Source: Candidatus Uhrbacteria bacterium RIFOXYB12_FULL_58_10 (GTDB lineage Bacteria; Patescibacteriota; Patescibacteriia; UBA9934; GWF2-40-263). From it: 49,835 bases of DNA. Numbering within the stretch: position 1 is the first letter of the stretch; each line of letters starts with the position of its first letter. This document shows positions 1 through 49,835 of the stretch, piece after piece. Made by a program: the position numbers and the translations under genes. Location of the stretch: NCBI GenBank assembly GCA_943357275.1, contig CALRGL010000001.1:1-49835 (forward strand), in the 5' to 3' direction. A model generated the notes under the pieces. The model was not told the origin of the DNA, ran no database searches, and was given only the letters and a program-made list of their open reading frames with translations.

Positions 1-937
1 GATAAATCCAGTACCCAACCGGTTTGCTAACCAAATCATACGTCCCAGGATATTCCACCTCCTCACCCCCAAACCCCCGCTTAAACCGGCTAATCCCCGC
101 CCAAGGATGTTGTTCTTCTAAAGGTGGACTCACTCCCCACCAATCATAAGCCTTCAAACCATTTCGCTTAGCATCCTTCATAAGCTCCCAATGTAAGAGC
201 GAAGGTGCCATCAACGTCCGATGTTCATGCGCAGAAGCCCCATGTAGATACGTTCGAGTCTCTCCAAAGTCTAGCATGATTGTCGCCGCAACAGGTTGAT
301 CTTCATAGAACGCCGCTGCCAAAAAGACTCGAGGCGACGTATGTGCCAAAACCGTTAGCATGGTTTCGTAGTAAGTATGTTCGTGTAGACGAAAGGCTCC
401 TCGTTTTGATGTTTGAGAAAAAAGCGACCAAACCTGATCCAAACTCACATCAGACATTCGTATATCAAGATTCTTTTTTTCAGCAAGACCAATATTATAG
501 CGAGTCTTCGGATGCATGTGTTTAAGCAGTTCCTCTTCACTCACCTCCAATTTATTGATGACCGTATGCGCTGGTTGGACATCGATTGATTTGTGCAAAT
601 GAAGCTCTGCAAGCGATTCTGTTGTATCGGATAAGGCATCGAATCGCACAAACAGACATTCTCCCGAAATCTTCTTCATGGTGTCTGCCAAATGCATCGA
701 ACTTTTTACAATCGGACCGCGCGGAACATAATCATAACAACCAAAAATAGGAAGAGATGTTCGAATCGATTGTGCAACTCCGGCAAGATCGCCATCTTGA
801 TCAATGTATATTCGATCCACATGACGCCCAAGTGTCTTTTGGAACCCCCCCCACTGCCAAGATTGCAAAAACCGACCCGATCGCGGGCCATGTTGTTTCA
901 CAAAAGCATCCCAACTTGTTTGTTCGTGCTGTGTCAT
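1..937 (-). CDS. FemAB-family peptidoglycan interpeptide-bridge transferase (3' end runs off the window)
   Basis: Own translation of the minus strand from ATG at 937. It is absent from the ORF track because there is no stop in the window. Sequence: MTQHEQTSWDAFVKQHGPRSGRFLQSWQWGGFQK...HPKTRYNIGLAEKKNLDIRM...YLHGASAHEHRTLMAPSLLHWELMKDAKRNGLKAYDWWGV, which is FemX/MurM-like. GAGGA lies just upstream of the ATG. Confidence 0.6.
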   Translation of the reverse strand, partial: MTQHEQTSWDAFVKQHGPRSGRFLQSWQWGGFQKTLGRHVDRIYIDQDGDLAGVAQSIRTSLPIFGCYDYVPRGPIVKSSMHLADTMKKISGECLFVRFDALSDTTESLAELHLHKSIDVQPAHTVINKLEVSEEELLKHMHPKTRYNIGLAEKKNLDIRMSDVSLDQVWSLFSQTSKRGAFRLHEHTYYETMLTVLAHTSPRVFLAAAFYEDQPVAATIMLDFGETRTYLHGASAHEHRTLMAPSLLHWELMKDAKRNGLKAYDWWGVSPPLEEQHPWAGISRFKRGFGGEEVEYPGTYDLVSKPVGYWIY

Positions 938-943
938 ATTTCC

Positions 944-1489
944 TCATCGTGCCAAAGATTTCAAAGCAATTCGAATTCGCTCATCTGTTGTCTTTGCGTC
1001 CACCTGTGAAAGAATTTGCTCGGCATCTTTTCTGGAATACCCAAGCCCAACCAGTGCGTCCACTGCATCACCATCCAAAGCACCCATGTCTGGTTCCTCT
1101 GCAAGAACGCCTTTTAATTCAAGGATGATTTTCTGCGCAGTCTTTTTTCCAACCCCTGGAATATGCGTCAAAAATTCCAAGTTACCAGACATGATTTTTG
1201 ATTTCACAGAAGACAAATCCCCAGAGCAAACGATCTTTTGTGAAATACGTGGACCAACACCTGAAATAGAAATCAGTTTCCAAAAGAGTTCAAGCGCTTC
1301 CATGCTTTGGAATCCAAAAATCTCACGCTCGTTTTCTCGGATCACTTCATGCGTAAAAATTTTTGTTGTTCCGGCAAACGAGTGAGCAATGGATTCTGGA
1401 ACAATCACTTTGTATCCAATGCCTTGAGACTCAATCACAAGATAACTTGTTCCGTGATACTGAATTTCACCAGTGATGCTCACAATCAT
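944..1489 (-). CDS. ruvA: Holliday junction branch-migration complex subunit RuvA
   Basis: 181 aa with an OB-like N-terminus (GIGYKVIVP) and HhH motifs (ISGVGPRISQKI, IPGVGKKTAQKIILELKG). Confidence 0.9.
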   Translation of the reverse strand: MIVSITGEIQYHGTSYLVIESQGIGYKVIVPESIAHSFAGTTKIFTHEVIRENEREIFGFQSMEALELFWKLISISGVGPRISQKIVCSGDLSSVKSKIMSGNLEFLTHIPGVGKKTAQKIILELKGVLAEEPDMGALDGDAVDALVGLGYSRKDAEQILSQVDAKTTDERIRIALKSLAR

Positions 1490-1490
1490 A

Positions 1491-2504
1491 TTAATCCCCC
1501 TTCACAAACGATTTATTGTAAAACTCTGCAATGCGATCTTGTAGTTCTTGATCAATCTGAGACGTAAACGTTGGTAATTCTCCTTCTCCTAAAATAGCCT
1601 CGTGGATCTTTCTTAACATCTTCCCAAACTTCGGTCCAGGCGACATCTTAAGAAGATCCATTAAGCTAATGCCGTCTAACTTAGCTTCTTGAAACAAACG
1701 ATTACGCTCCGTTTTCTTTTTCTTTTCTCGCTGTTCATACTTTTCCAACCGTCGCTCAGGCAACAAAACATGTTCAGAGATGAGCATGTTAATCAAATAA
1801 TCAAGGTTGAAAAACGTCTTTCCGTTTTCCTGCAAACGTTCGGATCCAACAACCCAATCTAAAAAAATACAGCCTTGCACCAAATCCAAAAAGTCATCGC
1901 CATCGTATTGTTTTACTTTTGCAAGATGAAGCAACCAATGAGCCATGCTTGGATTAGGTTTATGAAATGCCCCAAACTCAAGATGACGACAAATAATATC
2001 GCTTAGCATGGCTTGATCACGCACAGACAAATCGTGTGCCTTTGCAACTCGGTCGATCAGTTGTTGATAAACCGGTGCATACATCATGCGGTCATGATGA
2101 TCATTGCCGTGGATCTTTGCCGCGTCATGCACCAAAATAAACGCTTCAAAAAAAGAAACTTTTTCTTTCATGATTTCTTCCAGTTCATCAATCTCCCCTT
2201 CATACCCTTTCATCCGACGAAACTCTTCAATGTCGATCAAGTGCAATGTTCCTTCCACGATCCCATACAAAACAACAAGCATACGATGCAAATGCGCATC
2301 CATAAACAGACCCTCGCTATGTGCACGAGGATCTTGTTTTGTTTTAAGAGCGTCTTTAATCAAAGGCTCTTGTAGGCTCACAGCTTTAAGCAAAGCCTCC
2401 GCTTGTTCAGCAAGTCCTTTCTCTTGATCAAGACGTTTTATGGCTTGAGCAAAATATTCTGTTTCAGATCGTTCGTGAATGGATTGTGTTCGCCACATAG
2501 CCAT
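1491..2504 (-). CDS. HD-domain protein (metal-dependent phosphohydrolase superfamily), function unknown
   Basis: 337 aa with an H...HD pattern (HLHRM ... LVHDAAKIHG ... HHD). It abuts the ruvA start. Confidence 0.5.
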   Translation of the reverse strand: MAMWRTQSIHERSETEYFAQAIKRLDQEKGLAEQAEALLKAVSLQEPLIKDALKTKQDPRAHSEGLFMDAHLHRMLVVLYGIVEGTLHLIDIEEFRRMKGYEGEIDELEEIMKEKVSFFEAFILVHDAAKIHGNDHHDRMMYAPVYQQLIDRVAKAHDLSVRDQAMLSDIICRHLEFGAFHKPNPSMAHWLLHLAKVKQYDGDDFLDLVQGCIFLDWVVGSERLQENGKTFFNLDYLINMLISEHVLLPERRLEKYEQREKKKKTERNRLFQEAKLDGISLMDLLKMSPGPKFGKMLRKIHEAILGEGELPTFTSQIDQELQDRIAEFYNKSFVKGD

Positions 2505-2532
2505 CCTATTTTAACACGAAGCGAGATGAAGC

Positions 2533-2889
2533 TCACAGGCGGACGTGCACATCATGCAAAACAACCACGGTGACACCAAGTGTTTCAGAAGGATTGAGAG
2601 AATCTCGAAAGGCCTCGACAAATGGAATCGTGGCGAGATGCTTGTGAACAGCGTTACGAAGAATCCCAGTTCCTCGACCATGAATGATTTTCACAGCTCG
2701 TTCACCAGCAATAAATTGTTTATTCAAATATTGATCAATCGCATGAATGGCAGAATCTACGGTGAATCCATGAAGATCGATCTGTACACACGCCCCAAAC
2801 TCAGCAGCCATGAAATAATCAGAAACAGAAAACGTTCCTTTTGAAGGGAGATCTTCTTTCTTTTTATTCTGTTTCCAGGGTTTGGGCAT
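2533..2889 (-). CDS. Smr (MutS2 C-terminal-like) domain protein
   Basis: DLHGFTVDSAIHAIDQYL...KIIHGRGTGILRNAVHKHL is a classic Smr signature. I chose the internal ATG at 2889 (MPKPWKQ...) because the 5' extension of the ORF-track ORF runs through the upstream terminator. Confidence 0.75.
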   Translation of the reverse strand: MPKPWKQNKKKEDLPSKGTFSVSDYFMAAEFGACVQIDLHGFTVDSAIHAIDQYLNKQFIAGERAVKIIHGRGTGILRNAVHKHLATIPFVEAFRDSLNPSETLGVTVVVLHDVHVRL

Positions 2890-2910
2890 AAAATGTAAAT
2901 TTAGTATAAC

Positions 2911-2958
2911 AAAAAAACAAAAAACCCGGTCGTTGCACGTGTTGCATTGACTGGGTTT
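2911..2958 (-). terminator. Rho-independent terminator closing the GC-rich island
   Basis: Minus sense: AACCCAGTC-N17-GACCGGGTT followed by TTTTTTGTTTTTTT. It lies directly 3' of the 2999..3877 CDS. Confidence 0.7.
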
Positions 2959-2998
2959 AGGTGACGACACTCATCGGTGGTCGTCTGACCGTTGGGAA

Positions 2999-3877
2999 TT
3001 ACTTCCCCTTCTTGTTGTTGCCGCCCTTGTTGCCGCCACCGTTCGAGGTCTTGTTGGACTGGTGGGTGGGCTTCTTGGGCTTCGCGGTGCTGGTCTTCCC
3101 GCTGTTGTCACCGACGGTGCCGTCGGACTTGCGGGAGAGACCCATGCCGACCGGAACCGCTCCGCGCTGGTCCACCGGACGGAAGCCCTTCGAGGGGTCT
3201 TCCTTCCGCATGGGGCGCGGGGCGCGGGGCTTGAGGCTCTCGGTGTGGGCCTTCCCCTCCTCCGTCTCCTGCTGCCAGGCGGGGAAGAAGTTCAGGACCT
3301 TGAGCCAGTTCCCGAACACCGACTCGTTCCGCTCCTTGGCCGCACCGGCGCGCACGTAGATCTCGTGGGCCTTCTTGGGACCGAGGTCGGCGATGATCGC
3401 GAACGCGGCGAGCTTGGCCTCGGTCTCGAGGGCGGCGCGCGCGGTCGTGTGCCGATCGGTCTGGGTCTGGGCGACCTGGACCTTCTCGGCGTCGAGCTGG
3501 GTGCCGATCTGGCGACCACGCTCGCGAGCGGCCTCGAGCTGGGCGGCCTTCTCGGCGTTCGCCTTCTCATCGATCTTGCGCGCCTTGGCGGCGGCCTGGC
3601 GCCCCTGCTCCTGGTGGGCCTTGCCCTCCTTGGAGTCGAGCCACTTGGCGAAATCGACGACGGCGCGGGCGGCGGAGGACGTCAGCTCGAGATTGGCCGG
3701 AACCCGACCAATCTTGAACACACGCTCGATCCGATCCTCGACCTGCTGCGCTTCCGCGGCGAGATCGATGGTCTCGGGCTGCACGAAGGCGACGACCTCG
3801 ATCTGCTCGGGCCCGCAGGCCAAATATAAAATAGAAGCAACGGAACCGGCGGGGGTGGCGGAGTGGAGGTTGGACAC
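2999..3877 (-). CDS. Hypothetical Ala/Glu/Lys-rich coiled-coil protein with a basic Gly/Asn/Lys tail
   Basis: 292 aa, strongly GC-rich, GTG start preceded by AGAAGG. The central region looks coiled-coil (AAKARKIDEKANAEKAAQLEAARERG) and the C-terminus is KPKKPTHQSNKTSNGGGNKGGNNKKGK. No family recognised. Confidence 0.6.
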   Translation of the reverse strand: MSNLHSATPAGSVASILYLACGPEQIEVVAFVQPETIDLAAEAQQVEDRIERVFKIGRVPANLELTSSAARAVVDFAKWLDSKEGKAHQEQGRQAAAKARKIDEKANAEKAAQLEAARERGRQIGTQLDAEKVQVAQTQTDRHTTARAALETEAKLAAFAIIADLGPKKAHEIYVRAGAAKERNESVFGNWLKVLNFFPAWQQETEEGKAHTESLKPRAPRPMRKEDPSKGFRPVDQRGAVPVGMGLSRKSDGTVGDNSGKTSTAKPKKPTHQSNKTSNGGGNKGGNNKKGK

Positions 3878-4172
3878 TGTGAACCTTCTTTCTTTCTTCT
3901 TTTCAGAATCGAATCGGTCGGCGGGATGCCGTTTAACCCTTTGTGCGACGCACTCAAGGACCGATAAATATCTCCTGTGAAGCGGCTTCTCTCTCGAGCA
4001 GCCGTTTGTTCAGGAACTATTCATCCTAGAACGAAAAAGCAAGTTCTATCTTTCTCTTGAGAGGAAAACAAAACCTGCTTCTTGAGCTTATTCAGCTCTT
4101 GTCTCTTGTGTCCCCAGAGTCGGGCTCTCTTCTCCTTCGTTGGAAGGTACGTGATTGATCTTAACGAGAGAA

Positions 4173-4201
4173 AGAATACCACATTTTGACGGTTTTTTCA
4201 A
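4173..4201 (-). promoter_or_regulatory. Sigma70-type promoter (TTGAAA-N17-TATTCT) for the 2999..3877 gene, implying a ~300 nt leader
   Basis: Minus sense: TTGAAAaaaccgtcaaaatgtggTATTCT. It lies downstream of the 4310-4337 terminator. Confidence 0.45.
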
Positions 4202-4309
4202 GGGGTGGAGGCGAGAAATAGGCGAAAAATAAGGGAAATATCAAGAAAACTAAACGGATCCTTCACGATGTTCAGGATGACAGAATCAACAAAATAAATA
4301 ACAGAAGAA

Positions 4310-4337
4310 TAAAAAAAACGAAGCTCAAAGGCTTCGT
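4310..4337 (-). terminator. Rho-independent terminator ending the rsr-led operon
   Basis: Minus sense: ACGAAGCctttgaGCTTCGT followed by TTTTTTTT, immediately after the stop of 4357..4758. Confidence 0.65.
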
Positions 4338-4356
4338 CAGAACGTACGTTTGTACT

Positions 4357-4758
4357 CTATCGAGCGATCACAGATTCGAGTTCGTTGCTTTCTCGTTCCG
4401 CGATGGATGCCATCTGCCAGAAAAGAGGGTTGTCCGACGTGTTGTGCGTAATTGCGAATCGACGGAGCACACGAATGACTCGTCGCGGATCACCACCGAC
4501 CGGACAACCAGCAAGACGAGAAAGTGTCTTGCAGGTTCGTCGACGTGTGGCTGTGACATGCATCTCATCACCCAGTTTGGGCGTACCAAGGACACCGAAG
4601 GCAAGAGCACAATCTGCAAAATCGAGAGGTTCGTTCTTGTTGATACTTGCCATCTCACGAAGAACGTCGGCGACTCCCTGCCCATAGGCATGGGGCTCGA
4701 TCGTTTCTCTGGCTCGAATCGCGAGCAAGTCAAGAACCAGACTTGCATTTTGTGGCAT
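4357..4758 (-). CDS. Hypothetical protein (island)
   Basis: 133 aa ORF in the island operon, with a plausible helical composition. No family recognised. Confidence 0.5.
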   Translation of the reverse strand: MPQNASLVLDLLAIRARETIEPHAYGQGVADVLREMASINKNEPLDFADCALAFGVLGTPKLGDEMHVTATRRRTCKTLSRLAGCPVGGDPRRVIRVLRRFAITHNTSDNPLFWQMASIAERESNELESVIAR

Positions 4759-4792
4759 AGGGCACTCCTTTTGAGAGAAGGGTTGTTGAGAT

Positions 4793-5212
4793 TCAGTTGA
4801 TCAGGGTTTCAAGCTGGTCCGATGCTTCGCGAGCAAACTCCGCAATCGACTTGATCCGCGGATCAGGACTCTTCTTGAGTTTCTCGTAAGCTTCGGAAAG
4901 AACAATGGCGAGTGCAAGAGGTTGACCTTTGTCAGACGCTCCGCAAATCTCAGAGAGCTCACCGTAAAGAACCCTTCGCTGTGCCATGAGCTCCGTGTCG
5001 TCAGCTCGTGCCTGAGCGAGCAAACGGAAACCGATACCACAGTCCGAAAGGGTCAATATCTCGTTCTGAACCGCATTTGCGACCAAAACCAAATCGTGTG
5101 AAATCTCCAGAGCTCGGGCAAACGGCTTGAGACCGCGCCTTGCACTGGTCACATGAAAAGCAAGAATCTGCAACGTCCCCTGCGACTGAGTCGCAAGACC
5201 AAACTCATACAT
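4793..5212 (-). CDS. Hypothetical protein (island)
   Basis: 139 aa ORF in the island operon. No family recognised. Confidence 0.5.
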   Translation of the reverse strand: MYEFGLATQSQGTLQILAFHVTSARRGLKPFARALEISHDLVLVANAVQNEILTLSDCGIGFRLLAQARADDTELMAQRRVLYGELSEICGASDKGQPLALAIVLSEAYEKLKKSPDPRIKSIAEFAREASDQLETLIN

Positions 5213-5282
5213 CGTTCATTCTCCTTCCAAACGAAGAAAACTCCTCAACCGACAGGGATGCCAATGAGGAGTCGAAAGTTAA

Positions 5283-6158
5283 TCACTTTTTCTTCTTTCC
5301 GTCAAGGTATTCAATCGCTCGTTTGACGTCTGCAAGCGTCACGGTCTTTTGTTCTTTTTCTTTATGAAATCCCCAGTTTCGATTGAGTCCAAACGTGAAT
5401 CCCCCAAACTCCTTCAAAAGATCAACCGCGTACTTCGACTCTTGGACATAAATCAGTTGTCTGGCTCGTTCCACAACAATCAGTGGAGTTGGCTTCCCGA
5501 TTTCAAGCGCAACAATGCGAGAAATAAGTGGACGCAGTTGAATGTTCGCTGAACTTTCGATCACGAAAAATTGTTTCCAAGGTGTTTTTCTAAGCCATGC
5601 ATTGTAAGCGGCTTGTTCTTTTCGTGCTTCGGTTGCTAAGTTTGTAATTGGAGCTAAGAGCTTGTCGTGAAAATCCAAAACGATCTTCAGTTCCTTTTTA
5701 GAGTACCCCTCGTCTTGGAGCGCCCAAACATATCCTCGATCCATCACGCCGATTCCTTTAACCGTACGTGGATCGTAACCAAATTGCTTGAGACGAGCGT
5801 CGGTGATCTTAAACATCTTTAAAAACTGCTCAAGCGAGGAAGCGAGAAGCTTTCCTGTTTTTTCATCATACCCTCGATCTAAATCGGTATAGTTATGGTG
5901 ATCGATAATCTGCAGATCAACTCCAAGAGCACGCAACTTCGCTTCTGTTTTCAGCCCTGGCATTTCAACGACCACTACAGTTTTATAGCCTCCTTCTTTT
6001 ACCTGAGCAACAATATCATGTGTTCCTTTATCAAGAGACGCACCATGCAATTGTCCTGACGTGATGGTTGGAAGTCCAATTTTTTCTGCAAGCTCGGTAA
6101 TAAGAAATGCCTCAGCGTCGTTTGGTGGAATGATAAGGACCGTTGATTTGAGATTCAT
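5283..6158 (-). CDS. Hypothetical protein with a DHH-like motif (possible degenerate DHH phosphoesterase)
   Basis: I used the internal ATG at 6158 (MNLKSTVLIIPPNDAEAF...). The sequence contains VVVVEMPG...LQIIDHHNY. Its composition is AT-richer than its island neighbours. The ORF-track N-terminal extension is Cys/Arg-rich and was rejected. Confidence 0.45.
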   Translation of the reverse strand: MNLKSTVLIIPPNDAEAFLITELAEKIGLPTITSGQLHGASLDKGTHDIVAQVKEGGYKTVVVVEMPGLKTEAKLRALGVDLQIIDHHNYTDLDRGYDEKTGKLLASSLEQFLKMFKITDARLKQFGYDPRTVKGIGVMDRGYVWALQDEGYSKKELKIVLDFHDKLLAPITNLATEARKEQAAYNAWLRKTPWKQFFVIESSANIQLRPLISRIVALEIGKPTPLIVVERARQLIYVQESKYAVDLLKEFGGFTFGLNRNWGFHKEKEQKTVTLADVKRAIEYLDGKKKK

Positions 6159-6219
6159 ACGACACAAGTATACAACAAAAAACCGACCTACGAAGATAGG
6201 TCGGCAAGGCGCGATCAAC

Positions 6220-6789
6220 TCACAACGAACACGAAGACAAACCCTGAACCTTGTAAACACGCACAGCTTGATCAGCCAATGCGTCATCTCCAGGGTTCAG
6301 ATACAAACACAAACGCTCGCTGGCATGCTCATACTCGAGTCTCACCTCGACGGTCTGATAGAATCCGGTCTCACACCCTCTGGCCCAGTCGTACTGGGTA
6401 GAGATCGTCAGAACCTGACCATCAGACAAACGATAGGCCGTGCCCGATCCATTTCGCTTGGCATACCAGGTTCGGATCTTTCGACCCAGGAGCTCTGGTT
6501 GTTCAAGCAAGGTAAACACTTCCTCGGGAACCACGACCTGCGTGTTCATGACCACGGACCCGTCGTTAAATCGTTCCTCGGTGAACTTCAAGAGCTCGCC
6601 GATAATCTCATCACGAATGTCCGTGTTCTGGCATGATCCATCGCAGGCGTTGTGACTATACACGAAAGGCTTTTCTCCCCGGTACGAACGCTCCGGCATC
6701 TGCACGAGGTAGTGCTTACGCCCATCGCATACGCAGAGGGAATCAAGCCCATCGCTCGAACGTGCTGACACCCGGGTCACATCAAACAT
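6220..6789 (-). CDS. Hypothetical protein (island)
   Basis: Start moved to ATG 6789 (MFDVTRVS...), which is preceded by GGAG. 189 aa, Cys-containing, no family recognised. Confidence 0.45.
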   Translation of the reverse strand: MFDVTRVSARSSDGLDSLCVCDGRKHYLVQMPERSYRGEKPFVYSHNACDGSCQNTDIRDEIIGELLKFTEERFNDGSVVMNTQVVVPEEVFTLLEQPELLGRKIRTWYAKRNGSGTAYRLSDGQVLTISTQYDWARGCETGFYQTVEVRLEYEHASERLCLYLNPGDDALADQAVRVYKVQGLSSCSL

Positions 6790-6919
6790 GGGAAACTCCG
6801 CGACTCGTGAGAGTGAAGGGAAACATCGCGAGAGAGTCTCGTGATGCTTTCTGTGTGCGCGACGTGAAGTCGTGAACACGGAAAGAATCCCCGAGAATGT
6901 AATGGATCGAGATCATCGT

Positions 6920-7141
6920 TCAATCCATGTACAAGTCGATGTAGGAATCGACGATCGTCTCAAGGGAAGGAGAATGGTGCTGACAGTCATCATGCTCACC
7001 ATTGGGAGGCGGAAGTTCGGGCGACTCGATCTTTGTGCCCGGCGGGAGTTGAATCGAGATCGAAACGTGTTTTCCGTTTCGGCAAGTTTCGATCGTAAGT
7101 TCCGTTCCATAAACAGAAAAACCTGTAATCTTCACAGACAT
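6920..7141 (-). CDS. Small hypothetical protein (73 aa)
   Basis: ATG 7141 is preceded by GAGGAGG (cagaggaggtttccATG). Sequence begins MSVKITGFSVYGTELTIETCRNGKHVSISIQ... Confidence 0.4.
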   Translation of the reverse strand: MSVKITGFSVYGTELTIETCRNGKHVSISIQLPPGTKIESPELPPPNGEHDDCQHHSPSLETIVDSYIDLYMD

Positions 7142-7295
7142 GGAAACCTCCTCTGAAAGAGATTGCGATTGTTTCGCAAGACCATCTTGCGACCCTTTCT
7201 CGCATCGAAACGATTGCGCGTTACGAAGCGGGAAAGGGTCCCCAGAAATAGTGAGATCCCAGAATAGCAAGAAACAAGAAACACGACGACGAGGA

Positions 7296-7658
7296 TTAAG
7301 TCAGAGTGATCTGCACGAACGAGAAGCTCGCTCGGCCGATTTCCTCCTCCGTGTACTCGTGTCGATCGGTCAGACGCGGAAGGCCGGTCACCTGCATGAC
7401 GATGATCGAATCGCCCTGTTTGAGCGCGACGTTGACGGGACGCTCCGGGATCTCGATCTCGAGTCCGAAGCGGATCCGCGCCGCGTCCAGGGTAGCCTTG
7501 TGAGACGGGTTCACACAGAGTTCGCAGCTCGGCAGAGCTTCGCGTACCTGATCCGCGGTCAGGTCGTACTTGACCATGATCACGGTGCCGGTGGGAAGCA
7601 TCGAGGCCGAGAAAGCGAAACCAAAATAAACGCGATGCATGGGAACCTCCTCAAACAT
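7296..7658 (-). CDS. DUF1874 / AcrIII-1-like (viral ring nuclease family) candidate
   Basis: ...VYFGFAFSASMLPTGT...CVNPSHKATLDAARIRFG...ALKQGDSIIVMQVTG...TEEEI...FSFVQI. From memory, this matches the DUF1874 pattern (N-terminal AFSxxML, a conserved His in xxGHxxT, GDxxxVxQ). SD is GAGGAG. Confidence 0.5.
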   Translation of the reverse strand: MFEEVPMHRVYFGFAFSASMLPTGTVIMVKYDLTADQVREALPSCELCVNPSHKATLDAARIRFGLEIEIPERPVNVALKQGDSIIVMQVTGLPRLTDRHEYTEEEIGRASFSFVQITLT

Positions 7659-7667
7659 GGCAGGAAT

Positions 7668-7746
7668 CTCCTCAACGCTCCGAAGGATTTCGGGTCGTAA
7701 TTGAAGGACCAAGATTTCCAGTCTTGGTCAGAAGAAAACACTGAAG
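7668..7746 (-). repeat. Intergenic bipartite hairpin element, copy 1
   Basis: Minus sense: stop, then GACCAAGActggaaaTCTTGGTC (7707-7729), CCTTCAattacga, CCGAAatccTTCGG (7680-7693), gcgtTGAGGAG, then start. Confidence 0.6.
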
Positions 7747-7941
7747 TTACGCGATGTCGAACGGGAGGTTACGCGCCGGAGGCACGAGTTCCCGAACGAT
7801 CACGCCGGCTCGACGCACAGCAACAGGCGTCCGAGGCAAAGGCGCGTTTTTGCGTTTGCCCTGGATCACCGCTCCCATGGTCGGCCACGGATCCACACGG
7901 AGAATCGTCCCGTGGGATTTGGTCGAAAACTCGTTTTTCAC
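7747..7941 (-). CDS. Small hypothetical protein (64 aa), doubtful
   Basis: GTG start with no clear SD. Its stop sits exactly where the repeated intergenic element begins, as for the other island genes. Confidence 0.3.
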   Translation of the reverse strand: MKNEFSTKSHGTILRVDPWPTMGAVIQGKRKNAPLPRTPVAVRRAGVIVRELVPPARNLPFDIA

Positions 7942-7973
7942 AGTTTTTTTTCAAAAATGGTGGTGGATTTTTC

Positions 7974-8609
7974 TTAATCGTCGAGGTCTTCGTCGTCCTC
8001 GTCGTCCCATGCATCTTCACTACACTCGACAACAGCGAAGGACGTCAGTGGTGCGATGCGCAACAGGGCACGCAATCGATCCACTTCCTCGTGACCCTTC
8101 TTGATGAATGCGTGATGAAACCAGACGTCATCGTTCATAAGACCGCCGCCACCCATACCACCTGTAACACCTCCCACAAGCACCCAGCCTTCAAGGCGAG
8201 GCTCGCAGTCGTCCAGTGGTTCGCTCAGCATTTCGGCGGGAAGAACATTGCCCGGCAACATCGCTTCGTTGGCTACGTCTTCGAGAACCTTGCCACGGAT
8301 GACGCCACAGTCCTGCACGATGGACCACGACGCACCCTCGTCCTCATTGGACTCCCAGCTGGAGCGATCGAAAGTCTTCAAGAAGTCATCGACCTCACGG
8401 ACGGTGAAATCCGCAGGCAACATCGAGAGCGGAACCGACGCGTAAATCTGCCCGCCCCAGTCGCCTTCAAAGACGAGCCAGCGACGCACGTCGCGCTCAG
8501 CGATGAGATTTTCCAGTGGACGCTGCGCCCGCACGAACTCGTCTACCGCTTTTTGGCGAAGCATGAGACGTTCGATCAAATTCACGGCAGGATTGGTACG
8601 ATCGGACAT
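7974..8609 (-). CDS. Hypothetical protein with a strongly acidic C-terminal tail
   Basis: 211 aa with a GGAG SD. The C-terminus is ECSEDAWDDEDDEDLDD. No family recognised. Confidence 0.5.
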   Translation of the reverse strand: MSDRTNPAVNLIERLMLRQKAVDEFVRAQRPLENLIAERDVRRWLVFEGDWGGQIYASVPLSMLPADFTVREVDDFLKTFDRSSWESNEDEGASWSIVQDCGVIRGKVLEDVANEAMLPGNVLPAEMLSEPLDDCEPRLEGWVLVGGVTGGMGGGGLMNDDVWFHHAFIKKGHEEVDRLRALLRIAPLTSFAVVECSEDAWDDEDDEDLDD

Positions 8610-8626
8610 GTGAACTCCGATGAAGG

Positions 8627-14251: not shown

Positions 14252-17074
14252 CTAATTCAATTTTGTGAACCCGATCGTAATTCCAAATTCATTTGCACGG
14301 AATTGATCCTGATTCTCTGGAACCTCCCCTTCTGTGCGAAGTGAAGTTGCCAGTGTTCCATAAAGAAGTGCATCTTTGTGTTCCGTGAGAGCAAGTTGAA
14401 CTTCCTCACCACCACTGACATACAATTCAATCCGATCATCAATCGTCAAACCTTTTTCTTTTCGAAGAGCATTCACTCTTCGAATGATTTCACGCACCGT
14501 TCCCTCTCGGACAAGTTCAGGAGTGAGTGTGAGATCAAGCTCGACCTGATATTCCCCTTTTTGAATCGTCACGGTTTTCACGTTGATCTCATCTTGAATC
14601 ACCTCGATATATTCCTGAGCAAGTTCGTCCGAAGGAATCGTAACGATCGCGGAAGCAAGGGCTTGTCGAACGTTTACACCAGCCTCAGATCGACGTTCGA
14701 GTGATCGAGAAACAATTGAGCGAGTACGTCCCATTTGATCCAAAACGGTTTCATCAATAAGCGTCTCATTTGCCATCGGCCACTCTTCCAAGTGAACCGA
14801 TTCTTTTGTTCCACCAGATTGTGTGTACACAGACTCGGCGAGGAACGGTGCGAATGGCGCCATTAGTTTTGCAAGTGTGAGCAGACATTCTTGAAGCGTT
14901 GAGATCGCGGAATTCTTATCATCAACATCTGTTGATTTAAATCGATCGCGTGATCGTCGAACATACCACGTTGAAAGATCTTGAATAAATTCTCCAAGAT
15001 CACGAACCGTTTCGGTGATGATATATCCTTCAAGTCGCTCTGTCGTTTCTTTTGTAAGTTTGTGAAGACGCGCGAGAATCCATCGATCAAGCACGTGTGT
15101 TCGTTCAACCTGTTCAACGGTTTCGCCGGCAAACATTTCATAAAAACTCACCACATTCATCAAAATCCCAAAGTTCTTTTTCACCATGTCTCCCAAGGTT
15201 TTCTCATCGAATCGTTTGCTCTCCCCTGGTTGGTTGATCGTATACATATACCATCGAACCGCGTCAGCTCCATAAAGATCGATCATCTCCATTGGCTTCA
15301 CAATGTTCCCAAGCGACTTACTCATCTTTTTTCCTTGTGCGTCGAGAACGTGTCCCAAACAGATCACGTTTTTGAACGGTCGTTCTTTTCCAAGCAAGGT
15401 GGAAACTGCAAGCAATGTGTAAAACCAACCTCGTGTTTGATCAATCGCTTCAGAAATATAATCCGCTGGGTAAGCTTCCCCTGAATCAATCTTTTCTTTG
15501 TTTTCAAACGGATAATGCCACTGTGCAAACGGCATACAACCAGAGTCGAACCAGACGTCACACACGTCAGGAACGCGCTTCATCACGGAAGAACATTTCT
15601 CACAAGGAAGTTCGATCACATCCACGTTTGGTCGATGTGGATCAATATCTGGTTGACCTAACTCTTCAAAACTTCCAATGCATTTTTTGTGATCACACTT
15701 CGTACACTCCCAAATTGGAAGCGGTGTTCCCCAGTAACGCTCGCGTGAAAACGCCCAATCTTTTACTTCACGAAGCCACTCACCAAACCGACCTTCTTGA
15801 AGATGATCTGGCTCCCAGTGAATCGACTCATTTTGCTTCAACATCTCATCTCGCAATTCACTCATGCGGATGTACCAAGAATCTTTTGCGTAGTAGATGA
15901 CTTTTGTTTTACAGCGCCAGCAGTGTGGATATGAGTGTTCGTATTTTGCTTTTGAATAAAGCAGTCCACGACCAGCAAGGTCTTTAATCACGTCAATCGC
16001 AACTTCTTCATCTGTCACAAAACGACCAGACAAAAAGTCCATGCCATCGATAAAGGTTCCGTCGAGTTTCACCACGTGATACTTCGGCAATCCAACTTCG
16101 TTTCCAAGTTCAAAGTCATCTTGTCCATACATCACAGCTGTGTGAACCACACCGGTTCCGTCTTCTGTGGTGACAAACTTTGCTGGCACAATCGTCCAAG
16201 CAACCGTTGATTCCACCTTGTCTTTCATAAACGGATAAAGCGGTTCGTACTTCCAACCAACGAGCGCTTCTCCCATGACTTCCTCAACAACATCATACTC
16301 CCCCTCAATCACAGACAAACGATTTTTCGCAAGCCACAAAAACTGATCGTTCTGTTTGATCTTTACGTAAGTGATGTTGTTTCCAACCGCGAGTGCCACG
16401 TTCCCAGGCAAGGTCCAAGGCGTTGTAGTCCAAGCAAGAACATATTCGTTCTCCTTATCAACCAATTTAAACTTCGCTGTGATCGTTAAATCCTTTACAT
16501 CCTTATATCCCTGTGACAACTCGTGCGACGACAAACTCGTTCCACAACGTGGGCAGTGCGGGGTCACACGGTAATCTTTATACAAAAGTCCTCTCTCCCA
16601 AATTTGTTTAATCACCCACCAAAGAGATTCTACGTACTCAGGTTTATAGGTGACGTACGCGTTTTCCATGTCCACCCAAAATCCAAGACGCTTGGTAAAC
16701 TCTTCCCAATCCTTTTTATACGTCCAAACGCTTTCCTTACACTTGTCATTAAACGGTCCAATCCCGTATTCCTCAATCTGAGCCTTCCCGGTAAATCCAA
16801 GTTGTTTTTCCACTTCGATTTCAACTGGAAGCCCATGGGTATCCCAACCAGCCTTTCGATCAACACGAAAACCCTGCATGGTCTTAAACCGTGGAATACA
16901 ATCCTTAAACGCCCGAGATTCCGCATGGTGAATTCCCGGTCGACCATTGGCCGTCGGCGGACCTTCAAAAAACACGAACGGCCCCTTTGGAGCGTCTTTC
17001 TCGAGAGTCTTCTTAAAAACTTCGTTCTTCTCCCAATTTTGTAATATTTCTAACTCTTTTTCTGGAAAATTCAT
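14252..17074 (-). CDS. ileS: Isoleucine--tRNA ligase
   Basis: 940 aa with a HIGH region (PTANGRPGIHH), KMSKS (KKMSKSLGN) and Zn-binding Cys clusters. Confidence 0.95.
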   Translation of the reverse strand: MNFPEKELEILQNWEKNEVFKKTLEKDAPKGPFVFFEGPPTANGRPGIHHAESRAFKDCIPRFKTMQGFRVDRKAGWDTHGLPVEIEVEKQLGFTGKAQIEEYGIGPFNDKCKESVWTYKKDWEEFTKRLGFWVDMENAYVTYKPEYVESLWWVIKQIWERGLLYKDYRVTPHCPRCGTSLSSHELSQGYKDVKDLTITAKFKLVDKENEYVLAWTTTPWTLPGNVALAVGNNITYVKIKQNDQFLWLAKNRLSVIEGEYDVVEEVMGEALVGWKYEPLYPFMKDKVESTVAWTIVPAKFVTTEDGTGVVHTAVMYGQDDFELGNEVGLPKYHVVKLDGTFIDGMDFLSGRFVTDEEVAIDVIKDLAGRGLLYSKAKYEHSYPHCWRCKTKVIYYAKDSWYIRMSELRDEMLKQNESIHWEPDHLQEGRFGEWLREVKDWAFSRERYWGTPLPIWECTKCDHKKCIGSFEELGQPDIDPHRPNVDVIELPCEKCSSVMKRVPDVCDVWFDSGCMPFAQWHYPFENKEKIDSGEAYPADYISEAIDQTRGWFYTLLAVSTLLGKERPFKNVICLGHVLDAQGKKMSKSLGNIVKPMEMIDLYGADAVRWYMYTINQPGESKRFDEKTLGDMVKKNFGILMNVVSFYEMFAGETVEQVERTHVLDRWILARLHKLTKETTERLEGYIITETVRDLGEFIQDLSTWYVRRSRDRFKSTDVDDKNSAISTLQECLLTLAKLMAPFAPFLAESVYTQSGGTKESVHLEEWPMANETLIDETVLDQMGRTRSIVSRSLERRSEAGVNVRQALASAIVTIPSDELAQEYIEVIQDEINVKTVTIQKGEYQVELDLTLTPELVREGTVREIIRRVNALRKEKGLTIDDRIELYVSGGEEVQLALTEHKDALLYGTLATSLRTEGEVPENQDQFRANEFGITIGFTKLN

Positions 17075-17147
17075 ACCTAGGGAGTATGCCAGCGAGAAGA
17101 AGAAAAATCAATAAAAAAACGTCCCAGAGTATTGGGACGATTGAACG

Positions 17148-17870
17148 TTACGAAACTGCGACGACTTTGAGCATGCGTTGAACAGAGACAAAATTCCTTA
17201 ATGAAATACGGTCACCACAATAATCAATCGTAGGATTGCTTTCTTGATGAGTTAACCGACTCATGATCGTTACATAGCCACATTCCGGCCGCAAGGACAA
17301 AAAGAGTCCCTTACCCAGAAGAATCGAGCGGTAATGAAGTGGAATGAACAAACTCTCGCGAGTGTGCAATTCAGAAGTGTCGAACGCCTTTTCTGCACTA
17401 TAGATTTCTCTCCATTGTTGAGCAGAACGTTCAAGATGTTCAGAAAAGCGCAAAAACGCAATATAACGAATTGGCAGATGTGGAAAGGGTTGTTCCGGAG
17501 CTACACAAGCCCCTTGAAATCCACCCAAACTCACCAGGTCTGGAATCGAAATGGTCTGATCTACAAGCAGAACTCTCACGAATCCACGCTCGGCAACATC
17601 TTTGGGAATCAGCACCTCACGCGGCCACATCTTGCGATAGGCAGAAGCGGAAAGACCTTTCCCGAAATTAGCGCTTTTGTGGTATCCACCCCTGATGAGT
17701 GCCTCAACATAAGGACGGATATCAACGACCAAAGATTGCTCGAGAAGCACAAGTCGTCCACGCAAGAAGTGTTCCATCATTTCCGCGGTAATCTGTTGCG
17801 GATGAGAAGAACTCCTGCGTTCCAAGATTTCCACCAACTGCTTGTCAGACACTGACCGAATTGTACCCAT
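17148..17870 (-). CDS. Hypothetical protein
   Basis: 240 aa with SD GGTAGGAGTG. It has its own weaker promoter (TTGACA-N17-AATGAT, 17987-18015 minus) and a ~100 nt leader. Confidence 0.5.
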   Translation of the reverse strand: MGTIRSVSDKQLVEILERRSSSHPQQITAEMMEHFLRGRLVLLEQSLVVDIRPYVEALIRGGYHKSANFGKGLSASAYRKMWPREVLIPKDVAERGFVRVLLVDQTISIPDLVSLGGFQGACVAPEQPFPHLPIRYIAFLRFSEHLERSAQQWREIYSAEKAFDTSELHTRESLFIPLHYRSILLGKGLFLSLRPECGYVTIMSRLTHQESNPTIDYCGDRISLRNFVSVQRMLKVVAVS

Positions 17871-17994
17871 AACACACTCCTACCACATCCACTCTGGCTA
17901 TCCGACCCGGAAACCCAGAGATCCAGTGGAGCAATGCTTAGCGGATCCGCCGCAAACGGGTTCCAGAAGATTTCAGGAACGGATGAATCATTGA

Positions 17995-18456
17995 ATGAAA
18001 TATAGAAAATGTCAAGGAATATCCATCGATTCCCTTGACAATATCCCCATTTTTGAATTTAAGACCATCAACGCAACCGCTGATGCTCAGGTCAAGGTGG
18101 CCATCGGTGAAGCCGATGCCAAGGTTCTCGTTGTGGTCGGTGAGGCCGAAGGTAGGAAGATTACGGCCGTCGGTACAGCCGAAGCCGAAGTCATTCAGCT
18201 CAAGACTAATGCGGTCGGTCAGGAAAACTACCGAACCATCGAGGTCGCTCGAGCTCTCGCTGGCGCTCACGTTCCGCTCGTCCCGCAGATCGTTGCAGGT
18301 GGCGGAAACGGCGACAGCAGTTCGTTCGTCGATGTTCTGCTCGCGAATCTGGTTCAGAAGGACCTCGCCAGCAAGAACACTCCTACTCTCCCAGTCCCGG
18401 CTCCGGTCCCTGTTCCCACTCCGACTCCCGCCCCGACCCCTCCGGCCGCGACGTAA
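17995..18456 (+). pseudogene. 3' fragment of an SPFH/flotillin-like gene
   Basis: AIGEADAKVLVVVGEAEGRKITAVGTAEAEVIQLKTNAVGQENYRTIEVARALAG...VPQIVAGG resembles only the C-terminal Glu/Ala-repeat part of flotillin-type proteins. The SPFH N-terminal domain is missing. GC-rich, with a Pro/Thr/Ala tail. Confidence 0.45.
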
Positions 18457-18536
18457 GTCACTCTTCAACCTCCACTCTCACGTGGTGGTTTTTTCTTTGC
18501 CCAAATTCCCTGCCAATGTGTTAAAATACCTCCACT

Positions 18537-19004
18537 ATGAACACACAAACCATCTATATCGGTGCGGATCATGCAGGCTGGGAACTCAAGGAGGCGCTTG
18601 AGGAGTATCTTCGTGAGAAAAACTATAACGTGGTCGATATGGGAAATCGGGATCTTGTGAAAGACGATGATTATCCTCGATTTGGCCACGCGGTTGCCAA
18701 ACGTGTTGTGACAGACGAAGGTTCACATGGCATTGTGATCTGTGGAAATGCCCAAGGAATTTGTATCGTAGCTAATAAAGTTCGAGGTGCTCGCGCGGCG
18801 ACAGGGTTTAATGAAGACGTCGCAAAATCCGCCCGAACAGACGACAACTCAAACATTCTTTGTCTTCCTGGCCGACATGTGGCTTTTCCAGAAGCAAAAA
18901 AAATCGTTGATATGTGGCTTGAAACAGCATTCTCTGGTGAGGAACGTCATGTTCGACGATTAAAAGAAGTGGAAGATATTGAAAACCAAGAATTCGGCGT
19001 ATGA
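18537..19004 (+). CDS. rpiB: Ribose-5-phosphate isomerase B
   Basis: IYIGADHAGWELKEAL...GIVICGNAQGICIVANKVRGARAA is the RpiB/LacAB signature. Confidence 0.9.
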   Translation: MNTQTIYIGADHAGWELKEALEEYLREKNYNVVDMGNRDLVKDDDYPRFGHAVAKRVVTDEGSHGIVICGNAQGICIVANKVRGARAATGFNEDVAKSARTDDNSNILCLPGRHVAFPEAKKIVDMWLETAFSGEERHVRRLKEVEDIENQEFGV

Positions 19005-19672
19005 GCACTATCGTTCCTGCCATTTTGGCGCATTCCGAAGAAGAATTTGAACAACAACTTCGTCTTATTGAGAACGACTGTGAACTGATTCAAGTCGATA
19101 TCCTCGACGGGAGTCTGTTTCCAAACACAAACTGGTTCGATGCTGAGCGTGTTGGCGCGCTTCGTACCAATGTTCACTATGAACTTCATTTAATGGTGGA
19201 AAACCCTATTCCGATCATTCAAGCTTGGCAAAAATTCGTTCCAAACCTCGAACGTGTAATCGTAAGTGCAGAAATGCATCGTCCTTTAATTGCCGTGCTT
19301 CAGGAAATCAAGATGGGACTTGGCTTAAAGGTTGGAGTGGCTATCAATCCTGAGACTCCTCTTCACGAAGTAGAAGCCGTTATCCACGAACTCGATCAAC
19401 TCACCATCATGAGTGTGCATCCTGGAAAACAAGGCCAAGCGTTTGGGGACGCTGAGCATATTGGTGATGAATCGTTCATCTTTGAGAAGATCAAACTTGC
19501 CCACGATCATCGAGCAGATTTAATAATAGAAATAGATGGTGGTGTGCGTGATGATTTGATCGGACCACTGATGCACGCGGGGGTTGATCGCATCGTCGTT
19601 GGATCGCTTCTTTTTAAAACAGAAGATCCTACAAACAAACTCAAACTCTTAAATAAGATTGTTTCTGTATGA
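19001..19672 (+). CDS. rpe: Ribulose-phosphate 3-epimerase family protein
   Basis: IQVDILDG...HLMVENP...MSVHPGKQGQAF...IEIDGGV are TIM-barrel Rpe motifs. It overlaps the rpiB stop by 4 nt. Confidence 0.75.
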   Translation: MSTIVPAILAHSEEEFEQQLRLIENDCELIQVDILDGSLFPNTNWFDAERVGALRTNVHYELHLMVENPIPIIQAWQKFVPNLERVIVSAEMHRPLIAVLQEIKMGLGLKVGVAINPETPLHEVEAVIHELDQLTIMSVHPGKQGQAFGDAEHIGDESFIFEKIKLAHDHRADLIIEIDGGVRDDLIGPLMHAGVDRIVVGSLLFKTEDPTNKLKLLNKIVSV

Positions 19673-20454
19673 AAAAACTCTTTTTATTAGCCTTCCTCGT
19701 CCTGATTGCTCTGCCAGCACAAGCGGCGACGATCCCAGTCAATCAACTTGCTCCAGGCAATCTTATTCGCGGATCAAGTCATAATGCCGTGTACTATTAT
19801 GGTGTTGATGGAATGCGTTATGTCTTCCCAAACGTGAAAACCTATTTCACTTGGTATAGTGATTTCAACAGTGTTACTTGGGTCAGTGATCAAGAACTTG
19901 CAAGTATTCAAATCGGAGGAAACGTCACTTACAAACCAGGAATAAAATTGCTCAAAATTATAAGCTCCCCAACTGTTTACGCTGTTGATGGAGGTTCTGT
20001 TCTTCGACCAATTAGTAGTGAACAGGTTGCTGAAGAACTTTATGGCACAGCTTGGAATACGCTTGTAGACGATGTCCCGGATGGATTTTTTTCCAACTAT
20101 ACAATTGGGGCGCCAATCAGTCTTGCTTCCACGTATGATCCAGTAGCAGAAGCAAATGATGCTTACAACATCAACAACGATAAAAACTTGAAACCATTTA
20201 TCCATATTTACATCACAGATTCTGGTTACAACCTTCCAACAACAACGATTCCTCGCGATACAGCTATTCGCTTTGTAAACAATTCAACAGAAAAAGCTAC
20301 CGCTTCAGAATGGGATGGAATTTGGGGCAGTGGAACTCTGAACCCTGGTGAACACTTTACTCGTTATTTCAGAGAAAATAGCATCGGACGATGGAACTTC
20401 TACAACAAGTACAAGTCCAAAGAAACCATGCAAGGCACACTGATCGTGGAGTGA
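19669..20454 (+). CDS. Secreted hypothetical protein with a cupredoxin-like C-terminus (paralog A)
   Basis: Signal peptide MKKLFLLAFLVLIALPAQA. Clearly paralogous to the next gene (AVYYYG.DG.RYVFPN.K.YFTWY..FN.V.WVSD...IQIGGNVTYKPG). Confidence 0.6.
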   Translation: MKKLFLLAFLVLIALPAQAATIPVNQLAPGNLIRGSSHNAVYYYGVDGMRYVFPNVKTYFTWYSDFNSVTWVSDQELASIQIGGNVTYKPGIKLLKIISSPTVYAVDGGSVLRPISSEQVAEELYGTAWNTLVDDVPDGFFSNYTIGAPISLASTYDPVAEANDAYNINNDKNLKPFIHIYITDSGYNLPTTTIPRDTAIRFVNNSTEKATASEWDGIWGSGTLNPGEHFTRYFRENSIGRWNFYNKYKSKETMQGTLIVE

Positions 20455-20506
20455 TCCTCTCAAACATCTGTGCTATAATCGACCTACTAATCAATTGAAC
20501 ATCTTT

Positions 20507-21322
20507 ATGACCAAAACAATGACACAGGTCTCAGCAATCGCTCTGTTGGTCGCTCTGATGGCTGCTTCTTCCCTCTTTACAACAACACAAACAGCTCATG
20601 CTGCTTCGTTGGTTGCAATGAGTAGCTTGCAAGCTGGCGATCTTATCCGGGGCGAAAGTTTTAGTGCGGTTTATTATTATGGAGCCGACGGTTTCCGTTA
20701 CGTATTTCCAAATGACAAGGCTTATTTCACTTGGTATACAAACTTCAACACCGTAAAGTGGGTTTCAGACGCAACACTTACCAAGATCCAAATTGGAGGA
20801 AACGTTACGTACAAACCAGGTTCCAAGATGATCAAGATCAACTCTGATCCACGTGTATACGTTGTTGCCTCAGGTGGAGTGATTCGAGCAATCGGTTCTG
20901 AGGCAATCGCAAAAGCTCTTTATGGAGCAACATGGAACAAACAAATCGATGACGTCCCAGATGGATTCTTCTCAAACTATGTGATGGGTGGTGCTATCGA
21001 CGTTGCCAGCATGTATGACCCAGCCGCAGAAAAGGCCGACGCAGAAAACATCAACGTTGATAAAGGTCTCAGTGCTGCATCGCTCATCAATATCTCTGAC
21101 AGCGGATTTAGCCAAATCAATCTCTCAATCGCTGTAGGTACGGCTGTGAAATTCGTAAACACTGGTGTATCCGTTCACGGCGCAAGTGCTGACGACGGTT
21201 CTTGGGGAACAGGCTCTCTTTACACAGGCGACTCTTTTAGCAAATACTTCCGAAAAGCTGGCACCTACAGCTATCACGACAAGTACGATGCTTCCAAGAA
21301 AGCAACAATCACGGTTCAATAA
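20507..21322 (+). CDS. Secreted hypothetical protein (paralog B)
   Basis: It has a signal peptide and the same conserved blocks as 19669..20454. ATG at 20507 was preferred to the TTG at 20495. Confidence 0.6.
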   Translation: MTKTMTQVSAIALLVALMAASSLFTTTQTAHAASLVAMSSLQAGDLIRGESFSAVYYYGADGFRYVFPNDKAYFTWYTNFNTVKWVSDATLTKIQIGGNVTYKPGSKMIKINSDPRVYVVASGGVIRAIGSEAIAKALYGATWNKQIDDVPDGFFSNYVMGGAIDVASMYDPAAEKADAENINVDKGLSAASLINISDSGFSQINLSIAVGTAVKFVNTGVSVHGASADDGSWGTGSLYTGDSFSKYFRKAGTYSYHDKYDASKKATITVQ

Positions 21323-21381
21323 GATTTCAAAACGAGGTTTCAACACCTCGTTTTTGTTTTGCTGTGTTACAATATCTGCGT

Positions 21382-22281
21382 ATGCCAAACCTTACGATCG
21401 GTCCAAAAGTTCGCAAACCTCTTCACTTGCATGATCGCGAGCTGAAAAAACTCGAACTGCGTGCGCAGGCCATGCGTGAAGATTTGATCGACATGCTTGT
21501 GGAAGCAAAAAGCGGACACTCGGCTGGCCCACTTGGTATGGCTGACATCTACACGGCCCTCTATTTTCACATCATGACGCATGATCCAAAGAACCCAGAC
21601 TGGGAACTGCGAGATCGTCTGATTCTCTCGTGCGGTCACACCGTGCCTATTCGCTATGTCGCCATGGCACACGCAGGGTACTTTCCAAAAAAGTACATGA
21701 ACACACTTCGTAAATTTGGCTCCCCGCTTCAAGGACATCCAGAAAAAGAATGGCTCCCAGGACTTGAAACAACCTCTGGTCCACTTGGATCAGGTTCTTC
21801 TCAAGCCGTCGGAATGGCCTACACAGGACTCCTTGATCGAAAGCCTTGGCGCGTCTATTGCATCATGAGCGATGGCGAACTCGCTTGCGGACAAACCTGG
21901 GAAGCCATGCTCTTTGCTGGACGAAACAATCTCTACAACTGCACGTTCATCATCGATAGAAACAACATTCAAATTGATGGAACGACCGAGGAGATCATGC
22001 CCCTTGAACCACTGACTCAAAAGTTCGAATCGTTTGGCATGAACGTTCTTCACTGCGCTGGAAATTCGATCCGAGACTTTGTCGAAACCGTCGAACGAGC
22101 ACACGCCGTCACAGAAAAACCAACCGTGATCATCGCAGATACCATTCCAGGTTACGGCGTAGATTTCATGGAATATGATTTTTCCTGGCATGGGAAACCA
22201 CCTGCTCCGGGAGATGAGAGAAATAAAGCGATGGCGAGTTTGAGAACACTTGGGGGAAGAATACAGAGTGAACATGAGTAA
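21382..22281 (+). CDS. tkt: Transketolase, N-terminal (TPP-binding) subunit
   Basis: GHSAGPLGMADIYTALYF...LILSCGH...GSGSSQAVGMA. TACAAT lies at 21367-21372, close to the ATG, so the leader is short or absent. Confidence 0.85.
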   Translation: MPNLTIGPKVRKPLHLHDRELKKLELRAQAMREDLIDMLVEAKSGHSAGPLGMADIYTALYFHIMTHDPKNPDWELRDRLILSCGHTVPIRYVAMAHAGYFPKKYMNTLRKFGSPLQGHPEKEWLPGLETTSGPLGSGSSQAVGMAYTGLLDRKPWRVYCIMSDGELACGQTWEAMLFAGRNNLYNCTFIIDRNNIQIDGTTEEIMPLEPLTQKFESFGMNVLHCAGNSIRDFVETVERAHAVTEKPTVIIADTIPGYGVDFMEYDFSWHGKPPAPGDERNKAMASLRTLGGRIQSEHE

Positions 22282-22331
22282 ATAAAAACCCTCTTTTTGA
22301 GGGTTTTTTGCTTAAATTTACAATACATCGG

Positions 22332-22360
22332 TTGACAAAATCATGATTTTGAGCTATCTT
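22332..22360 (+). promoter_or_regulatory. Sigma70-type promoter (TTGACA-N17-TATCTT)
   Basis: TTGACAaaatcatgattttgagcTATCTT, upstream of the Zn-ribbon ORF. Confidence 0.5.
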
Positions 22361-22406
22361 GATACGGCTCTAGAAGATCCTTCACCCACGGAAAAAGGAG
22401 AACGAG

Positions 22407-22763
22407 ATGAAAACCCTCAAAGTCGGCCGTGCACATCCTGATTGGAAGCGCGATTTCGAATGCAAAGGTTGTGGCACTGTCCACGAGATCGAGCGAGCGG
22501 ATCTCTTCCTCGCTCACACACACGACATCTCCGGACCCCGCGATCAGGTTCTTGCGACTTGCATCGCGTGCAACGAAACGATCGTCGTCGAAAATCACGC
22601 GAGCACAAATTGGGGAGACCTTCCCCGTCAGGTACGCTGCAAAAGCTGCCGACAAACAAGCATCATCGCGGCTGCCGACTTCAACGATCCACACTGTGCG
22701 CACTGCAACGAGGTGGTCCAACTTCCCAAACCCCAAGAGCAAGGCTATCTCGGGTACAGATAA
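22407..22763 (+). CDS. Cys-rich (multiple CxxC) zinc-ribbon hypothetical protein
   Basis: 118 aa with SD AAAGGAG. CxxC pairs: CKGC, CIAC, CKSC, CAHC. GC-richer than its flanks. Confidence 0.5.
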   Translation: MKTLKVGRAHPDWKRDFECKGCGTVHEIERADLFLAHTHDISGPRDQVLATCIACNETIVVENHASTNWGDLPRQVRCKSCRQTSIIAAADFNDPHCAHCNEVVQLPKPQEQGYLGYR

Positions 22764-22770
22764 TCTCTCA

Positions 22771-22817
22771 CACCTGACCAGCAAACGTTTCGACGTAAGC
22801 TGGCCGGGTGTTTTTTT
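22771..22817 (+). terminator. Rho-independent terminator
   Basis: CACCTGACCAGC-N16-GCTGGCCGGGTG followed by TTTTTTT. Confidence 0.6.
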
Positions 22818-22837
22818 GATTGTTTAACAAGTTGATA

Positions 22838-23710
22838 TCAAACTTCCATCATCCCCATCACTCCCTCAACCCAAACCCGATTCACCTCCATTGCCACCTC
22901 GATCGGCGTTTTCCCCATTGTTTCCACAGTTACTGAATACTTCGCACCGATTCGATTCAACAAATCCGTTAAGCTTCCATCGTGACGCTCGATGCACCCA
23001 AACGCATCGGTCGTCATTTTTTGTTCGTTTTGAAAGCCTGCGTCAAAGGCTTGATCACGAAGAATGGGAACAATTTGTTCGATTTTTTCGATGATTGATT
23101 TGTAAACCAACGTATCTCCAAATGTATAAGCATAAGCACCTGGACTAGCATCTTGAGTCAGATAATCTTGATGCAAATCGATACACGCAACAACTTGAGA
23201 AAGTGGGTCGCTGGATAACCACTCGTGCATTGCCTGTGTTTCAAGAGGAAGATGAATACTCATCGATAAATCCGAAGACCAAAACCAACGTTTGAATGGT
23301 TCACCACTGTTCAACCCGAGATCGTCCACGATTGTGCCATCCAGAAGTTCATACCGCATAAAATCCCCATTCCCTGCCTCTCCTTTATCACCATCAATAT
23401 TGTATCGGCTTCCCGTTTCAAACCCGGAAGGATTTCCAAGCGGATAAAGAATCACTTTGATTCCCTTTTCCTGTGCCTTCGTGAAAATTTCATCCGCGTA
23501 TTGAAGAACGTAGAGCGGACCAGCGATTTCGTCTCCGTGGATTCCGGCTCGAATCAAAAGAACTTTATCAGACGGTTCAATGAACTGTGATGCGATACGG
23601 AGCAAGGTGTAATCCCCTTTTTGATACGGAAGCATTTTCGATTCGATCGAAAGATCTGTTCGATGCGACAGGTTATGTCGAAGGGTTTGTTCAAATTCTT
23701 CTGCAGTCAT
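22838..23710 (-). CDS. M14-like zinc carboxypeptidase / succinylglutamate desuccinylase-aspartoacylase family protein
   Basis: 290 aa. IRAGIHGDEIAGP carries the HxxE zinc motif typical of the AstE/AspA-M14 fold. Confidence 0.6.
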   Translation of the reverse strand: MTAEEFEQTLRHNLSHRTDLSIESKMLPYQKGDYTLLRIASQFIEPSDKVLLIRAGIHGDEIAGPLYVLQYADEIFTKAQEKGIKVILYPLGNPSGFETGSRYNIDGDKGEAGNGDFMRYELLDGTIVDDLGLNSGEPFKRWFWSSDLSMSIHLPLETQAMHEWLSSDPLSQVVACIDLHQDYLTQDASPGAYAYTFGDTLVYKSIIEKIEQIVPILRDQAFDAGFQNEQKMTTDAFGCIERHDGSLTDLLNRIGAKYSVTVETMGKTPIEVAMEVNRVWVEGVMGMMEV

Positions 23711-23757
23711 AAAGATTCGTTAGCGTGTTTAGATAAGTTTCATTATAATGTCGATGT

Positions 23758-24891
23758 ATGGCAAAAGCGAATCAACAAAAAGGAATCAATAAAGAGATGT
23801 TTCTTGCGCGAGATCTTTTCGATGACAAAAAACTCAAGCAAGTTCCTACGCGAAACGGTTACGGCGAAGGTCTTGTTGATGCTGGGATCGCGAACAAAAA
23901 CATTATGGTTCTTTGTGCTGACCTGACAGAGTCGACTCGCACACAAGCTTTTAAAGACGCATTTCCAGAGCGTTTTGTGCAAATGGGTGTGTCTGAACAA
24001 TCGCTTGCGTCCATTGCCGCTGGAATGGCAATCTCTGGAAAAGTGCCCTTTATCTCTAGTTACGCCGCCTTTTCTCCAGGTCGAAACTGGGAACAGATTC
24101 GTACAACTGTTGCCCTTCAAAACTCAAACGTGAAAATTGCTGGAGCCCACGCAGGACTCTCGGTTGGACCTGACGGCGCCACACACCAGATGACAGAAGA
24201 CATTGCCATCATGCGAACAATGCCAAACATGACGATCTGTGTTCCCTGTGACTATCAAGAAACCAAGAAAGCAACACTCACCGCCGCAAAATTTAAAGGC
24301 CCATTTTACTTGCGATTTACGCGAGAAAAATCCCCTGCCTTTACCACGGAAGCCACTCCATTCAAACTCGGACGCGCAGAAACGTTTCGTTTTGGAACCG
24401 ATGTAACGATTTTTGCCGCTGGTCCCCTTTTATATGAAGCTTTAGTTGCTGCAGAAAATCTTTCCAAAGAACATGGGATCGAAGCTCGCGTGATCAATGC
24501 GCATTCCATCAAGCCATTCGACGTAAAAGCGCTTATCACAGCAGCAAAAGAAACGGGCGCGATCGTAACTGTTGAGGAAGCTCAAGTAAACGGAGGTCTT
24601 GCTGGTGTGGTTGCGGAAACACTCACCCTCACCACACCTGTTCCAATGGAACGCGTCGGAGTTCAAGATCGATTCGGTCAATCCGGCGATCCTCGAGAAG
24701 TTCAAGAAGCTCTTGGAGTCACTGCACCGTTTATTGCCATGGCCGTTGCTCGAGTTCTCGATAGAAAAGCTGGCAAACCGGTCAGTGCGATCCCAATGCA
24801 CGTGACCGCAGCTTTTGAACTCGAAACAAAAATGAAAAAACAGATCTTTGAAGACGCCATCAAACGCGCACCAAAGAAATGGAAACGATAA
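23758..24891 (+). CDS. tkt: Transketolase, C-terminal (pyrimidine-binding) subunit
   Basis: RNGYGEGLVDAG...VLCADLTESTRT..FPERFVQMGVSEQSLASIAAGMA. Confidence 0.85.
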   Translation: MAKANQQKGINKEMFLARDLFDDKKLKQVPTRNGYGEGLVDAGIANKNIMVLCADLTESTRTQAFKDAFPERFVQMGVSEQSLASIAAGMAISGKVPFISSYAAFSPGRNWEQIRTTVALQNSNVKIAGAHAGLSVGPDGATHQMTEDIAIMRTMPNMTICVPCDYQETKKATLTAAKFKGPFYLRFTREKSPAFTTEATPFKLGRAETFRFGTDVTIFAAGPLLYEALVAAENLSKEHGIEARVINAHSIKPFDVKALITAAKETGAIVTVEEAQVNGGLAGVVAETLTLTTPVPMERVGVQDRFGQSGDPREVQEALGVTAPFIAMAVARVLDRKAGKPVSAIPMHVTAAFELETKMKKQIFEDAIKRAPKKWKR

Positions 24892-24941
24892 CCAAACGTG
24901 AAAAGAGTCAAATCGACTCTTTTTTGTTATACTTTGTGCAT

Positions 24942-25904
24942 ATGTACGACCTCGTTTCCATTGGTGACATAAAGCTCGACGTCTTTTTGGGACTCGATCG
25001 ATGTAAAGAGAAATGTTCACTCAAAAAGAAAAACGTCTGTTTCAATTTCGGCGAGAAAATTTCTGTTGAACTCTTAGATCAACAGATAGCAGGAAGTGCA
25101 CCGAACGTCGCAACAGCTCTGTCTCGCATGGGGAAAACAACAGCTGTTGTGAGTCATATGGGACAAGATGAAATTCATCAGCGTGCACTCAAAGATCTTA
25201 AAAATGAAAACGTTGAAACGCAGTATATTCTTGCTCACAGAGGCTTGAAAAGTGCCTATTCTTCTGTGCTTGGACTTCAAGGTGAACGAACGATCTTGGT
25301 TTCTTACATCAATCGTCCTTATCACCTCCCAAAAAATCTTCAGACAAAATGGCTCTTTATGTCTGAAATGGGTAACGGGTACGAAACGATCTATCAAGAA
25401 CTTGTTAAGCAGGTAAAAAAAGAAAAAACACTTCTTGCGCTCAATCCAGGGAACGAACAAATCACTGAAGGGAAACCTGAACTATTCGATCTGATCCGTG
25501 AGGCTAAAACGTTATTCGTTAACGTAGAAGAAGGAAAAGAACTCATCAAAAATAAACGCGTAACCATTCAAGCGCTTGCAGAAAAATTGTTCAAACTTGG
25601 TCCAAACGAAGTCGTTATCACCGACGGGAAAAATGGTTCCTACGGTTATGACGGCACCAACCTGTTCCATTGTCCTGTCTTTCCAGCTGAAGTTGTAGAA
25701 GTCACAGGTGCGGGAGATGCCTTTGCCTCAGGCTATCTTGGAGCCAGAATGCATGGTCACGCTATGAAAGACGGACTCAAATGGGGCGCGGTTAATGCAG
25801 CTTCTGTGATTCAACAAGTCGGACCCGTTCCAGGCCTGCTCACCCATCAACAAATTCTCGTACGACTCAGAAAAAATAAATCGTTTACTCCTGTTATTCT
25901 CTAA
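24942..25904 (+). CDS. PfkB-family carbohydrate kinase
   Basis: MYDLVSIGDIKLDVF...VEVTGAGDAFASGYLGA. Start at ATG 24942, directly after TATACT. Confidence 0.75.
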   Translation: MYDLVSIGDIKLDVFLGLDRCKEKCSLKKKNVCFNFGEKISVELLDQQIAGSAPNVATALSRMGKTTAVVSHMGQDEIHQRALKDLKNENVETQYILAHRGLKSAYSSVLGLQGERTILVSYINRPYHLPKNLQTKWLFMSEMGNGYETIYQELVKQVKKEKTLLALNPGNEQITEGKPELFDLIREAKTLFVNVEEGKELIKNKRVTIQALAEKLFKLGPNEVVITDGKNGSYGYDGTNLFHCPVFPAEVVEVTGAGDAFASGYLGARMHGHAMKDGLKWGAVNAASVIQQVGPVPGLLTHQQILVRLRKNKSFTPVIL

Positions 25905-25911
25905 CCACCGT

Positions 25912-26835
25912 ATGTTTTCAACTTACAATCAACTCTTGAAACAAGCCGCCAAAAAAAACTACGCGGTTGGAGCGTTCAATATCAATAATCTCGAATTCTT
26001 GCATGCTGTTGTGTCCGCAGCTGAAGAAGAACAGTCCCCTGTCATTGTTCAAACCTCCGAAGGCGCTCTGGGTTACGCGGGGCTTGAGGAACTTGCAGCG
26101 ATGGTTCATGTGGTCGTACGAAGAACAAAAGTGCCTGTTGTTTATCACCTCGATCACGGAAAAGACATTGACCTCATCGCTTACATTATCAAGTCAGGTT
26201 TGTACCAAAGCGTGATGTTCGATGGTTCTTCCCTTTCCTACGATGAAAACGTTCGCGAAACAACCAAGCTGGCTAAGCTCGCTCATAAAAATGGCGTTGC
26301 CATCGAAGCAGAACTTGGAGCCATCGCAGGAATTGAAGACTTTGTTTCTGTGGCAGAACAAGACGCACACCTCACAAGTCCAGAACAAGCAAAAGAATTT
26401 GTGGAAACAACTGGGTGTGACTCTCTAGCAATCGCTATTGGAACAAGTCACGGGGCCTTCAAATTTTCAGACGCATCAAAACTCGATTTCAAACGCTTGG
26501 AACGCATTAACAAAACAATCGATTTGCCGCTTGTCTTGCACGGAGCTTCTGGAATTCCAACGAACATCAAAAATCAATGCGTAAAATACGGGTGCAAAAT
26601 CGCAGAAGCAAAAGGCGTTTCTGACGCACATATCAAGAAAGCCATTTCACTTGGCATCAACAAAATCAACATCGACAGCGATCTACGAATCGCGTTCGAT
26701 GCCGGTGTTCGTCAGTTCCTTTCTGAAAATCCTGAAGTGATCGATCCACGCAAGATTCTCGAGCCTGCTACAGAGCTCATGCAAAAAGTTGTTCAACAAA
26801 AAATGCGCATCTTCGGATCCGCAGGTAAAGCCTAA
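25912..26835 (+). CDS. fba: Class II fructose-bisphosphate aldolase
   Basis: YAVGAFNINNLEF...VIVQTSEG...HLDHG...LVLHGASG. Confidence 0.9.
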   Translation: MFSTYNQLLKQAAKKNYAVGAFNINNLEFLHAVVSAAEEEQSPVIVQTSEGALGYAGLEELAAMVHVVVRRTKVPVVYHLDHGKDIDLIAYIIKSGLYQSVMFDGSSLSYDENVRETTKLAKLAHKNGVAIEAELGAIAGIEDFVSVAEQDAHLTSPEQAKEFVETTGCDSLAIAIGTSHGAFKFSDASKLDFKRLERINKTIDLPLVLHGASGIPTNIKNQCVKYGCKIAEAKGVSDAHIKKAISLGINKINIDSDLRIAFDAGVRQFLSENPEVIDPRKILEPATELMQKVVQQKMRIFGSAGKA

Positions 26836-26836
26836 T

Positions 26837-27847
26837 ATGTTTGATGTCATCACTATTGGAAGTTCCGCACGAGACGTGATTCTCGAAAGCGACAAATTTG
26901 TCGTTCTTGCTTCCAAGAAATTCAAAACGGGATTTGGGGAATGTGTTTCCCTCGGTTCCAAAATCGAACTCGATCGAATCATTCATACCTCCGGTGGAGG
27001 TGCCACAAACGCTGGTGCAACCTTTGGTTCTCTTGGATACAAAACAGCCATCATCACAAAAATTGGTGACGACATGCCTGGAAAAGAAATTCTAGAAGAT
27101 CTACACAAGTTCAAGATCAACACGAATCACGTTCGTATCGTCAAAAAAGGAGAAACGGCTTACTCAACTTTGCTCACCATGAAAGACGGAGAACGAACGG
27201 TTCTTGTTTACCGCGGAGTCTGCAAGCAATTCACCGATCGAGATATCGATTGGGACGCGATCAAAAATACGAAATGGGTTTATCTCACTTCCCTTGGTGG
27301 AAACGTAGCGCTCTCGAAAAAGATTATCGATCAAGCCAAAAAAGCGGGTGCAAAAGTCTTTTGGAACCCTGGATCAAAAGAATTGAACGAGGGAATGAAA
27401 GTCCTCCTTCCACTTCTTCCAAAAGTAGATATCTTCGACGTAAACAAAGAAGAAGTAGAACTTCTCACAAAGAAGAAATCAATTAAGGATCAATTCAAAG
27501 CACTCGAGTCAGGTGAAACCATTCGACTCATCACAGACGGAGAAAACGGAACCTACGCTTATCAAAACGGCATAACCATCCACTCTGGAACCACCCAAGT
27601 CAAAGCCGTCTCCAGAACCGGCGCAGGCGACGCCTTTGGCTCCGGCTTCCTCTCCGGCCTCCTTAAAAGTTCTCCCCCCTTCCCAAGGGGGGATCAAGGG
27701 GGGTCCTTTTCTCTCGAATCCATCGAATACAGTCTCGCTCTTGGAACCATCAACGCCGAATCTGTGATCCAAAAATTCGGTCCAAAACATGGCATTCTCA
27801 CCGCTTGGCCTAGTTCACTCAAGATCAAGAAAATCAAAATCACGTAA
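26837..27847 (+). CDS. PfkB-family carbohydrate kinase (second copy) with an odd in-frame insertion
   Basis: MFDVITIGSSARDV...RTGAGDAFGSGFLSGLL, then SSPPFPRGDQGGSFS encoded by a G/C-run palindrome, then ALGTINAESVIQKFGP. Confidence 0.75.
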   Translation: MFDVITIGSSARDVILESDKFVVLASKKFKTGFGECVSLGSKIELDRIIHTSGGGATNAGATFGSLGYKTAIITKIGDDMPGKEILEDLHKFKINTNHVRIVKKGETAYSTLLTMKDGERTVLVYRGVCKQFTDRDIDWDAIKNTKWVYLTSLGGNVALSKKIIDQAKKAGAKVFWNPGSKELNEGMKVLLPLLPKVDIFDVNKEEVELLTKKKSIKDQFKALESGETIRLITDGENGTYAYQNGITIHSGTTQVKAVSRTGAGDAFGSGFLSGLLKSSPPFPRGDQGGSFSLESIEYSLALGTINAESVIQKFGPKHGILTAWPSSLKIKKIKIT

Positions 27848-27899
27848 CAAAAAAGACCCTGGTCCCGTATGGACTGGGGTCTGTTGTTTTAAAAAAGGG

Positions 27900-28835
27900 C
27901 TAGGGAACGACAACAAGACGGAAGCTGACCTTCGAAGAAGGAGTTGCATATCGGACAGATTCCACACAGGCGAGTCCGTGCATAGGACTACTGTCTGCAG
28001 ATAAACTATCTCCACACAAAGTCAGATAAAAATCACGCCAGAACTTATTGAGACACAACTCTCGTTTCGGATTCGCATGAAGATCAGGAAGACTCTGATG
28101 ACAATTCGCATTCAACCACCTAAACAGATTTCCGATCAGATTCAACTCTTCCACTGAAGGCAAACGAACAGCTCGTCTGGAAAGACCAAACGTCCGAGCA
28201 ACCTCCTGAACAAAATCTCCCATCACAACATCCCACGTACATTCCATTCGACACACATCGCCGGAATGATCCAAAAATAGTTGGTCTGAAGAAATCTGAA
28301 GTCGACTTTCCACATCAACATCTGGCTGCAAAATCGTTTCCACAAGCACCCATCGACCAGTAAGCGGGATACGTTGAGTCGTATCGTTAGAACAACCTTC
28401 TCCCCATTCGGGTTTAATGAATTCTCTCGGATATTCCGACTCAGTGATTGCGGGCAAGTAGACAAGCTTAAGACCATACTTTTTGATGGCAGTCAGCGTC
28501 TTTGCCTTGATCTTGGGAATTCGGGGGATCTCGATCTTGCAACCAAGAATCTTTTCCCAGACATACTCCCAAAACGCTTCTGTCCCAATATCGCTGATCA
28601 CATTTCGATGAATGGGACGGGAAGGATCTCTGCTTCGAGCTTTTTCAAGAAGCCGATCAACGACTGTCTGAAGCTCTTCTCGACTGACCAACTTTCGTGA
28701 CAGCACCTCGCCAAGAGGTTCGAGCACATCAACATGATCAAGCAAACCATGCAGACCCGCCTCTGTCATCCTCGGCGACAACTCGTTGATACGAGTAACC
28801 CACCCTGGCGTCACTACCCTTTTCAAAGCACCCAT
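27900..28835 (-). CDS. Hypothetical protein
   Basis: 311 aa with SD GGAGGTGTGTC-ATG. Own promoter TTGACG-N17-TAGTGT (28967-28995, minus) and a ~115 nt leader. Confidence 0.5.
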   Translation of the reverse strand: MGALKRVVTPGWVTRINELSPRMTEAGLHGLLDHVDVLEPLGEVLSRKLVSREELQTVVDRLLEKARSRDPSRPIHRNVISDIGTEAFWEYVWEKILGCKIEIPRIPKIKAKTLTAIKKYGLKLVYLPAITESEYPREFIKPEWGEGCSNDTTQRIPLTGRWVLVETILQPDVDVESRLQISSDQLFLDHSGDVCRMECTWDVVMGDFVQEVARTFGLSRRAVRLPSVEELNLIGNLFRWLNANCHQSLPDLHANPKRELCLNKFWRDFYLTLCGDSLSADSSPMHGLACVESVRYATPSSKVSFRLVVVP

Positions 28836-29008
28836 GACACACCTCCGCTCTTCAACACATTCATCGTCACATCTTCCCTGAAGGCGCCACGACTACTTGG
28901 TTGAAGCACGAATACGCGAATCTGTCGCGCACAGGTTTCGAGCAGGAACGCTCGAAGAACCTGAAAACACTACTCAAAAATAGCCAAAACGTCAAGAGAT
29001 CATTATAA

Positions 29009-30007
29009 TTGTCGCATATGAAGTACTCCGCATTTGTGACTCGCATTATTCCTGACGAAGGAATCAACCTGCTCAAGAAAAACAAAAACATTGAGCTTGA
29101 TCTTTACGAGCATGATCAAGTGATTCCTCGAAAAGAACTCTTGAAACGCGTGAAAGGAAAACACATCATTCTCTCGATCCTCACGGATAAGATCGATAAA
29201 GAAGTCTTTGATGCTGCTGGACCACAACTCAAGATGATTGCAAACTACGCCGTTGGGTTTGATAATATCGATCTTGTCGAAGCAAAGAAGCGTGGCATCA
29301 CCGTTACAAATACGCCAAGCGAGATGATTAGCGAATCCGTTGCTGAACATACGATCGCTCTTATGTTCGCCCTTGCAAAACGTATTGTAGAAACAGATAA
29401 ATTTACACGCGCAGGAAAATACAAAGCTTGGGGACCACAGCTATTACTTGGAACAGATCTATTCAAGAAGACCATTGGAATCATCGGAACCGGTCGTATT
29501 GGAACAGGGGTTGTACATCGACTCCATGATGGATTCGGGATGAAAGTTGTTTACAACGATGTCAAAAAGAATCCTCAACTTGAACAAGAAACGGGAGCAA
29601 AATTTCGATCGCTCACGCAACTCCTTAAAGAATCTGATTTCGTTTCCATTCACGTCCCTCTTTTACCTTCGACGAAACATCTCATCAGCACAAAAGAATT
29701 TGCTCTCATGAAACCAACCGCGTTTATCATAAACACCGCACGCGGACCTATCATCGATGAGAAAGCTTTGTGCAAAGCGCTTCTCAAAAAACAAATCGCC
29801 GGCGCTGGGCTTGATGTGTACGAATGTGAACCGTTGATCGATTGTGATCCAAACGATAATCTCGAACTACGAAAGATGGATAACGTCGTCCTGACACCAC
29901 ACACTGCTTCTGCCACACTTACGACTCGACAAGAAATGAGCAAGATTGCTGCAAAGAATATCCTTGCGTTTGTTGGTGGGAAACGCCCGCCAAACCGCAT
30001 TGAATAA
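29009..30007 (+). CDS. D-isomer-specific 2-hydroxyacid dehydrogenase (glyoxylate/hydroxypyruvate reductase-like)
   Basis: GIIGTGRIGTGVVHRL is the NAD fold, plus NTARGPIIDE and the catalytic ...TPHTASAT. TATAAT lies directly before the ATG. Confidence 0.85.
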   Translation: MSHMKYSAFVTRIIPDEGINLLKKNKNIELDLYEHDQVIPRKELLKRVKGKHIILSILTDKIDKEVFDAAGPQLKMIANYAVGFDNIDLVEAKKRGITVTNTPSEMISESVAEHTIALMFALAKRIVETDKFTRAGKYKAWGPQLLLGTDLFKKTIGIIGTGRIGTGVVHRLHDGFGMKVVYNDVKKNPQLEQETGAKFRSLTQLLKESDFVSIHVPLLPSTKHLISTKEFALMKPTAFIINTARGPIIDEKALCKALLKKQIAGAGLDVYECEPLIDCDPNDNLELRKMDNVVLTPHTASATLTTRQEMSKIAAKNILAFVGGKRPPNRIE

Positions 30008-30081
30008 GCTATTGACGCAAAGGTTTCGATTCTGCTATTATTCCATCGCTACGAAAAGACTGCCATTTCTGGCAGTCTAAG

Positions 30082-30157
30082 GGCCAATAGCTCAGTTGGT
30101 AGAGCACCTGCTTTGCAAGCAGGGGGTCCAGGGTTCGAATCCCTGTTGGTCCACCAA
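30082..30157 (+). tRNA. tRNA-Ala (anticodon TGC)
   Basis: Manual cloverleaf: GGGCCAA/TTGGTCC acceptor with G3:U70, anticodon loop TTTGCAA, T-arm CAGGG-TTCGAAT-CCCTG, encoded CCA. A terminator hairpin follows at 30160-30186. Confidence 0.95.
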
Positions 30158-30218
30158 AAAATCCTCAGACAATCTGGGGATTTTTTATTGTTTAGTCAAC
30201 GAAAACAAAGTATGATCT

Positions 30219-31526
30219 TTGTATATGAAACGTTATTTTTTGCTGATAACAGCTGGTTTTTTCCTTGTTCCGAATCTTGCCTTTGCCCATCATCGCGATC
30301 CAATTCATATCGAATCAACCGATGGAAAAATTTCTTTTGATTTACCTATCGATAATAACGCTGGAGGAGCATCTCTTTCTGTTGCTGATTTAGGGAATGA
30401 TGGCACGCCAGAAATCTTGATTGGAAATGGACTTGGTAACGAACCACGTGTTCGTGTCCTACGGATGGATGGAAGTGAGATCGGGAGTTTTCTTACGTTT
30501 GCACCAGACATGGAAAATGGAATCAATGTTGTGGCATGTGACCTCAACGGGGACAAATTGAATGAAATTGTGGTTACACCAGCACGTGGAGGTGGTCCAC
30601 AAATTCGTATCTTTGATCGACTTGGTAAAGCAATCGACAATGGTGGCTTCTTTGCTTATGGTGAATCGTTTCGAGGAGGAGTGAATCTTGCTTGTGGAGA
30701 TACTAACAACGATGATATTGATGAACTGATCACCCTTCCAGGAACCGGTGGTGGATCACATATCAAAGTTTGGTCATACACTTCGACAAAAGAAGAATTG
30801 AAAAAAGAATTCTTTGCTTTTGATGGTTTAGATCGAAGTGGTTCTGTTGGATCTGTTCACAACAATCAGATTGTTGTTGTGCAACAACACGGTTCAACAC
30901 CAGCCATGCGAACGTTTGATGGAACAGGAACACTGATCGAAGAGAAAAAACTTTCACAAGAAAATATTCTTTCTGTCTTTGTTGTTAACAAGAATCGTTA
31001 CATCACAACACAGGCTGGGGATATCTTTTCTGTAGATGAAAATAAAGTGATCACACATTCCGACACACCGATCGTTGCATCAACATCATCCACACAAGAG
31101 AGTGAAGCAAAAAAAATTCTCTACGTGACATCAAAAAAAATGTTCGACGACCAAACAACAAAACGCATTCTCGTTGATTTAAGTGAACAACGATTGTATG
31201 CATACAACAAGGGTGTGCTTGATAATACATTTCTTATTTCAAGTGGACTCAACAATTTGACACCTACTGGAAAACACGCAATTTTAGCGAAAATATACGA
31301 GGTTGATTACCGATGGAATTACGGTCCGGGTGATCCACGAAATTATGATTTGGGTGTTGTTCCTTACAACTTACGATTCTTTCCGCACATCTATTTACAC
31401 TACGCGTACTGGCATAATAATTTTGGTCATGTCATGTCACACGGATGTGTAAACGTCTCTCTCACAAATATGAAATGGTTATACAACTGGGCTGAAAAAG
31501 GTGATGAAGTAAATGTTCGTACATAG
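30219..31526 (+). CDS. L,D-transpeptidase (YkuD domain) with N-terminal FG-GAP/VCBS-like repeats
   Basis: Signal peptide. Repeats DLGNDGTPEILIG, DLNGDKLNEIVV and GDTNNDDIDELIT. C-terminal YkuD catalytic motif SHGCVNV. Confidence 0.75.
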   Translation: MYMKRYFLLITAGFFLVPNLAFAHHRDPIHIESTDGKISFDLPIDNNAGGASLSVADLGNDGTPEILIGNGLGNEPRVRVLRMDGSEIGSFLTFAPDMENGINVVACDLNGDKLNEIVVTPARGGGPQIRIFDRLGKAIDNGGFFAYGESFRGGVNLACGDTNNDDIDELITLPGTGGGSHIKVWSYTSTKEELKKEFFAFDGLDRSGSVGSVHNNQIVVVQQHGSTPAMRTFDGTGTLIEEKKLSQENILSVFVVNKNRYITTQAGDIFSVDENKVITHSDTPIVASTSSTQESEAKKILYVTSKKMFDDQTTKRILVDLSEQRLYAYNKGVLDNTFLISSGLNNLTPTGKHAILAKIYEVDYRWNYGPGDPRNYDLGVVPYNLRFFPHIYLHYAYWHNNFGHVMSHGCVNVSLTNMKWLYNWAEKGDEVNVRT

Positions 31527-31731
31527 AAAAATATTTTTGCACAGAAAACACTTGCGAGGATATTCACAAAATTCTTTTTTCTTTCTACAATGTATTTATC
31601 GTAGTCATGACGCGTCCATGAAACGACAACTGCAATTAATTGCAGTGCTCGATCGAGCAATTTATTTATAACGGAATGAAGGAGGTGGAGGAAACTTTCA
31701 CAAACAACATTCCAAGCTCTCAAAAAATATT

Positions 31732-31869
31732 ATGGCAGCAAAAAAGAAAGTAGCGAAGCGAAAAGTCGCAGCTAAGAAACCAGCAGCTAAGAAGGTAGCT
31801 AAAAAGAAAGCACCAGCTAAGCGAAAGACAGCTCCAAAAAAGAAAGTCGCAGCTAAGAAGAAAAAATAG
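31732..31869 (+). CDS. 45-aa Lys/Ala-rich basic protein (histone H1-like / nucleoid-associated?)
   Basis: Own translation (below the ORF-track size cutoff): MAAKKKVAKRKVAAKKPAAKKVAKKKAPAKRKTAPKKKVAAKKKK. A terminator follows at 31893-31916. No SD lies close to the ATG. Confidence 0.45.
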   Translation: MAAKKKVAKRKVAAKKPAAKKVAKKKAPAKRKTAPKKKVAAKKKK

Positions 31870-31921
31870 TTCGTAAGAACAAAACAAAAAACTCAGGGAC
31901 GCGCCTGAGTTTTTTGTTTGT

Positions 31922-33178
31922 CTAATTTGTTTTTTTGTTCTGTCGTTGTTTCACATCATCACCAAGTAATTGCACCTTTCCAAAAATTCCATCATATCCA
32001 GGTTGAATATTCACTTGTCCACTACGCATACGATGAATTGCTTCAGCAATACTTGGAAGTGAAGCGTATTCGTTGATCCGTTCAATAGGCGTATCAAGTA
32101 ATAGTGTAAACTCATTTGCCACCGAATCAGTGAGTTGTAAATATTCCTGCTCAACTCGTTTAGAGGTTGTTGAAGAAACGGCAAAGGCTTCTGCAAGAAT
32201 TTCTGCAAGAGGAACAATGGATTTAAAGGGGATTTTACGTGAACTGACGGTATTTGGATCTCTATCCGCAAGCATACCCACACGATGTTGTACACCAAGC
32301 GTTAAGGTTCGCTTACATTTCGGACAACGTTCATTATTCTGTATTGCTTCTTGAGGTGTGCAAGAATAAGCACAATTTGCACATCCGTCTGTATGGTACT
32401 TCCCTTCTTCTGGATAAAACTCAATGGTGTATTTAAACTTGTTCTTGTCTTGTTCTTTTAAGACACGAACAAATTCATCATACGTAGGTGGTTCATCAAA
32501 TTCAAACACATTCGCTTCTCGACCAAGATTACGAGGAGAATGTGCGTCTGAATTTGAAATGAGGACAACATCATCAAGCTGAGAAAGTTCCCAATTCATC
32601 ATCGGATCCGACGACAATCCTGTTTCAATCGCATAAATATACGGACTCATGGAACCAAAACACTCTTGAATAGAGTCAAAACCTGACTTACTTCCAAACA
32701 CGGCATACCACGGTGTCCAAGCGTGTGCAGGAATCACAATGATTTTTTCATCAATCTCTTTCAAAAGTTTATACAAATCTTCTGAATCGATCCCCATGAT
32801 CGGTCGTCCATCTGACCTCAAATTGAATCCCCGACTTGAAAGTTCTTTAATCACTTTTTCACATGTTTCAAGCGAAGGACTAAAAATAAGATTATGAATT
32901 CGCCGTGACTTCCCACCCTTTTTATAAATCTGAGAAACTTCTTGCACAAGCATAAATTCCGTCCCCGAGGTTGCCGTCTTCAATCCGTAAATTCCCTGTC
33001 TTACTTCAACCAAATTTTCTTTGAGATGTTTAAACCAGGCCGGATGTGTCCAATCTCCAGTTGCAACAATTTGAATCCCTTTGCGCTTGCACCACTGATC
33101 AATGATCGGCAATTCCAATTGCTTCGAGCAGGCTCGAGAATATTTTGAGTGAATATGCCAATCGACAATGTAACGCAT
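31922..33178 (-). CDS. Endonuclease Q-like PHP-domain protein
   Basis: N-terminal PHP motif DWHIHSKYSRACS...ATGDWTHPAW and a Zn-finger (CANCAYSC...CPKC). Recognised from memory of the EndoQ family. Confidence 0.65.
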   Translation of the reverse strand: MRYIVDWHIHSKYSRACSKQLELPIIDQWCKRKGIQIVATGDWTHPAWFKHLKENLVEVRQGIYGLKTATSGTEFMLVQEVSQIYKKGGKSRRIHNLIFSPSLETCEKVIKELSSRGFNLRSDGRPIMGIDSEDLYKLLKEIDEKIIVIPAHAWTPWYAVFGSKSGFDSIQECFGSMSPYIYAIETGLSSDPMMNWELSQLDDVVLISNSDAHSPRNLGREANVFEFDEPPTYDEFVRVLKEQDKNKFKYTIEFYPEEGKYHTDGCANCAYSCTPQEAIQNNERCPKCKRTLTLGVQHRVGMLADRDPNTVSSRKIPFKSIVPLAEILAEAFAVSSTTSKRVEQEYLQLTDSVANEFTLLLDTPIERINEYASLPSIAEAIHRMRSGQVNIQPGYDGIFGKVQLLGDDVKQRQNKKTN

Positions 33179-33280
33179 AAAAATAACGATTATGAATTGC
33201 TAGTATCATAAAGATCTTAACGATGCGTGTCGAGTTTACAAGCAAACCCAAAAACAGTAAGCTGATTTATATTTAAAATT

Positions 33281-33919
33281 ATGAACAAACAAGGACTTTT
33301 TGGAACTTTTATTCTTATTTCTCTACTTGGCGTTGGGTGTGTGCAAACCTATCCATCGGTAATAGATAACTATGAACACCCGCCGTCTCTCATAGACATT
33401 GTTCAGGAGCAAGAAATCCCGGTCATCGAGAAAAAAATGGATCGAAAATTAACACCTGTCATTTCTTCGGACAACCTCCGTTATTCAGGTACATGGTTTG
33501 ATGTTGAGTATCCAAGCTCTTTCAAGCCATCACCAAACGAAATTAACGGAACCAACCATATCAAAACAGATGAAGCAAGGTTTACATCTGAAGATGGATC
33601 TGTTGAATTTTACGTGTATTCTCCACTTTGGAGTGGGCAATCAAATTATCTTACTCTTTCCGACACAGAAGACTTAGTTGGTCGTAGAGAAGTCGGAACG
33701 CCGGGTACAGGATTCGATAAAGCTCTCACGGAGTGGGTGACCGTGAAAGCAAAAGACAATAGCTATTATCGATCCTATGTTCACTTTAGAAAACAAATCG
33801 ATACAGGAAGTGAATATACCTACACTTTTGGGATCAAGTATAAAGATGCGAATGCATACCTCACTTATAAGGATGCATACATTGCATTCAAGAAATCACT
33901 TGTACAGTTCGGAGACTAA
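33281..33919 (+). CDS. Putative lipoprotein, function unknown
   Basis: Signal peptide with lipobox LLGVGC. 212 aa. Confidence 0.55.
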   Translation: MNKQGLFGTFILISLLGVGCVQTYPSVIDNYEHPPSLIDIVQEQEIPVIEKKMDRKLTPVISSDNLRYSGTWFDVEYPSSFKPSPNEINGTNHIKTDEARFTSEDGSVEFYVYSPLWSGQSNYLTLSDTEDLVGRREVGTPGTGFDKALTEWVTVKAKDNSYYRSYVHFRKQIDTGSEYTYTFGIKYKDANAYLTYKDAYIAFKKSLVQFGD

Positions 33920-33949
33920 AACAAAAACAGGACTGAAAAGTCCTGTTTT

Positions 33950-34495
33950 TTAGTTGATAAATAAGTGAATCAACTCATGATCAATAGCATTGAAATCCGT
34001 TGTATCAATCACAAGTGTTTTTCCCTTTATTGGATGCGGAATATACGTTCGATTGAAAAAACGGCTTGTGAAAGACCCAATGACATCTTCTCTTGTATCG
34101 CAATGACCCGGGTGTCGATTATGGTGGGCACGATCAATAAATCGTTCACGAGAAACAAGCGGATTTGCTGTCATCCAGATCTGATAAAGCGAAGCTTGAT
34201 AGGTTTCTGCTACTTGATGCAACCAATCTTTATCATGAGGCCAAAGAAACGTAGCTTCTGCAATCACATCTTCTCCTCGCGAGAGATGAAGTTCAACTAA
34301 TTTTTGAAACGTCGGCCAAGCGATCATTCCAACTTGTCGTGACCATTCACGGTCATGATATCCAGCAAGATCAAAGATTGCTTCCTTTAAATCATCCATG
34401 GAAACGCGTTTTATTCCTGTTTCTCGCTCCAGATATCTTGCCATGGTCGATTTACCCGTTGCAGGAACACCACCGATAAAAATCAATCTTGGCAT
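33950..34495 (-). CDS. P-loop kinase/ATPase (AAA_33 / zeta-toxin-like fold)
   Basis: Walker A: IGGVPATGKST. 181 aa. Confidence 0.6.
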   Translation of the reverse strand: MPRLIFIGGVPATGKSTMARYLERETGIKRVSMDDLKEAIFDLAGYHDREWSRQVGMIAWPTFQKLVELHLSRGEDVIAEATFLWPHDKDWLHQVAETYQASLYQIWMTANPLVSRERFIDRAHHNRHPGHCDTREDVIGSFTSRFFNRTYIPHPIKGKTLVIDTTDFNAIDHELIHLFIN

Positions 34496-35262
34496 AAGGA
34501 ATCATCGATCATCAAATTACGTTTTTTGAGCAATTCCTCGGCAATTTCACGTTCTTCTGGTGTATTGATTCCAACAGCTTCTTCAGGAGCAATGTTCATG
34601 GAGGCAATTTTGTGTCCCTGTTTTACCGCAAGAGCAATCAAATCCGTTAGATAATACTCATGATTCGCATTTTCATTTTGGATTTGCTTGATATGCTCCC
34701 AAAGCCAAGCGGTATTAAAACAATACAAAGCAGGATTCACCTCTCGAATTTCTCGATCCTCTTCTAAAGCATCTTTATATTCTTTGATTCCAACGATATT
34801 TCCTTCTTGATCACGAAGAATACGACCCCAATGCAGATAAGTTTTCCGCCAATCTTCAAAGGAAGGCACAGTTGTGGTCATTATCGTGACAACTTCACCT
34901 GCACGTTTATGCAGTTCTGATAGTCGACGCAACGTTCGGTAGGATACAAACGGATGATCTCCATACAACACGATGAGTGTATCTGCATCACCAACAGCGT
35001 CTCGTGCGCAAGAAACAGCATGTCCTGTACCAAGTTGTTCATACTGAACTGCGTAATCACTCACACCTTCAAAAACATCACACAAAGGAGGCTGATCCGG
35101 ACCAATCACAACAATCGGTTTGTCTGTGATCCCAGATTCTTGAATCGATTCGTATAAATGCTGAAGAATCGGTTTTCCTCCAATCGGCGTTAAAGCCTTT
35201 GGGATTTCTGATTTCATTCGAGTTCCTTTTCCCGCAGCTAAGATAGCAATTTTGAATTTCAT
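34483..35262 (-). CDS. Sugar-phosphate nucleotidyltransferase (GlmU N-terminal-domain-like)
   Basis: ILAAGKGTRMKSEIPKALTPIGGKPILQH...LYGDHP. It lacks a left-handed beta-helix acetyltransferase domain. Confidence 0.75.
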   Translation of the reverse strand: MKFKIAILAAGKGTRMKSEIPKALTPIGGKPILQHLYESIQESGITDKPIVVIGPDQPPLCDVFEGVSDYAVQYEQLGTGHAVSCARDAVGDADTLIVLYGDHPFVSYRTLRRLSELHKRAGEVVTIMTTTVPSFEDWRKTYLHWGRILRDQEGNIVGIKEYKDALEEDREIREVNPALYCFNTAWLWEHIKQIQNENANHEYYLTDLIALAVKQGHKIASMNIAPEEAVGINTPEEREIAEELLKKRNLMIDDSLCQD

Positions 35263-35325
35263 ATAAAAGAAAATAGCCCCTGCATAATAACAAGAGGGCT
35301 ATGAAATACAAGCACAAGAAAAACA

Positions 35326-35439
35326 CTAACCGATAGCAAAATAATACCCGACCAATACACCGACCAAAAGACCAAATGAAAAAATGAAAACATTCTTAAG
35401 AAGCCGACACGTGTAACATGATTTCTTTTCCTCACTCAT
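35326..35439 (-). CDS. Possible 37-aa membrane peptide (doubtful)
   Basis: Own translation: MSEEKKSCYTCRLLKNVFIFSFGLLVGVLVGYYFAIG. No SD. It lies between the 5S gene and a terminator hairpin (35272-35301). Confidence 0.2.
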   Translation of the reverse strand: MSEEKKSCYTCRLLKNVFIFSFGLLVGVLVGYYFAIG

Positions 35440-35478
35440 AGTGAAATCAGTTTAACACAAATAAAAAAAATTCTTTGT

Positions 35479-35587
35479 CCTGGCGCCTGCTTACTCTCGC
35501 GCAAACGCACTACCATCAGCCTTGTAGAGCTTAACGACCGTGTTCGAGATGGGAACGGGTGTGACCTCTACATAAATAGCACCAAGA
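35479..35587 (-). rRNA. rrf: 5S rRNA
   Basis: The reverse complement reads CTTGGTGC...CCCGTTCCCATCTCGAACACGG...GATGGTAGTGCG...GCGCCAGG, with terminal helix CTTGGTGC/GCGCCAGG. Confidence 0.85.
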
Positions 35588-35784
35588 CAAAGAATTCTTT
35601 GTATTGAACAGTCTAACATCTCCAACAGGAGAAACATAACGTACGTATTTGATTCAAAATTGCGCAAGATGCGCCGGGCTGGAGGGCAAAAATGACCGAC
35701 CGCTAGGTTACCCTAGCGCGAGGTTATTTTTGACCGAAGCCCAAGCAGATTGCCAATTTTGTATCAAATACAGTAGTGGTTGTG

Positions 35785-38845
<3,061 letters not shown>

Positions 38846-39290
38846 ACAACCGCTACTGAATTTGATCATAGTAGCGTTGTGCTTCTCGTTTATTTGTCTT
38901 TGATATTAGACTTATTCAATTGTAAAGATCTTTGTTCTGTTTCCTTCGCTGTACTCGCGTAGATCTCGGAACCAGAGTTTCATTGCTTTGCAACGCGTCT
39001 CTGTGCCCGAGGACTAAAAAATCGCCTTATCGGCGATCCAAAAATAACTGCTTTGGATCGCTACTTATGTATGTGGTTGGCTAACACTATTCATAGGTTC
39101 GTACTCCGTAAGCCGTTACCTCTCTCCATCCCTCAGCACACTAGCAAATGGGTTATTTTTTGCAAGTGCTTCTTTCAGAAGTTTCCTGGGACAAAGAGGC
39201 AAAGACGTTTTAATGTGTTCTCAAAAGTCAGGGCAAGTTTAGGATAGATCAGAAACCCTGTCAAGGGTTCTATCCAGATGTTTTCCACAG

Positions 39291-39899
39291 CTAGATTGGT
39301 GAGGGGATATCTTTGTAATCGTCGGATAGTGCCATCCCTGGTGCAAACTCAAAGGGTGAACCCGCAATTTTCTTTATAATATCAACTAAAACGGGATATT
39401 GTTCATTCATATAGTGTCCATCCCCATCCGTTTCAATAAGTCGTGCTTTGAGTGTTTCGGCGAGTCTCTCCCCATGTTCAAAGGGGACAAGTTGGTCATC
39501 TTTTGAATGCACCACGACGAACTCGCGTGCCTTCCACATCAAAACATCCGCATCAAGTTCAGCAATAAACAGACGACGCAACTCTGGTTTGGATACTTTC
39601 CATGGTGCAGCTACCAAAATAACAGCTCGTGGAGTCTCAGTCATTTCTATTGCTTCAAGATATTGAAGGATAATAAACCCGCCAAGGGAATGTCCAAGCA
39701 GAATATCGTCATTTTTAAGATATCCAACCTGTGTTTTCATCTCTTCAATGATCAAATTCAAATCAATCTCTTCTGTTGTAGAAAGAGAAAGCTTCGGAAC
39801 AACGACTTGAAATCCTGAGTCGCGTAGTTGATCCGCAAGCCAAGGATGAAAATTCATCGAAGGATTTGAATTGAAACCGTGTACAAGAATCACTCGCAT
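39291..39899 (-). CDS. Alpha/beta hydrolase (YdeN/RBBP9-like serine hydrolase)
   Basis: MRVILVHGFNSNPSMNFHPWL...LLGHSLGG is the nucleophile elbow. Start moved to ATG 39899. Confidence 0.7.
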   Translation of the reverse strand: MRVILVHGFNSNPSMNFHPWLADQLRDSGFQVVVPKLSLSTTEEIDLNLIIEEMKTQVGYLKNDDILLGHSLGGFIILQYLEAIEMTETPRAVILVAAPWKVSKPELRRLFIAELDADVLMWKAREFVVVHSKDDQLVPFEHGERLAETLKARLIETDGDGHYMNEQYPVLVDIIKKIAGSPFEFAPGMALSDDYKDIPSPI

Positions 39900-39954
39900 A
39901 GTAGAAAAAAGAGTATCCCACAAACCCCATCTTGTCGAGAGAATACGAAATATG

Positions 39955-39995
39955 AACCGGAATAAATTGGTAGACACGTACAACCTTAGATTGTA
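39955..39995 (+). other. Degenerate tRNA-Leu-like fragment (D-loop plus anticodon-arm-like hairpin)
   Basis: AAATTGGTAGAC is a typical tRNA-Leu D-loop. It is followed by TACAA-CCTTAGA-TTGTA. There is no acceptor or T-arm and the D-stem does not pair. Confidence 0.3.
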
Positions 39996-40005
39996 AAATC
40001 AAACT

Positions 40006-40728
40006 ATGAACAGACAAAATAAAATCGATACCAACTGGTCAGGTACGCTTGCTTATCTGGTGGGTGTTATTGCAACTGATGGAAATTTATCTCCAGATGG
40101 AAGACATATTAACATCACTTCAAAAGACACTGACTGGCTTACTAATATTCGAGATACTTTTAAATTGACTTGCAAAATAGGTAAAAAAGCTAGGGAACGC
40201 CTTGGTGAAAAGAAATACGCAGTTCTCCAGATTGGAGACAAGCGGTTTTATAACTTTTTACTCAATATTGGATTAACCACGAATAAATCTTTATCTATTG
40301 CGGAACTAAACGTTCCAAAACTATACTTTAATCATTTCTTAAGAGGATGTTTCGATGGTGATGGTTCAGTTACAAGTTCCGCCCATCCACTAAGTAAACA
40401 TCAACAACTAAGAATTCGACTTTACTCAGCAAGCTCTCTTTTTCTTTCTTGGATTCAAAAGGAAATATCAGAACAATGCGGCACAAAAGGCAGGTGGATC
40501 ATTTCAGATAAACGCCGTTCGGTTAAAGCTTTATCATACGGAAAAGCTGATTCGATAATCGTCCTTGATTTTATTTATCAAAAGAGTAGTTTATGTCTTG
40601 AAAGAAAATTCGTCATAGCAAAATCATTTATTGGGCAAGTGGCGAAATTGGTATCCGCGCCAGCCTTAGGAGCTGGTATCGCAAGATGTGAGGGTTCGAG
40701 TCCCTCCTTGCCCACCAAAAATACCTAG
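40006..40728 (+). CDS. LAGLIDADG homing endonuclease (double-motif), free-standing
   Basis: Motifs LAYLVGVIATDGNL and FLRGCFDGDGSV. The ORF has no stop before the tRNA-Leu gene and reads through it to a TAG at 40726. Confidence 0.8.
   Translation: MNRQNKIDTNWSGTLAYLVGVIATDGNLSPDGRHINITSKDTDWLTNIRDTFKLTCKIGKKARERLGEKKYAVLQIGDKRFYNFLLNIGLTTNKSLSIAELNVPKLYFNHFLRGCFDGDGSVTSSAHPLSKHQQLRIRLYSASSLFLSWIQKEISEQCGTKGRWIISDKRRSVKALSYGKADSIIVLDFIYQKSSLCLERKFVIAKSFIGQVAKLVSAPALGAGIARCEGSSPSLPTKNT
40633..40717 (+). tRNA. tRNA-Leu (anticodon TAG), long variable arm
   Basis: Manual fold: GGGCAAG/CTTGCCC acceptor, anticodon stem CCAGC/GCTGG with loop CTTAGGA, variable arm TATCGCAAGATGT, T-arm GAGGG-TTCGAGT-CCCTC, encoded CCA. 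Confidence 0.9.
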
Positions 40729-40766
40729 AAGCAATTCTAGGTGTTTTTATATGATCATTTACTCGA

Positions 40767-41075
40767 TTACTTCTTACCTACTTTGCGTCGTCGTTCTGAA
40801 TTCCACGGTGTGGGCTGATCCAAGCCTGTTTCGCCGGCTTGAAAGACTTCTTTTTCGATGAAGTCGACCACTTCATCAGGAAGTGATCGCAACTTATCCA
40901 ATTGCGATTCGCAATACTGTTTAAGCGTATCGATTCCTCCAAATTCGAGACCCTTCAGCATGGTCGAATATGGCAACTTAGATGCATCGACTCCAAGACT
41001 CTTTAAGTAATCCTGAAACTTTTGTGCCATTGCGACACCCTCAGGATTCTTAGGAATTTCAAAATGTTTTTCCAT
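40767..41075 (-). CDS. Hypothetical protein
   Basis: 102 aa from ATG 41075 (MEKHFEIPKNPEG...). No family recognised. Confidence 0.45.
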   Translation of the reverse strand: MEKHFEIPKNPEGVAMAQKFQDYLKSLGVDASKLPYSTMLKGLEFGGIDTLKQYCESQLDKLRSLPDEVVDFIEKEVFQAGETGLDQPTPWNSERRRKVGKK

Positions 41076-41131
41076 AGTTATTTGATAGAATAATAAAGTC
41101 AGTATATACCCACCCACTTGAAACTATAGCT

Positions 41132-41923
41132 ATGCAAATTTATTTCCTCGGTCTCTCCTCTTTTCTCATCGAGAATACTCAAGGCTTTCGCATTCTTATC
41201 GACCCATTCAATGATTCTCCGGAATGGTCCCTTGGACCAACATTCCCAAAAGAATTTCAGGGCAAACCGTTTGGTGCGAACCTGGTACTTTCCTCTGAAC
41301 CAGATGCAGATCACTCTTATTCTCCTGGTGACTGGTTACAATTTGCACCTGAAACAAAACCAAACAGCAATCCTTTTCCCAATCTCGATCTTCGAGGAAC
41401 AGTCATCTACGAATGGAATGGCGACCTCAATATCGCGTGGCACTATACCATCGACGGAATTCGACTCGCGCACTTTGCAGATAACGCCCATCTGCTTACT
41501 GATGAACAACTCTCTAAAATCGGCACGCCGGACATCATTTTTATCTCTCCACCAAAAACAGAGAACAAAGAAGCAAACGAAGTTGTTCGACAAAACATTG
41601 CCCGACTCAAACCGAAATGCATTTTTTGGGCGCACCACATCGCTCCCTCAGATCTGCCTGAGACAAGCGACTCGGAAACATTACGGATGTATTTCGCAAA
41701 CTATTTTCGCATGAACGCAAATACAAGCAAACATTATCAAGGAGAAAAAAGTTTCATGGAACTCTGTTATGTCTTTGAACATGCCATTCTTCTAAACCAA
41801 GAATATGGTGGAGTTGAGTTGAATGTGACACAAATCGAAATAAGCCAAACAACACTCAATCAAACAAACAAACCTCATGCTTTTCTCTTTCGTAAAATGG
41901 TTTCGAAATCAACAACTGAATAA
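41132..41923 (+). CDS. MBL-fold metallo-hydrolase (degenerate metal motif)
   Basis: MQIYFLGLSSFLIENTQGFRILIDPF...SEPDADHS resembles the UPF0173/UlaG-like MBL fold. A terminator follows at 41928-41955. Confidence 0.6.
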   Translation: MQIYFLGLSSFLIENTQGFRILIDPFNDSPEWSLGPTFPKEFQGKPFGANLVLSSEPDADHSYSPGDWLQFAPETKPNSNPFPNLDLRGTVIYEWNGDLNIAWHYTIDGIRLAHFADNAHLLTDEQLSKIGTPDIIFISPPKTENKEANEVVRQNIARLKPKCIFWAHHIAPSDLPETSDSETLRMYFANYFRMNANTSKHYQGEKSFMELCYVFEHAILLNQEYGGVELNVTQIEISQTTLNQTNKPHAFLFRKMVSKSTTE

Positions 41924-42094
41924 CCATTCAACTCACCAACATGGTGAGTTTCGTTTTAATCAAAAAAACGCTCTCTGACATCTTCACAGATCTGCAACTT
42001 TCCCGCGAAGAAGGCTGTTCCTTCCGCGAAGCCCTCACTCTGTAATCCACTTCCCACCAAATCATCGGACCGCTGGTGGGTTTTTGTTTAAAAC

Positions 42095-42122
42095 TTGAAA
42101 CTCTGAGCGTCTATGCTATTCT
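42095..42122 (+). promoter_or_regulatory. Sigma70-type promoter (TTGAAA-N16-TATTCT)
   Basis: TTGAAActctgagcgtctatgcTATTCT, upstream of 42150..42584. Confidence 0.45.
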
Positions 42123-42149
42123 TTTCGTGCTCAACCTAAGGAGGTACTT

Positions 42150-42584
42150 GTGCCAAAGACATTTGACGAAGTACGAAAGATTTCCAAAGAATACTGGAAC
42201 AAACTCGATCTGGATCCTGCGTGGAGTCCTTTCGTTGGAAGCGTGGGGATTTTCAAGATCGGAAAGTTTCAGCCAGACGTATCTGACGACCAAAAAGACG
42301 ATTATTGTCTGGTCGTCGGACTACTCAAAGAGCTTCCTCCTGATCTGAATCTGGAAACGGAATTTCAATGCGTGCGCGTTTTCACGCGTGTGATCGGACC
42401 TGCCGTTGCACAGGCTCAGGCTGTTCTTGATCGTATCGATCTTGCAGACGAAGCTACGGCTCAAGGATCCCTCGAAGATCCGATCTCAGAACTTGCGTCC
42501 CAAATCACACCAGAAGAAAAAGCCATCGAAGACGAGGCGTCTCGTCAGCGCATGAAACGAGCTCTTGATCGACTTTCCAAATAG
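42150..42584 (+). CDS. Hypothetical protein
   Basis: 144 aa with a GTG start after AAGGAGG. Confidence 0.5.
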   Translation: MPKTFDEVRKISKEYWNKLDLDPAWSPFVGSVGIFKIGKFQPDVSDDQKDDYCLVVGLLKELPPDLNLETEFQCVRVFTRVIGPAVAQAQAVLDRIDLADEATAQGSLEDPISELASQITPEEKAIEDEASRQRMKRALDRLSK

Positions 42585-42663
42585 CCTGACCCTTCCGATC
42601 AAAACTCCAAGATCACACTTCACTCCTGACTCAAAATCGTTCAGGAGTTTTTATTTAAAATCA

Positions 42664-42691
42664 TTGACAAAATACTACTTTCTGATATCCT
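42664..42691 (+). promoter_or_regulatory. Sigma70-type promoter (TTGACA-N16-TATCCT)
   Basis: TTGACAaaatactactttctgaTATCCT. Confidence 0.45.
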
Positions 42692-42725
42692 TTTCATCTC
42701 CCAATTCTTTGGGAAGGAGGTCAGC

Positions 42726-43703
42726 GTGAGAATCATTCGTTATGCACTCATTGGTTGTGGCGAACATGCACTTCAGTCGCATGTGCTTCCTGGACAACAT
42801 GTCGAAGGTTTGAAGTTGGTTGCTGTGTGCGACCCAAATGCACAAGCACGATATCTGATTCAGCACGCATTGAAAGAAGGAGTTCCGGAACTCACTGAAC
42901 AGGAAGTGATGAAGAATGCCGAAATTGACGCAGTCGTCATTGCTAGTCCTGACCGATTTCATTTTGAAACACTGGAACATGCGATCCGATCAGGAAAACA
43001 TGTCTTGTGTGAAAAACCGATCGTGACAACAATCGACGACGTAACACATCTTCGTGTTGCACTGGATGTTGCGCGATCAAACAATCTCGTTGTAACCAGC
43101 TGTCATCCGCGTCGATTCGATCCGCCCTACGTACTACTGAAAATGGCCCTTCCTGACTTGATCGAAAATCTCGGCTCAATCATCGCGATTGGACTCGACT
43201 TCTCGTATCATCGGCCAAGCGAACGTAAGACCAATCTTCATCATGGACTCCTGATCGATCACGTGAACCATGAACTTGATCTCACGAGCTTTCTCTTGGG
43301 TCGATCAAACACGTGGATGCGACGACTCTCGGATTCACTCACGGACTACGAAGCCTTTGGCATGCGTCGTGATGGAGTAAGTCTGCACTTCATGGGTACA
43401 CGAAAACTCGAGGAACGGATCTACCCCGAGTATGTAACCATTCGTTTTGAACGTGGCCATGCCTTGTTTGAAACCAAATCCGGTGTCGTGACGATTCACA
43501 ATCACGAATCACAGACAAGCATAAACTCGATGCTTGCCCCAACGGATTATCCGGCTCGCTTCCTCGGAATCATGGAGAACTTCGCAGATACCATCTGTGG
43601 CTCAGCGGAAAACTACCTGACCCACGAGGATCTGATCGACAATTCTGAAGTCGGCGTCGCTCTCACTGAAACCGGTGTGTGGGCACCAGACCTTCTCCCC
43701 TAA
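42726..43703 (+). CDS. Gfo/Idh/MocA-family NAD(P)-dependent oxidoreductase
   Basis: MRIIRYALIGCGEHA...IDAVVIASPDRFHFE...GKHVLCEKP. GTG start after GGAAGGAGG. Confidence 0.75.
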   Translation: MRIIRYALIGCGEHALQSHVLPGQHVEGLKLVAVCDPNAQARYLIQHALKEGVPELTEQEVMKNAEIDAVVIASPDRFHFETLEHAIRSGKHVLCEKPIVTTIDDVTHLRVALDVARSNNLVVTSCHPRRFDPPYVLLKMALPDLIENLGSIIAIGLDFSYHRPSERKTNLHHGLLIDHVNHELDLTSFLLGRSNTWMRRLSDSLTDYEAFGMRRDGVSLHFMGTRKLEERIYPEYVTIRFERGHALFETKSGVVTIHNHESQTSINSMLAPTDYPARFLGIMENFADTICGSAENYLTHEDLIDNSEVGVALTETGVWAPDLLP

Positions 43704-43904
43704 GCTCCCAAATGGGTGCTTTTTTCTTTCCTTATCCCCATGAGTCATCTTGACATCATCTCTTTTCCATGGTTCCATACAAGTACACGAGAAAAGAAAT
43801 CCCACACGTTACTGACGTGCGGGATTTCTTTTTTTCTTTGTTCGCGACTTTGAAAAACAAAACCCGCATGAGCGCAACTTTAGTCACCCTAATGTTTGCA
43901 CCCT

Positions 43905-46151
43905 ATGTCTTACATGCCTCGCTTTGCAGGAATGCTTGTGACTGGTCTCTTACTTACTTCTGGACTCACTGCCCACGCCGCAGACCCATCGACCTTACAA
44001 CCATTCAAATATATTCACACAAAGATAACAGAGACAACAGAACTTGTCGGACTCTCTGATCAATCGTTTACTGATCTTCTTACTCAACTCAATCAAACGT
44101 ATGGAACCAGCAATGCCTCTTTCACAACTTGGATCACTGAGCCATCAAATTCCGCAGACTCAGGACTCAGTAGTCTTCTCCTCTCTCATGATGATTCCCA
44201 ATCGAATCCTCCAACAGATGAACCGCAACCAGCAGACGTTGTCCCTGCAGGAACTGATCGAGCTGGAGAACTTTCTGGAGGAGTCGTCGATGTCGGAACT
44301 GGAGGAGGAGATGTATTAAGCGAACCTGAACCAGCTGTCGAACCACCGACTGTTTCGTCAGCAACGACACTTCGTCTTTCTGAACTTTATCCAAACACAA
44401 ACAACGATCTCACAGATGAATTTATCGAAGTGCAAAACATTGGAGACGAACCTGTCTCACTCAAAGGATGGACGTTTCAAGACGCATCAGGAAAACAATT
44501 TATTGTAAGTGAAGATGTGATTATAGAACCTGGTGCGTATTCGGTCGTTGATCGTGCACAAAGCAAAATCGCCCTCAACAACGACACAGAAACCGTTCGT
44601 CTTTCAAGCCCTAATGGATCTGTGATTGATGAAGTTGCTTATGACGCGTCTACAAAAGGATCGACACTTTCAAGAATCAATAGCGAGTGGATTTGGACGG
44701 TTAATCAAACACCAAGCGCAGTAAACACAAAACCTGTTGAAGTAGCACCGATCGTGGAAGTTGTTCCTGTTACACCAACTGTTACTCCTGTCTCAGCTGT
44801 CACCCCTGTTGTTACACCCGTGATTTCTCAACCCGTTATTCCATCTGTACCAACACTAGAACCAGTGAATCCAATTGTTGTTCAACCGATTGAACCTGAA
44901 CTAGCACTACCACTTATAAAGACACTTCGTATTTCAGAAATCTTTCCAAACACGCTTGGCGACGATCTCACGGATGAATTTATTGAAATCGAAAATACAG
45001 GAACAGAATCAGCTTCACTTCAAGGCTGGACACTCGCTGACGCCTCTGGAAAAAAATTTACATTTGTTGATTCAGTTGTGATCGAACCTTCTCATTTTTT
45101 TACCGCGTATCATCCACTGACAAAACTCTCACTCAATAACGATGTTGATTCTGTTGTTCTCTCAACTCCGGGCGGTGAAGTGATTGATCAAGTCTCGTAT
45201 TCAAAAACAATCGATGGATCTTCTCTCTCGTTTGTAAACGGAACAAGTGTTTGGACAAATCCGACTCCTGGAACAGGAAGTGTACTCGTCGAACCTGTTA
45301 TCGAACCACCCATTCTTCTTGTATCGAATCCGGTTGTCGTAGCCGAATCTCCACAAAGTATTTCTGATCCAGTTATTACAGAGACAAATTCTTCTTCTCA
45401 GTCAACAAACAATGTTTCGATCAACAACGCACCTGACGGAGCCCTTGTAAACATTGAAGGACAAGTTCTCGTTGCACCAGGCATCCTTGGCAAACAAATT
45501 TTTTATGTGAACACAAACGGACAAGGCGTTCAGATTTATAAAAACGATGCTGTGTTCCCTCTTTTGCAAGAAGGACAATCTGTTCGTGTGAACGGTGAGA
45601 TGAGTACGTCACGTGACGAACGTCGAATCAAAATTACGGCCACAGGAAGTTTGGAACCACTTGAAACTGTTACACCACTTCAAGCAACAACTGTTTCACT
45701 TCCAACGATCAGTGCAACACTCCACGGACAATTTATTTCAACACAAGGAATGATCGTAAGTCGATCTGCAACAGAGATTCTTCTTGAAGATCAAGGGACA
45801 CAACTCATTGTTGGAATCAGTGATTACGCAAACATCGACACAACGATTTTTAACAAAGGCGATCTTCTTTCTGTGCAAGGAATTATTGTAAACCAAACAG
45901 GATCACTCAAACTTAAACCTCGATCTCAAAGCGACCTTGAAGTGATCATGCTTGAGTCGCCCGTTGTAACAGCAACAACCATTTCAGGAAAAGACCAGGC
46001 AAAAGCTGACCAACAAACACAGGCTCTTGCGATTGGCCTTGGAACAGGTGTTGTCTTACTTGCCTTTGCATTGCGTAAATACCATCCAAAATTCAACACG
46101 TCGTATGTCGCAAAACACACTCTCCCTATCTCAGCTCAAACTGTTCGTTGA
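43905..46151 (+). CDS. Secreted, C-terminally membrane-anchored protein with two lamin-tail (LTD) domains
   Basis: Signal peptide. Two copies of L(R)xSE(L/I)xPNT...DLTDEFIExxNxG...SLxGWTxxDASGKxF. Pro/Val/Thr linkers and a C-terminal TM segment (ALAIGLGTGVVLLAFAL). Confidence 0.7.
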   Translation: MSYMPRFAGMLVTGLLLTSGLTAHAADPSTLQPFKYIHTKITETTELVGLSDQSFTDLLTQLNQTYGTSNASFTTWITEPSNSADSGLSSLLLSHDDSQSNPPTDEPQPADVVPAGTDRAGELSGGVVDVGTGGGDVLSEPEPAVEPPTVSSATTLRLSELYPNTNNDLTDEFIEVQNIGDEPVSLKGWTFQDASGKQFIVSEDVIIEPGAYSVVDRAQSKIALNNDTETVRLSSPNGSVIDEVAYDASTKGSTLSRINSEWIWTVNQTPSAVNTKPVEVAPIVEVVPVTPTVTPVSAVTPVVTPVISQPVIPSVPTLEPVNPIVVQPIEPELALPLIKTLRISEIFPNTLGDDLTDEFIEIENTGTESASLQGWTLADASGKKFTFVDSVVIEPSHFFTAYHPLTKLSLNNDVDSVVLSTPGGEVIDQVSYSKTIDGSSLSFVNGTSVWTNPTPGTGSVLVEPVIEPPILLVSNPVVVAESPQSISDPVITETNSSSQSTNNVSINNAPDGALVNIEGQVLVAPGILGKQIFYVNTNGQGVQIYKNDAVFPLLQEGQSVRVNGEMSTSRDERRIKITATGSLEPLETVTPLQATTVSLPTISATLHGQFISTQGMIVSRSATEILLEDQGTQLIVGISDYANIDTTIFNKGDLLSVQGIIVNQTGSLKLKPRSQSDLEVIMLESPVVTATTISGKDQAKADQQTQALAIGLGTGVVLLAFALRKYHPKFNTSYVAKHTLPISAQTVR

Positions 46152-46237
46152 ACGCAAAGCGTTCGCCCACGGAGTCTCGCCTGTGGTGAGTACGATCCTT
46201 GGCGAATACGTTGTCGATATTCTTAAAACACAACCCT

Positions 46238-46468
46238 ATGTCCACTCAACCAAAAGTAAACAACTGGTATAGAGAACTTGTTAGTCGCGTAAATACCCTT
46301 TCTGAAACGTTCGGGCTCGACGACTTACAAACCTCAGATCTTAGAAATTTCGTTATGACCATTGCTCAAAGTCAATTCAAAGTAGGAAGTAAATCAGGCG
46401 CCGCATGGGCGTTTAAACAGAAAAAAGAAGGTTCTTCCAACAGTCCACAAGCTGGAGCAACGGCGTGA
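46238..46468 (+). CDS. Small hypothetical protein
   Basis: 76 aa from ATG 46238 (MSTQPKVNNWYRELV...). Confidence 0.4.
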   Translation: MSTQPKVNNWYRELVSRVNTLSETFGLDDLQTSDLRNFVMTIAQSQFKVGSKSGAAWAFKQKKEGSSNSPQAGATA

Positions 46469-46482
46469 TATAATCAAATTGT

Positions 46483-49835: not shown

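What the first reader, a model, noticed from the sequence alone, without database searches (positions are those of the whole stretch)
7296..7658. DUF1874 / AcrIII-1-like ring nuclease candidate in the same operon as Ro60
The 120-aa product is ...VYFGFAFSASMLPTGT...NPSHKATLDAARIRFG...KQGDSIIVMQV...TEEEIGRASFSFVQI. From memory, it matches the DUF1874 fold family in block order: N-terminal AFSxNML, a conserved catalytic His in a GHxxT-like block, GDxxxVxQ, and C-terminal EEI...F.

Established knowledge: DUF1874 proteins (AcrIII-1 / Crn2) are ring nucleases that degrade cyclic tetra-adenylate and neutralise type III CRISPR signalling. They are spread through viruses and mobile elements.

If this is correct, the operon is an anti-defence cassette. 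That raises the possibility that the co-transcribed Ro60-ncRNA module also acts in phage-host RNA conflict, for example as a decoy or in repair against tRNA- or rRNA-targeting effectors. I am not aware that this has been described.
Basis: partly seen in the sequence, partly recalled or inferred. Interest (0 to 1): 0.65.

Follow-up and report, generated by a model that had tools for sequence, protein, structure and literature searches.

The report
Divergent ring-nuclease homolog beside Ro60
The small gene is a real but divergent relative of the AcrIII-1/Crn2 enzymes that destroy a bacterial alarm molecule, yet it sits in a GC-rich island of a probable ultrasmall (CPR) bacterium's chromosome next to an Ro60 RNA-quality-control gene, with no virus genes or CRISPR in view.

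Summary
The ORF and the quoted motifs are real. Homologs and a GAGGAGG ribosome-binding site place the start at 7640 (114 aa), not 7658.

Pfam PF08960 scores below threshold (17.5 vs 26 bits), but homology to DUF1874 is solid:
- Profile-profile E 3.8e-9.
- AlphaFold pLDDT 91.6; all 16 significant PDB matches are DUF1874 structures (STIV B116, SIRV1 gp29/AcrIII-1, AFV3-109, Csx1-Crn2).
- His47, Thr50 and the loop Arg (R85→R89) and Leu are invariant; other cA4 contacts differ.

The "phage anti-defence cassette" reading is not supported. The window is a bacterial chromosome (rRNA, IleRS, RuvA) with no phage hallmark, cas gene or CRISPR array. The protein belongs to a roughly 240-360-cluster clade found almost only in Patescibacteria chromosomes, with a few phage contigs. 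Three regularities emerged:
- A TrmBL2-like regulator lies upstream in 31 of 77 loci and never downstream.
- The gene is much more GC-rich than its host in 69 of 77 loci.
- In the lineage of this Ro60, a DUF1874 gene follows Ro60 in six loci, drawn from two different subfamilies.

I found no publication describing this Ro60 link. Most likely it is a cA4-type ring nuclease carried on a horizontally acquired Ro60 island. Its activity and role are untested.

The parts
7296..7640 (-). Gene for a 114-aa DUF1874-fold protein of the Patescibacteria clade. The stop codon is 7296-7298.
   Evidence: ORF. 224 homologs, mostly 112-115 aa. AF2 pLDDT 91.6. Foldseek top 16 PDB hits are all DUF1874. hhalign against canonical DUF1874: E 3.8e-9. 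H47, T50, R89 and L90 align with the invariant H47, T50, R85 and L86 of SIRV1 gp29.
7646..7652 (-). Shine-Dalgarno-like GAGGAGG, 5 nt upstream of the ATG at 7640.
   Evidence: Read directly from the sequence. The same GAGGAGG precedes the small ORF at 6920-7141.
9826..11400 (-). Ro60/Rsr homolog (TROVE plus Ro60 vWA domains), four ORFs upstream on the same strand.
   Evidence: Pfam PF25045 at 2.8e-12 and PF05731 at 7.6e-8. phrog_850 at 4e-36. GC3 of 0.74 is as atypical as that of the DUF1874 gene.
9270..9800 (-). DUF7448 protein gene. The start is uncertain, and the listed ORF runs on to 10136, into Ro60.
   Evidence: PF24240 at 1.1e-23. phrog_2650 at 2.6e-36.
8703..9242 (-). p179, a protein of unknown function conserved in the related Ro60 locus L017.
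   Evidence: tblastn 49% identity to L017. No Pfam, PHROG, PADLOC or NCBIfam hit (not in the PHROG query set).
7974..8609 (-). p211, the immediate upstream neighbour. It belongs to a family of 473 proteins; the few that carry source names are from Patescibacteria. Motifs GDWGGQxY, GGMGGG and WxH. Function unknown.
   Evidence: Alignments. Homolog search. It sits next to DUF1874 in L017 and L093, overlapping it in L093. It lies downstream of the TrmB-like gene in L172-L174.
6920..7141 (-). Possible 73-aa small ORF downstream of the gene, with the same GAGGAGG ribosome-binding site.
   Evidence: No family hit. Not otherwise validated.
6220..6879 (-). p219, function unknown, same strand.
   Evidence: Weak homolog (32% identity) in L091/L095.
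5283..6155 (-). p334 family protein (about 290 aa from the internal ATG). Invariant IIDHHxY motif. Host-like GC. Conserved in five Ro60-lineage loci.
   Evidence: No PDB, Pfam or NCBIfam hit.
13441..14193 (-). TrmBL2/TrmB-type regulator (250 aa), the recurrent upstream partner of this DUF1874 clade.
   Evidence: PF01978. AF2 pLDDT 90.9 with Foldseek hit TrmBL2 5bpd at E 7e-13. Upstream of DUF1874 in 31 of 77 loci and never downstream.
2999..12541 (.). GC-rich stretch (about 52-57% against about 45% in the flanks) that holds the Ro60-to-DUF1874 gene run.
   Evidence: Composition profile. Per-gene GC and GC3.

Best explanation
The gene encodes a divergent member of the DUF1874 (STIV B116-like) superfamily, which contains the AcrIII-1 and Crn2 ring nucleases.

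Most likely mechanism (inferred): it acts as a homodimeric, metal-independent phosphodiesterase. It would bind a cyclic oligoadenylate, probably cA4, at the dimer interface. His47 would act as general acid. A mobile loop (about residues 86-97, carrying Arg89) would close over the ligand. Cleavage would give linear A2>P and switch off cOA-activated effectors.

Setting (shown): it is not on a phage. It sits in a compositionally foreign, GC-rich gene run in what is probably a Patescibacteria chromosome. The run reads Ro60, DUF7448, p179, p211, DUF1874 and lies downstream of a TrmBL2-like regulator.

Shown: homology, fold, conservation of the catalytic His and loop Arg, chromosomal setting, TrmB linkage and Ro60 linkage. 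Inferred: dimerisation, cA4 as substrate, and the role as a signal quencher functionally coupled to Ro60.
For: - Profile of 96 homologs against PDB sequences: the only hit is AFV3-109 (E 0.0048), with His aligned.
- AF2 model pLDDT 91.6.
- Foldseek against PDB: all 16 hits with E<=1e-3 are DUF1874 structures, including cA4-bound SIRV1 gp29 (6scf) and Csx1-Crn2. TM is about 0.7.
- Foldseek against BFVD: the top hits are STIV B116 and the THSA-485A DUF1874 protein.
- hhalign of the clade against six canonical DUF1874 proteins: probability 96%, E 3.8e-9, 109 columns.
- In the joint alignment H47, T50, R85 and L86 of SIRV1 gp29 are invariant, and E88 aligns with the clade-invariant D92.
- The paper states that H47 is the general acid (H47A is more than 2500-fold slower) and that R85 locks loop 82-94 (10.1101/778746).
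- Clade-invariant residues cluster in the three segments that contact cA4 in gp29.
- The model's lowest-confidence stretch (residues 81-100) covers the equivalent of that mobile loop.
- In Saccharibacteria loci L006/L020 a clade member lies beside a 757-aa protein with a Csx3 domain (PF09620, 29.8 bits). Csx3 is a known cA4-binding, ring-nuclease domain (literature).
- Chromosomal context. GC excess. Ro60 linkage.
Against: - The Pfam PF08960 score is below the gathering threshold. NCBIfam and PADLOC give nothing.
- Several cA4 contacts of gp29 are not kept: N8 becomes F, N13 becomes S, S49 becomes A, and the canonical N65/R66 pair is lost.
- The clade has its own invariant motifs, NPSH and RLTDRHEY, which add an extra Arg and His to the loop. 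The substrate could therefore differ.
- No cOA synthase (Cas10 or CD-NTase) or CARF/SAVED effector was recognised in the window or in the island proteins.
- No CRISPR array lies near any of 77 loci.
- By my recollection, CPR bacteria rarely have CRISPR-Cas, so the source of cA4 is unknown.
- A preprint reports that SIRV2 gp37, a close gp29 homolog, has a second function unrelated to cA4: it binds a host lysine methyltransferase.
Confidence: 0.6

Rival explanations
1. It is a classical anti-CRISPR (AcrIII-1). In this view the gene sits on a prophage or mobile-element remnant and degrades cA4 made by a type III CRISPR system. That system could belong to this bacterium or to the host cell on which a CPR epibiont lives. 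The neighbouring Ro60 genes would be further anti-defence cargo.
For: - Same fold and catalytic His as AcrIII-1.
- Clade members occur on nine IMG/VR contigs and on a 99-kb contig with portal and Mu-F genes.
- Ro60, DUF7448 and this protein each match a PHROG phage family.
- The genes are GC-rich relative to their hosts in 69 of 77 loci, as expected for recently transferred DNA.
Against: - The island has no integrase, capsid, terminase or other phage hallmark.
- Synteny from IleRS-TrmB to Smr-RuvA is conserved in relatives at about 60% protein identity. This does not look like a recent prophage.
- No tblastn match in 50,697 GenBank phage genomes.
- No CRISPR or cas genes in the window or the related loci.
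- 63 loci come from species-representative genomes, mostly with housekeeping neighbours.
Confidence: 0.15
2. The DUF1874 fold has been repurposed. The protein would act on RNA, or on a protein partner, together with Ro60 rather than on cA4. One possibility is metal-independent cleavage or trimming of an RNA loop or end, leaving a 2',3'-cyclic phosphate, within an Ro60/Y-RNA quality-control pathway. Another is pure binding.
For: - Two divergent DUF1874 subfamilies occupy the slot just downstream of Ro60 in related loci.
- Several cA4 contacts are replaced, and a clade-specific RLTDRHEY loop appears.
- No cOA synthase or sensor is recognisable nearby.
- SIRV2 gp37 has a cA4-independent protein-binding function.
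Against: - The catalytic His, T50 and the loop Arg/Leu are exactly the residues kept.
- The canonical-type proteins next to Ro60 in L090 and L093 carry the full GHxxTA, NR and RLPEG motifs of proven cA4 nucleases.
- Most clade members have no Ro60 nearby. Only three of 77 DUF1874 loci do.
Confidence: 0.2
3. It is a spurious or decaying ORF with no function.
For: The gene is flanked by unusually long gaps (333 nt to the nearest large upstream ORF, p211, and 416 nt to the nearest large downstream ORF, p219). A 186-aa antisense ORF overlaps it.
Against: - 224 homologs, 15 invariant columns and a confident fold.
- The antisense ORFs are what a GC-rich gene is expected to produce (my interpretation).
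Confidence: 0.01

Closest known systems
AcrIII-1 (viral DUF1874 ring nuclease; SIRV1 gp29, PDB 6SCF/2X4I; also STIV B116 and AFV3-109)
   Same: - Same size (114 aa).
- Same fold (Foldseek E about 1e-6, TM about 0.7).
- Same His47/Thr50 motif position.
- Same Arg-Leu at the start of the mobile loop, and an acidic residue three positions later.
   Different: - Only about 20% identity. Pfam is sub-threshold.
- NPSH replaces IGH. RLTDRHEY replaces RLxEG.
- N8 and the N65/R66 contacts are lost.
- The gene is encoded in a bacterial chromosome, not a virus.
- No type III CRISPR is in evidence.
Crn2 (cellular DUF1874 ring nuclease, stand-alone or fused as Csx1-Crn2; PDB 8Y7F/8Y7G)
   Same: - Cell-encoded DUF1874 domain.
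- Structural match at E 8e-5 to 5e-4.
   Different: - Crn2 is defined by its association with type III CRISPR loci or by fusion to Csx1. A survey found it in only seven type III loci.
- Here no cas gene or CRISPR array lies nearby in the window or in 77 related loci.
- The extended clade members showed no recognisable Csx1/CARF domain.
Bacterial Ro60 (Rsr)/Y-RNA RNA quality-control operons
   Same: A Ro60 ortholog heads a co-directional gene run. An ORF-poor stretch of about 2 kb lies upstream of it and could hold ncRNAs. Bacterial Y RNAs are typically encoded next to rsr (PMC4201824, seen; details from my own knowledge).
   Different: - No Rfam Y RNA was detected.
- The partners here are DUF7448, p179, p211 and DUF1874. 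By my recollection, Ro60 acts with PNPase in Deinococcus and rsr lies in an operon with rtcBA in Salmonella.
- No paper in the searched library mentions DUF1874 together with Ro60, Rsr or TROVE.

Membership tests
DUF1874 / Pfam PF08960 (STIV_B116-like) | Match to the Pfam HMM at or above the gathering score (26 bits) | tested here: not met
   17.5 bits, E 0.0047, covering profile positions 16-100 of 101. 31 of 96 clade members reach E<0.01. Some homologs carry a precomputed PF08960.17 hit.
DUF1874 / Pfam PF08960 (STIV_B116-like) | Sequence-profile homology to canonical members over the full length | tested here: met
   hhalign of the clade against six canonical proteins: probability 96%, E 3.8e-9, 109 columns. 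The clade profile hits AFV3-109 as the only PDB sequence.
DUF1874 / Pfam PF08960 (STIV_B116-like) | The DUF1874 fold | tested here: met
   AF2 pLDDT 91.6, pTM 0.84. All 16 significant PDB matches, and the top BFVD matches, are DUF1874 proteins with TM 0.66-0.73.
AcrIII-1/Crn2 ring nucleases | Absolutely conserved catalytic histidine (H47 of SIRV1 gp29) followed by Thr50 | tested here: met
   H47 is invariant and T50 nearly invariant in 96 clade members. Both are invariant in the joint alignment with six canonical proteins. Their role is described.
AcrIII-1/Crn2 ring nucleases | Mobile loop with the locking arginine (R85) and RLxE motif | tested here: met
   R89 and L90 align with R85 and L86 and are invariant. 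D92 aligns with E88. The model's confidence dips over residues 81-100.
AcrIII-1/Crn2 ring nucleases | Remaining cA4-contact residues (N8, S11, N13, S49, R66, Q81) | tested here: inconclusive
   - Kept: S11 and Q (Q83) in this protein.
- Changed: N8 to F, N13 to S, S49 to A.
- The canonical N65/R66 pair is not kept in the clade.
AcrIII-1/Crn2 ring nucleases | Homodimer enclosing cA4, with cA4 cleaved to A2>P | not testable with these tools
   Only a monomer model could be made.
AcrIII-1 (anti-CRISPR sense) | Encoded by a virus or mobile element that meets type III CRISPR | tested here: not met
   - Chromosomal context with rRNA, IleRS and RuvA.
- No phage hallmark gene.
- No match in GenBank phages.
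- However, the composition is foreign, and some clade members are on viral contigs.
Crn2 (cellular sense) | Located in or beside a type III CRISPR-Cas locus, or fused to a CARF effector | tested here: not met
   - No cas or CRISPR in the 49.8-kb window.
- None in the fetched flanks (up to 10 kb) of 77 loci.
- No CARF domain in the extended clade members.

The most novel reading that the evidence does not exclude
Patescibacteria may carry a horizontally mobile, GC-rich cassette that inserts downstream of a core TrmBL2-like regulator. In this cassette an Ro60/ncRNA RNA-quality-control module would be functionally coupled to a ring nuclease. The nuclease would shut off a cyclic-oligoadenylate alarm, either the cell's own or one met through the host or a phage. 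Ro60 would then clear or rescue the RNAs damaged by cOA-activated RNases. That would make it a 'signal-off plus RNA clean-up' system operating without CRISPR. The replacement of one DUF1874 subfamily by another in the same slot next to Ro60 is the main hint.
Probability: 0.2. Interest if true: 0.8.

Novelty: new variant of a known kind. Interest (0 to 1): 0.5.

Why it matters
Ring nucleases of the DUF1874 family are currently pictured in two ways: as viral anti-CRISPRs, or as rare regulators attached to type III CRISPR (seven loci in a recent survey).

This case differs in several ways:
- A sizeable, divergent clade sits in the chromosomes of ultrasmall CPR bacteria, which by my recollection rarely have CRISPR-Cas.
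- It is tied to a conserved TrmBL2-like regulator.
- In one lineage it is tied to Ro60.

If the enzyme does cleave cA4, then cOA signalling, or defence against it, matters in CPR biology. Bacterial Ro60 would also gain a new and testable functional partner. If it does not cleave cA4, the family has a second activity.

Tried and rejected
1. **TrmB-like regulator as a cOA sensor (CARF-like C-terminal domain): rejected.** The AF2 model (pLDDT 90.9) matches TrmBL2/TrmB end to end. Its C-terminal domain matches the PLD-family nuclease NucT and the TrmB sugar-binding domain.
2. **Single-sequence search against PDB sequences:** only noise hits to designed proteins.
3. **tblastn against 50,697 GenBank phages:** no match.
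4. **PADLOC and NCBIfam on the island proteins:** nothing useful.
5. **Profiles of p334 and p211 against PDB sequences:** nothing. The homolog search for p211 gave 473 unnamed proteins without Pfam domains; the few with source names are from Patescibacteria.
6. **Longer clade members with extra N- or C-terminal sequence:** no informative Pfam domain, and some may be miscalled starts.
7. **Ro60 as a single-sequence query in metagenome and viral contigs:** found nothing. It worked only with a 3-sequence alignment.
8. **Rfam on the TrmB-Ro60 gap:** only spurious miRNA-model hits on a palindrome.
9. **Expression-related codon bias as the cause of the GC excess: rejected.** Ribosomal-protein genes in the same loci have host-like GC3 of about 0.33.
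10. **Prophage reading of the island: rejected** for lack of any hallmark gene.

Full report
**1. The observation**

The minus strand carries an ORF ending at 7296. A second ATG at 7640 is preceded by GAGGAGG with a 5-nt spacer. Most of the 120 listed homologs (of 224 found) are 112-115 aa, including a 96%-identical protein of 114 aa. The gene is therefore best placed at 7296-7640 (114 aa, MHRVYFGF...).

It is clearly a real gene. Ninety-six homologs align with 51% mean column identity and 15 invariant columns.

**2. Is it DUF1874?**

Pfam PF08960 matches nearly full length but at 17.5 bits (E 0.0047), below the 26-bit gathering score. PHROGs gives only a family of unknown function. PADLOC and NCBIfam give nothing. 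A single-sequence search of PDB sequences gives noise.

Stronger methods settle it:
- A profile of the 96 homologs finds one PDB sequence only, AFV3-109, a crenarchaeal-virus DUF1874 protein. The histidine motifs align.
- An AlphaFold2 model from that alignment is confident (pLDDT 91.6, pTM 0.84).
- Foldseek against the PDB returns 16 significant matches, all of them DUF1874 structures. They are STIV B116, SIRV1 ORF114/gp29 (apo and the cA4 complex 6SCF), AFV3-109 and the Crn2 domain of Csx1-Crn2. TM scores are about 0.7. The next hit has E of about 1.
- The viral structure library gives the same answer.

I then fetched SIRV1 gp29 and five other canonical DUF1874 genes from annotated virus records. 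A profile-profile comparison with the clade gives probability 96% and E 3.8e-9 over 109 columns.

**3. Catalytic residues**

The AcrIII-1 paper names the following (10.1101/778746):
- His47 is the absolutely conserved general acid; H47A is more than 2500-fold slower.
- Arg85 locks the mobile loop 82-94 over cA4.
- N8, S11, N13, S49, T50, R66 and Q81 are further contacts.

In the joint alignment, the columns invariant across both groups are exactly H47, T50, R85 and L86 of gp29. These correspond to H47, T50, R89 and L90 here. E88 aligns with the clade-invariant D92, and S11 and M14 are kept in this protein.

Not kept:
- N8 becomes F.
- N13 becomes S.
- S49 becomes A.
- The canonical N65/R66 pair is lost.

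The clade has its own invariant motifs, N44-P-S-H47 and L87-P-R-L-T-D-R-H-E-Y96, which add a second Arg and His to the loop. The model's lowest-confidence stretch (residues 81-100) covers this loop.

The core catalytic apparatus is therefore present, but the ligand pocket has been remodelled. Ring-nuclease activity is a good prediction. cA4 as the exact substrate is an inference.

**4. Where the gene sits**

The window is a bacterial chromosome, not a virus:
- It carries 23S and 5S rRNA and three tRNAs.
- It carries RuvA, Smr, IleRS, RpiB, transketolase, kinases and dehydrogenases.
- It has no cas gene, no CRISPR array and no phage hallmark gene.

The gene lies in a one-directional run on the minus strand: Ro60 (9826-11400), DUF7448, p179, p211, DUF1874, a possible 73-aa ORF, p219, p334 and so on. 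The run is bounded by a TrmB-type regulator plus IleRS on one side and by Smr, a nucleotidyltransferase-like gene and RuvA on the other. No terminator-like site lies on that strand between Ro60 and the gene, but a 333-nt gap precedes it. Co-transcription is therefore plausible, not shown.

This stretch is GC-rich, 52-57% against about 45%. Per gene:
- GC3 is 0.74 for Ro60, 0.76 for DUF1874, 0.65 for p211 and 0.89 for p292.
- GC3 is 0.30-0.42 for TrmB, IleRS, p334, Smr and RuvA.

**5. The clade**

An exhaustive profile search of 1.84 billion representatives finds 363 clusters at E<=1e-3 and 237 at E<=1e-10. Among one-genome-per-species assemblies there are 63 loci. Almost all are labelled Patescibacteria: Saccharibacteria above all, and also Paceibacteria, Kaiser-, Adler-, Morani-, Doudna- and Andersenbacteria. 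A few contigs carry odd labels.

Nine loci are on IMG/VR viral contigs. One homolog is on a 99-kb contig with portal and Mu-F genes. There is no match in 50,697 GenBank phage genomes.

Sampled chromosomal contexts are often housekeeping, for example DnaE/RNase HII and L10/L12. No CRISPR-like array occurs in any of the fetched loci. The window's organism is probably a patescibacterium. That is an inference from the homolog labels and from the 23S-5S pair with no 16S nearby.

**6. Three regularities found in the related loci**

(a) *TrmB linkage.* After clustering all ORFs of the 77 non-redundant loci, the only strongly recurrent neighbour is the TrmB-like regulator.
- It is present in 31 loci, always upstream of the DUF1874 gene and never downstream.
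- It is either directly adjacent, divergent or co-directional with gaps of 150-630 nt, or separated by one to seven variable genes.
- The regulator is a highly conserved protein; the named homologs are from Patescibacteria, at 52-60% identity in e.g. Uhrbacteria.
- Its model matches archaeal TrmBL2/TrmB throughout. It is an ordinary member of that family, not a cOA sensor.

(b) *GC excess.* The DUF1874 gene is more GC-rich than the rest of its locus in 69 of 77 loci, with a median excess of 11.8 points and GC3 up to 0.93.
- On several viral contigs its GC equals that of the contig.
- Ribosomal-protein genes in the same loci have host-like GC3, so this is not expression-related codon bias.
- The excess points to horizontal origin. 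I cannot reconcile it with the conserved position next to TrmB.

(c) *Ro60 linkage.* I collected 83 Ro60 loci from metagenomes and viral contigs using a Ro60 alignment. HMM and tblastn scans find a DUF1874 gene in three of them. All three are among the seven closest relatives of this Ro60, and in each it lies within 1.5 kb downstream of Ro60.
- L089 has a member of the Patescibacteria clade.
- L090 and L093 instead have a canonical-type DUF1874, 41-42% identical to the phage THSA-485A protein, with full GHxxTA, NR and RLPEG motifs.
- Together with the window, L017 and the more distant L041 (Ro60 41% identical), six loci show the pairing, using two subfamilies.
- The roughly 75 more distant Ro60 loci have none, and only three of 77 DUF1874 loci have Ro60.
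- The link is thus lineage-restricted. The replacement of one subfamily by the other in the same slot argues for a functional connection rather than mere inheritance.
- Ro60 and both kinds of DUF1874 share the GC excess in these genomes.
- p211, the upstream neighbour, belongs to a family of 473 unannotated proteins (the few with source names are from Patescibacteria). In three of three sampled loci it also sits downstream of the same TrmB-like gene, once with Ro60, and it is also GC-rich in one of them (L172).

The region downstream of this regulator therefore behaves as a slot for GC-rich cargo: Ro60, p179, p211, DUF1874 and, in some Saccharibacteria, a Csx3-domain/Fic protein with an HD protein.

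**7. Interpretation**

*Best supported (0.6).* A divergent DUF1874 ring-nuclease homolog that most likely dimerises and cleaves cA4 or a close relative through His47. It is carried in a horizontally acquired Ro60 gene run in a chromosome.
- The Csx3-domain neighbour in Saccharibacteria is the only independent contextual hint of cA4 biology.
- The absence of any recognisable cOA synthase or effector is the main weakness.

*Rivals.*
- A true anti-CRISPR on a mobile remnant (0.15).
- A repurposed fold acting with Ro60 on RNA or on a protein (0.2). A preprint reports that SIRV2 gp37, a close gp29 homolog, is not an anti-CRISPR in its native infection and binds a host methyltransferase.
- A spurious ORF (0.01).

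**8. Comparison with the literature**

- A recent survey found Crn2 in only seven type III loci and AcrIII-1 in 36 of 28,114 phage genomes. It proposed a viral origin.
- None of the top-ranked papers returned by the full-text searches contains DUF1874 together with Patescibacteria, Saccharibacteria or CPR terms, or with Ro60, Rsr or TROVE.
- The protein is therefore a new variant of a known kind. Family membership at superfamily level is secure, and partly anticipated by Pfam hits on some homologs.
- The CPR-chromosomal distribution, the TrmB linkage, the GC anomaly and the Ro60 pairing appear to be undescribed.

Noticed in passing
window 11448-11518: A near-perfect palindromic hairpin of about 70 nt lies about 50 nt upstream of the Ro60 start. 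It draws only spurious miRNA-model hits in Rfam. It could be a regulatory or ncRNA stem.
   Followed up: partly
window 12290-12334 and 12495-13047 (within the ORF-poor TrmB-Ro60 gap, 11400-13440): A 31-45-nt element is 89-94% identical in related loci L017 and L092. A further 550-nt stretch is about 69% identical to L017. Rfam finds no Y RNA. This is a candidate region for an Ro60-associated ncRNA.
   Followed up: partly
77 DUF1874 loci (L001-L088 and the window); window genes 2999-11400: The DUF1874 clade gene is consistently far more GC-rich than its host locus (median +11.8 points; GC3 up to 0.93). In these genomes Ro60, and in the window and L172 also p211, share the excess. The adjacent TrmB-like gene and ribosomal-protein genes are host-like. 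This is not reconciled with the conserved gene position.
   Followed up: partly
L027, L042, L048, L077, L060, L064 and others; window 13441-14193: A conserved TrmBL2-like regulator lies upstream of the DUF1874 clade gene in 31 of 77 loci and never downstream. The space between them holds variable cargo.
   Followed up: yes
L006 4876-7149 (also L020): A 757-aa protein in Saccharibacteria has a Csx3 domain (PF09620, 29.8 bits) and a weak Fic-like C-terminus. It is followed by an HD protein, a DUF1874 clade gene and a Fic protein. This may be a cA4-sensing effector outside any CRISPR locus.
   Followed up: partly
window 5283-6155 (-): The p334 family has invariant PxNDxEA, VEMPGxKTE and IIDHHxY motifs that suggest an enzyme, perhaps a DHH-like phosphoesterase. 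It has no hit in Pfam, NCBIfam or PDB sequences. Its GC is host-like. It is conserved in five Ro60-lineage loci.
   Followed up: partly
window 7974-8609 (-); L172-L174: The p211 family has 473 proteins and no annotation; the few with source names are from Patescibacteria. It has motifs GDWGGQxY, GGMGGG and WxH, and it recurs downstream of the TrmB-like gene with or without Ro60.
   Followed up: partly
window 35478-38848: The 23S rRNA is 3070 nt against a 2925-nt model. It is paired with a 5S gene, but no 16S gene lies within the 11 kb upstream. From my own knowledge, unlinked rRNA genes and rRNA insertions are reported in CPR bacteria.
   Followed up: no
window 2999-3877 (-): A 292-aa Lys/Ala/Glu-rich low-complexity protein has extreme GC3 (0.89) and no family match.
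   Followed up: no
window 43896-46151 (+): A 751-aa protein has two Lamin Tail Domains (PF00932, E 7e-34).
   Followed up: no
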